From: Paragordius varius
Lineage: Eukaryota; Animalia; Nematomorpha
Direction of reading: 5' to 3'
Length of the DNA stretch: 64,000 bases
NCBI GenBank assembly: GCA_964247055.1
Contig: OZ176051.1
Span: 10,416,001-10,480,000, forward strand
Part shown: positions 1-64,000 of the stretch, piece by piece
Layout of the letters: each line of letters starts with the position of its first letter
How positions within the stretch are numbered: position 1 is the stretch's first letter
The notes under the pieces: model-generated
What the model saw: the letters and a program-made list of their open reading frames with translations, nothing else
Databases searched by the model: none
What the model was told of the DNA's origin: nothing
Position numbers and translations under genes: made by a program

Positions 1-467
1 AATTCACTTTTAAACAATTCAACACCCTTGAATAATTCAAATTTACGCTTGAACAATTCAAATTTACGCTTGAGCAATTCTAATTTACGCTTAAAAATTC
101 AAATTCACCCTTTAACAATTCAAATGCACCTTCAAACAATTCAAATTCACCTTAAAATAAATTGTTTTTTTTAGATTAAATATTATTTATATTTTTTTAT
201 ATTTTTAAAAAAAGAAATTTTGTATGTAATCAAAAAAATACTAAAAAAATATAAACTTTGCAATAAAAATATATTTAATTTTAATGATGAGTTGTATTAG
301 ACCGAAATTTCTAAATTTATTATTAGGGTGAATTCGAATTGTTCGAGGGTGAATTTCAATTCAAGGGTGAATTTGAATTGTTTAAGGGTGAATTTGAATT
401 GTTTAAGGGTGAATTTAACCTGTTTAAGGGTGGATTTCGAATGTTGGAGTAAATTGTAAATGGTATA
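1..467. mobile_element. Foldback/MITE-like element with inverted arms built of ~21-bp tandem units (left end cut by the window edge)
   Basis: 1-160 holds tandem copies of ~AACAATTCAAATTCACCCTTG; 325-445 holds the reverse complement (AAGGGTGAATTTGAATTGTTT); it ends in TTGTAAATGGTATA, the same terminus as the copy at 16580-16920. Confidence 0.75.
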
Positions 468-484
468 ATTTACCGGTGGTAAAA

Positions 485-2690
485 GATTTCACCAACAATC
501 GACCATCATTTTTCAACACAATCAATTATTTATATAGGCTATCAAGAGTTATATAAACATTGATTTTCAACAATCAAATTATAATACGCACGCTATCAAG
601 ATTATCAACAATCAACCATTCTTTTTCAACATTAAATATGCTATTAAGAGTATCACCAGCAATCAACCATTCTATTCTAATAATAAATTATTTTACCCAT
701 GCTATCAAGAATTTTACCAACAACCAACATTTTTTTAACAAAAAACCATTGTTTTGACCATTCATTTTCAACAATCAAAGTGTATTAACCATGTTATTAT
801 ATGTTTCACCAACAATCAACCATCCTTTTTCAATATTGAAATAAAAATACTCATGCTAATAGTTTCAGCAACAACCAATTCTTTTTGAAACATTAATCAA
901 ATTATTTTACCCATGCTATTAAAATTATTAACAATCAACCATCATTGTTCTTAAATCAAATTATATTACATATGTTATTCAATGTTTCACTAAAATCTTC
1001 CATTTTTATTCAGCAATTAATCATAAAACACATGATATTAAGAGTATTACCAATGATTAACTATTTTTTTATCATATTATCTATGCTATCAAGAGGTTCA
1101 TCAACAATCGACCATTATGTTTTAAAAATCAAATTATTTTACCCATGGTAAAAATTTCACCAATTATCAACCACCACTTTTTAATAATTCAATCATAATA
1201 CTCATGCTAATAGTTTCAGCAACAATTTTTGAAACAATAATCAAATTATTTTACCCATGCTATTAAAATTATTAACAATCAACCATCATTGTTCTTAAAT
1301 CAAATTATATTACATATGTAATTCAATGTTTCACTAAAATCATCCATTTTTCAGTAATTAATTATAAAACCCAAGCTATTAAGAGTAGTACTAATAATTG
1401 AACATTTTTTATTAAATTGTATCCATGTTATCAAGAACAATTCTTTTTTAACAATCAACCATTATTTTTCCACAATAAAATTATACCCATGCTATCAAAG
1501 GTTACACTAACGATCCCATTTTCTTTCAATAATCAAATTATTTTATGGTAAATGATTTCGTCAACAATCAACTATCATTAATCAACCATCAAATTATAAT
1601 ACCCATACTATCAATATTTTACCATCGATCAACAATTCTTTTTCAACAATCAAATTATATTACATGCTATTGAAGGTTTCGCCAACAATCCCATTCTTTA
1701 ATCAAATTATTTTACCCATGGTAAAAGATTTCACCAAGAATCAAACATTATTTCAACAATCAAATTATAATACCCATACTATCAATAGTTTTACCATCGA
1801 TCAACAATTCCTTTTCAACAATCAAATTATATTACAGATGCTATTAGGAGATTCAAACATTCAACCATCATTGTTCAATAATATAATTATCCATGCTATC
1901 AAGAATTTTACCAAATATATATCCCAATTATTCAACAATCAATTTATAATACCCATGCTATTTAAAGTACAAACAATCAACCATCATTGTTCATCATTCA
2001 AATTATATTAACCATGATATAATGTTTCACCAATATCATCCATTTTTTCTGCAATCAAATGTAATACTCAAGAGTTTCACCAAACAAGCAATTTTTTTCA
2101 ACAATCAAATTATTATACTGCTATTAAAGTTTCACCAAAAATCATCCATCATTATTTAACAAACGAATTAGTTTACCTATTATTATAATTTTCACCAACA
2201 ATCAAACATTATTTCAACAATCTAATTATATTACCCATGCCATTAAAAGTCATGACTCAACCGTTTTTTAACAATCAAATTTCTCTACCCATGTTATTAA
2301 ATGTTTCACCAACAATCAACCATTCCTTTTTTAAGAAATTATACCCATTCTATTAACAGTTTCACACGATTTAATCATTATTATTCAACACTCAAATTGT
2401 TTTACCCATGTTTTTAAAACTTAAAACAATCAACCATCATTTTCACCAAAAAATCATATTACCCATGTAATTAGCTTTCCTCAAAATCAAACAACATTTT
2501 TCAATGTTCTAATTTATTACCCATGCTAAAAGTTTTACCAACAATAAACCATCATTTTTCAACATTCAAATTCTTTTAACCGTTTCAACCACAATCAACC
2601 ATAATTTTTCAGTACTTTAAATATGTTCATGCTATGAAGAGTTTTACCAACATTAACCATCACTTTTCAGCAATAGTGTTATCCAAACTC
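485..2690. repeat. Degenerate ~62-bp tandem satellite (roughly 35 units)
   Basis: Recurring consensus ~TTCACCAACAATCAACCATCATTTTTCAACAATCAAATTATATTACCCATGCTATCAAGAGT; the + strand is G-poor. The ORFs at 560, 945 and 1664 are by-products of the repeat. Confidence 0.9.
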
Positions 2691-5545
2691 GAAGTTTTTT
2701 TAAATCAAATTATTTGAATTGGTCGTGACTAATAGCTTTGACGCTAGTAAATCCATTAAATTTTAACCAAGATTGTATTTTTTTTACCTAATTCATGTTA
2801 AATAAAACCGGTTTCCCCTGTCGCCGTTGGTGTGATTTATTCATACTATGATTTTGACATATTATTTTTTTCAATCCATTCGAGGTGATTAAACAAAGAA
2901 ACATGTAAATTATTTTTTAATGGGTTAATAATGAATAAAAACCTTTGAAATTTGGTATAAATAGGGTAAATTTTAAAACCCTTCATGCTTTATTATTTCA
3001 GATATTCTTTGGCGATTCGGGTATGGGGTTGTATCCCTAAATAGTTCAGAATATTACCACAAGGAAGGATGTTTCAACACGTTATATTTATATGGTAATC
3101 AGTTTTTCGCGCATTTTTAAATATATAAATATTTTCCTTTATACGGTGAATATCATGCCAAATCAGTGGTCTCATAGTTTTCAGTAATAGCTTCCAAGCA
3201 ACTTTATTCGATATTATGGCGCAAAGCGGTCGGTGCGCTACCTAGTGGCAGATAAAGGTATTCAACTAAAGTTTTTGCCTTAATAACATTTTACTTAAAA
3301 CCATCAGTGATAACAGTTTATTGGGCGAAATAAAATGGTTTAAAAATTTATTTAAGGATTTAGTTTTTCATCAAAAAAAGACATTTCGAAAGGGGAGTGG
3401 GTAAGAGGGATTATTTCAAAAAAGTGGCCCGATGACATCGAAACATTCATAAATTAAAAAATTTCACTTTTAGATTAGGACTGTCCTACACGTTTTTTGG
3501 ATTAAACTCCACAAAGCTAATATTCATTTAGATGTGGAAATATCTATCGATTATAGTAAAAACTATTAAAATAACTTCCACAATTGATTATTATATATTT
3601 TTATAGGTTACTTTGAACGATATTGATATTTTATATGTACGATGAAGTATTTAAATTATGCCACATTTAATTAATTGTAAGATAAAAAAATTATATACTT
3701 TATTCAGTTAGAAAAGACAGCTGGTAAATAAATTGATAGTTGAGTTAAAAATTATTAAATGGTGACGCTTATGTAAAATGTATTAGATTCTCACAAATGA
3801 ACATATAATTAGACCTATATTTATAAAAAGGATATTATTTATTCAGCAATTCAAATTTTTGAACAAATAAAATAAAATTGTCATTTATTGTTAAACATTT
3901 TTTTATACATATATGTTTATAAGACACATATTGCGACAATAGTTGTGTAAATGAACGTTACATTGTGTGTGTGTGTGTTATAAAAATCAGTAGTTCAGAA
4001 TGCCTGATTGATTTTTTCTAAAAATAATTAGTCATAATTTTTTTCCTTTAAATATAATTTTCAGATGCCAATATATGATATTTTATGGAGATGGAAAAAT
4101 CCATTTTTTTATTCCACAGGTACAATATCCTCATAATTTGCTATATTTTGTCGGATTTTTTTAATGATCTAGATATTCAATCTTTTCTAGATTGTTAAAT
4201 AGGTTATAATCGATATTTTAAATGGTATCTAACGGCGTGGTTTTCTTGCACATTTTTTAATATTAAATATTGGTCCTATATAATATATAAACAATAATGC
4301 AGATTAAATAAATAGATTTATAAAATATCAATAGCCTTAGGAAAATTATGATTTGCAGGTGAATATATTTTGAATAAAATGGATTTTTTGCAATATAAAG
4401 TATATATAATTTCAACACATGTACACTACCAATTATTTTCACTACACCAATTTACCTACAAAATGTTGGTTTATCTGACTTTGACAGTGGTGAGCATTTT
4501 TAGCGCCTAATATATAATGGCTCTTATCTATTCGAATATGCCAATAAAATTATTTTTAATAGCAAGAATCACATACCCCTATTAATATGAGATATATTCG
4601 TGAATATTTTGTGATTAAATTTTTTCAAATCCATAATTTAGAGTTGAGTGTTATTAGCAAGTAAAATTATGGTTTATAATACCCTGTATTATTAAATATT
4701 GTAGTTCATCTAATACAACGAGGTAAATCTATACATTTAATAATTGATGACATTTTAAAAATTTAAACTAAATTTAAAAATTTTCAAATTATACTAATTT
4801 AACTTAGATTTTCAAAGCTTTAACGCATCTTTTAATGGTTTTCACATGTTAGAGCAAAACCACAAAAACGACATTTCAATTTTTTATAGCCAATTTTACT
4901 TCTTTGGTTTTTTGATGTTTTTATATTTATATAAACATATGGTATAATTTTCAGCGTTTTGATTTTTATCAGAAAAAGTTATAGGCTAGTTATTGAAAAC
5001 GGCTGTTTTTTGCAATTATTTTTTTATATGGCGTTTGACCGTAAAATTTTGAATTCAGAAACACTACTTTATATGATAAAATTGAGCCTCATAAAACATA
5101 CCAAAGAACTACTAATTCGGTACACATTGGATATAAATATTTTTTCCATCGATTTTTCGATGTAAAGCAACATATCAACCAAATGAGAATAAAAATACAA
5201 ATAATTTATCCATAGTTGCTAATTAGGGTAGTTAATACTCCCTACTAACTATAAACCAAGGATGTTTTAGATTATAACCATGTTAGTATCAACTATTAAT
5301 TATTGTCTAATTATAAAAAAATTAGTTTTAATTTTCTTTGATTAACAAACGATGGTGTTTTTTAAATTTAACAGCGCTAAATATAATTATTTTTAGTACT
5401 GACAATGCCAGAAAAATGGCCATATTTAAATATTTTTCTATTTTGTCATACACTTTTAAAGTTGCTAGTTTAAAATATGTATATAATCAATTTTTAACAG
5501 TCATTTTAATAATTATATTATCCAATCAATTTTTTATGGTATTAA

Positions 5546-6606
5546 CCCTTGGATGCAACACATTTCTTTGATTCAAATTGGGATAGTTGGATACCCCAGT
5601 CTTGTTTAAAATTAAATATTTCAAAAATAAAAGAAATTCAAATCATTGCAAGTTTGCACTTATATAACATTAATGAACCAAAATATAATAAAAAATTAAT
5701 TCAAAAATATTATGATATTACAGAGGTAACCCAAAGGTAAAAATTTAGCCAAAATGACACAAGCTAAAAATAAAATTAGTAAAAATTCCATTTCTTTTTA
5801 AATTAATGTTACATGTTTTAGTAAAAAAGTAAACTAAATTTTAGGCCTAAAATTAAAAGACAATATTGTACAATAATATGTAAAATAAAAATGCCCAAGG
5901 AGTTTAATACGGAACTTTTTTTCCAAAAATAAATTTTATTTAGATATTTTGGCTTATTTATATACACTTTCTTAGCTAGAAGCATGAAATTAAATTGGAA
6001 CCGTTTCTTTCAGTAGTTTTACAGTATCAAGTTAAATATTGCTAGGTGTATTTAGATACACCAATATAAATCTAAGTATTAAATGACCAAAATAATTTAA
6101 AATCAAAAGTTAACACGCATAACAAATTTGTTCACAAGCCTTCCTTAACACTCCATAACTTTTTGAGGTAGGTTTATATATATAAGCGATTTCTAATTTG
6201 AATATCTTAAAAAGTAAAGCCATCATACAAAAATAAATTATGGCGCAATTACAATTTTTTTAAAACATGTAAATTAAAAATCTTCTTCTCAAACCTTTCT
6301 GCCGCCATTTTTATCTTTTTTTAGATCATTGCAAAAGGCAAATAAATGTATTTTATGATTGGAAATTTTTAAAAAACTTTAAGCTACATTTTAGAAAAAC
6401 GAGATATCAGCTGTTCGCTTAAATCGTGTAATGAAGTCCCAATTTCGGACTCTAGAACTCAGATTTTAGGAAATAGGAGATTTATATCTATTACATAAAA
6501 AATGTGATATCTCAAGTAAAATAACAAGCTGTAGTTTAATTGAAAGATTAAACTATGGGTCATACTACCCCAAAATGTGGACAAAAAAGCGAAAGGTAAT
6601 GAAGTG
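5546..6606 (+). mobile_element. piggyBac-like non-autonomous element, full-length copy (~1.06 kb)
   Basis: TTAA|CCCTTGGATGC at the left end and GGTAATGAAGTG|TTAA at the right end (TTAA on both sides, CCCTT/CACTT termini). Internal sequence recurs at ~44.7-46.3, 48.2-48.7, 51.8-52.3 and 58.2-59.3 kb. No transposase. Confidence 0.65.
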
Positions 6607-6886
6607 TTAAAGTCAAAACGATATGAATAAATATTTGTTTAATTGCAAACTTAAAAAATTAATTTCTTAATAATTTTTGTTTTTATAATATAAAGATGAA
6701 CATTTTTTTGTAATATCAATTTTATTTATAACAAAATAATGTGTAAATGTTATTCATATGACTCTATTTTGTATTACTCACCGGCTCAGGTGAACACCAT
6801 ATTCGTATCTTATCTTAAGTTACAAGTATGCCATTTCAAGGCTTTTCCCGCATTACTTTTACATTTATTGTAACATATTTATATAG

Positions 6887-9650
6887 GTATAGATGATATA
6901 GAAGAACAAATATATTATGATTTTATTGAGATGGTCGTTTCGAAAAAATCTGAAGAAACAACTGCAAACGCTACACTTAAAGATCTCAATAATATTAACA
7001 TGAATTCATTTAACGTTCGAAATAATACAAATTACCAAACGCTTCGAGCTTCCCAAACTAACAATGCCAGAACTAATAAAGTTAACAATTTAATTGCCAA
7101 ATTTTCGGGCCCATCCATAAATTATGATGTATCAAACTTTCATCATCAATCGAATGACATAAAAAACAGTATAGCACATACAAAACAAGATACAGAATGT
7201 AAATCTTTATCCACATGGCCATTCCACAATAATTATGTTTCCACTTCCAAAAATAAATCAATTGGAAACCATATTCAAACTACATCTCACCATTACACAT
7301 CACCTGTTTACAGTTCTAGTCGTCTGCCTCAATTCGTAACATCTCATAAATCGTCTACGGATTCTCACGAGTATGATTTTTGGATTTTCTTTTTTTATTT
7401 TATTAATATATATTTGTTAATATATTTATACAATTTATAAGGAATACACCTATGAATACATCCAAATCACAACTTAAAAATAGCAATAACCACAAACAAA
7501 CTGAAAGTGTAAATATTATCGAAGTTTATGATGAATCTAAATTCGGATTAGCGGCTTTACGCAAAAATAAAAGCAATATGGTAAAACAAACATACAATGG
7601 TAATAATACTGGTGTTTCTTTGCAAGATAAAACGCCGTACGATGATAATTCAATCATAGGATTGGCTGCATTAAAAAAACGGAATGATTGTCCGATTTCT
7701 ACACGACCAAATGATATAGCTTTAAATGTTCCCGTTTTACCCAATAATTCTGATTCTAAACGCGATTCCCTAAATGAAGATTCGGATTCTAATAATAATG
7801 CCGTGACACCGACCCCATCCACGTCCTCTAATTTTTATGTCCAAACATTCAAAAGCACACTTAACAACAATATATTGTTTGGAAAAAGTAGAGTAGGTAA
7901 TAACATAATTTTAAATAATTCACCCTATCAATCCCAGGATATAGCCTTAAGTGAAAGAGACAAAAAATCAGATCCTACGGTACATAAAGTACAGCATGTA
8001 AATGATGAGATTAATAATTTCTCACCACAAAATGACAAGAACGCGTCAATAATGACTAAGGCCTCACAATTATCTGGTTATACACAAGAAAATACCTACA
8101 GTTCATTGAACACTAAAATGTGTCCCCCGGATAAATTCATGAATCATGGCAAAAACGATCACATTATTGCTACAACTGCTGACAAAACTGATAATATCGG
8201 AAACGAAAACACGCCAACTTCTCTCCATTGTCGTCAAGCTTCTGAAGATTCTACGACATCATCCTTTTCGTCGCTTTTGCTTATTGTATCGGGTGGTAAA
8301 CCACCTCCTCCCCAATTTACAACTCAATTTACCTCCGAACTAACAAATGATGCTCAAAATAAAAGCTTTAAATTATCACCATCTAATCAAGGCGTAGGTT
8401 ATGAAACACACCCTGGAAATTCGATTGATAACTCTCTGCTTTATACAACCATGATTACATCATCTTATTCTTCATCGGCATCCACTTCTTCCTTGTTATC
8501 ATCGGCCAGAGATTCAAATAATTCCAACGATGAATCTTCCGGTAACCAAAAAATTCATAAAGTTATCCCAAAACCACATGCAATGCCAAAAACAAATAAT
8601 CCCAATTTGGATGAAGTTGATAATTTGTGTGATAGTATGGCGAAGAAGGAACTAAAACATAGTTATCAGAATCATAATGATGATAATGATAGCATTATTT
8701 ACATTCAAAATAATTTGCATAAAGCCGATTCCCACACACCTAATCATGCACAAAGGAGTTCAATTTTGAACGGAAAACCATATATGGGCTCTCACAGTAC
8801 TCCTAACGCCATGACTTCAACAAATGACAATCGAGAAGTTGATAAAATATTATCTCCTTCACCCTTTGAAGCAAATGTGCCGCCACCGTTGTCTCCTCTA
8901 TCATTAACATCGCCAAAACTAGACATTATGGAAGAAACACAAAATAAATATTCATCATTTTATAATGGTTTGACCCATAATGGGATAAAGTTGTCACCTT
9001 TAGTTACAAACTGTTCACCTATACAACTGAATAAAAATAATGTTAATAGTGGTAATGCCATTAAACATAATTTGTTTATGATGAATAAATCATCAAACAC
9101 CATACTTACTGCTAATTACAGCAATATATCAAATCAAACCACCGCTAACAATACATTTTTGAATAGCAATATCTCAAGATCTGAAAGCCGGGGTTCGATT
9201 GCATCTTTAACGTCAATAGTTTCACTTGCTTCATCAACGTCTTATCTATCGCCTCATGTAAGGATAAAATCATTAATTTTTTACACCTTATGTACGAATT
9301 TGAAATATTTAAGTTGTCGGATTTTCATAGAGGATTTTTATAATTTTTTTTGGAGGAATTCTTTTATTTAAACACTAACTTCTGCATCCTATTTCCCTGA
9401 TGCGATATTTTTAAATATTATTATTTAGCTCATTTTTTTAATTTCATACTAAGTAATCGTATTGTATGTAAATATATATGGTGGTAAAAAGACAAAGTTT
9501 GATGACATTTACTAAATAGATACTCTTATTTATATCTTAAAATATTTTTTAGTCCTTTATTACCGTTTTACACTATATGGGAGAAATATTTTACAAAAAT
9601 TTTTTAGACATTCCATCTTTCTAATATTTTATATAACTTAGTGAGGTTTA

Positions 9651-9683
<33 letters not shown>

Positions 9684-12600
9684 TAATAAGTTTAGTGATT
9701 TTTTTGAAACTTTAATAATTATTAAATGAAAAATGTAATTTACACAATCAATTTATGTGGAAGTCCTTGATTTTTTATTTTTTGTAAAAAATACATTAAA
9801 TTTTATACATGTTCGAAACTATCATCACCTTTTTTCTTATCAAAAATGTTAAAAATTTAAAATATGTCAAAGGTTGCAAATTTTTTACATTTATTTTAAT
9901 ATAAAAACCGTTTTTGTACTCTTAATTTTAATCAATTGTATATCATGTCGATGTATCTATATTTTGAATGAACCAATTTTATTAAATTTATTAATTGATT
10001 GAATTATTTTTATAAATTAAAATTCAATATTTGATTTTTTGCTAGTTCAACGCTTATGCTATACTAATAATTAAAAATCTTAATATACGCCTTTAAATAT
10101 GCTTAATATATTAATATTTGTTCAAAAATTTAAAATTTTATTATCTTACTATTTTACAATGGTGTTTAATGGTTAATTGTTATCATTAGAATAAACGATA
10201 GATATAAAAGAGTAGCGGTTTAAAATTTTTACCAAATCACCAACAGCAATAAAAAATGATTTATTTTTTTATAAAATTCTTTTAATTTTTTTATTATTTT
10301 GAAAAAACAAAAATTTGCATATAATTTATGGTTTATTATCTTTTATGGTGTAATTGTGAAAATAAACGGTTTTGCGCCTTTGACTTTGATCTTTGTTAAT
10401 ATATTTTTTAAAAAATTATTATATATTACCATTTGCATTTAAAATTCGCTTTGATATATTATTGCGCTAAATCAACTCACAATTGAGATTGACTATTGTT
10501 TTTGGCCTACTTTATCATGAAACATATCAAAAAAGATATAGGTAATTTTTTAAGCGACATGAGTAAAAATTTTATTTATTGCCAATATATGACAGAGAAT
10601 TTGGAATTTTACCAATAATTTTTTTAATTATATAATATAAAATCAATTTTAAATACTAACGAAATAGGGGAACAAAATAAAGAAAAAGCGGTGTATGGCA
10701 AATATTCAATTCCATATAATTTATTTTTAGTGATTTTGCTGTTTAAATTTTAAAGCTTGAATTGGAAGTTAAAGGGGTCTAATATATTTATAACAATATA
10801 TTTTAAATTTAAATTCCTATGTTGGAAAAAATCCTCAGTTAAGTAACATATCGAAAAAAGTAGCCAAAATTAACCCATAATATTCTATGTGTCATAATAT
10901 TCGATTTTATATAAATAATTTTTAGTGATTTAGAAATGCTGTTTAAATAGAGGGTGGAGTGGAAATTAAAGGGGTATAATATATATATATATATATAACA
11001 AAATATTTTAAATTTATATTCTTATGTTGGAAAAAATCCTCAGTTAAGTAACATATCGAAAAAATTAGCCAAAAATAGTCCATAATATTTTATGTGTCAA
11101 TTTTTTGAAATGTTTATAACTATTCGAAATAAGGGTGAATTTAAAGTGTTTTAAGTTATTTTGAAATGTTTCATAAATTTTTTTGATAATCAATAAAAAT
11201 AATTTGTGTTTTAACAGGAACTCCAACAACTTATAGATGAAGCCAACCTAACTATTGATCATACAGGGGCCACGGATCAAATCATAGAAGTTATTATTTT
11301 ACATCGAGAACATATGGGAGGCGGTATTGGTATAACATTAGCGGGTGGTATTGACCAAGAACAAAAAGAAATTAGGGTATGCATTTAATAAAATTCCGAT
11401 TTTGGATTTTTCCTATTTTTAGTGAGTTTTGTGTTTAAATTTTTTTTATTGTAATATAGGTAAAATATATATATATAGTGAATTCAAACAAATCATTCTA
11501 GAATCTTTTACTACCATATCAAGATATAGTGAATTAAACAAAATTGATTTATTCAATAATCATTTAATACAGTCATTTTTTAGATATTTTATATGCATGT
11601 TAGTTTCTAAATATACTTTATATTTTACTGTTATGCAACATATATTAATTATATATATTTTTTTAATTTAAAATTTAATCAAATTTTCTATAAATTCTTA
11701 ATCAATCCCAATCACTTACTGATATAGATTCACAAAGTTATTAGCGGGAGTGTAGCAGATAAAGATGGACGTGCTTTTAAAGGGGACCGTGTTCTTTCGA
11801 TTAATGGGAAAACGCTGTTTAATTTGACTCATCGACAAAGTGTTGAAATTCTTAAAGCTCCTAGACCAGAAGTATAACGCTTTTATTTCCATATAGGATT
11901 TACATAAATGATACATAATAGATTCTTAGCATGCCTTCGGCACGGTTTAAATTTTTGATATTCGATCTAATTATTTAACGGCCTGGTTTTGGAGTCGCAC
12001 TTTAATAAAGAATGATTATAGGCCATTTTTTTTACAAAATAACTCTTTTAAATGACATATTTAAACCGATCAAATAGCGGACCAACCACATTCAAACAAA
12101 AATGATAATGTTAAATTATTTGCAATCTAAAATTTAATTTTCTATTCTCTTCATAGTCTATTTATTTTTGGTTCTACAATACAAATTAAGCTTCTTATGA
12201 TATGTTCTTGACATTTCTTTACATTGTAAACACATACTGTAAGGAAAATGAATACTGAAATTGTATATTAGCGATAAAAAATGATACATTTTTAAATATT
12301 TGCGCCCAGTTTATTTCTTGATTATATGTGATACAATCATTCACTATAATGGTATTAGTATAATCGCGTGGTTACTCTATACTTATCCAAAGAATTAAAC
12401 ATAGGTAAACCATGTTAAACAAATAAAAAGGACCAACATACCCTAAAATATTTTTATTATAAATTTTATTAACGCGGCTCTCAGTTTGATACACACATCA
12501 AAACTAGACCCTTTGTTAGCGCTTTTAATATTTTACTCATTTTATGATAACCTTTGTAATTTATTTGTTTTACACATTCAACACTATATAGGTTGTTTTA

Positions 12601-13735
12601 GTCTTATCCCGGTCCAAATTATCCCGACTTGGTCAACAAGCTATGATTGAACCAACTCAAATCCCGGGCACAAAACTAGAAAAGAATGATGATGCTGAGA
12701 AATATATCTTTAATAAATTGTCAAATATGCAGCAAAATGGTCATGGAACCGAATCCCCTATAAATAATAATAGTAATAATCTGTCTACTTTTAACAATTG
12801 TGATCATCTCTCATCCGATTCGTCAGAACGTTCCTGTTATCAAAAATTGGTTTTTCACCAACACATCAACAAAAATAATTCTCTCCTTGTGACAAAATTA
12901 GAAACTACGAATAATGATATAAAAGATATCAATTCCATACAAAATGATTCAAAGTTCACCAATAATATTAATAATAATAATATCGTCACACAAAACAAAT
13001 ATGAAAATATTATTGAAAAACTTAATAATCAAGAAGTGGAAGTAGATAAAATATCTTCTTCTATAACGGTTGAATTATGTAATAATTCATCGGCTTTATC
13101 GTGTGGGAGTTTGGGTTTTTCTCTTGAAGGTGGGGTAGCCTCGTTGGAAGGTGACAAATCCCTAACTGTTAAACGCATTTTTAAAGGTAAAGTTGAAATT
13201 TTTAGTTTTTGTTTAGATCATATTTTAAATTGGTTATGAATAAAACAATTTATTCAGTGGTATAATGGTGTACAGTTCGAATCATTGTTAGTTAATTTGT
13301 TTTTAAGTCACGGTAAGTTTTTAATAATTTGACGTCAAAAAAATATCATGTAACTATATATTGGATTTTGAAATACAATTTTCGCATTCATTTTGTGATC
13401 GATTATTTTAAATTTAAAGGCGATTATACAAAACGTAAAACCAAAAAATTTTATGAACACCCTAATTGTTTAAACATTCTTTATACTTTTCACTTATTCT
13501 GAAATGTTACGACGGTGTATTAATATTTTGCTTTTTTGTAGGAGGACCCATTGATAGATGTGGTCAAAATATCCTACCTGGCTATCAATTATTGTACGTC
13601 AATGGAGAGCATTTAAATGGTTTAACACTCTTTCAAGCATGGAATCTTATAAAAAATTTACCACAGGGTCAGAATGTATCTCTAACTTTTTTACCAAAAA
13701 ACCCAACCAATACCAATGTAAATTTACCTAATTAA
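6887..13735 (+). CDS. PDZD2: PDZD2/pro-IL16/big bang-family multi-PDZ scaffold protein (5' end unresolved; first in-frame ATG 6931)
   Basis: Phase-consistent exons 6887-7370, 7442-9257, 11218-11376, 11728-11871, 12592-13186, 13542-13735. Spliced product reads SLASSTSYLSPH|ELQQLIDEAN...EVIILHREHMGGGIGITLAGGIDQEQKEIR|IHKVISGSVADKDGRAFKGDRVLSINGKTL...|VVLVLSR and GSLGFSLEGGVASLEGDKSLTVKRIFK|GGPIDRC...TLFQAWNLIKNLP, matching the last two PDZ domains of IL16/PDZD2. Confidence 0.85.
10715..11099. repeat. Direct tandem duplication of ~190 bp in an intron
   Basis: ~10715-10893 and ~10910-11099 share e.g. TATGTTGGAAAAAATCCTCAGTTAAGTAACATATCGAAAAAA; the second copy has an expanded TA run. Confidence 0.85.
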
Positions 13736-14287
13736 CTGGTTTTTGGGATATTTTAAATGATAAAATTAATTGGTAATTACAAAAACATAAATAATCAACT
13801 TTTTTATTTATATTTTAAGTAATATTTGCTCAATCTCTTAAACCCCAAGCTGAGAATACCACAAAAAATAATGATTATACAATAATAGGGAACACTTATT
13901 ACGGTTACTCTTAACCATGTTATTTAATAAATCTTGTTACTATTTAAATTGCCACACACAAATATTTTTATATATTTATAAGTTTAACCAATTTTATACA
14001 ATCACCGAATTCCATAAATATATAAATTATATATATACTCATTTTTTATATAGTAGCCAAAACAATTCTGTGTCTACACAATATGCATTTCATTTTCATA
14101 ATTTTCAATGTATTTATTTATAAAAACTATTTAATTTTATAACTAATAAATGAATTTTAAAATGTGAATAGTTATTTTTATCTTAAACAAATGTTGGAGG
14201 CAGGATTTTTGCAATATATATATATATATATAAAGCCAAATTTTGGTTAATACTGTAGAAATTATTTATTTTTGATAAAGGGGTTTC

Positions 14288-16321
14288 ATGGAAAACCCCG
14301 AGCTTTTCACTCTACTTGATATTTTATTAGATTTTTCCCACTGTAACGGTACTTAATATAAATTATATTTAATAAAACTTGCTTGCATTTTTGACGCTTG
14401 ATTTTAAATGTATCCAAACTTATTATATCACAAGTATTTAAATATATCTTAAATTGCAAATTTAGCAATGACCTCCCCCTATGATATATATCAAAATATT
14501 ATATTTTTTCTAAAAAATAATGATTCTGTTTTAGAATTACATATTACAATACAATCGTTAAGGCCATTTAATTTTTTGTAGAATCTATGGGCCAAATTAT
14601 AGATGTTATTGGATTATCAGATATGCCAGTACCAGGATTGTCTGAAAGTTTGAGCGAAATGATAGGAAAAGGCACTATTTTGTTGTTTTGATTTTAGAAA
14701 TAAACCATAAGATGGGACACGACGATAAAGATCAATTAATATTGAATGGTGTAATTTACAATTATGAAAATAATATGCCCGGTCGATTGGATCATGGATA
14801 TACCCAAAGATTAAAACATGGACCTATTGAAAATCATATCGATGCTAAAACTAAAATGAAACATAATAACTCATCATTAGGAGATGAGAATGAAAGTATT
14901 ACTACAGTGAAAGCAGCATCCAAAGTTAGATCGAAATTGTTTTTTCCTCCAACACGTCGACCCATAGCGATAGAACAATTGGAATTGTATGTACAAGCTC
15001 TTCGAGCCAATAATTTTGCCTTTTTACTCCGAGAGTATGAAGATCTTTGTTCCATCAGCCCAATGTGCCCCAGAAACGTGGGTACAAGTGAAATCAATGA
15101 ACCCCGAAATCGGTATCGAAATATTGTACCTTACGATCACAGTAGAGTTCGGCTAAAACCGATTTGGGATTCAACATTCATCAATAACAATGACAATGCT
15201 GCTAATTGTTTAGAAACTTTAGATTACATAAATGCAAATATAATCCCTGGGTTTCGTAACGCTCGGACATACATTGCTGCCCAAGCGCCATTAGCTATCA
15301 CTGTAATTGATCATTGGCGAATGATTTGGCAACTAAAGGTAAATTTGGCTGTCATGATAACTGATTTAACTGAAAGGGGTAAAACTAAATGTGTAATGTA
15401 TTGGCCCAAACCGGGGCATCCGATAAAATATGGCGCCATAGAAGTAGGAATACTTTTTTAATTTAATGAATCTAGGTGGTAAATTTGAAGGAAGAAATCA
15501 AAGATGATTATGTGTTTCGTGTATTCCGTTTATGCATGAACCCAACTCAAAATGTAACTGCATCATCGATTGTGGAAAAACGTTATCTCAAACATTTTCA
15601 GTATCTAAAATGGCCGGATATGAAAACACCCGAAGACTCGGAATCCCTGATTTCTTTTATACGAGAAATTCGTCGCTTAAACGCAAAAGCTTTATCAAAA
15701 GAAAACAGGCATCCGATCTTAGTGCATTGCAGCGCTGGGGTGGGTCGTACTGGAACATACATTGCTATAGATAGACTTTTGCAAGAACTTGAGCAAAAGG
15801 GCATTATTCATTGCATGGTGGTTCCATCCTTAAATACGAATAGTTTTGATAGACGCGCTTCACTAAACATATCAAAATCATCTCGTAACGGAAAAGATAA
15901 AACTAGGAGATTATCTTTAATTGAAAAAATAACCGCTTCCCTACCGGTCGACCTAACTACAGGTGACAGAAAAAACGTGGCAAGTAGAAAAACGAAGATT
16001 GCCAGTATAGATATATTTCACACCGTGTATGATTTGCGAATTTATCGATGTTTAATGGTACAAACAGCAAGACAATACATGTTTTTGTATGACTTTATTT
16101 TGGACATTATACAATTGGAAACAGATCCTATCCGTTTTAGAGAACGAAAATTACAGGAGAAGCAATTAAGCCTTTCAGGGATATCACCATACGCCAATCT
16201 CACCAGTAAAAATGATATTATTTTTGAGCCTGAAATACCTATTGAATTACATGAAATATTTCTTAGATCTGCTTGTTGCTGTTGTCCATTCATATTTAAT
16301 AAATCTGATTTTTTGATATAA
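14288..16321 (+). CDS. Classical protein tyrosine phosphatase, single catalytic domain, R3-subtype-like
   Basis: Core exons 14698-15443 and 15476-16321. Upstream exons are less certain: 14582-14647 (or -14671) and a possible first exon 14288-14348. Motifs RNRYRNIVPYD, DYINAN, YIAAQAPL, KCVMYWP, WPD, VHCSAGVGRTG, MVQT are all intact; RRPI juxtamembrane-like segment and C-terminal YANL. Confidence 0.9.
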
Positions 16322-16579
16322 ATAATTTTTGGTATGAACTCATGAATAAAATTTTTAGTAATCGAAATATGTAAATTCAGCAATAAATTATTTAAATGTA
16401 CATTTTTTTATAAATATTAGCGGATAATTGTAAGTTTTAGCCATCTCATAAATCCAATAGTAGTTATAAGTTTGAAAGATGCTATGATTTTTATAAAGTA
16501 TTTTATACTTTTTTATATGTTAAAACAATTTTTTTTGATATTTTCTAAATTTAAATGGACACTTTCAAAAAAATTATAT

Positions 16580-16920
16580 TATATCATGTTCAAATTCACC
16601 TTGGAACAATTCAAATTCACCCTCGAACAATTCAAACTCACCCTTGAACAATTCAAATTCACCTTTGTACAATTCAAATAACCCTATAAATAAATTATGT
16701 GTTTTTGAACTAATATGACTCATTATTAATATGAAATATATGTTAATGGTAAAATTTATTATTTTTCCAGTATTAATATAGGTAATTTTTAATCTTAAAA
16801 AACATATATTTTATTTGAGTGTGAATTTGAATTGTTCGAGGGTGAATTTGAATTGAAGGGTGAATTTGAATTTTTCAAAGGTGATTTTGAGTTATGGGAA
16901 ATTGAATTGTAAATGGTATA
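16580..16920. mobile_element. Second copy of the 21-bp-unit foldback element
   Basis: 16590-16685 holds TTGAACAATTCAAATTCACCC tandem units; 16815-16900 holds the inverted units; terminus AATTGTAAATGGTATA is identical to 452-467. Confidence 0.75.
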
Positions 16921-17620
16921 GATTTTTTTTTGATTTCGTAGTTCCGGCTCTTGAATAACTTAATAATTTAATCAACAAAATTACCCATTTTAGGAACCAA
17001 CTCAAATCATTGGATTTTTTCTCAAAATATATTATATAAATGACATCACATTATACAAATTGTCTATTGACCTTAATAATAATTTTACGATTTCAATAGA
17101 TGATTTTGGTGGTGGAAAAACGCACAATTGTGATAAGTTTGGGTTAAAATAAATAATTGTTATAAACACATAAAAATCTAAACAATGACATAAAAAGTAC
17201 AATATTAAATTTTTAAAAAAATTGGTGGAATGAGTTTGGTTGGGTAACTTTAAAATGTGTTTAGTATGGAGTGAAGGCAAGCTTAAAACTAACCTGCTTT
17301 TACAGGTATTAATATTTTTGATAACATGCCCTCCCATTGTTCACCAAGATTGCCATTTTCTTTAATTAATTTTTAAAAGAATAAATATCCTTTTTTATAT
17401 GGAATAGTGTTGAAAGTAAATTTTTAGTGCGCTAATATTTCAAAAATTTATTTTTTCTCGCGAAAAAATTGAAAACATGACCGCTCAAAATATTGAAGGG
17501 TATAATAAATTCCGTAACTTAATTATGTTTATAACTTTAGTCAAAATGTTATTAAGAAAAGGGAAACGCTCTCTATTTATATTGTGAGTAGTATTTATGA
17601 TTTAACATTCGATAACAAAC

Positions 17621-18452
17621 TTATTCGCTACAATCTTCAAGCATTTGTCTTTCATGGAAATAATTGCGTATTTCACGTATGTTTTTTATATTATAGCGTT
17701 CCGAAAACGTTAATGTACGATGACAAAGAGTCGGTTTCTTGTGACTTTGAGACTTTTTATAATATTTATCTTCACAGCTGGCTTTTAGATTATACCAACT
17801 TTTTGTGTTATCATCATAGGTTTCTTTGCATTTACAACCAGCTACTTTAAAACCTTGGCATAATTTGCCTGAAAATTCTAGCAACTGAACCATGTACAGT
17901 GTGTTGGCTGTTTTTTTAGCTTTAAGCACTAACGAATCTGAAAGGTTTACATGTGTCTTTATCCAATCATCTATAAACCTATGTTTGTATTTCAGTGAAT
18001 GTGAATTTGATTTGGATATCATGCTATGATTGGTAGTTTTTTGCGACTTTTTATATGTATAACTATTTTTATGCCATATTTTTTTGGCTGAAACACCTTG
18101 TGTATAGCGATCATCCGAAATTATCTGTAAAAAAATCAGAGAAACTAACCAAAAAAACATATTTTAAAGCATTATTTTAATATGATGGAAAAAAACATTA
18201 AAATCAAAATAAATGAATGATTGTTAAATCTTATTATTATTATTATTTAAAATTTTTGTATTATCCAAATATACCATTCCAATAATATCAAATAAGTGGT
18301 TTATCAATTTAACACAATGCTTACGCTAACTGTACAAACAAACTTGAATATTTTTTTCTATTTCTAGCGGAGTAAATACCAAGTGGAACCGAACCAAAAA
18401 TGGTTTTACCAACTATTTTTTTACATGCTTCTGGTTCCAATGTAATTTTCGT
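17621..18452 (-). CDS. Uncharacterised basic, Cys-containing protein (5' part not found)
   Basis: Terminal exon 18124-17621 (TTACAG acceptor, 167 codons plus stop) joined in phase 0 to an exon ending at 18325 (GTAAGC donor; ...EPEACKKIVGKTIFGSVPLGIYSARNRKKYSSFVCTVS). No family recognised. Confidence 0.55.
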
Positions 18453-18503
18453 TAAACTTAAATATATGAATGTACAGTTATCAAGGAGTCATGTTCGTAT
18501 AAC

Positions 18504-18743
18504 CAGGGGTGTCCACATGAGGCCCCCGATTCATTATGCGGCTCGCTAGGAACTTGGAAATTCATAATTTTTAAATATGCTTACATAATCTTACTAAAAT
18601 TGATGTTCAAACAATTTTGATGAATAAGCACCTCCATGCTATAAACTAGATAATCGTTAATTGCCCATATATATTTCGAATGCGGCACGATGATTTTTTT
18701 TAATTGAAATGGCCTGCGAAGTCATTTGTTTTGGACATAGCGG
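18504..18743 (+). mobile_element. hAT-type MITE (CAGGGGTGTCCA family)
   Basis: Left end CAGGGGTGTCCAC, decayed right end TTGGACATAGCGG, GCGGCCC-like subterminal motifs; internal ATATATATTTCGAATGCGGC shared with the copy at 49535-49807. Confidence 0.6.
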
Positions 18744-20199
18744 CGTAGTTTGCATTTCTGTCGCCGGGTGCATGAAACCGGGATGGCGCCCCCTCCCCCT
18801 TCCTACAACCCCTTGGATTTTTTAAAAAATAATCACAACCGTGAGCGGCTTGATGCGGCCCATCCTATACAGAAATACAGGAAAAAACAGGCCCATTCAA
18901 CCCCCTTCTTTTGAAAACGACGGCTTGCTTAGCAAATGTATCAGTAATCAAAAAATAATGATATTAGTTTCTGCGCGAAAATTTCAATTTTAAATATCAA
19001 TTTTGTATAAAAGCAATATTCAAACTGCTTTCGAAAGCGTGGTCGACTAAAAAATTAATAGAGAATGACTTGCATCCGAAGAATGGCAATCCTTAGATAT
19101 TAAGAAACATCAAAAAATTGTCACAAAGTTAAATAATTTTCATGGAAACTGCATCCCTAGACATATGTTATATATATATATATATAATCCACATTTTTTT
19201 CCCTATCGCATTATTATTAAGGACCTATTGTATGGAAAAATATTGAGGCACCGTTGTTAGTTAGAGGTATTGTCGAATTAGTCGAAAATACTGCGGCCCT
19301 CTTGTGGAGCAGAAGTGTTTTATTGTCTAAAAATACGGCCCGTTGTTGTGGAGAGGTGTTGTTGATTATATTATCTGAAGGTATTGGTCGGATCTAAAAA
19401 TGTTGGGCCGCCGTTGTTGGGCATTAAAGTGGAATTGGTATTATGATTATTACCATTATGCAAATATGATTGCAACCCTTCTCTTTTATGTGAGATATAA
19501 TTTGCTTATTTCATTTTTATTTTAACCGCTATGCTTAAACATTCCTGATAATAAAAATTTACTTAAAATAATTATAATTCTTATTTGAACGATTATCCTA
19601 TCCTACCCTGATTATACTACAGAGCAAATTAAAAATATTAAGGCTTTAGTATAGTAAAAACAGGAATTTAAAACGGAACCGTTGTCAAGTCATATTTTTT
19701 CTGATTTCGGTTCCTGTTCCATTTTTGATGATTAAATTTAATCAAAACGGTTAGACTGATCAAAAATCTTAAATTTAGATAAACAAATTATACATTAAGC
19801 AAACATAAATTGTTTAACCGGTTTATACGTAGCGTAGCTCTAATTCACTTATAAATATTGATTTATATAATATATTTGATGGCCATATGTTAAAGTGCTT
19901 TAAGCTGCGTGGTTTATTTTGAATATTAAACATATATGAAATAATTGTATCAAAATAAATATATAATCATATTTAACACATCTCTAATGGATAATGAAAT
20001 AATGAAAAAAGAAACATTTTAATTTCCATTAAGCATGGTTATAAGGGAAACAAAAAAAGGAAAAAGAAAAAACACGGCAAAATGTATGTAGATGGTATAC
20101 CATGCCCTGAATTGGGAAATAAAAAATTAACAACATTTATTTTAGAATTTGATCTTATAATATAAATTTAAAGAATTTTATCATAATGGGTGATAATGA

Positions 20200-20420
20200 G
20201 CGGGAAATATATATAATTTTGAAAGAAAGACTTTATTCCTATATCTGACACTTTGGTGATTTAAAGCAAATATTTGAAGGTAGGTTTCATGAATAATATG
20301 AACAGGTGGAGGTTAAGAAAGGTAGGCGCTTCAAGATAAAGTGGAGAGATATAATAAAGATATGAAACAGTTGGATAGATTAAAATATTCATAATACTAA
20401 AGGAGAATTTTGATCAATCG
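20200..20420 (+). mobile_element. Highly decayed 3' fragment of an RTE-like LINE
   Basis: Broken reading gives LKQIFEGR...KKGRRFKIKWRDIIK.DMKQ, resembling the GRP..W.D.I..D C-terminus of RTE ORFs. Confidence 0.35.
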
Positions 20421-21770
20421 AAGGTCATGGCCACTCATAAATGGGTAATTTTTTTATGCATCATTTAATAACTTCTAACTATTTTTTTGAAATAAAATTA
20501 AATTTTTATAAAATCAGGCGCCTTTCAACTATGGCACCCGGTACATCAGCCCCCCTTTCCACCCTAGCTACGCTACTAGTTAGACACTCCTGGCATATAC
20601 CGACATTTTCGATCATTCATACTATACTTATTAAAAAAAAATTCAAACGGTTTCAAAAAATTCCGAACCTTTTTTAGAATTGTTTGGGCTTTTCCATACG
20701 CTTCTAAAAAAGATTATTTTTACGAGGTCCATAAAAACGTCCCCAACTATCATCCTCGATAATTATAAATAAAGACAACTATTTTGATTAATTTGTTATC
20801 ATTCAAGTATATTTTATTATAAGGCAGACAGACAATTAGCCTTGAGCATTCCGCATGCCAAATGATATTTTCCCATGGTAATTATCATAAAAATTTGAAG
20901 GGCCGAAAAATTTTTCTCTCTCAAAGGTCGTATACACCATATGATACTGATAAATGTTTTATAGCTGTTTGACACATTAGCAGATATTTATACTCCAAAA
21001 CATCGATAAGTTAATAAATAATTTAACCCTAAAAAGTACTTTTAGTGCCGCGGTTTGATTACCATTGTTTTACAATATTAATAAAATGACTAACCGTAAA
21101 ATAGATGGCGTGTTTTTTATCATTTTAATATCATCCGTTACAAATCCATATTTTTATATCATAATGTCAATGAGAGATATTATTAATAAATGAAAAATAT
21201 AATTTTTCCAAGAAGAAATATTTATAAATTATTTTTCAAATCAATATACATGTTATAATAGTCAAATCAATGAAAAATGATGAAAATGTAATTTTATGAG
21301 ATTCATCAATGATATTTTCCTCTCGTCCTGATATACAAACAATGTTTCCAATATTCATTTTTATTAACGCTTATAATACCCAGTTTGCTAAGCAACTTTT
21401 CCAAATACTTATTCTCAACTCCTTGTAAAAACTAGGTGCTTAATTTATTCATTACCTAATAAATAAAACAGTAAAGATGAAAATCAAATATCTAGTAGTC
21501 TTCTTTGTGCCCAATAAAAAACTTTTTAAAACCGATTTTCATGTTAGATCAGAAGGAAATCAGCCCTAGTAATATCATCATATAAATAGCTTAATAACCG
21601 TCAAAAATATCGGCGCTTATGTGAGGAATTCCCAAAATTTTCATGTTATTTATTATAATTTATTTAAGTTAATCAATAATTCCCTTTTTTAGTCCAATAT
21701 GATAGATAGTGCCAACGGTATTGTATAAAAAATTATATTATATTGGTGTTTAATCATTTAACTACAACCA

Positions 21771-24700
21771 TTAATTTTTTAATTCTGATACTTTAAGTTT
21801 GAGTAATGGTTTAAAACTTTCCAATATTTTGCCATGGTATTCATAACATGGTTTTATGCACGCATCATCCCAATATTTGGTTATCGAAGCAATTAAAAGT
21901 TTGTCATTAATTAGGTTGTCTAGAATATTTGTCGTATGTTGATTATCTTGAGATGGCAGCATATGATCAATCATTTTGGGTAAATTATGGTAACATATGG
22001 CAATCCCTTGACGAATAATGAAAAGTTGCAAATCAGCCAAACTATATTGGTTAAAAAAGCTTATATTAGGTCACGATTTTACAATAAAAATTAGAATCAT
22101 CAATTAGCTGACAAAATTTCCGAATTTTAAAAATTATGCATAAAAATGGTGTAAATCCATATATCTTATACTATAGAAGAATTATAATAAATCATATTAA
22201 TATGCACAAATAAGGTAATAATTTTGATAGTGAAAAAAATAAATTAAAAAATATATTGTGATATTTTTTCTACTTTTTTAAACTATCGGCAATAGAATAT
22301 ATGTTGTCGCTATTTTTTGCCAGCTTGTCATCATCATTATTATCTGTCCTACTTTTCAATTGTGACAACAGAATAAATTGTGAGGCACGATTAAAATATT
22401 CGAAAGAGAAGCATAAAATGTTGACTATCGCTTTCAAGACTTCATTAAAGAAAAATGTTTTCTTAGACGTCCTATTCAAAACATGGTTGTCATTATTATT
22501 AAATTTCGTTTCTAAAATGGATTTTAGCGCATTTTGATTATTTGGTAGACATGATATTATCAATTCACGCAAGTCTTCGTTTAGTGTTAAAGTTACGTAA
22601 TCATTGACAGTATCCATATATTTTTGCATAGCCTAAAAATACATAAAACAAAAGGGTCATTAAATTTTTGTAGGATAGTTAATCATGAAATCTAAATAAA
22701 CCAACATACCGTTATAATTTTTGAAGGATATAGAGTTAAGGTTCGTTTTTTCCTGGCAGAAATCTCAGATTCCTGAGAACCCAATGTATAATTATTAATG
22801 TTTAAGTTTAGAATAGCATTGTATTTTTCAAAATCCTTATATGCAATCGATACAGACGTTTGATCTATTAATTTTTCGTCCAACAATATAGAGCTAAGTG
22901 GTTCAAGTTGTAATACATTTTCCACCAAATCCATGTTTTGTTGAAGGCTAAGATTATCTGGCAAAAATAAAAAAATTGAAAAATAGGAGAAAAAATTATT
23001 ATTTATTTAAGTATATTTTACCCGTATCAAGTTTCTGGCATTTAATTTGACATTGCAGGGCTAACATCTCAAGAGCTTGTAACTGCGGATATTCTGTAAA
23101 AATGATAAATAATCAAAATTATTGATTAAATAATTTGTTTTCCTTTATGATGTTTGAGATTGTAAAAAAATATTTATAAACTGTGCATTTCAAAAAATAT
23201 TATCCATTTTTCCAAAAATACCATTAAATAAAATAATAAAATCAAATTTATTAATGTTTGTTGTTCATTTATGGTTTAAATCAACAAAGTAGGTTTTAAA
23301 ATAAATGTTTTCAGCAGTCGTATCTTAAAAACGTTATACAAATATTTAAAAACTGCCTAACTGTGAAAGATTATAGGAAACTGAAAATATACATCATCTA
23401 GATACCAAAAAAATTATACTACCTTTTCTATCTTCAAGTAAAGACTCCATATCTTTAGCATGTTGTTTGAGAACGGACTTTATGTTACTTATCAAATCAG
23501 TGTCTTGTTTCAAGGCAGAGTTTTGTCTTAAAGCCCTTGAATAGCCATTATTATCATTCTTTTTGTTTGCTGCCTCATGTAAAATACTGCTTAGCGTATC
23601 ACCTTTAAATGCGCTATCAAAAATTTTGATAAAATTATCGCTCGGTAAATTTTGTTCTTGCGAGGAAGTTTTAAATTTATCATCATTTTGTAGTTCCAAG
23701 GCTTCAAGTGTACGCTTTCCAACCGATTCTAGCGTGTTAAAACCATGATTTATAACTTTGGATCCCTTTACAAGCACAAAAACAAAATAAAATTTTTATA
23801 AATCATATTTAGATATACACTAGACATTCCACTTGCCTTTCTAACCCCAATTGTAGAATATTATCTGTATAATACGCTTTTTTTTCAAAACAAAAACCTT
23901 TTTAGTTAAAACAAAAAGTAAGTATGTGGAAAGGTGCGCACAACTTTTAGACGGTTCATTTTAAAACAGTGGAAATTTGAAAAAAACATGATTAGCAGAG
24001 ACTAATCTGAAAAGTTACATGGTAAAATCTGGTCTGCATATAAAATCAAAAACCACATAATAAAATGAGTTTAAATCTGCAAATAAATTTATCGTTTCAC
24101 TACTTATGTTTATTGTGATTGATAAACAAAGTTTTTAAAAACCTAATTAAAAAAACGCACATAAAATATGATAAAATAGTACAGATAAATCATACCAATC
24201 CAAACAAGCTCGCTCCAAAAGGCAAAAATTTTGATGTATCTTGTAATCGAGAATTACAATTAGTATCATTCTTATCGACAAAACTTTGTTCATTTGTCTT
24301 AGGAGAAAGTTTTAGCGGTTCCTCAGTTGCCATTGATTCAGGTGAGGGGATTGCCATAATTTTTTCCGCATTTTCAATCATACCCGCAATATTTTTTGTC
24401 AGGGATCCAAACGTAAAAGACCACGTGGGAGGAGATATGTCTGAAACGGATTTGGGATCATAGTTATTTAAATCATTCGAGCCTTTAGTATTTGATTTTT
24501 TATCATCTATTTGGGTATCTTTTGACGTCGCGAGTGAAAAATCGCCGGAAATTTCTTTTGTCCTATGACAATTAAGGTTTGAATTATGTTCGGAGCAAGT
24601 AAATACCCCTTTATAATGAGCTTTAATTACTAAATCGCTCAAATATTCATACACTATCACTATTTTTGTATAACCTATTTTTCTTATTACATATTCAAAA

Positions 24701-25221
24701 GTAAAAAAAGCAAAAAATCGGTACACAATTTTTATAAAAGGTCGTTTTCAAGCCCTTATATTCTTGTGAAGAATAAATATATCAAAACTTATAATATTGT
24801 TAGCCTAAAAAATCAATAAAAACGGCAAATAACCCTATTGACACCGTCTTTTTATTAACTTTGTATATAATATAATAAAGTAATTACGATTGCAAATAGT
24901 CTTTAGCTTTTTCGTCCTGTCTAATATTGAGTTCATCACTCAAATCGCCAAATTTTTCATGAGGTACTTTGTCATCAAAGTCACCATTGTTTACATCACT
25001 TTCGAAATTTTCTTCACTTTGGACGTTTTTAGGTACATGGTGAATCCTTATAAATAAAGAATAAAATTAAAATTTTTAATAGCACATTGAAAAAAAAACT
25101 TTTCATAGTCTTCATCAATATTCTTAGATGATAAATCCTCGATTTCTTTTACATTGATTTTATTTTCTGGGTTCAAATCATCTTCTTCGTCAGCACTTAT
25201 AAACTCTTCCGTGTCCGACAT
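21771..25221 (-). CDS. FAM114A2: FAM114 (FAM114A1/A2, Noxp20-like) protein
   Basis: Phase-consistent exons 25221-25100, 25046-24888, 24682-24196, 23765-23423, 23093-23022, 22957-22710, 22632-22274, 22041-21771. Motifs IAGMIENAEKIMAIPSP, GSKVINHGFNTLESVGKRTLEAL, QLQALEMLA and C-terminal ILESFKPLLKL parallel FAM114A2. An in-frame TGA directly precedes the ATG. Confidence 0.8.
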
Positions 25222-25245
25222 TCAAAATTTATAGACAGCTGTATT

Positions 25246-25301
25246 ATGGATAGTATTTTACCTTCAGAAGTGGATATCCTTATTATTGGAACAGGTTTTA
25301 A

Positions 25302-25358
<57 letters not shown>

Positions 25359-28300
25359 ATATGTGTGGTGCATAAAAAATGTTTTGATTTTAATAATTAT
25401 TAATTATCTATTTTTAAATTAATATATCAATATATTAATGAATTTTTTATTTTAATCCATAATTAGGTTTATATGAATCCATACTATCATCCGCTTGTTC
25501 ATGCATTGGACTTAAAGTGTTACATGTTGACAGGTATTGTAAAAATTTTGAAAATATTTGTTAATACTAACTTGTAATAATTTTATTTAAAAACACTTAA
25601 GTCAGGGGTGTCCACGAAAATCTATACAGCTGCTTTAATAATTAGTTTTTTATTCATTTAAATCCAAGTGGATAACATTAATCGTAAATTTTTGATTAAT
25701 ATCATCATCAAAGGTTAGAACTCCGGATTCAATGTTTTTTTACCACAAAATGATTTTACTTCGTGGTTGAGGGGATTTTTATAGGTAACTCATGCCCTTG
25801 TGCATATCTAATGTATTATAGACTACACTTTTATATTTTTTAACATTTTTAAAACACTAGAGCGTACAAAAGCGTTTTGGACATCCTTGCTTGAAGTGAT
25901 ATTAAATTAATTAATTTTTAAGATACAGGGTGGCATATATTAAGTTTAGGGGTTTTAACTTCATATAAGATCATTATTATATATTTTTATAGAAAAGTTA
26001 CAAATATAAAGTTTAGTTGAAATTGATATATTTAATATTCAATAGCTTCTATAATAAGTTTTTTTTAACGTTTTCACCTTATATTTTTTATACTCTTTAT
26101 TAGCAATTCATTTTATGGTGGTGTTCATACTTCCCTATCCCTACTAAGTTTGAGAGATCGGATTGACAATATTCTGGTAAAATAATTTTTAACAAAAAAT
26201 TTTTATATTAATTTTTCCCATTTTTATAAACAATTTATTTTTAGGATTGTGAAAAATCAAAAAATTCAGAAAATCACATTGGGGTCAATGATTTATCCAG
26301 CTTAAATGAACAAAATCGTCAAAAAATTTTACCACTCAAAAGTGACTCTGTCATACCAATGAATGATATTAATTACGATGAAAAGTAATATCTAACAATA
26401 TTAAAATTAATTTTACAATAAAATTATGGATAAAACCCACCCAAAGGATAGATATTAAACGCAAACCACTATTCAAAACTCATAATTTTTTTTTTGCAAA
26501 TTGCAGTTTTATTATTTTAAACATTATCTAGAATTTTTTTATGATTTCAACTTTATATACTAAAGCTATGAAAAATTATATGAATAATTGTTAAAAGAAT
26601 TTTGTTAAGAATTTTCTAAATTTTGAATAATGATTTTCAACTAATATTGCCAGAAAGGTTTTACAGTTAAAATAAACTCTATTGATTAAAAGAACGAAAA
26701 AAAAATGCTTATCCTTATTTTAAGCAAGCCAATATTATTTTCCTTTACTTTAAACGCTATCTTGCAATAAAGCTTTAAAAATAGACAGTTTTTACTAAGA
26801 TTATGGTTCAAAATTTGTATGGGTAGTTAGAAACTTTACTTGTATTAATTTAATAATTATGTTATAGCTTTGAGAAATTTTTAAATACGTCCGATTCAAC
26901 TAAATCACGTACCATCACCAATAATATCGATTCACCCAATATCGAAACTAATGATTTGGTTTGCACTTTTTTTGCTTTTTTTAAATATACTTACCAAAAA
27001 TTTAAGTGTTTAAGGTAAAAATTTGTTTAAAATATTTAAATATCGAAAAATGTATATTATGTCTGTGTCGCAAATAAATTTTATTTTAGTTTGATTAACT
27101 TAATACTTTTTTTCTATTATATAAATTTCTCCATATTTCAGACTTGGATTTTAAAATATTTTATTCATTAGTTATTTTTCCTTAAATTCTTATAAAAAAC
27201 TATCTAGCAAATTTAATATTTATGTTTTTAATATTAATGTTCTTTTTTACTTTTTATCAGACTACGTGCATTTTGAGGGGCCAATCTAGACTGTACAGTT
27301 TAGATGTAACACCCAAACTAATTATGGCTGGTACAAAATTTTTCGATTTGCTAATACGATCAACAACATGTCGGTATTTAGAGTTTCAACGGATATCTAA
27401 AATTTTGACAACCATCTCACACAATATACACTCTAATAATGATAAGATTAAAGGGAATATTGATGATAAAATTCCCCCCTGTCAAAATGAAATTATTCAA
27501 GTGAATTTGTGTTTTTATCCCGCTTTATTTGAAAGTTTTTTTCCTTTACCATATTTAAGATTAATATTGAATCTATTTATATTGCCATTCATATATTTTT
27601 TTATAGCTGTAGTAAATAATTTTTATATTAAAATCCATTTTAAACAACTACTAAACCTTAAAATTATTAATGTCACACGTTTACAAAAATCTTATAACCA
27701 ATCTTAGTGCAACTTATTTTTTTATCGGTTATCTTAATTTTTTAAGTTTTAATTAAATATTTTATCTAATTTATTTTATTTTAACATTAATAAGAAAAAA
27801 AGTTAGCATGCCATAATTCATAATTTGTTAAAAATGGTAATTTACAACTACAGTTTTCATTTAATAATATATACTTTTCAGGTACCATGTACACGATCCC
27901 AAATTTTTCGAAGTCAGATGCTTACTATGGTTGAAAAACGCTTACTAATGAAATTTTTATCGCTCATCATTATGGATAAATCCGAAATAAATGATAATTC
28001 CGATAAACTGCTCTTAAACGCATTTCAATCTTTAACACCTCGGCTCAAATTAATCTTGTGTCAAGCGATTGCTTTAAAGCCGTTACCAAGTTTTTATTTA
28101 TTGTTTTTTATTAAAAATTAGGAAAAAATTATTTTTCTATAACATCTTTTTATTGTCGTTTTGTAACTATTAGATCTTTACTTTCGATTTCCTAAAATTT
28201 ATCCAAAATATTTGCATATGAATTATTTTGTTAATTATCTGAAACTTAATGTGTTTGTAATAACTTTTTTTTAAAAAATATATTCACATTTTTATTATTT

Positions 28301-31300
28301 TAGATTTAAATCATGCCATATATAAATGTATAGTCTATTACAAATATAAATTTAAATGCGCTAAATAACTAATGTTTTAACAAAATAATTTTTTTGAGTA
28401 TAATATATTAATATATATTTCATATCCACAGGGAACCTAAATACCTTACCCGAAGGTTTTATTCAAAACGTTAAAAATTACTGCCTTGGAATACAGGAAA
28501 TGGCGCAACGAACTGAAAATAGCTTGGCTTCCTCGATCGAATCAACAAATGATTTTGATAAAAAGTTTTACTTATGTTTTTACCTTTTTTTGAATGAAAT
28601 TTTAGATGTTAATTTTTAGGATAAAATTTATTACTATAAATTTACTTTTAAATAGAATATTTATAATGATATATCATAATTTACATGTAACAGGGTATCT
28701 TTGTTGTTTTATAAAAGATTCTGGCTTGTTTCTCTTATTTATTCAATTGATTTTAACCCGTTAAATCTAATTTGAATAGAATTTTAAAAATTTTGAAATC
28801 TATTTTTTTTAATTGTTCACCTCATTTAATTTGATGTAATTAACTACATCAAAGCCAATTCATATTAAATATTTCTTGACAATATCTCATATATTAGAAT
28901 TATATATGTGCATTCTTTTTGAAATTTTATTTGTAAAAAAACATCAATCCAAACTTATAGCCTTAAAAATATTTTTTAAAATTAATATATTTTGTAATAA
29001 TTAAGCACATTATCGGAACAAAACATTAGTCCCTTTTTGTATCCCTTGTACGGATGTGGAGAAATGTCTCAAGCTTTTTGCCGCCTAAGCGCTGTACATG
29101 GACCACAGACATCCTTTGTTTTAAATGCTAGAATTGATGGTTCATATTTAATTATTGTTTTTTTATTTTGCTTTGATGAGTATAGTATAGTCGTTTTTTA
29201 AATATTTTATGGTATTGCTATGTTTCAAGCATATACATACTGTGCACATATATTTTTGGTTACTTTTTATTTTGTTAATTGGGAAACTATTGTAATGTGA
29301 TGGATACATTTTTTTGTTTAAGTTTTGACATATTTTGCTCGCACATAATAAAATTTACATTGGTGATATAAAGTATGCATTTTAATGGTTGCTTATTTCA
29401 CACTATAATAGGGCGATTCGCAACACAGTAGTGTGTTGAAAAAACATATAATGTTAAATAAATAATTATTTCCTTTCTTTTTTCCATATACTCATGTGAT
29501 GCAAATCGCCCTACTATAGTGTGAATTATGCATACTGTAATTCAGTGATACTCAAACCGCGGCCCGCGGGCCGCATGCGGCCCTAAGAGCGCTTTAAAAT
29601 TGCCCTTTGACCATATTGATACTTGAATTATTTTTTTTATTGATGATTTTTTTTTAAATACACTTAAACGAATTTTCGCTTATTTTAATATTATATTATT
29701 CTTTAGATTTAATTTTGGTAATTGTTATTTTTACCCAATTTGAAATGTAGAAAAATTTCCCTACATTACAAACTGATTTCAAAACTTTGGCGCACGTTGC
29801 TTCTGTATTTTATTTTTTTTCCTATTTCGAAGTTTTTATTGCATTCTTTTTTTGTATTTAAGCAAGCCTTTCACCCAAACTTGCATATATATATATATAT
29901 ATATATATTATTCTCATTGCTATCCTGCATCATTTTTTACAACTTATTCCCATAAATTTTTCAAATTAACATAATTAAATTTCGGCCTGTTTTTTATAAC
30001 AAAATTCTTATATTCCTATTTTTTGGAAAAATTTACCTAATCATAAATTCAAATGATGACATCTAATGCTAAAAAACTTAAATTATCCGATGAAAATCGC
30101 TCCTTTAAAAAAGAATGGCATTGTTGTTTTAAATTATAATGACCTGCCTTATATGAAAGGACAACATAATTAAAAAAAAATACAATACTGAAAGACAATT
30201 TACCATCCAAATTTCTCATATCAACAGAATGCGGAAAACAAAAAATACAAAATGATTAAAGAATTATACCAGAAAGAAAAATCTATTATATCCATGGCTT
30301 TCTCCCAGGAAAAAGCTTTAACATTAGCTTCGTATGAAATTTGCTATTTTTTAGGTAAAATATAAAACCACTCCCAACTAATAAAAGAATGTCTAATAAA
30401 TGGTTGCAGTTTGTTATTTGATATAAAAAAAATTTTTCTGAATAAATCATCGCATTGAAGATATGTCTAAATATAATATTTTTAACAATATATTATTGGC
30501 TCTGAAAACTGCAAATATTTTGGTATTGCTATTGATTCTAGCACTGATATTAGTTCAACACCTCAATGTGCGCTATTCGTGCGATTTTGCAACGACAACA
30601 TAATCAACGAGGAATATTCAAAATTTTACCAATGAATAATACCACGAAAGGAAGTTTTCACGATTTTTTGATAATTATATTATATCTATGAAAAAATTGG
30701 TTTCGATCTGTACAGATAGCTGTCCATTAATGATAGGAATAAACAAAGGATTTTTTCTCTTTTGAAAAACAAAAAGTTTGCAAATTATTTTATCCTTTCA
30801 TTGCGTTATTCATCAGCAAAACTTGTTTTCGTCTTTCAAGAAATCACTTCATTCTGTTATTAAAACGGTTGTGTATATGGTTAACCACATCCGTTGCAGA
30901 AAATTCAACCGCTGTTTCAAAACCCTTTGGAAGGTATCCACAGTGAGTTTGATGATATTCTTTTGTAAACCGCTGTGAGATGGCTAAGCCTTAGCAAAGT
31001 ATTAAAAAGATTTTCTGTTTCAAGACATGAAATTCTATTATTTTTAAAAGATAACAGAAGGTTTGACGAGGAAATTAATAGTGACAAATGGTCGGTTTTT
31101 TATTTGACCTATGCGACATTTCTTATTAACTTAGTATTTTTAATACAAGTTGAAGGGAGCAAAATAATAACCCAATTTGCTGATCATAATTTGCTTATGA
31201 AGAAAAACTAATATATATATATACAAGATTTTATAAATTAAACACCCCTATATTTTCCAACAATTAATTCATGAAGAAAATATGGAATTTACCGCGGAGA

Positions 31301-34300
31301 TTAATTTAATAATAGAAAATCATTTAACTTTTTTATCTAATGAATTAAAATTCAGATTTCAAAAGAAATATTAAAAAATGCTTAAAACACGTTAAAAAAA
31401 CATGGCATATGGATATATCCAATATTAAGCAGCTTGAGCATTTCGGTTTTGATCAGGCGCATATTGAAGTTGTAGATTCTAAATGATTCCAAGGGGCTAT
31501 ATTCAAGGAGAATCGTAGGGAAGAAAGATATGCAGAGTTTTGGCAAGATGTGCCAAATAAATATGAAAATATAAAAAAATGTGCTCAAGTTATCCTAACT
31601 GTTTTTCCCTCAACTTACACGTGTAAGAGGGCATATTCAAAAATGAAGTATGTAAAGAATACATAAAATCGCTTAACCGATGATCATATGGACATTTGTA
31701 AAATTGGCCTGTCATGAGGCGAAGCCAAAATTGTCAAAAATTATTGGTTAATGTCCAATACTGTTTATCAATATATTTTAATTTTTTAAACTAAATGGTG
31801 CAAAACAAGTTTTTAGCTGGATTATGCGATCCGCAAAAACCATTGTGCTGATTTAGAGTATAAATAAGTGCATATGTGTCAAAGAGCTATGGAATATTTG
31901 CCATTATAAGGTTCATGGCCCTCGAAAAAAATATATATTTTATTTGGCCCGTCAAATTTTTTTGGTGAGTACCACTGCTGTAATTATTATTTTTCTTCTC
32001 TTTTTTATGTTAGTTAATGTGCATTTTAGCCATAGCTTATATATGTATATATATATGCAGTATGAATATTATAAATTGCTAGAAAGTTATTAATTATTGC
32101 CAAATAGCATATACAACAAAGGACAGTATTATTTACTATTATTAGCCAATAATAATTCTCTTTGCTACATATGCCATATGCCAATAATTAATAACTTTCT
32201 TGCAATAAATACTTAGTCATTATATATATATAGTAAATAGCCATACAAATTTAATTGTGTATGAGCAAGTTTATTTTTTTTTAATTTTTTGAAATTATAC
32301 AATATTTGTCGCAACATTCTATTTTATATTCCATTACGATTTTAAGACTCATATAATTAATATCTGTTTATATATCTAGTGATAGTGATTATATCTATTT
32401 TAAAATCAAAAGTTATAATATTCATAATTTTTATAATGTTTTTGATTTGCATTGAGAAAAAAAATTAATATAAACAAGCATATTTTTTCCGTTTTTTCTC
32501 ACTAAATTTATCAATGTAACTATAAATGTGGACTGGAACAGGCCGATTTGAAATTTATTTAGGCATTCATAACTAATTTATTAGTTTTAACATAAGACAG
32601 TAAAATTCCAACAGAATATAACGATTTTTTCTAATTTTTGTCAATTGGAGAGAATAATTTTGAAAAATTGTTTGTGAAATATCAATTTTAAGATTTTGTG
32701 AGCATCGTAAATTCCAAAATTTTTACGGGCCGCACATTAATTCGTGAAGGGCCGCGTATTGGACACCCCTGATGTAAACTCCATTATCTTTTATTTAAAT
32801 TTCATAAAGCCCATAAAAATATAAATTAACAGGATTATTTATTCTATTGGTATGTATTTTATAGGATTAATTCTACCCGAGGAAAATGAATCATATATGG
32901 AATCCAGTATACCCGACACCTCTGCTCAAAAATCAATCAGGTTTTTAATCTTACAATAATAAATAATTTAAAGACAAAACATAAAGAGTAAAAGAATAAT
33001 TATAAAAAATATATTTTACGATATTACCTATATTAAAATTGTTAATTTTTTTTTATCAAATTTAAAATATATAGGGTTTATTACAGTTTAAAAGGGGGGA
33101 TTTTTCTATAAAAATATTAACTAATTTTTTAATGTAAAATTTCTGAATAATTTAACACATTTATGAAAATTCTTGTTTTAACAAATAGTGACCAACCTAA
33201 GCCCAACACTACAACAGAAGAATCTCATCCAAATCATCCGATTGCCATAATAAATGGCCAATCGGTTCAATTCAAGCACGCATTTATTGAGGAAAAATAT
33301 AAAAATAGTTGTTTGTCTAAAATACCATTTCTTGCTGAGGAGCCTGAATTAAGTATTATACATTTTTTTGCTAATCACAAATTTAATGATCTTTCTTTAA
33401 ATAACCAACTCAATATTTTGTTTAGACTGCGAATCCAAATGTTTACGCTCCATATTTGTTACCAATTCAAAGTTACCTTTACTAGCTGAATATTGTGATA
33501 AAACATCATCAAAACAATCGGATACTTGTTTTAACAATGTATAATAATTCCATTACAATTTTTAATATATAATTATTTTGTCTAAGAAAACGGAATTTTA
33601 CATATGAAAATATATAAAACTTTATTAAAGAAAAAAAACTACGCCAAAGATGATTATAATTGATTTTTTTACTTATTATTTTTTTCTTAAAAGGGTAACA
33701 ACCATTTTATTTTAATTAAATATTTACAATCTTAACAAAAAATGGTATATTTATCGCACGGCCAATTAATTATATTTATGGTTTATTAATGTATATTTTT
33801 TTAATATAGATGTCTTTTCTACACACGTATCTTCCAGTTTCTACGCTATTTACCAAGAAAGATCTTGAAATCATTTTTAATTCTCATGACACCTCACAAA
33901 TTTTTGATACCCTTTTAAATTTTGCCATCTTTGATGTATCGTTGATTGAAATTTGTGATATAGCACAGTGTGGACCAAAGTCACATTTTATCTACCATTT
34001 TATAGTTACGATTGCCAATTCAACCGTTGAAATCATGAAAAATTGTCCACTCACCATATTGTTAAACCACTTTACTAGTCAAAATATTTGTCAACGTATA
34101 CTCACCTATCTATTTCCCTATAGTTTTGCTAATTTTGTTCAAAATGATGAATTAACAACTAATGACTCAGAAAAAATATCCCCTCTTACCACAAAAATCG
34201 AATGGGCCATATATTTTACGTGTCCAATCACTAAAACATTTTACGACGATTCTACATTTAAAAACACTCCTGCAGAAAAAAATCCCGCTGAAAATTGTTT

Positions 34301-34643
34301 AAACAAATTTACCAAGCATGTATCATGGATACCTGGTCCATATACTCAAATTATTCCTTGCGCCATCCCTAAAACAAACGAGGAAATTAATGTAGTTCCT
34401 AACAATAATAATAATGTATTTATGTATGAAAATGAGCATATAGATTACATTCAACACCTATTTGAGGACGTAGTAGAAAATAAATTGACGGCATACGCCA
34501 ATATAGATGGTTTAAGGCCAATCGCTACCAATGTAAGAAATATTTTCAGATTTTCACTGGAACAAGCATTAACTCAAACACGACAGGCTTCAGGCGACCC
34601 TGATAAAGCGAGAAGAAGTGATCCACAAAATAACATAGATTAA
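25246..34643 (+). CDS. CHM: Rab escort protein (REP; Rab geranylgeranyltransferase component A, GDI/REP family)
   Basis: Exons 25246-25294, 25467-25533, 26104-26176, 26245-26384, 26868-26958, 27261-27500, 27882-28089, 28432-28564, 29006-29139, 32865-32940, 33189-33352, 33426-33538, 33810-34643. Motifs MDSILPSEVDILIIGTG|LYESILSSACS...VLHVD, FYGG, VPCTRSQIFRSQMLTMVEKRLLMKFL, PFLYPLYGCGEMSQAFCRLSAV, WAIYF, GP. Confidence 0.9.
25304..25355. repeat. (AT)n microsatellite, about 26 units, in REP intron 1
   Basis: Perfect AT dinucleotide run; shorter runs also occur at ~9653, 10979, 14215 and 52576. Confidence 0.95.
25603..25889 (+). mobile_element. hAT-type MITE in REP intron 2
   Basis: CAGGGGTGTCCA ... 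TGGACATCCTTG termini; flanks ACTTAAGT / CTTGAAGT resemble a decayed 8-bp TSD. Confidence 0.55.
29369..29536. mobile_element. Palindromic ~170-bp MITE (copy 1)
   Basis: Arms TAAAGTATGCAT...TTCACACTATAATAGGGCGATTCGCA / GCAAATCGCCCTACTATAGTGTGAA...GCATACT; a second copy lies in the opposite orientation at 35236-35410. Confidence 0.75.
29543..31977 (+). mobile_element. Full-length decayed hAT DNA transposon (Buster/Charlie/SPIN-like, GTF2IRD2/EPM2AIP1-type transposase)
   Basis: TIRs CAGTGATACTCA / TGAGTACCACTG; perfect 8-bp TSD CTGTAATT at 29535-29542 and 31978-31985; subterminal GCGGCCCGCGGGCCGCATGCGGCCC; 2435 bp; lies in a REP intron. Confidence 0.92.
30053..31715 (+). pseudogene. hAT transposase pseudogene (frameshifts and stops)
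   Basis: Fragments across frames: KLSDENRSFKKEW, FGIAIDSSTDISSTPQCALFVRF (first catalytic Asp), HCVIHQQNL (CxxH), RWLSLSKVLKRF, STYTCKRAYSKMKYVK..RLTDDH (dimerisation domain). Confidence 0.88.
32700..32771 (+). mobile_element. Right end of a hAT-type MITE
   Basis: GGGCCGCAC...GGGCCGCGTATTGGACACCCCTG, the reverse complement of the CAGGGGTGTCCA terminus; the left end is unclear. Confidence 0.5.
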
Positions 34644-35235
34644 AAATTTTTTGACATAAAAAATGGCTTAATTAAATATTGTTAAAATGGTTTCCATGTT
34701 TTTACTTAGCGATGTGTTGTTATATTTTTATTAATATATATATTATTTATGCCCTAATAAATTTGTTTATACTTGTAGTTAGATAAATTAGAGTTTTTAC
34801 TATTTTAAAACGTATTAAAAAATCAAGGATTTATTAATATTCAAAGCAAAGTCTATTAACGAAAATAATTTTAAAACTGATGTTTTATCCCCGTAATTTC
34901 CAAAAAACGGATCAGATTGATAAATTTATTATAATAATACTTTCTATGTAAGTGATTGTTTAAATTATAATAATTATTTGGAAATTGTATAATTTTATAA
35001 TTAAAAATGCTGTATTTATAAATTTAAATTTTATAAAAAATGCTAATAATATATAAAAATGTATAAGGATTGTAATATACCAAATATTTGCAAAAATAAA
35101 TCTAAATAAAAATTGATGGAAAACATTGGTTAAGTAGTACAGTGATTGTTTGAGCCTTTTATGTCATTAAATGCAAAAAAATATATTCTAAATAATTTAA
35201 TATAATTTTTATAAGATGCATAATTAATAAGAGTT

Positions 35236-35410
35236 TTAGTATGCATTATAATGGTTGCTTATTTCACACTATAGTAGGGCATTTGTAACACAGGAGGGTA
35301 TGGAAAAAAGAAAGAATTATTTATTCAACATTTTGTTTTTTCTATACACTACTGTATTGCAAATTGCCCAACCATAGTGTGAAATAAGCAACCGTCAAAT
35401 GCATACTTTA
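35236..35410. mobile_element. Palindromic ~170-bp MITE (copy 2), between the convergent REP and Par-3 3' ends
   Basis: AGTATGCAT...ATGGTTGCTTATTTCACACTATAGTAGGGC / GCCCAACCATAGTGTGAAATAAGCAACC...ATGCATACT; the spacer is the reverse complement of that in 29369-29536. Confidence 0.75.
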
Positions 35411-36327
35411 GTATATTTTAACTCACAAAACAAAAAATCTTTTGGGTTAAGTAGAAGTTGTATAAATAATTAATTTATAAATAAAAATTTTTTTCTCTGT
35501 AAAAACAAAATTGGAATGCATGATATCAATGGAATATTATACTTTCATAAATATTTGATTATAATTTTGTAAAACTTTCTTATTGAGTACCAATCGCATC
35601 CAATAAAAATGCACTAAGAGGGCGTCTAAAATACGCATTATACGGTATAAATTTAAATTATAAAAGCTAAAAAAATATTTTTCATAAATAAAGCCTTAAA
35701 TGTGGATCATATTGTTTATATCACAATATTTAAATATTATTGAGTGTGTAAACAATTACAATTCTTTTCCTGTTTGGCAACCCAAATGTTGAGTATTTAA
35801 ATAATCATGGTAAAAAATATGATTATTTTTGAAAATATATTTTTCCGGTTTTATATTTTGTCTGTAAATTTTATTTTTACTGTATATAAAAGTAATAGTA
35901 ATATTCTATTTAAATATGTTAAATTATTATAAAATTATAAATATAGCTAAAAATTCCAAGTTTACTTTTTGGAAGTGACATGTTGTTCCAGTGTTTCTGA
36001 ATTTTGGTTGGAGGGCTTATTGTTAGTGACTTTATAATCTGAGTTTTTAACTATTTTTTAAATAATGTGATAAAAAATAAAATAACTTTAGATAAGGGCA
36101 TAAATAAAACAACCATTAAAATTTACAAGTGTCGCCTTATTTATATTGTTTATTTTAAAATAAAAAATTTTTTCTTACAAAAAGTAAAAAGAGTTTTTCC
36201 TTATGTAATATTATATTGCTATAGATTAAATTTAAATAAACCTAGAATTAAAAGAATTTTTTTAAAAAACGCAAGTAGAAAATTATTGGTAACCCAAAAG
36301 TGATATAAAAATTGGTTTTAATTTCAA

Positions 36328-39300
36328 TCATTGAAATAAATCAAATATAGTATCCATATTCTCTAATAAATCTAAGCGCAAACCTTTATTGTAGGAACCG
36401 CATTTTTTATTAGTTTTAGCTGAAATCTTATCAATAATTTTTGTCTCCAAGTTATTATCGATTACATCACCATTTGGAGTATAAATTGACTCGACCGAAC
36501 GTGTTAACGTTCTTTTACCCAAAAATTGGATATTATTTGAATTGCTAACATAATTATTTTTGTCCTCAGAATTGTCGTTGAGTTTGGCATACGTATATTC
36601 TTTATTACTGTTTAATGAACCGTTTTTATTGGGGCTATTCACACACAAAGAATTGGAATAAATAGTGTCGACATCTTGATTCTCTTTGTGATTATCAACT
36701 TTTGGGCTTTTGTGGTTCGCTGCGTTTTGCTTTAACGTTAGTTTTGGTATTCCGTTCCGCTGCCCTATATTCACATAATAAATTGAACCAAATAGTGTAA
36801 GGTGCTTAATTTTTATAAAGCCTTTCAACGAAAATTCTTGACAATTTTAACGGTAAAAATGAGAGGTGATTATATTTATATATATATATATATAGTAATT
36901 AAGAAAATTTATTATAGGTAGTATATACCTCTGAAATCAAAAGTTGTTGATGATCTGGAAATTTGTTTGTGAATCTTTGTGTTGCCGTTAGCTAAAGATG
37001 GTGGTTCCACAGGAAATTTCATTTTCCTAAATTAATTTTTTAGATATAAATTAGTGAAAAATATAACAAACAAAGCCCAAATTTTTTTATAGACTCTAAT
37101 TTATCAAAAATAAGTTAAATAAAATTAATTTTTACGAATGGGGCTTTATCAAAATTGAGTGCAATATATGAAGGCTTTATAGACAAAGTATATAGGTTTA
37201 AACTTATCTTAATGTAATTTACTTTTGGAAAAAACCGCAAAAGACGCCCAACACACTCCTGGAACGATATAAAATTAGACCTAAAAGATATTAAGCCTTG
37301 ACGCTATTAAGCGTCTTAACAAAGATCTTTGGAATAAGATGCTTAGTGACAACCATTAAACATGAAGATAAAAAGCATTCAAGTAAGTTTCAAGTAAAAT
37401 TTATGCGTGTGGTAATCTCATAGCCACCAAATATAAATTTGTAGATTTAATATCCATGGCCGTAAAGTACTATTACAATAACGAAATCCAGACATTCACA
37501 AATTGGATAAAAATGTAAAAAAACCGAAAATCGATTCGTTCAATTTTTGTAACGAAAATAATTAACAAATTTCCGATATAATTGATAAGCTGAATCTTCT
37601 ACTTATCAGATAATAAAAATGTTTAATAATTTCATAGGTATATTATCTAGATATAAAATATTTGAGGGGTAAATTAACAGCATACACTTAGCCATGTTTC
37701 ATTTCGGATAAAGTTAATAATAATAGATTAAATATATTTAGTGAATAAGTTGATAAAAATGAATATTTCTTAACATAGATATCCAATTTATGGTGTTATT
37801 ACTTTAAAAAATACCATTAAAAAGTTACATTACCCATATATATTTTGCCAATTCAAAAAAATTCGCCCGTCATAACCCCATAAAATAATGCATCTTACTA
37901 AAAAGCGGAATTTAGTGAAACATAATTTAAACCTAAATAATTTGATTTTTTTCAATTTATATAACCGCTGAGTAAGCGTCGTTACAAACCGAACAATTTT
38001 TATGAAACATCATAATATTAAAATTGTTAAATGATTTTATAGATAAAATTTAAAAAAATACCTAAAAACTTGGCTCAAAGATGCCTTAAGTTTAAACCTA
38101 TTCGTAGTCTGTGATGGTTGTTGATTACAATCATATATATCTCCATTTTCCATTTTGTCCTCGGTTTTATTCAATTTTTTGTGTAAAAAGTGTTGTTGAA
38201 CACTTTCACGATTAACATAAATGCATTCTTCGTAAAAGGCCTCAGAATTACCATTTTTATTATATAAATTATTGTTTGGTTGAGAGTTCGTTGCTTTATC
38301 ATTGGTTTTAGATTTGAGTGACACTTTTTTATTTTCATTTTTTGTTTTTTTAGAAGACGATGACCTTAAGACAGACCATAAAGGACTATATATTGGTTGA
38401 AGTTGGTCATTATTAATATCATTACTCATCACATAATTCGTTTGGCTTAGTAATGGTTTATTTGTTAAAACGGTTGTTTTGGAATCCTGACTTTCGGTTT
38501 TTGCAGCTTTTTGTGCAAACAAATATGTGGAATCGGAATATAGATTTTCTTGGGGAAGCACAAAATCATTTATATCTAAAATATAAGATTAATTGTAGAT
38601 AATGAAAGTTATTATTTTTTAAAGGATTGAATAGATAAATTCAAACAATCTTTGCCTCTTTTTAAAATATCAAAACAAATTTTATTTATATTTCTTAGCA
38701 GTTATACATTATAAAACTTAATTATTAAACTAGATACAATAGAATACAAAAGTAAACAGGTAAATTATATCTTTTACATTTATATATCATCCCTTAATTT
38801 GGAAAAAAATCGCAAAAACATACCCTTTGTATTTTTAACATCCATCTCCCTTTTTGGCAAACTATTAGTTCCAGTAAGAATATTAATGTCCCTATGTGCA
38901 TCAGAATAGGTGGAACCGTTAAGAATATCATTCATTTTAACATTTTGAGGTGGTGTTACGTGACCAAGGGCAGCTCTAAAGCTTTCATTTTTACATAAAT
39001 TTGTTCGCCGAGATTTTTTAACCTCTATGCTTGTTGTGGTAGATAAAGGAGTATTTATAGGGTTAGATGATGATTTTATTACAACATTTGGAGCCAATAT
39101 GTTATGGCATGAGGAACGTCGTGATTTAGGTGTCTGAAAAAATGAATTAAATCCCTTCTTTTGTTTCGTCGGTTGTTTATGGGATTCCCCACCCCTGACC
39201 GGTTTATACGCTTTAATTAATCGCCGTTTATGAACACTTTTATTACTGTTTATGTTGTTACCAGTTTCTGCAGTAGTATTTAAATTTAGAGGTGTATTGC

Positions 39301-42300
39301 TTTTTTTACCATTAGTACCGTAATGAAAAAGGAGGGAATTAAGTGAATTGGCACGCCGTAATTTGGTTGGAAAGAAAACTGTTTTACCACTAATAATATT
39401 TTTTTCCTTTTTCTTGGTATATTTCTTTTGTGTACCCAATTCATATTTGGTGTTATTATTAGGTATAAAATTGCTTTTGTTTTTGTTTGAATTTAATGAA
39501 GGGTTAGGATTTGATTTTAGTAGAACCGTATTCTTTGTTTGAGTTATGCAAGGCGACAAATCAAATTGAGTTATTGTGGATTGTCGGTTTACGTTTCTCA
39601 TAATGGTTATATCAACAAAACTGTCATAAAAATATTTTTATACGTAAAAATGAATGTATTAAATTGTAAATCTAACATAGTATACCAAATTTTAAAGTCT
39701 AATTTTGGTACCTTTTAAAAAACTTAATATGGACCGCTAGGGTAAAAAAGTTAAAAACTTCCATTTAACAAACCATTGAATATTTATTAGAATCATAAAA
39801 TATTTATTCCTTACTCATCTGATAATTTTGTTGGTAATGATATTTCCTGAGTTGTTTTAGCATCGGCGTTTGTATCAAAGATCTCTTTCATGATTGCTTT
39901 TAACATGTTCATGGCAGAAAGATTGTCGCATTGGGTAAGTTTTTGTTCATTAATAGCAATAATTTGATCATTAATTAATAGCCTACCATCCTAAGATAGC
40001 ACACATATTGAAAATTTTATTTAAATTAATTAAATCAAATTAATTAAAGGCAAAAGTGATTTCTTATACGAGGCTCATTTTTCAGGCTTTATTTTCAAAA
40101 ATTGAAAAGCAAATATTAATGAGATAAATGAAAAAAAAAATTAATAAATAATGAGTCTATAATTTTATAATTTAAATCACACATAACGTTTAATTATCAT
40201 AAAAAAAACTTGTTTAATACAATATAAAATAACTGTATTTAAAATTATTTAAATTAAACATTCTCCAATTTTATTAATATCTTTTATCAAATATTGCTCT
40301 CATCAAGCCTTTTTATACAACAAATAATGCTTTTTCTATCTTATATTGTTACTCAATTTAATTTTTAAATCCTATATTATTTTAAAAAACGTCAAAAAGC
40401 TCCAAAGCCCATTAAAAACAGCAATATTTTTATATAATGTAAAAATTAATTCCAAATTTCAAAAATAGGCTCCAGCATAGCAAAAATATATAACAATAGC
40501 AATGTTCAATCAAAAACAAAGAAATGATAAAAAACAAACATATATATGCGACATTCTTACATGAAATGCTGCTCCGTCAGGCAAAACACTTTTGATGAAA
40601 ATACCCAAATCTTGCCCAACATTAGGCTTTTTCAGTGCCTTTTTAACCTTTTCGCCATCATTATCATCATTACTTTTATCTAAACCGTTTAACGTTAATG
40701 TTTCATTCAATACTGTCATATTATTATTAGTGGTCGACGTTTTACCTAACATTATATGATATAAAATTGTCAAAATTAAAATTATAGATGTAAAAAAAAA
40801 GGTTATTACTAAAAGACAAATATTTTTTACTCATTAAAACAATCATATTATATCCGTTTTTTCCATATAACTAAAATGATAAGGCTTGTTAAGCCTGTAA
40901 TAGATAGGGTTATCAAAAGTTTTTTTTATTTTGCATCTATGTTTTAGGAAAAAAATAAGTTTCAAAAAACGTTTTAACTACAAAAAAAATTGTATTGCCT
41001 TATCCATATAAGGTCATTTTTATTGTAATTAATAAAAAATAATAAAATTTGATAAAATATAGTTGGTTTTTTACATCAAAAAAAATGTTCACATCTAACC
41101 TTTGACACTTAAACCCAGGGATGTGAATCGTTGTATATCCATATTTTGAGCGTCATTTATTTTTAGCAGTTTTGTATTTGGAATTTCGATATTATTTTTA
41201 TTATTATTATCGTATTTAAACAAAGGGATCCTAAAAGTATATATTACGGGTGTCGATTTAGATTCGTTTGATTCCGAAACATTCTCGTTTTTATAGTTTA
41301 AATTTTGGGGTTTTTGCAATACAAAATTCCCATGGCAAAATGATTGGGTAGGCGGGTCGGCTAAATTATCATTGCAGTTATAACTATAGCCACCGTTAGA
41401 ATCATTGGGTCGAAGTACCATAAGCTGTAAAACGCATTTGCTTGCATCCTTAATGTTTTCTGAATCGGATATTTCATTAATATAATGTGTTGAAGTGGTG
41501 TTGCAATTGCTAGTTGGAGGAATTGCTGAGATAATGCGATTTTTAATATCCTTCAGAGATTCGGCATTGAGTAATAGGACGTTATTAATCTGTAATGTTG
41601 TGTGCAAATTTAGAAGATTAATTATTAATATATATATATATATATTATATAATAAAGTATAAATAATTTTTTTATAAAATAATGGATTTAAATTTTAAGA
41701 ACAGGCGACATTATATAAAACTGGAAATTATAGATGAATCACAATTGTTTCTATGATTAAATATTTCACATAATATGTTGCTGAGGTATATATTTAAATT
41801 TAACTACATGCAAAATACTAATAAACCTATATAATCAAAAATAATTGTCCGATTTTTGATCAAGATTTTACTTTTTAAGTTAAATCAATCATAATTGAAT
41901 ATCCCTACCCTCTTCATAATAAGCCAAATAAATGAAAATACAATTATTTATCCAAATATTCCTTAATATATCCGTAAATTATGTTATCATTTGATAAGAA
42001 AGAAGAAATATTAATAAAAATTTATTTTTTTGAAAAAAATATTTAAATATTATCGAGAGTCATGATGCCGATATCGAGCAGTCAACGAGTAAATATGTAA
42101 TTATAATTAAAAATGCCAGTGTTTTAAATATTAATTTTAAAAACATAAAATTAAAATATATGGTGACTAATAAAGTAAAAAAAAACATTACTTTTAAAAT
42201 AATGTCCCCGTGGTTTGGCCTTTGTGTCATTTCAAAATTTTCGGAATATTCATCATAAACACTATTATTATTATTATTGTTGTTTCTGACAACAAATTTT

Positions 42301-45300
42301 ACGATAGAAGTTATGCCAGCAGTTGAATTACTTAAATAACCACAAGATTTCAAAATATATTGGAGGGATGCAACATTTTGAATTCCTTCATCACCAATTT
42401 TTACAATTTCCAATGATTTCGTGAACCAATCAATCATATTGTTTAACAAATTATTAAGATTATTTTTATCAGCGTTGTTGTTTTTAAGGCATTTAACAAT
42501 TGTTTCAAGGGGGTATAGTTGATAACTTGGTGACGTATACGTATTATTTATAGTATTGTTAGAATTTAAACCATTTGTGATTATGGTTGAATTAAAACAA
42601 GGAGGTTTTAAGTTAACCAGGTTAAGGTCAAGTTTATTAAGGGTAGATTGTTTAATAAATTTAATGTTGAGCGTATTGGATAGCATAGATTTGTGGAATA
42701 TGTTTAAGCATCTATAATTTTATATAAATAAATAAAATATAAAAAAATATGAGCAAAATAAAAATAGATGATCATAGATTGGAAATATTTTTAAAAGCTG
42801 TTTGATGAAAAACACGAAAAAAATTATAAAAATTTTTTAATTCTAAAATACCGAAATGTTATTAAGCAGAAAAACTTATGCCATATAAACGCATAATTTA
42901 TTTTATTTATAAACACAGAAAAATCATAAAGTTTTTGCCAAAAAAATGAAAAGAATCCTGAAAAAAATAAATTAAAATATGCTTTAAATAATTTTTATTG
43001 TAATGTATATACTTATCATAAGTCAAATCCTTTAAATTTTGTCCATTAACTTCAATGATAACGTCTCCAGATTCAAGGGTGGCATTGTAATTGTTTAAAC
43101 CTTTAACATTATTGCTATCATCGCCATTTCTAAAAAAAACAAAGGTAAATTTAGATATTTCAAGATATATAGAGATATGAAATATATTTTTTGTGTTTAG
43201 AAACATATATTACTCATATATACTGTAACTGTAATTAGGTTCATATTGTAATTTACAGTTTTTAACTGATCCAAATAACCCGGTATCGCTAGCTATGTCC
43301 CCCATTTCTGTATCTTTATAATGAGCTAAATAATTAATAGAAAATCATAAAAATTATTAATAATAATATATATGCAAAAGCTAATACTGGTTATTCACGT
43401 TATTAATTTAAATTAAATATTATATTATTAAATTTAAATTAAGCCTTCACTTTTCTATATGGTGCCTTTTGTACCAACTTGTGTCTATAGTTTTTTGGTT
43501 AATAATTATTCGGTATAAATTATTTAGGCTTTACATTAATTACAAAGTAAGTGAAAATTATAACGAATAAGTAAAAATTAAAAATTTTAAATCACAATGA
43601 AGAAACCTTAGATAAAAATTCACTTTCAAATTTTCTAAAACGATTCTACAAAATTAAAACCCTACCCTTTATTATTGGGGTTGTAGTTAGTTTGATAGCT
43701 AACCAGCCATCAGATTCAATTTTTCCAACTAAAAGTCCAAAAGGAAAAGCTGAAAAGACATGAAGACCGAGGGTGTGACCTCCATTAGATTCAGGGTTTG
43801 TGTTTTCAATCTTGACTTCAAAAATATCATTTTTGCAAACATTAAAATTATTTTTGCCATCCAATTTTTCTATTTTACTGCCTTTTTTATCGTTGCCACC
43901 ATACATGATATCACATAAAGTTTTGTAAAAGTTTAAATTAATATTATTTGGTGATTTTATCGTTTTTATTGTGTCATTATTATCGCCATCATCATCATCT
44001 AAATGAAATAGAGAATTGCTACGTTTTTTAACGTATTCCTTATTATTTATGTAAAGGTTAGATTTTTCATAATTGCAAGAATTAGTTGGGCTATATAATA
44101 GATTGGCATTTTCCCATTCTATATTATCGCTTAATACAGTTTCATCATTTTTATCATTACTATTCCGGGCTGCAAATTCTAGTGTTGTTTGTGTTTTAGT
44201 ATTATCTATTGTAAATTGGTAAATATAAAAATTTTTAATTTAATTTTAAATAGCATTATGTGAAAACTTAAAAAGTTATTAAATATTGATTAAAGGACAT
44301 CTAATTAATAATAAATATAAGCACGTATGATTACAATTAGTTTTTATCCATATGATTATAAAAAGAAAAGGGTATCTCTAATTAAACGTCCATAAAAAAA
44401 TATCTTAAAGACTGTAAAAGATAATTAAATAAAAATAACACTTTAAAGCGTAAAATGTTATAAAAAAATATGGAAACAATATAAATATTATAAAACGATT
44501 AGGGAAATAATGGGGGTTTAAAGTAAGTCCATATTTGATCCAATCTATAGGTAGGTTTTGAAAAACATTTTATACTTAAAAAATTTAATTCTTTAATCCT
44601 ACGTGTTAAATAAACAATACTTGGTTTTTTAAATTATATAACCAAAAATAAAAAAATTCTAAATTAGCCTTTAAATTAATGTAAAAATAAAAAACTATGT
44701 TTCCATTCCGATTCAAATTGGGGTAACTAGTGACTTCAGACCATATTTAAAGTGATATAATCTAAAAACTACTGAAGGAAACGGTTCCAATTTAAATTTA
44801 CCCTTATATCCCAATAAAACATGATTGGGATATCAGAGCGTTTATTAATCGGATTTTTGTTTTTAGATGTATATCAAGAGATTTCCATAGTTTATTATGT
44901 GAAACTAAAGTGCATTTGGCTATAGTTAAACGTCTTTTTCAATCTTATGAGCTAGAACTTCATGTGCTAATAATCTATCGCAGATATGCCTATTATATAC
45001 AAATAAGGACAAAAATCTGATTAATAAACGCCCTAATATTCCCTATCATGTTATATGGCTGTGCAGTAAGTTGGACCATTAAAAAACTGGAAAAGAATAA
45101 AAACTTTTGAAATGTTCTGCTGAAGGAAAATACTTGGTGGAACATGGAAGAACAAGTGGATAACATCATTGGAAACAAAATTAAGGCACAAGCAACGCTT
45201 CAGGGTAAAAATAATGAGATAAAAATTTGCGAACTTTGGACACATATTTCGAGGATATTCTTGAAAAAGATTTAATGTTAGGAAAAGTAAACGGCAATCT

Positions 45301-48300
45301 TAAAGATTTAAAATCTTGCTACTCTATGAGTCTCTTTAACTATAAGTGTCTTTTTTAAAAGAACTAACCAGTGTTCCTAAGATTATAAATAATCTGATTG
45401 GGATCCTTTGACATTATGGAATAAACATCCAACTTAAATCACTTCAAAAAAGACCAAGTAATAGAGCTAAAGGCCAAAGACTAATTTTTAAGATACATGA
45501 AATTTTACTATCCAAAATCTCCCTAACGATCTCTAAAAGCCACTGACAGAACCGAGTGGCGGAAGTTTTTCTAAAAATCGCTATAAGCTCCCAACCACCA
45601 TAATAAAAATTATATAAATAAGCGAAAATATCTAAATAAAGTTTGGTTTTAAAATAAAGCTCCATATCAAACTGTTTCGACGCCATTTTTATTTTACAGT
45701 ATTTTGCGAAATACCGAGTGCTTTTGATTCTAACGCTAAAATTTAAATTTAATTTTTTATTTATGAATCACATCTAAATGATATAAACAGAAAAGTGGTT
45801 TTCCCATTATTTATTTATTTAGCTAATGTAAAAATACCATTTTAAATTTTTGCATTGAGGTTTATCCACATGAAACAAATTGAAACCATTGCCAAAGCTT
45901 ACAATATAACATTGATGCACGGTAAAATAAATAACGTATTTAAAGGAATTCGATAATACTAATTTTATAGATAAACCTCGATGCAAAAATTTAGTCAACA
46001 TGACATGTGTGCATTAGCTAAATATAAATGTAAAATAAACCAAGTTTTCTGTTTATATCAATGAATTTAAATAAAAAATTAGCTTTAATTTAAGCGTTAG
46101 AATTAAATAAACACGATATTTTGCAAAAATGTTGTAATATAAAAATGGCGCTGAAGTAGTTTGATATGACTTTTTTGAAAATTGAATTTTATTTAGATAT
46201 TTTGGTTTATTTATATAAATTTTATAAGGATCGAAAGATAAATTAAATTTTGAACCGTTTGTTTCAGTAGTTTCTTAAAATATTAACTTAGATATAGTCA
46301 GATAAGTCTAGATACTCCAATTTAAATTAAAGTGTTAACGTATTAGATAATACAATCCTTGCATACCATGTAATATTGGTGACAAAAAGTGTCGCCTTAA
46401 ACGCGTAAGCATTCCAGGTTCACTAAATCTTCGAAGCTTTAATGGTTTTATATCATAATTGTTATTACTATTACCATTATCATTTTCCAATGTGTTTTGG
46501 TCATCTAAAATATAAATTTTAAAGATATATTTTAAAAATTTATGTATATATTTAATATTTTGTTTAATAACTAAAATTTCAATAATTGGTTGTTTTATTA
46601 AAAAAAGTTTAAGATTCTTTGCAAACAAAAAGCGCACAAATACCACATAATTCTGCTTGTAAAATATGTCCACCATCCACATTGTAACTATTATTATTAT
46701 TATTATTTATACTCAAGTCGAACCCATTCCTCATAGTGTAGACGTCGTTACAAATGATTTGATCAAAATTATTGCCGTTTTCGTTAATGTTGATGTTAAA
46801 AGGTAGTGATGATTCATCAATACAGTTACTATCGTCCTCCAAAATATCAATTTCACTTTTAAAGGAGGGGAAATCATATATTTCATCTTCAATGAGTGGA
46901 TGTTGGATTGATTCTTCATTATAATCAATATTATCATCAACACTGGCTGAGCGGCACTCAATATTTGATACAATGTTGGTAGAGTTTTGGTGGGTTATTG
47001 TTGTAACATTTCCATTATTATGGTGTTTCTTTGTCGATACATTAATTTGTGAGTATATTGGTTCATGCATAGTAGAGTTATTATTATTCATGGTATCTTT
47101 ATAAATTGAATCATTTTTGTTTATAGGTGTATTTTCGTGCAAAACCGAACTAAGATTGCTAATATGGGAAAAGCTTGAAATTGTTGAGGAAAGCGTATTC
47201 TCAGCACTGTGTTGGCTACCGCTTATGTCCAAAGAGTTATGATAAAAATTATTTTTATTGCTGGAATCATTAAAATTATTTGTTCTTCCATTGGGTTGAT
47301 TATCGTCATAAAATTTGTTATGTTTGATATTATGATTTAATCCATTATCCAGGGTACCGTTAAATGTTTTATTTGATTCGCCGTTCGACACTAAAACATT
47401 TTGTTTTAATGGTGAGATTGAGGTTTTATTGATAACAATATTTTTCTCTAGATTGAAAGGGGATGTTGTGTTTGATAGGATTGCCATAATCTATATATAA
47501 AACAAAGATTAATCGCTACATTTTGATAAAAATTCAAAAAATATTTTCAAAAGACAATGGTTTATATTTATATATTCAAAAACGAATTTTTACCATGCCC
47601 AAAATTTATTCAACATAAACCTTAGATAAATGTTTAAATATGATAAAATGTTGCCTCTAAATATAAAAATTTTTTTAAATGAAAAAGAATATATAAACAT
47701 ATTAACAAGCAAAAATAATTTTTAAGACCGTGTCAAAATCAATCTTTCCTATAATAACAATATTTATTATATTGACTTCAGTAAGATAACTAAAAACTTT
47801 TTGAGATATTCATTTATTATATGTAATAATATAATATCTTTCAAGCAAAAAAAATCTAAAGATAATGTAGACAATATATCATTATTAATAATTAACTTGT
47901 TCATTGTTATCAAGGACATCGGAAACTAAATCATCCATATCGTATAAAGAACCCTGAAGCGATGTTAATTGTTTAATAGTTGGACAGGGCCCAAACTCAT
48001 TGTCGCAATGCCCATTCTAATTCAAGAATATTGGAGTAAAAATTGAAATTATTACCTCAAAGCGTAAAAGCTAAAATACAAATATTGTTTAAGAAAGACA
48101 ACCATAAACATTAATTTTGATTGTAGCCTGTTGTTTTGGGTCAAATATTCATTTAACTCTTTATTACCTTTCGGGTTAGTTTTATATCCCAGGGTCATTT
48201 AAAATTTGAATATCTTAAAAAGTATTTGATTTATTAAGTTGAAATTAAACATGTACTTTCATAGTTTTTTAGGCACATTATAAAAAAATTTAAAAATGTA

Positions 48301-50742
48301 TAATTGTAAAGGAATACTCATCTCAAACTTCTTTGCTACCATTTTTTACTATAAATTTTTTAAATCGTTAATGCAAAGGGCAAATAAATGTTTATTATAA
48401 TTAAAAATTGTAAATAATTATCTTTTAGAATATTTTAGGCCACATTATACCAGCAATTGATATATTTTGACTTTAGAATCAGCTGTTGGTTTTAATCGTG
48501 TTTCGGAACTGTCCCAATTTTGGGCTCCAGAATTTTCAAAACTGTAGAATTATCTTTTTTTTATCTCATACATGCAATGTTTGATAATTAAATTTTAACT
48601 AAAATAACTTTCAAAACTGTAATTTATTTACAAAATTGTGGGATATAAAATTACCCCAAAAGGTAAACTAAAACAAAAAAGAAAAGAGGTAATGAAGTGT
48701 TAATTATACCTCTCACAGTAATAAAATTTATGTAGAAATTAACGGTTGTAAAAGTATGGTTGTCTTTTAGTTATTACATTTTGTCTGAGTACTCTAAATT
48801 TTTTGCATAATTATATTAAAAACAGTGAAAGTCATCACTTAAAAAAATAGACATAAATATATTATATATTTAAAAAAGGATAAAATTGGTAATTTACGAT
48901 GTAAAAATTTTAAGATTTTAAAATCAATTCGATTGGTACTTAATTGTTTTATTTAGTTGCAACATATATTTATTTAATAAAATACCTAGGTATTATGAAA
49001 ATAAAGCAGTTTAAACAGTACCAAAATATTATAATTATAAAACAGAGATTATTAGAATTACCAAAATGTATTTATCTCAAAAATGTGTTTTTGCTAATAT
49101 CAAACAAAATTTATATCAAAATTTTTCATAACAAATAATTACACTATGGCTGAAATTGTGCTTTCGATTTATTAAAACTGAATATTAATGTTTATTGAAT
49201 TTATAATAAGGTAACATAATCTTGCATGGTTTGAAAAAGCAATAAAATCAAAGATAAACAAACAGGTAACGGGTTGATGAAAAATCTTTGCAAATCGATT
49301 ATATTTTCACAAAAAAATCTTCATTGAGCCTGTAATATTTACTGGGAACAGCCGTAGCAATTTTCAAAAAACCGCTCAAAAATAAACCAATTCAGAAAAA
49401 AATTCGACTTTTTATCGAGACCCTTGATTGAAAAATAAACGAAATTATGCAAAATCATCTCTCGCTTTGCAAACGCTCGTGCTAATTATAAATTAAATTT
49501 TAACAGAAAAATCAATGATTTTTATAATTTAGACCAAGGGTGGCCATCATGCGGCCTCGAGATTTTATGTGCGGCCCGCGAAAAATTTGAAAATCCATAC
49601 GTTATGAAAATATGCTCACAAAATCTAAATAAAATTGATATCTTTTAAGCAAATTTTTCTGGATAAGTCTATCCAATCGGCAAGAACTAAAAAAAACTAT
49701 ATTGTATTGTATTTTATTTCACATATTCATGTTTGAAATCAATTAAATCCTTATGTATGCATGTATATATATTTCGAATGCGGCCCGTAAAACCATTTAT
49801 ACCCCTGATTTTTAACCAAATTGTAATCCACACTAATAAATTAATTTTGAAGGTAATACATTAAAATTTAAAGTTTAAAAATCATGAAAATATAGTAATA
49901 GAATATCGATTAAATATTATCTATTAAACAATTTAAATTGACATTTTTAATTTTTTTTATATTTATTACAAGAGATATTTTTTAAATTTACACAACTTAT
50001 TCAAAGCGATAAATAGATTGTGTGTTGAAATCGAATTCTATAATAATGTCTATAATATAAAATGAACGTTGGGAGTTTTCAGATCTAATTAAACGCTTTT
50101 GTCAAAGTTGTTAATGATGAAAACGGTGATTAATTGCGAAAATAAAAAGATTTTTGATTTATTAAAACTTAATAAACAATCTATTGCGAAAAACTCCAGG
50201 TTAAATCTTTTGAAGCATTCTTTATATACAAATATTTTTAATTGCGCTTATAATAAAAACATAAAATATTTTTTAGAAAACATATACCACAAACCTATAT
50301 TTTGCGGTCATTTGTTTTTATATGAAATACAATTTAATTAACGTTTCCTTAATACTTATGTATAAATTTATGTAAATATGTGGAAAAAATACAATTCATT
50401 ATTACTAATAATAATTAAATTTAAGTCGATTAGAAATATCAGTAATCATTAAATAATAATCTATCAATAGTAAAAAAATAAGAAATTTTAAAATAAGGTT
50501 ATTCATGATAAATAAAGACAACGACGTGATTAATTATTTTTAACAAACTGCAAAAGTTTAATAATTATTATGTAAAAGGTAGATTTGCAAAAATAAAAAA
50601 TTAAAAAAAATCATACCAAAGTCGTCACAGAAAGTTTTAAGTATTTTTGTAATGAACGTTGGGCTAATTGAGAAATTGTTATATTTCCATCCCCACATGG
50701 AACCACAACACTAAGTTGTCCAAAATTTACAGAGACTTTCAT
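36328..50742 (-). CDS. PARD3: Partitioning defective 3 (Par-3/Bazooka)
   Basis: Exons 50742-50617, 48016-47897, 47490-46644, 46504-46367, 44205-43666, ~43325-43279 (boundaries uncertain), 43129-43013, 42711-42192, 41589-41100, 40745-40561, 39990-39815, 39620-38824, 38575-38062, 37026-36929, ~36836-36328. CR1 MKVSVNFGQLSVVVPCGDG...YDMDDLVSDVLD; RRFSEP (Par-1 site); PDZ1 TLGLHV..GLLVGKIE; PDZ3 LGLSVKG..DLGIFIKSVLPDGAAFH|DGRLLINDQIIAIN; RQS; LRRANSLNSL; NESFRAAL. Confidence 0.92.
44700..46330. mobile_element. Two oppositely oriented partial copies of the piggyBac-like element (44700-44820 plus 45600-45750, and 46005-46330)
   Basis: ACTACTGAAGGAAACGGTTCCAATTT and CGAAAATATCTAAA..GCCATTTTTATTTTACA match 58.8-59.0 kb; 46005-46330 is the inverse and matches the 5.9-6.1 kb part of the full-length copy. 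Confidence 0.6.
44990..45300 (+). mobile_element. 3' fragment of an RTE-clade LINE, antisense in a Par-3 intron
   Basis: Broken reading TKI.LINALIFPIMLYGC..SWTIKK...EMFC.RKIL...FGHIFR...LEKDLMLGKVNG matches the RTE/BovB C-terminus. Confidence 0.75.
48180..48699 (+). mobile_element. piggyBac-like element, right-end fragment (Par-3 intron 1)
   Basis: Shares CTCAAAC, GCAAAGGGCAAATAAATG and ATCAGCTGTT..AATCGTG..GTCCCAATTT with 6280-6600; ends GGTAATGAAGTG|TTAA. Confidence 0.7.
49535..49807 (+). mobile_element. hAT-type MITE (Par-3 intron 1)
   Basis: CAAGGGTGGCCA ... ATACCCCTG termini and GCGGCCCGCG subterminal motifs; related to 18504-18743. Confidence 0.6.
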
Positions 50743-51829
50743 GACACTTTTAAAATTTTATGTGGTGTTAAATAACATTTTAATTCAAAATCCAGGTATT
50801 TTGCCGTTCAACTCTTCGTTTAAATTATATGCAGGTGTAAAACATATATCTTCACAAGGGATAATATTTCATATGACAATAATGGCATATAAAATTATTA
50901 TTGATTTTATTATTTTCCAATATGATTGTATTAAGTATATATTATATATAATATCCTAAATTTTATAATTGACAATTATAATTTATTTTGACCAAATAAA
51001 TGACATAAAGTCCTCCTGTTACTTCTTATAGGATCCCTCTTTAAGAACATAATGCATTCTTTGACCTGGATACTTCATTCTTTTAGGGTAGTATGGCTCA
51101 AATCGATTTGTAAATAATAAAAAGTATTGGGTTATTAGAGGAAATTTTAAAATATGCTCTGTCTATGTGGTAGATTTATAGAAATAATAAGATGTGCATG
51201 ATAGAATACACTTTATCCGATTTCAAATCATAAAAACAGTGTGTAAACACTGTGCAACAAAGTCATAGTCAATTTTTTGAATCTAAGATTTTTACACTTT
51301 TGTGTTTTTATAGTATTGGGATCAGATCTATACAAAAATTAGTTATTGAGGTCGTTTTCGATAAATGGGGCTTTTTTATATCTGAACATTTTCAAATTCT
51401 CGTTGTAAATATTTTTCTATAGGTACATAAATAAATATATTTTATAAAAAACCCATCGATCTATAAAATAAATATTCAAAACATCAAATGGGCTGATAAA
51501 GTCTTTAATACTGGACTGATAAATGAAAATAAAACCAATTACATTCCACAATATAATACATATGTGTTCCTAGGCCAAAAAACAGTGAACTTTTTGGTTT
51601 TTCGATATTAGTGGGAATGGTTGACGGTAAAGGGCTCTTGGTCGATCTTCAACATTTTACCATGACCAAGTATTTCCCAACGTTTTGAATTTAAAATCAC
51701 TGTTGACGTCAGCTATTAGATTAGCTTGGTAAAATCTCTGTGTACTACGGTCACATACGAGTACACAGATTAAATAAATATGGAGAAAATGCCATATCTG
51801 TGATAAAAATTTAACACCTCGATCAAATT

Positions 51830-52323
51830 TGGGTAATAAAATATCCTAGACTATATTTAAGTCTATATTTGTAAATTAAAATTATGCTTCTGTCCTAATA
51901 AAAATTATATTAAACTGATAATATTTATTTTTGAAAAAAACATATCAAACTACTTTGACGCAATTTTTTACGATATATTTAAAAAATTTTATGTTTATTT
52001 AATTTCAAAGCTAAATTAAAGCTTATTTTTTATTTAAATCACATTTAATATTGAAATATAGAAAAAACGGTTAATTTTGTATTACTTTAAATTTAGAGCG
52101 AGCAGATCATATGTTTACTTATTATCGTTGGGTTTTACCTTTAAATATTTAATATCAAGTATTGAGTATTTTTTAATATCGGTTCAATAATTTTATATAA
52201 GTGCGAAATTTTGCTATGGTCTCGATTCTACCATATTTTTAAAAAATATTTAATTCTAAACAAGCCTGGGCTATCTAACTACCCTAATTTGATTTGAAGG
52301 ATTGAATGTGTTGTATCCAAGTG
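51830..52323 (-). mobile_element. piggyBac-like element, left-end fragment, reversed
   Basis: AAACAAGCCTGGGCTATCTAACTACCC...TGTGTTGTATCCAAGTG|TTAA is the reverse complement of the 5546-5610 left end. Confidence 0.65.
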
Positions 52324-52574
52324 TTAAAAGAGTTTTATACAACATATAATACCATCAATAAACATTTCGATCCTTTAATTATTTTTTAAGAATCATTTTA
52401 AATAATTATGTTAATTAAATAATCCAAAATTTATAATGTTTCAGTAAATTAGAGTGGATATTCATTAAAGTATAGAGTTTGTTCAGGAGATTTAAAGACA
52501 AGCATAATTGATCTTGATTTTGAAATGGAATTATTAAGTGCAATACGTAGATAAACAAAAAAATAAATAATATA

Positions 52575-52610
<36 letters not shown>

Positions 52611-52620
52611 TATATATAAT

Positions 52621-54718
52621 AACTAGCGTAAATTTCGTGCTCCTACGCAGTTCAAGGAAGTCCTTCGGACTTCTTGGGGGCTTAATTTCAAAAAATGTAT
52701 CAATGATCCATATATGTGGATTATTTCGAAACATTATTCAATAGCTATGATCTTATAGGATTTTCAAAACGGTGCTTAATTGAAGTTTCAAAACTGTGCA
52801 TTTATACTAATATATTGTTTACTGTTGGGAAAGGCCCAAATTGACGGCTAACAGAAAAAAACGCTTTATTATAGTTTTTACCTTTTTATGGGTATTATTT
52901 AAGCTTTTATTGAACTCGTATGGCTTCTTAAGTTTTTTAAAAATTAGCTCCAAAACCACGCCATTTTTGTATGGCGTTTCAGTTTTAAGCCGGTAGACCC
53001 CTACCCATAGACGTATGGAAAAAGCGCTAAGTTAAATTTTTTGCCTTTATAGGGAAAATATTTGGAATCATCTTTGATACATCGTCTCATGGGTTATTCG
53101 AAAAAATACCTCAAAACTAAATAATCGTTATGTGATGGCGTATTTATCAGCATAATGGCTAACGGCTAATAAAAAACGACTCACCTTAATTATTATCTAG
53201 CAACGGGTAATATTTTAAACTTTAAATAAGCTCATATGGCCACAAGTTTTCTGTAAATTTCCAAAACAACGCAATTTCTATTTAGTAGCGCAATTTTTGG
53301 CAGGCTCCTTATCTAAGGGCAGGTACAAAAAAAGCTTTGGCAAAATTTTTGCCTTTATGTGGGGAATATATTGAATTATCATGGATTCCATATGTTCTGA
53401 TAAACTCTAGGAAACGTTGCTTCCAAACTAAAAAATTGTTCTATCGCGGCGCATTTTTCAGTAGGTAAAACTTTACTTAGCGACTCATTGAAATAACCCC
53501 CTATCTAAAATTAGTTTTTTAAGGGGTAATAAATATTTTAAGCCCTTAACTCACATTATCTCATAGGTTTTCTAAAATTTGGCTCCAAAGGCATGCTGTA
53601 TCGATATGGTGACGCAGTTTCACAAGGGTAGCCCCCTAACCAGGGGCGAAACAAAAAAACGCTCGATTAAAATTTTTGCCATAATATTGGGAATCATGAT
53701 TGATTCCATATGCTCTCGTGGGGTTTTCGAAAAATTGAATCAAAACCAATAAGTCATTCTATGGTGGCGCATTTTTCAGGGCAAGGGCCTAATTAAGGGG
53801 TAATTTTAAGAGAACCGCTCGACTTAAATTTTTGCCTTTTTTAGGGTAATATTTCAGGCCTTTATAAAACTTAAATGGCCTGATAAGTTCTCTGAAAATT
53901 AACTTTTAAACAACGCCATTTCGGTGTGGCGCAGTTTAAGGCAGTCCCCATACCCAGAGGCTTACAAAAAAAGCGCTTGAAAAAATTTTTGCCTTTTTAC
54001 GGAAAATACCTGGAATTATAATTGATTCCATATGCTCTCATTAGTTTTTGGAAAAATTGCCTTAAAACTGAAAAATTATTCTATGGTGGCGCATTTTTCA
54101 GGGCGCGAAGGGCCTAATTAACTGCTAATTTTAAATCGCACGACCTAAATGCTTGCCTTGTTACGGGTCATATTTAAGCACATATTAAACTCTTATAGCA
54201 GATAGGTTTTCTGGAATTTAGCCCTAAAGGCACGCTATTTCGATATGACGGGGCAGTTTTTAACAAGTATCTCCTTACCCAGCAGCTAATATAAAAAACG
54301 CACGACCAAAATTTTGGCCTTTAAACGGGGAATCCTGGAATCCTCATTGAATTTTTTTGGGAGACAAATAGATGAAGAAATATTTTTGTGAACTTTGTTT
54401 TTTAAAAAAATGGCATTTTACGGGGGGATCGGGTGAAAAATGAAAAAATAAATAAAAATCATATTTGAAATTGAATGGTTCAACAGATTTTCCGGAAAAT
54501 TGTCTTAAAAACACTATTTTTGTGCACTTGTTTTTAAAAAAAACTTTTTAAACGGGGTGGGCCCAAACTGGGGGCCTAAATCAAAAAAAAGAACATAACT
54601 ATTGTCGGGGAATTCATTAATGATTATATATTTTTCGACATTTGGATTTGAAGGGGTCTACCGGTGTACCGGAAACAGATCACAAAACCACTATTTTCAT
54701 TTTTATAAATATATAGAT
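52621..54718 (+). mobile_element. Putative non-autonomous Helitron/Helentron-like element carrying a central ~160-bp tandem array
   Basis: Starts AACTAG right after a TA run; ends in hairpin CCGG-TGTA-CCGG then ACAGAT...TTTTATAAATATATAGAT; contains about 10 tandem ~160-bp units (52700-54350). Confidence 0.5.
52700..54350. repeat. ~160-bp satellite with an alternating A/B (~318-bp) higher-order period
   Basis: Anchors GGCGCATTTTTCAG at ~53137, 53448, 53766, 54088 and the alternate GGCG-CAGTTT at ~52973, 53287, 53611, 53928, 54247; both units share AAATTTTTGCCTTT..GG.AATA. Confidence 0.88.
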
Positions 54719-54960
54719 TATTATTATTTCATTATTTTTTTAAAGGGTTATTAATAATTGATGTCACTTTTCGCCTCGATTGGTAATGGTGTCTTAAGGA
54801 AATAGACACGATGCAAATCCACCTTATGAATTTAAGACTCATGTGGCATCCTATAAATTTGGATGAAAAAAATTTTATAAATGTTTAAAAAACATGTGTG
54901 TTATAAAATACAATTAAACATCCATGAGAGAGAGTCAATGAGACAATTGGCTAATTCCCT

Positions 54961-56280
54961 GTAATTTTTATTTTTTGTATTTCCCAAAAAATTGTAGGAA
55001 AACGTTTGCTCTGCAATCCATGCCGCCCTTTCTTTGGGTTGCATTTTGGATTCAAATGCTAAATGGTTGAAAAGATTTGTTACCTAAAATTAAATGTAAA
55101 TACCTGCAGCCCTATTAAAACTGCGGCGTTAATTTTTGTGGGAGTCATTTTAAATCTTTCAAAATAAATGGCCCCAGCCTCGCCATTTCATCAAACACAA
55201 AAATGCTTTGGCCAATCCATGCAGCGGGTGCAATGTCGGCAAAACAATTTGTTAGCCGATATTAACAGAGAAAAATCGAATTCTTGGGCCCAACTTTATA
55301 ATTTGTTGCCAATTCTTTTAGTGTTTGGGTGTCACTCGAGTACCACTTACACAGGGGGGGGGGAATATTTTGGAAACCCTTTTTATATTTCAAAAACTAA
55401 TCCAATGATCTATAAAAAATAATAGAATCATAAAAGCTTTAAATCCTTTGTAACATGCCAATAATGATGTCCGTATCGCACTAGTTCAAAAATGTTTTCA
55501 AAAACATTATAAGCCTCCTTATAAACACTGCTATAAGCTATTATTCTGTGGGGCCATTAGTCGGACAGATCTTAAGATAAAAAGTTTTTGAAATAGAGAA
55601 ATAAACGCAAATATTTGACCGAAAACAGTTCTGTGACTTGGTGTCACAATTAATTGGTCTCATGAAGGAAATAAATTACGAATATTATTCACACAGTGGG
55701 TATTGTTATACTTCTCAGGCACACAATATTTGACATTTAGGAAAGTTTTAAAGGTTTTTTGATAGACCGTGCCGGAGAACGCAGGCCAATTTTAATAACT
55801 TATAGCCTTGTTTATAACAAGCTTATGACGTTTTCGAAAACATTTTTTAAACTAATACGATACGAATATTATTATTGGCATGTTACAGGGGATTATAAAG
55901 ACACAAAAAAATGGCTCAAGAAATTATAAAGTTGGGCCAAAGAATCAGATATTTTCCCCATTAATATCGGCTAACTAATTTGTTTTGCCGTCATTGCACA
56001 CGCTGCTTGGATTGGCCAAAACATTTTTGTGTGGCCTTGATAAAAATGACGAAGCTTGGGCCAATTATTTTGGAAAATTCAAGATGACGCCCGCAAAAAT
56101 TAGCGCCGTAGTTTTGATAGCGTTGCAGGTATATACATTTAATTTTAGGTGACGAGTCTTTTCAGCGATTTGGCGTTTGCATACAAAATGCAACCCAAAG
56201 AAAGAGCGGCATGGTTTGCATTGCGAACCTTTTACCTTAAAAATAGATTAAATTCGTTAAATACAAAATAAAAATTTATA
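54961..56280. mobile_element. Large foldback element: ~500-bp diverged inverted arms around a ~240-bp spacer
   Basis: 54961-55550 versus the reverse complement of 55795-56280 (e.g. CATGCCGCCCTTTCTTTGGGTTGCATTTT / AAAATGCAACCCAAAGAAAGAGCGGCATG; TGTAACATGCCAATAAT / ATTATTGGCATGTTACA). The left arm has an extra ~120-bp insert at ~55313-55430. Confidence 0.8.
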
Positions 56281-58239
56281 AACAATATAAATAAACAAAT
56301 TTAAAAATGCGTATTCTATCAATTTTTCTAAAAAATACCGTTTGGAAAGATGCAATGATTAATGAAATCCTTTCATTGCTGCTTATTTATTTCTATTATT
56401 AATTTATGATGGTAAGCAAACATTATTCATCATATAATCAAAATGAATGTTTGGAGAAGTTACGGAAGGTCCAAGGAATAAGGAACCGGACGAATTGCGC
56501 AAGGAAAGTTTGGATATTCGATAGGTTTTTAGTTTTTTTTGGTAATATTAATTTAAGATGGTTTTAGCATTCCACAAAAGTAACATTATCTTGGCTTACG
56601 CCATATCATAGGGGCAGCCCAAGGGAGTCCAGGTCTGGTTTTGTGGTACCATGCTCCCAAATTAAAGCTACATGTCCGAGTTGTTTGGGGCGCAACTCTT
56701 ATCTAAGTCCCTTAATGATTAGTTCAAAAAATAAAAATATTTTTTAAGTAAATGGTAATGTTTATTTGTTTATTGTCCACATATATGGCAAATAATATTT
56801 TTATCCGTTGGGCCTAAATTATAATTAATTGTTTCGTGATGATTATATTTTTTGTACATTTTGGGTGTATATTAACGTATTCCTGTTGAACAGAGGTGAT
56901 AGAGTGTAATTACTTGTGGGAAATATTCGGAAATATAAGATGAAATAGAAAGTCTAATAATTCCACGAGTAAATTTTAAATTTTTTAAAAAAAACAGCAA
57001 AAATGGTGTAAAAAAGTTTATTATTATATCTAAATAAATTCGTTCTAATATATATGATAATAAAAAATATTTGGGTCAAAAAATGTTAACATACCCAATT
57101 TTTGAGGATTTCTGCCCGCTGCAATAAATATTAGATATTTTAAGTTAATTTTTTTTATTTTTAAAATTGTTGGGTTTTTATAAAAATATCTTTATACACC
57201 AGTATTTTATTAACTAAAAATATATTTACAAACGAGATATTGAAAATGTAAAAATTTGGAAAAAATCCCATATCTCGAAAACGACCTCGATAACTTTGTT
57301 TTTTCAATTTAAGATTTAGAAAAAGTTGTGTCACAGTGTAATTTAATATTGAGTTTTATCAGCTAGAATAAACAGATAGTATTGGTTTAAAGGTGCTAAT
57401 TTTACAACATCAAATTTTATATTTTCACATCTTAAAACACTTTAATTACATTTTAACTTTGCATCAAAATCCTATGAATTATGCTCCACCAAAATTTTTT
57501 CACTATTTTTGAAGCAATATATGCATTTATTCAGAATTTTTATTAATGTAATAATTTAGTGTATGTATAAAAAATTGTTTCGGCGATCTCGACATTTTTT
57601 GAGAAAAGGCCCTATTTGGAGGGATGGGTTTAAATTAAAAAATTATTATAAATATACTTTTTAAATATATTTGATGATATTTTGTCAAATAAAGTTAGTA
57701 TTTGCCAAAAACTTCATTTTATATAATCGCCTTTGTGATTTTTTGATATCGAAAAATCCACCAAATACAAATAACTTTATTTCACTCGTAAGCCCCAAAA
57801 CCAAAAATGCAGTTTTCTGACTATCAGTATATATTTTTTATGATATTCATTGTGTTCAGTGAGCATATATATCAGGGGTCTATGGACAGCGTACACTCAT
57901 ATCTTAATGAAATATATGTTTCTCTTCGAAAAGAATCAGAATTCTCATGGTGCTCTAGTAGATATATCTAAAAATGGCCTAGCTGGCCGCATTGAAAAGA
58001 TTAAACAAATGAACATCAATTAATATTTTATTATATTTCAATCATAGGACTGTAAAAAAATAAACAGAATAATGTACTAATTAGCAAAATTTGGAGAGAT
58101 TCTTTAATACCTTTACGCTTTTCGTCCATATAAATTTTTAATAAATGATCATTTTTACCTTATTAAAGAAGTCATAAAATTTTACAAAATCCAATAGGGT
58201 ATTATGTGGTTTATTTATATATTAACCATGACTTTTTTG

Positions 58240-59314
58240 GGGTATTATTTTATCCTAGGGCTAACTGAAATTTAAATATTTTCAAATAAATTTGCATTAT
58301 TAGAAGATATAAATAATTAAATTTATCAGCTATCATCATGCATTTACCAGTAAAATTTGATTTTATTGATAAATTGTTTAGTTCAATCATGTTTTGAAGC
58401 TGTCCCAATTTACGATTCTAGAAGTTGCAAAACTGTACTAAATATAAGCTTTTTATCAAATCCTAATCCAAGATAACAATTGATAATTGAATTTTAACTA
58501 TAACTAAAACTAATAAACATAGTTTTTTACTTATGGAATTAACCCAAATGTCTTTGCGGAAAAAAAGTGAAATTGTCGTGAAGTGTTTAAATTAGTGTAT
58601 AACAAAATTAGAATTTGGACTGTCATGAAAACGCATGATGAGTACCAGTAATGTACATTTTAATAAAAAAATGACAATGGAGCTAAAGTAAGTTTTAAAA
58701 ATTTCAAGAGTGGATGCAGTTATGATCCAAAAAGGTATTGAAGAAGTTTAACAAACGTACATAGTGGTAAAAAATGTTAATAACTCTTCGATTCAAATTT
58801 GGGTATCAAAATATCCCATACTATTTTTAAAAAACTACTGAAAGAAACGGTCCCAATTTAAATTCATGATTCTATCCTACTTAAAATTATATAAATAAGC
58901 CGAAATATCTAAACAAAATTAAGTTGTAAAACAAATTACCACATCACACTACTTCGCCGCCATTTTTATTTTACAATATTTTTTGTAAAATATCGTGTTT
59001 ATTTAATTTTAAAGCTAATTTTTTATTTAAATAATATCTAATATTGATAGAAATAGCAAAAGTAGTTAATTTTGTCTTATTTTTAAATTAAGCCAATGCA
59101 CACATGCCACGTTGACTATAGTTTTACCTTATAAGTAATATTAAGTATTTTTGAATAAATTATTCTTTATATATCGGTTCATATGTTATATAAGTCCAAA
59201 CTTTTATGATTGCAACCGTTTTTTTTTTCAAGTATATTATTTTAAACAAGCCTGGGGTATCTAACTACCCAAATATGAATCGAAGGACTAAAATGATGGT
59301 GTTGTATACAAGTG
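58240..59314. mobile_element. Two piggyBac-like fragments: a forward right end (58240-58585) and a reversed left end (58785-59314)
   Basis: GCTGTCCCAATTT...GTGAAGTG|TTTAA, and ACTACTGAAAGAAACGGTCCCAATTT...GTGTTGTATACAAGTG|TTAA. Confidence 0.65.
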
Positions 59315-59942
59315 TTAAATATAATGAAATATATATAATCAGAACGAGAGGAAAATATCATAGATGTGAATCTCGTGAATAATAAAATTTCATCATTTTT
59401 TACAGAGAAGTTCTTGCTGCTATATTTAATTACATTTATCAGTTATTATATATGGAATACTTTAAAAATGTAAATTTTATTTAAATAGTTATTAATATAT
59501 TAAAATCTAAATATGTAAATAAATGAATAAGTTACATTTAATCCTATATATACTATATTTATATATTTAATATGCCATCTATTTAAACAATATATTTTAT
59601 ATTTACATAATATTATATTGTCGCGTAATGAATGACTAAGCTAAATTATTTATTATTGAATTATTACCCAGAATGTATATTTTATTTTTTAGGCCCTGCC
59701 ATATTATATACGGATTTTATTAATACTATTTAAAGCTAAAGTTTTTCGAGTAATAACATTTTTATATAATTTAGAGTCTGGTGTATAGTTGGTATATTTT
59801 AAATTTATTCGTTATTAACAATAAAAAGTTGTGTTTATTAGGTAACATCTAATCATATTCTCCGTCTTAACAACATATTACCTTTTTTACTGAAACAAAA
59901 TGATATTTATAATGTATAACATAATTTATTTCCTTATAATTA

Positions 59943-60170
59943 CAGTCATGTATCATTTATTTTATCAAAAATTTATTTTTTTTCGTTAAATGGGTATGAA
60001 TATTTGGTAAAAAATGGAAAAAACAAGAGCTCTATGGTAATTCTTATATTTTTTGGATGAAAATGATATTTTTAATACCATAGAGCTCTTGTTTTTTCCA
60101 TTCTTTAAAAAATTTATACCCATTTAACGAAAGAAAATAAATTTTTGATAAAATAAAGGATACATGACTG
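59943..60170. mobile_element. Young Tc1/mariner-type palindromic MITE (228 bp)
   Basis: TA|CAGTCATGTA ... TACATGACTG|TA; ~100-bp arms that are nearly perfect inverted repeats around a ~30-bp loop. Confidence 0.85.
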
Positions 60171-60269
60171 TATAACTTTTATAAAGATAAACTACAAATT
60201 TTTATTACTAAACTATAGCTATATTGTAAAGTAAAAAGTTGATTATTTTGGATAAAAAATCTATTCAAA

Positions 60270-61186
60270 TCAAACGCAGGAATCATTGCTACATCTTTTC
60301 CCTCTTGGACAGCACAATTGTTTCCCACCATGGCAACAAGTGGCATGCATCATTTCACAACATTCAAAACGGGTTTCAAGGTTAAATTCTTTCTCCAAAA
60401 CACTGTATAACGCCTCTAAATTTTGTTCTTTTAAAGTCAAAACTTGCTCCATTACGGAATGCAAGTCTCCAAAGCCAATGATTGTTTCATTCATATTGGC
60501 ATACGTTTTACAACAGGTTTGTTGAGGTTTACAGCGTGTATGATGATCTATATTGAATAAAATATATTGCATATACTTAACGATATATTATTTTTAAAAC
60601 CTTTTGGCCAAAAATTACATTTAAAAATTAAAAAAATAGAAAGATCAAAATAATCCCAAAATTTTGGTGTAAAATTTTTGAACCCAAAAAAATGGTATAT
60701 GTCTGATTCCCTACCAAGAATTATATTAAATCTGAATCTAACAGTCGACGCATCGTTGGCTCGGGTCGGTCGGTTATAAAGTTTATCAGTGAAATTTTAT
60801 ATGTTAAACATTTGGCAGGCCACAAACCGCGTAACTTACCCAACCTAGATTAGGTAAGATTAAGCAAAATGGGAAAATAAAAAAAAAAATACCATTTATA
60901 ATTTTTTCGTCAAGGGCAAAATAATCTGCAAACTATATAACTACTTGGTTAAAATACCTGGACATCTATTATCATATTTGATCCCTAAAGCTTGATCTAC
61001 TTTTGTATTGAAGTCAACTTCAAAACTATCGTTGTGTTTATGGTGTGGATCCTTTCAAATGAATACATAATTATTTTCACATATTAATAAATCAGTTTAA
61101 AGATTCGTATAAAATATTATTACCATACATGTCCAGGACGAATTAATTATAATTAAAAATATAATTGGAGTTAAAAGTTTTAGCAT
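60270..61186 (-). CDS. GRN: Secreted single-domain granulin-like protein (~144 aa)
   Basis: Exons 61186-61124 (MLKLLTPIIFLIIINSSWTCM, signal-peptide-like), 61051-60958 (...YDNRCP) and 60547-60270, all GT-AG and in phase. Module C-X6-C-X5-CC-X49-CC-X6-CC-X6-CCP-X4-C-X4-C retains all 12 granulin cysteines. Confidence 0.8.
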
Positions 61187-62089
61187 CGGTCTAATAGAAC
61201 GTTGTAAACCAATGAGTTAGTAATTATGGTAACAATTTTATGTTTAAAGAAAAAATGGTTATGAATAAATTTGAATTTTTATCCTTTATATACAATTCTG
61301 ACTCCTGCCAAATAAAAGACGCAAAATCATGGTGTGGTTTATTAAATATAAAAAATATCCACAAGATTACATTAAATAATTTGATGCGTTTATCTTAAAT
61401 AATTTATATGAATGGGATTTAATGTAAAATAAGCACCATATGTTTTCCTAAAAATTTTGTCTCTTAATCTAGGTTTACAGATGCACCCAAAAATCTAATA
61501 TTCTATCCTATAATCATCAATCATGTTCAAAATTTTATATTTGAGATAAATTTTTTGTATAGCTTTATGATTATTAAAAAATATCATTTTAAATTTTTTG
61601 TTATTTTTAAGATATGGTCATATCTAAATTATATTTTTCTCGATGTATGGCATTTAATATCTTATAATTTAAAAATGTGAATAACTATTTTATTGGTTTT
61701 AAAATTTATGACCAACTACATTCAGGTGTTTTAGAATTGGTAACAAAATTAACAACAGCAGGACCTAACCTATGGGCATAATGGAGGTCGTGAATTGGTC
61801 TTTTCACTTTTCTATCATATAAAACCATAACTTTTTTGTGGGGTAAAAATTTGAGGTGGGTGCCTTGTTCAGTATAGAGATTTTAATGGCTTACGCTAGT
61901 CAAACCCAATAAAGTAAACCTTCTAACATTTAATTGGTCCTTGCTTTGGAATAATAAGAAATGTATTACAGATTCAATGTTTTCAATTTTACTCGAGTGT
62001 TATCTATCATACTATCATGAAAATAAATAAAACATAACATCAATACTCTTTATAAAGGGGTTTAAAATGACTTCTCTTCACTTGTTTCT

Positions 62090-63345
62090 TCCCCATCCTA
62101 TTTCCTTCAATTCACTTCATCGGTCTTCCTTTTTTCCTTTTCTCTGTAACTTTCCCAAATATCAAATCTTTCTCAAGAGATTTACTTCTTAAAATGTGCC
62201 CTATGGCAAATTTTCCTATTATTATAGCTCCCATTAAGTGACTCTTAATATTTAATTTTTCTCTAATTGTTTCATTCTTAACCTTGTCGGACCACCTTAT
62301 ATTAAACATTTTCCTCTAACACCACATTTCAAATAGCAATTCTTTTTATTTATGTTTAATGGCTATGCATTTCATTACTCTCACTTTAGTTATCATAGAG
62401 ATATCTTTACTTTCCCATAATTTGGCCAACTTTTTCGCAGCTTAGTTCTCTAATGCTATGCGGCTTTTATTATATGGCGTGTAAAAGCCGTTGATATCTA
62501 CAGAGAGCTTAATAATAGGATTTCATTTACTACTTCTACTGTGGTGTCATCTATGACTATATTAGGTTTATTATTTGATGATCTTTTACTTTCTTCTCTT
62601 ACTAACCTTATCATATTATTGAACCTCCTACATTATCTGAGATCATCGTCGTGTCATCTCTGAATCTTCCAGTCTTCCAAGTTCTTCCTTTTCTGTTTGT
62701 GGAGTCTGGAATTCAATTTTTTAACCATATTTAATTCCCCTCTATTCCTAGCTCTTTTTCTTTCTTCAATTATTTTTATACATGTTTTAATTATTCCACT
62801 GGGTTTCTGAGTGATATTATCTGTCTTATTAATAATTAAAATTTATTGGTCACTTCTATCTTATATCTTAAAGGGATTCGTTCTACGTTGTATTTGCATT
62901 CTTTACCCTTCTTCCCGGATTTTATCATGCGCGTTTTAATTGTTGTTATTAATGCTTGGTCGCTTGAGCAGTTACAACATTTCTCGGTATTAGAATTTAT
63001 GAAAAACTTTTTTCATTTTTGTTGTCCTATAAAATAATTTATTTTGTTTTTCCCACAAGGGGGGTTCAGGTGATACCCGTCTTTTATGTTGTTTATACCC
63101 ATGTATTCACAACAAACATTTGATTAATCATACTGAGTCAATCGTTAACCAGCTTCGTTTCTTAAGGCTAATCCGTGTTTTCTTACAATCATGTCGTACT
63201 ATTGATTTCCAGCCTTACTATTCCAATCATCACCTATTATAATCATATTCGTTTTCGGTAAGGAGTTTATTAAGTCTTGAAGCTGTTCATAAAATGCATC
63301 TATTTTTTTCTTGTTCGGAGTCCGTGGAATACACAATGATTCTCA
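62090..63345 (-). mobile_element. Decayed RTE-clade LINE: endonuclease fragment joined to the ORF C-terminus
   Basis: 63345-63080 reads EKIDAFYEQLQDLINSLPKTNMIIIGDDWNSK (APE endonuclease); 62560-62110 reads VIDDTTVEVVNE..., ISMITKVRV, FNIRWSDKVKNETIREKL...GHILRSKSLEKDLIFGKVTEKRKKGRP. Confidence 0.8.
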
Positions 63346-64000
63346 TGATCCTAGAATTATATTTATAAACGTATTGATTGGGGATAAATTTTTTATAATT
63401 ATTTTAGCTAATTTATTATCAAGATTCTTATTGGGAAATTTGTAGGGTTTAGGAAAAACACAGATCTTCATCAAATTCTACAATTTAATTAACCCAGGCC
63501 ATGAAAGTTTTAGGGAAAATGGAACCAAACCGGAATGGTTCTGAAAAACCCAAATAATATAGGAACCGGCTTTCGAAATTCCTGATTATATTTACTAATC
63601 AAATAATATTTTGGTTATGATTTAAAAACAAACATTTTTTAGTATTTTTTTTGATAAAACTAGAATTCTTTAATATACCTATTTTTATTAAATAAATATA
63701 CATTTTAAAGTCTCGTATTTCCTCTCAAGATATTGTCCATCACATTTAAAAAATATGTTAAATCGAATTCCTTATTGGAGCAAAACCAAAAGCAAATACA
63801 TTTAATTTATGATTATATATTACTATTCTTTAATAGATAATGAGTGTAAAAATATTTCAACGTGATTAAATCCTCTCTCATATGAATATATATGGAGTCA
63901 AAAGCCATCAATTAACTCCTTATATATGGGTATGGCCTACATGACCAAATGATATTTAAGCTAGAGTACCCGTACATAATCGCATTTATCAAATTCATAT

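Follow-up and report, generated by a model that had tools for sequence, protein, structure and literature searches.

Divergent FAM114A-like and REP start codons 24 nt apart in Paragordius varius and comparable tight junctions elsewhere in the genome

In the nematomorph Paragordius varius, a FAM114A-like gene and a Rab escort protein (REP) gene diverge from start codons separated by only 24 nt, and the locus raises the question of where their transcripts begin. A sequence-only reading of this DNA had argued that 24 bp are too small for a conventional promoter together with two ordinary 5′ UTRs. We consider the argument fair, and the ways out that it listed, i.e. antisense overlap of the mRNAs, splicing of a leader or nearly leaderless mRNAs, are the right ones to weigh.

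The FAM114A-like and REP genes and their junction

The analysed stretch, here called the window, comprises 64 kb of contig 2 (positions 10,416,001-10,480,000) in an assembly of 110.6 Mb and 44 contigs. It is eukaryotic, contains spliceosomal introns and has a GC content of 23-33%. Read directly and then re-derived, the start codon of the FAM114A-like gene is the CAT at 25219-25221 (minus strand), and a TGA at 25224-25222 stands immediately 5′ of this ATG on the same strand and in the same frame. The start codon of REP is the ATG at 25246-25248 (plus strand). The 24-bp distance, the in-frame TGA and the palindrome between the start codons were re-read in the sequence and agree in every detail with the earlier description. 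Both genes are protein-coding, lie on opposite strands and have adjacent 5′ ends. The junction contains the following features:

25222-25245: spacer between the FAM114A-like and REP start codons, 24 nt, TCAAAATTTATAGACAGCTGTATT
25235-25242: palindrome ACAGCTGT, with the E-box core CAGCTG at 25236-25241
25198-25203, plus strand: TATAAA within FAM114 exon 1, at −43 to −48 relative to the REP ATG

The palindrome is nearer to the REP ATG (4 nt) than to the FAM114 ATG (14 nt). From the end of its CAG to the REP ATG the distance is 7 nt, and from the end of the opposite-strand CAG to the FAM114 ATG it is 17 nt; between this minus-strand CAG and the FAM114 ATG all three frames are closed. ACAGCTGT occurs as a single copy within the 64-kb window; when the window was shuffled 100 times, 21 of the shuffles contained one or more 8-mer palindromes of its kind. 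The palindrome alone is unremarkable and within chance for a window of this size. The plus-strand TATAAA, if used, would put the REP start site within the spacer; TATA-like words are common at 27% GC. A second TATAAA (25233-25228, minus strand) was rejected as a TATA box of FAM114, as the start site ~30 nt downstream of it would fall past the FAM114 ATG. A bacterial promoter and terminator scan of the window was uninformative for this eukaryote.

The FAM114A-like gene is composed of the following parts:

25100-25221, minus strand: coding exon 1 of 122 nt; the N-terminus (MSDTEEF...) is acidic; GT donor at 25099
25047-25099, minus strand: intron 1, 53 nt; its splicing leaves the frame open through exon 2
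24888-25046, minus strand: exon 2, from the reading frame
inside ORF 24190-24726, minus strand: exon 3, from the reading frame
inside ORF 23394-23777, minus strand: DUF719 exon, match to PF05334
down to ~22270, minus strand: further exons, downstream borders set by eye

The assignment to FAM114 holds, since the exon within 23394-23777 matches the DUF719/FAM114 model (PF05334) with 31.7 bits, above the curated cut-off of 22.4 (E 2.1e-7). Searches were run exon by exon, with full-length relatives outside the exon-length window; at this scale a word search with the 178-aa ORF of exon 3 found no useful relatives, and an exhaustive search of representative proteins with the DUF719 exon returned three low-complexity matches only. 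Exact look-ups with ORFs of the window were equally unproductive. The ORF of exon 1 is open from its ATG. A start codon further downstream was considered as an alternative: exon 2 is devoid of an in-frame methionine and the first methionine of exon 3 follows only after a conserved W-rich motif, so that exons 2 and 3 offer no start ahead of this motif and 25221 is the sole usable FAM114 start.

The REP gene, on the opposite strand, is composed of the following parts:

25246-25294, plus strand: coding exon 1, MDSILPSEVDILIIGTG, with the GxG dinucleotide-fold motif, donor GT at 25295
25295-25466, plus strand: intron 1 of 172 nt, containing an (AT)n run (~25303-25356); upstream of the FAM114 start
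25467-25533, plus strand: exon 2
26104-26176, plus strand: exon 3
from 26245, plus strand: REP-specific insert exon, after residue 62, as expected for REP
near 27278-27400 and 29037-29140, plus strand: exons matching GDI (PF00996)
27882-28085 (approximately), plus strand: exon matching REP-1, from solved structures
25467-34640, plus strand: rest of REP, 3′ end uncertain

The identification of this gene as REP likewise withstood scrutiny. The GDI model PF00996 matches two of its exons, over profile positions 65-107 (24.2 bits, cut-off 23) and 224-255 (25.6 bits). Among solved structures, the exon at 27882-28085 matches solely the Rab escort protein 1 chains 1LTX_R and 1VG0_A (E 2.4e-7) and no GDI chain, and because of this exclusive match the gene is REP rather than GDI. 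Exon 1 carries DILIIGTG at residues 10-17; its 37-aa ORF aligns only with the N-terminal Rossmann motifs of flavoproteins and is too short for a family-level score. Intron 1 ends in the acceptor ...taattag directly before 25467, and the (AT)n run reported upstream of the FAM114 ATG is present in it with ~26 units, ~83 nt away from that ATG. The REP ATG is the first in-frame ATG, GTG or TTG following a stop. The exon matching GDI profile positions 65-107 is preceded by 62 residues from exons 1-3, which fill GDI positions 1-64, and therefore the ATG lies at the normal N-terminus of the family. The ATGs of FAM114 and REP are the only workable start codons of the two genes.

At the far end of REP, a 277-aa ORF (33810-34643) found no database match in a word search; that it belongs to REP is a guess. 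ORFs with the motif KCxICEGEFTLAHGGKHDITKHMETQKH occur on both strands, in the window at 30049-31700 and, within an extended region of 264 kb (the window and 200 kb more of the genome), at ~129912-130523 and ~258089-258544. One of them sits inside a REP intron. They probably represent a family of DNA transposons.

Other tight head-to-head pairs

Five other divergent pairs of this genome were verified, with start-codon spacings of 1-29 nt. In each of them one partner was located by a Pfam model and the locus was then read:

RPL32-BUD31: head-to-head start codons 29 nt apart
RPB10-INTS12: head-to-head start codons 24 nt apart
DEF8-DBR1: head-to-head start codons 1 nt apart
fucosidase-RNase H2A: head-to-head start codons 2 or 17 nt apart
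TRMT10-PRMT5: head-to-head start codons overlapping as CATG, or 16 nt apart

All five pairs have recognisable N-termini (e.g. RPL32 MALHPSKKYNIVKKK, BUD31 MPKIRFKNPPPEGW and RPB10 MLIPIRCFTCGK), and these other tight pairs, at least five in number, are spread over three other contigs. The tight head-to-head arrangement of start codons is a widespread property of this genome, and the FAM114/REP junction is a genuine, clear-cut case of this unusual way of arranging gene starts. The proposal of a compact co-regulation switch for two trafficking-related genes finds no support here: the same architecture joins unrelated housekeeping genes (RPL32-BUD31, RPB10-INTS12, DEF8-DBR1), and since the partners in the other pairs are functionally unrelated, a switch specific to trafficking is not indicated. 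A scan for diverging ORF pairs over the extended 264 kb yielded 120 pairs versus 36 in the reversed sequence, mostly antisense ORFs inside exons, and no further convincing tight pair was found among them; a codon-usage score was too weak to help.

The recurrence also bears on the possibility of an artefact, be it an assembly collapse or deletion of true intergenic DNA or a mis-called start codon. The two reading frames run unbroken as far as the junction, a stop codon in frame immediately precedes the FAM114 ATG, neither protein has another in-frame methionine upstream of its conserved parts, and the arrangement returns at the at least five other pairs on three other contigs, all of which makes an artefact extremely improbable.

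Two of the partner genes carry small inserts. RPL32 (1361-1471 of the RPL32-BUD31 locus, minus strand) has an apparent 24-nt GT..AG micro-intron after codon 31, and BUD31 (1501-2022, plus strand) has in-frame inserts of 24 nt and ~18 nt that resemble micro-introns open in frame.

The comparison with Gordionus consists of one head-to-head pair, found by a BUD31 word search. In the related horsehair worm Gordionus sp. m RMFG-2023 (OX940785.2; positions 3606-4003 of the locus read), BUD31 stands head-to-head with a gene for an RRM protein, the two CDS starts being 392 bp apart. The partner is not RPL32, and neither the partner nor the tight spacing is held in common. Because of the distance of 392 bp in Gordionus, the compression of start codons may be specific to the lineage of P. 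varius. The GC content equals that given for Gordionus montsenyensis (26.93%), whose genome is far larger. A Logan contig retrieved by the BUD31 word search was set aside as genomic DNA of an unrelated, GC-richer organism; neither it nor the Gordionus locus gave transcripts.

On the mitochondrial contig (contig 44, 5980-10320), the DNA beside COX1 contains zero-spacer inverted repeats, the arms of which measure 131 and 97 nt, and 49-52-nt palindromes arranged in tandem. Within this piece, the repeat features lie at the following positions:

53-314: repeat feature
770-1472: repeat feature
4064-4257: repeat feature

Zero-spacer inverted repeats and palindromes are described in the literature as a hallmark of nematomorph mitochondrial DNA (PMC6649704).

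The CAGCTG palindrome and the splice-acceptor question

The sequence-only reading had interpreted the palindrome as a splice acceptor available on both strands. The surrounding DNA speaks against this, because the pyrimidine tracts are at background level and several of the other tight pairs are without a usable AG. The three AGs of the spacer are preceded by 9-10 pyrimidines in the 18 nt upstream, compared with a mean of 8.9 per 18 nt for the AGs of the window (n = 4,732) and 11-15 for the acceptors of FAM114 and REP themselves. In several tight pairs the spacer holds no AG. In the six pairs, the distances from the 12 start codons to the closest AG on their 5′ side are 7, 17, 9, 15, 17, 37, 38, 8, 26, 36, 7 and 126 nt, and these values (7-126 nt, median ~17) fit chance at an AG dinucleotide frequency of 5%.

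These observations weigh on two of the explanations for the narrow spacer. The first is spliced-leader (SL) trans-splicing, in which a capped leader would be joined at the AG before each ATG, at 25234/25235 or 25238/25239 for REP and at the complementary CAG for FAM114. The upstream transcript could then start anywhere and no 5′ UTR would have to fit into the spacer. SL trans-splicing is used throughout Nematoda, the sister phylum of Nematomorpha, and in other animals tight same-strand gene pairs accompany operons and trans-splicing. With outrons and operons as in nematodes, tunicates and flatworms, such a system would explain both start codons almost without genomic leader and tight same-strand pairs, and the AGs 7 nt (REP) and 17 nt (FAM114) ahead of the start codons are placed suitably. 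In contrast to those systems, no SL gene, no acceptor-like tract and no enrichment of AG before start codons was found here. The Rfam SL1 model gave no genome match among the 50 candidates scored out of ~38,000 loose ones. The nematode SL1 22-mer with up to three mismatches gave four matches in the genome versus two in the control; the two best SL1-like matches lie in a dispersed repeat, lack a GT donor and were rejected as SL genes. The search covered leader sequences of the nematode type, a novel leader not being recognisable from DNA alone. In the literature searched, no link between nematomorphs and spliced leaders or trans-splicing was found. CAGCTG is moreover abundant in coding exons, where a strong acceptor would be harmful. 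On balance we regard trans-splicing as improbable, as none of the tests run here spoke for it.

The dispersed repeat itself contains GGTTTAATTACCCCA(G/A)TTTGAA, which is 2-3 mismatches from nematode SL1, forms a small hairpin, is not followed by a GT donor and is located as follows:

1470-1560 in each of two loci: GGTTTAATTACCCCA(G/A)TTTGAA repeat

Its likeness to SL1 is due to chance.

The second explanation invokes non-coding first exons that lie inside or beyond the partner gene and are cis-spliced to an AG of the spacer. AGs exist on both strands, the plus-strand TTTATAG is a plausible weak acceptor, and apparent 24-nt introns near the 5′ end are seen in RPL32 and BUD31. Set against this are the background-level pyrimidine tracts and the need for two extra promoters and donors that nothing speaks for. 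In addition, cis-splicing is unworkable in the 1-2-nt spacers of other pairs and would leave the genome-wide pattern unexplained, and we regard it as quite improbable.

ACAGCTGT appears to be better explained as a copy of an over-represented E-box word than as a splice acceptor. The CAGCTG core is also present at two of the five further junctions checked and absent from three. Together with FAM114/REP it occurs at three of six junctions, each time 4-6 nt from one ATG (REP 4, BUD31 6, DEF8 5). It lies in the spacer of RPL32-BUD31 and directly adjoins the junction of DEF8-DBR1, and each of these loci (3.4 kb and 3.3 kb) contains a single CAGCTG. With a background of 24 sites in 264 kb (9e-5 per bp), ~0.02 occurrences were expected in the five independent junctions and two were observed, giving a Poisson P of ~2e-4, which becomes ~0.02 if the genic density of CAGCTG is ten times higher. 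Genome-wide, the extended word AWCAGCTGWT counts 4072 sites versus 537 in the reversed control and 216 for the palindrome of the same composition AWCTGCAGWT, and is thus ~19 times more frequent than the latter. The copy at the FAM114/REP junction departs from this 10-mer consensus at the two outer positions (25234 and 25243). The link between CAGCTG and tight junctions is newly drawn here and rests on a small sample of six junctions.

In Drosophila, CAGCTG is known as a non-directional core-promoter motif (Ohler 5, NDM5 or E-box1) that peaks just upstream of the start site and only in broad housekeeping promoters (PMC1779564, PMC8842121). The word found here shares with this motif (NDM5 consensus CAGCTSWW) the identical CAGCTG core, the A/T flanks, the lack of direction, the housekeeping type of the associated genes and the genome-wide over-representation. 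It differs in that the fly motif is positioned relative to mapped start sites and the word described here relative to start codons, and in that CAGCTG also occurs in coding exons and in ~300 longer palindromes of A-runs and T-runs. The copies in coding exons include codons 2-4 of DBR1 and a site at 86928 of the extended region. Genome-wide, the order CAT..CAGCTG..ATG shows no excess over the mirror order ATG..CAGCTG..CAT (1066 vs 962), and ATGs 4-6 nt after the word form no peak (956 vs 1174 at 7-9 nt). The latter counts rule out a fixed rule of CAGCTG 4-6 nt before an ATG. Since an association with ATG is absent genome-wide and copies exist in coding exons, CAGCTG is not a dedicated element close to start codons.

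Several further occurrences of the word were recorded. The palindrome A6-7 CAGCTG T6-7 has ~300 genomic sites against 13 in the control, often with CAT and ATG flanking both sides (matched strings only, e.g. contig 2 8208920-8208947 and contig 1 3296108-3296140); the class could be a dispersed repeat or consist of symmetric promoters. A tandem array in the extended region (233807-238999, period ~0.5-0.8 kb) carries ...GGTATCAGCTGAATAAGTCATGG... in each unit and accounts for 8 of the 24 CAGCTG sites in 264 kb. At 147000-147060 of the same region, CACGTG and CAGCTG stand 12 nt apart between a CAT and an ATG, the latter opening a 50-codon ORF, possibly a further two-way promoter with both types of E-box. 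The window has only two perfect ATCAGCTGTT 10-mers, both in non-coding DNA. The one at 6408-6413 precedes the first long ORFs of a plus-strand tyrosine-phosphatase gene by ~0.5 kb, and the one at 48480-48485 lies ~1 kb ahead of those of a large gene on the minus strand.

Transcription starts at the junction

Whatever concerns the transcripts of FAM114 and REP we infer from the DNA. Tentatively, and aware that the case is far from settled, we favour a compressed two-way promoter that is centred on the E-box and produces very short or slightly overlapping leaders. The 24-nt spacer would form the core of this RNA polymerase II promoter, and its remainder would lie within the first exons and the short AT-rich first introns of both genes (~25050-25470). 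Instead of a splice site, the palindrome would be an E-box-type word (WCAGCTGW) that a protein binds without regard to direction. Transcription of both genes would start in the spacer or at its edges, leaving REP with a leader of a few to ~20 nt and FAM114 with one of at most ~15-25 nt, and an overlap of a few bases would be possible. Because two pre-initiation complexes cannot share the same 24 bp, FAM114 and REP would fire alternately, and not together, on any one template.

Such a promoter would resemble the bidirectional promoters of animal housekeeping genes, where one short control region serves a divergent pair of coding genes, expression of the partners is broad and a symmetric, non-directional motif is central. 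Classical bidirectional pairs have start sites up to 1 kb, usually 100-300 bp, apart and separate 5′ UTRs. Here, in contrast, it is the start codons that are spaced so tightly, at 24 bp (1-29 bp in the other pairs checked), and coding exon and first intron must then supply the promoter DNA on either side. Very short or absent leaders are found in Giardia and microsporidia, and mammalian TISU genes have leaders of ~5-30 nt. As in these systems, initiation a few bases from the ATG would allow diverging genes to abut; Giardia and microsporidia are protists, however, and TISU is a special mammalian element with a consensus of its own that is unlike either start codon here. A near-leaderless architecture of gene starts has its known examples in Giardia and microsporidia and is not known to occur in animals.

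The main rival to the compressed promoter is a longer antisense overlap with leaders of ordinary length, a possible if somewhat unlikely arrangement. Each start site would then lie within the first exon or first intron of the partner, e.g. that of FAM114 in REP intron 1 with its (AT)n run and that of REP in exon 1 or intron 1 of FAM114. The stretch of complementarity between the two mRNAs would measure some tens of bases up to a couple of hundred, with the palindrome inside both 5′ UTRs. The short AT-rich first introns on both sides could be nucleosome-free promoter DNA. The 115 nt ahead of the REP ATG and the 149 nt ahead of the FAM114 ATG are free of any ATG, as would be expected of leaders; the chance of this is ~0.02 when the AT run is discounted. 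Over all pairs, by contrast, the nearest upstream ATGs of the eleven scorable start codons (2, 9, 14, 29, 38, 40, 50, 115, 149, 158 and >200 nt) match chance (mean ~55 nt) and give no sign of long protected leaders. Complementary 5′ ends, if pervasive, would form double-stranded RNA at many housekeeping genes. Furthermore, the Drosophila CAGCTG word stands upstream of start sites and not within leaders (PMC1779564).

The other pairs divide the two readings further. At spacers of 1-2 nt (DEF8-DBR1, fucosidase-RNase H2A) overlap is the conservative reading and is favoured, since both start sites fit there only if the mRNAs are leaderless. In the spacer of RPB10-INTS12 an ATG precedes the start codons, by 2 nt in one case and by 9 nt in the other, which is more tolerable with the very short leaders that a compressed promoter would give. 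Counting against CAGCTG as a promoter word, three of the six junctions, a small sample, do not contain it. Animal mRNAs rarely have leaders just a few bases long. It is doubtful, though worth stating, that transcription by RNA polymerase II in this genome starts as a rule no more than a few bases from the start codon, at E-box-centred two-way promoters buried in the first exons of the partner genes, and that many housekeeping mRNAs, including those of REP and FAM114, are nearly leaderless.

On its own, the FAM114/REP locus is of modest practical value, since it is a single case, if a clear and well-defined one, of an arrangement that the genome contains many times. If the start sites do lie in the 24-bp spacer or in the coding exon of the partner, this genome would reveal the degree of compression that an animal promoter can reach, and that promoter words can be laid over the protein code. 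Gene finding would be affected, because start codons without room for a 5′ UTR are usually rejected. The architecture would also bear on the choice of start sites, on models of translation that depend on scanning, and on whether Nematomorpha share trans-splicing with their sister phylum.

Follow-up and report, generated by a model that had tools for sequence, protein, structure and literature searches.

The granulin module is among the most compact and length-invariant of cystine folds, with eight residues between its first and second CC pairs (CC1 and CC2) in 85% of 804 modules that we surveyed. A granulin gene in the 64,000-nt stretch of horsehair-worm DNA analysed here (the window) appears to place 49 residues in the same interval, and the question that it raises is whether this loop is really translated and, if so, what it represents. 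The first-pass annotation had answered with a granulin scaffold that presents a novel helical module. We think it probable, on balance, that the loop is instead genuine and translated: an expansion at a hairpin tip, specific to the lineage, that is common to three secreted single-module granulins and evolves almost freely. The two other granulin genes of the same genome carry equally long, unrelated loops, which points to a fast-evolving expansion within the lineage rather than to a one-off helical module.

The window consists of eukaryotic DNA with a very high AT content (GC 23-33% per 2 kb) and belongs to a genome of 110 Mb with a GC content of 26%. Rereading of the DNA and translation of the exons bore out the annotated three-exon granulin gene on the minus strand (61186-60270), in its coordinates as well as in its exon boundaries; the parts given below all lie on that strand. 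Exon 1 (61124-61186) consists of the ATG and 20 mostly hydrophobic codons, presumed to encode a signal peptide, and ends at a phase 0 donor (GTAATA). It is followed by a 72-nt intron with a GC content of 0.17 (intron 1, 61052-61123) and by exon 2 (60958-61051), whose 31 codons plus one base encode a spacer and Cys1-Pro, terminating as Cys-Pro-G at a phase 1 donor. Intron 2 (60548-60957; 410 nt, GC 0.28) has the acceptor TCAATATAG, and the first two bases of exon 3 (60270-60547) complete the split Asp codon (G|AT). This last exon encodes Cys2 to Cys12: its start (60510-60547) holds the remainder of the Asp codon, Cys2, and the first CC pair (C-X5-CC), the 49-residue loop from CC1 to CC2 occupies 60363-60509, and the granulin core CC-X6-CC-X6-CC-X5-C-X4-C-Val fills 60273-60362. 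The TGA stop (60270-60272) is immediately 3' of Cys12-Val. A TATA-like word, TATATAAAGG (61283-61292), lies 97 nt before the ATG, though such a word is weak evidence where the genome has 26% GC; one of the paralogues described below, L002, has a similar word (TATATAAGG) ca. 75 nt 5' of its own ATG. An AATAAA that is a candidate polyadenylation signal (60201-60206) is found 64 nt past the stop. A thirteenth Cys is residue 20 of the protein, where the presumed signal peptide ends, and may or may not be removed along with that peptide. On the plus strand, a 79-amino acid frame at 60286-60525 is open antisense to exon 3 and most likely owes its openness to the coding frame opposite.

Together, the translations of exons 2 and 3 give a single granulin module with all 12 Cys, as had been annotated, in the spacing C-X6-C-X5-CC-X49-CC-X6-CC-X6-CC-X5-C-X4-C. 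Every one of these Cys aligns with a Cys of the paralogues, in the order C, C, CC, CC, CC, CC, C, C. The two exons were used separately in searches and folds. The Pfam granulin profile, PF00396, which had been suggested as a check, recognises the core after the loop at 25.7 bits against a gathering cut-off of 20.9, with the match limited to profile positions 7-41 of 42, and in a six-frame search of the genome the same profile gave 27.1 bits. Compared with the known granulin/epithelin module (PF00396; structures 2JYE and 6CKU), the window's protein shares the order of the 12 Cys, the Thr that precedes the first CC, and the P-x-G that follows the last one. It differs in having 49 residues where the canonical CC-X8-CC spacing has eight (7-12 in practice), and its last loop has four residues rather than five or six. 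The CC3-CC4 loop has six residues, HGGKQL, in place of the canonical x-D-x-x-H; the absence of this signature had been noticed correctly, whereas the paralogues keep it as TDGVH and SDHIH. The CCP after the second CC pair and the AVCC are likewise missing. By its sequence, then, the window's gene is a single-module member of the granulin family with a hydrophobic N-terminus.

Searches of the 110-Mb genome with PF00396, with a profile of the family, and with an ordinary two-module granulin protein revealed three granulin loci only, and none of these queries found a multi-module progranulin. The paralogues are L001 (G000:C1, ca. 12.157 Mb), with a loop of 53 amino acids, and L002 (G000:C2, ca. 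11.421 Mb), with a loop of 44; the latter is ca. 0.94 Mb from the window's gene on the same contig. All three loci have the same three-exon layout, with a hydrophobic N-terminus encoded by exon 1, a Cys1-Pro-G|GT junction that divides an Asp codon, and an exon 3 that spans Cys2 to Cys12. The recurrence of the same junctions in three diverged paralogues validates the gene model of the window's granulin. In each of the three, the interval between CC1 and CC2 is open, in frame, and free of Cys, and the long loop stands at the same place. Thus, what had been presented as an insertion in one gene is not a single-gene peculiarity.

The paralogues have canonical cores, with 55-56 bits to the Pfam profile, and C-terminal tails of 40-55 residues past Cys12 (L002 1384-1500; L001 1342-1500). 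Close to their ends both tails have the motif D-I-x-x-x-I...E; in the window's granulin the tail is missing. In the L002 tail, AlphaFold predicts a helix at residues 108-124, in a block with a pLDDT of roughly 50-76. The signal-peptide exon of L001 is joined to exon 2 by a 29-nt GT..AG micro-intron (L009 2451-2479, minus strand; G000:C1, ca. 12159850-12159878), and read-through of this intron meets a TAA. Intron 2 of L001 (2.28 kb) contains a 118-codon open frame (L001 2722-3075, minus strand) with a GIY-YIG match (PF01541, 26.3 bits), which probably represents a mobile-element fragment, perhaps of Penelope-like type. Sequence comparison makes the window's granulin the most diverged of the three: L001 and L002 are identical at 27 of 41 core positions and 12 of 43 loop positions, and the window's copy matches either of them at 14-17 of ca. 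40 in the core and at 4-5 of 42-49 in the loop.

Such divergence could mean that the window's granulin is a duplicate in decay or without function, in which an odd loop and lost signature residues would mean nothing. Its Pfam score of only 25.7 bits, the loss of CCP, AVCC and D-x-x-H together, and the missing C-terminal tail all fit that reading, as does the six-residue CC3-CC4 loop, a length found in 4 of the 811 modules in the best 150 of 978 profile matches described below (790 of the 811 have five). The gene nonetheless retains, intact, its start codon, the two splice junctions, the Asp codon divided between exons, all of the 12 Cys, and the P-x-G that follows the final CC; its ca. 143 codons are free of stops and frameshifts in a genome of 26% GC. 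The TATA-like and AATAAA words also stand at sensible distances. Moreover, only 3-6 of the 28-29 aligned non-Cys positions of the core are identical to those of the paralogues, although 12 of 12 Cys are kept; retention of the Cys while the rest of the core is nearly saturated argues for selection on the disulfide frame. We therefore regard decay as an unlikely account of the window's copy.

That the loop belongs to the protein is suggested in the first place by its DNA. Translation confirmed that it is open at 60509-60363 and has one N-E-T sequon, and the description of its composition as exon-like also held: its GC content is 0.34, against 0.17 and 0.28 in the two introns and 0.20-0.25 in the flanks, and the loops of the three genes range from 0.32 to 0.36. 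GC is uneven among the codon positions in the loops of the window's gene (0.43/0.22/0.37) and L001 (0.40/0.25/0.32) and nearly flat in that of L002 (0.39/0.34/0.36). At the lengths of these loops (132-159 nt), the chance of a random open frame in this window is 5-7% each and ca. 2e-4 jointly, a figure reached before any demand that the lengths preserve the frame. Judged from these features, the whole loop is most likely translated.

Alternatively, the greater part of the loop could be an in-frame intron that has gone unrecognised, so that the mature loop would have ca. 15 residues or fewer. A candidate had been pointed out in the window at 60504-60403 (GTATGC...TACAG, 102 nt, minus strand), and it is indeed present and in frame, with a plausible donor. 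In L001, one weak in-frame candidate (GTTACC...AAAAAG) would on splicing leave exactly eight residues, and the 29-nt intron of the same gene adds some further plausibility. Yet the window's candidate would leave 15 residues and not eight, and its acceptor, GAGGCGTTATACAG, is not preceded by a T-rich tract, unlike the five acceptors that we read in the family; at the corresponding point both paralogues lack a comparable candidate. None in L002 would spare both Cys of the CC pair. The three genes therefore share no cryptic intron, since a GT..AG intron that keeps the CC pairs does not recur at one position in all of them. Three separate introns would have no reason to be stop-free and multiples of three in length, with ca. 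2e-4 for openness alone, and the exon-like GC content of the loops also speaks against them. Splicing out of the window's candidate is accordingly judged improbable. Micro-introns of 18-30 nt were considered as well: the only in-frame GT..AG of that size in the window's loop is of 30 nt (CAA|GTTTTG...TTTAGAG) and would leave 39 residues, so that micro-introns would shorten the loop immaterially.

A loop of this length is far beyond the normal range, as had been proposed. A HMMER profile search of 1.84 billion representative sequences gave 978 matches, the best 150 of which were surveyed. Within these 150, which are all multi-module progranulins that outscore their single-module relatives and so bias the survey to multi-module proteins, the CC1-CC2 loop has eight amino acids in 686 of 804 complete modules and 3-12 in 802 of them. 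The observation that would have made the loop commonplace, namely many granulins with similarly long loops, was not made: the two outliers among the 804 modules have 27 and 29 amino acids, and one of them (P0135) is from the nematode Ditylenchus dipsaci. A word-index search with a three-sequence profile retrieved 18 small granulin proteins, in which the loop is 7-9 amino acids long, and the same kind of protein search with the exon 3 of the window's gene or of L002 alone gave no match. An exact look-up of the 100-amino acid open reading frame in public assemblies, from which records of this genome may be absent, likewise gave none. The ESM Atlas, queried with L002, gave ordinary granulin clusters only (scores 0.86-0.88). 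Our literature search on granulin in Nematomorpha found no paper.

At the level of sequence, the three loops have little in common. BLASTP of the loops alone detected no similarity among them, the window's loop matched no Pfam family, and the net charge is -5 in the window's loop and +5 and +6 in those of L001 and L002. Two of the loops, those of L001 and L002, contain dibasic sites, which are absent from the window's. The amphipathic Leu/Glu periodicity reported for the window's loop did not exceed that of shuffled sequences (mean helical moment, p = 0.07; maximum, p = 0.30).

AlphaFold models were built from a three-sequence alignment for exon 3 alone, without Cys1 or the signal peptide, and are of low confidence, with a mean pLDDT of 61.8 for the window's exon 3 and 56.3 for that of L002. 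In the former, the short strands of the core reach 69-79, and the loop is drawn as two helices (exon 3 residues 25-37 and 43-54) with a short turn between them and a pLDDT of 43-56; the L002 loop has no secondary structure and a pLDDT of ca. 33. In both models the strands that flank the loop are paired (E10-15 with E58-63 in the window's, E10-14 with E54-58 in L002), and this pairing of the pre-loop with the post-loop strand places the loop at the tip of a hairpin. Foldseek put the zebrafish granulin AaE (6CKU) first for the window's model, at an E value of 0.9 only. The family profile matched human granulin A (2JYE) with 41 bits over two collinear segments, and in the profile-to-PDB alignment the segment at the start of exon 3 falls on granulin A residues 11-21. 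On these models, a helix-turn-helix is possible for the window's loop, and the loops in general look like a variable, largely flexible excursion at the hairpin tip.

These data bear on the proposal made for the window's gene at the outset, that the granulin stack is a scaffold for the display of a specific helical binding module, a new ligand or an effector that acts on an arthropod host in the manner of Ov-GRN-1. Two predicted helices joined by a short turn, and a hydrophobic N-terminus, are what such a protein might show, and secreted single granulins of parasitic flatworms act on host cells (PMC2749447, PMC4618121). However, the helices have a pLDDT of 43-56 and an amphipathicity not above that of shuffles, the L002 loop is predicted to be disordered, and the three loops have no common sequence, opposite charges, and, in the window's case, no Pfam family. 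With loops so dissimilar and with no helix in that of L002, the defined "novel helical module" is unsupported, as is its role as a ligand or as an effector in the host, and we would give this reading, drawn by analogy with the flatworm proteins, little chance.

Other origins can be dealt with briefly. A transposon or repeat is ruled out as the source of the loops, the DNA of which is single-copy in the genome in each of the three genes, and a remnant of two fused modules was set aside, since 12 Cys would have had to be lost and the spacer would have to be longer. The boundary between the exons for the N-half and the C-half of granulin falls after the second CC pair. An intron exonised at this classical boundary was rejected because its place is not within the CC1-CC2 loop.

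We thus return to the lineage-specific expansion of a translated loop, for which the following course would account for the observations. In the common ancestor of the three paralogues, the loop between Cys4 and Cys5 would have grown from the usual eight residues to roughly 45-50, at the tip of the β-hairpin that, in the AlphaFold models, is built by the strands around CC1 and CC2. In the structure of carp granulin-1, the ends of this loop are clamped by the disulfide ladder, through Cys2-Cys5 and Cys4-Cys7. With its ends clamped in this way, a long excursion should leave the hairpin stack undisturbed. Since the expansion, the sequence and charge of the loop would have drifted freely, while its openness and approximate length were kept. 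The loop would then be a variable, mostly flexible surface appendage and the cystine stack the conserved functional scaffold; that of the window's protein would be acidic, probably N-glycosylated, and possibly a helix-turn-helix.

Among known systems, the closest comparison is with the two paralogues themselves, which share with the window's gene the three exons, the hydrophobic exon 1, the Cys1-Pro followed by a split Asp, and the long open loop, and differ from it in their canonical cores, their basic loops of unrelated sequence, and their C-terminal tails. Granulin modules are divided into N-type and C-type exons (PMC4527844). The single-module gene of Caenorhabditis elegans, CCD72453, has the exon pattern (s)-(sn)-(n)c-t (PMC4527844; Palfree, Bennett and Bateman, 2015) and, compared by its published description, resembles the window's gene in having one module, splicing within the N-half, and no intron at the boundary between the halves; in the window's gene, intron 2 follows Cys1-Pro and exon 3 carries Cys2-Cys12. 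CCD72453 is given as a typical 12-Cys module, and no long loops are reported in that paper (PMC4527844). Plant granulin modules, which are fused to papain-like cysteine proteases, have a longer loop before the second CC pair (PMC4527844, supplement), but this is of ca. 13 residues and includes an extra Cys, whereas the loops of the family described here are of 44-53 residues and Cys-free. Ov-GRN-1 of the liver fluke and the other secreted helminth granulins (PMC2749447, PMC4618121) are like the window's protein in being small, secreted, single-module worm granulins, the secretion of the window's protein being a prediction; no indication of a long loop in those proteins was met.

That every granulin gene of this genome has a Cys-free loop of 44-53 residues, placed by the models at a hairpin tip, would mark where the fold accepts large insertions, and such tolerance would be useful in granulin scaffold engineering and in folding studies. 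The apparent lack of an ordinary progranulin is relevant to the question of how this phylum provides for the lysosomal and growth-factor functions of that protein. If the organism is a host-manipulating parasite, secreted granulins with variable loops would, by conjecture, be reasonable effector candidates. A wider idea, which we consider a long shot, is that horsehair worms swapped canonical progranulin for single-module granulins in which the loop is a hypervariable display, serving either as a host-directed binding surface or as a segment excised in the manner of a C-peptide to yield two-chain, disulfide-linked granulins.

Elsewhere in the window, the minus strand at 62112-62309 has a 65-amino acid open reading frame (RWSDKVKNETIREKL...KRKKGRPMK), which we take to recall the C-terminal end of the ORF2 proteins of non-LTR retrotransposons.
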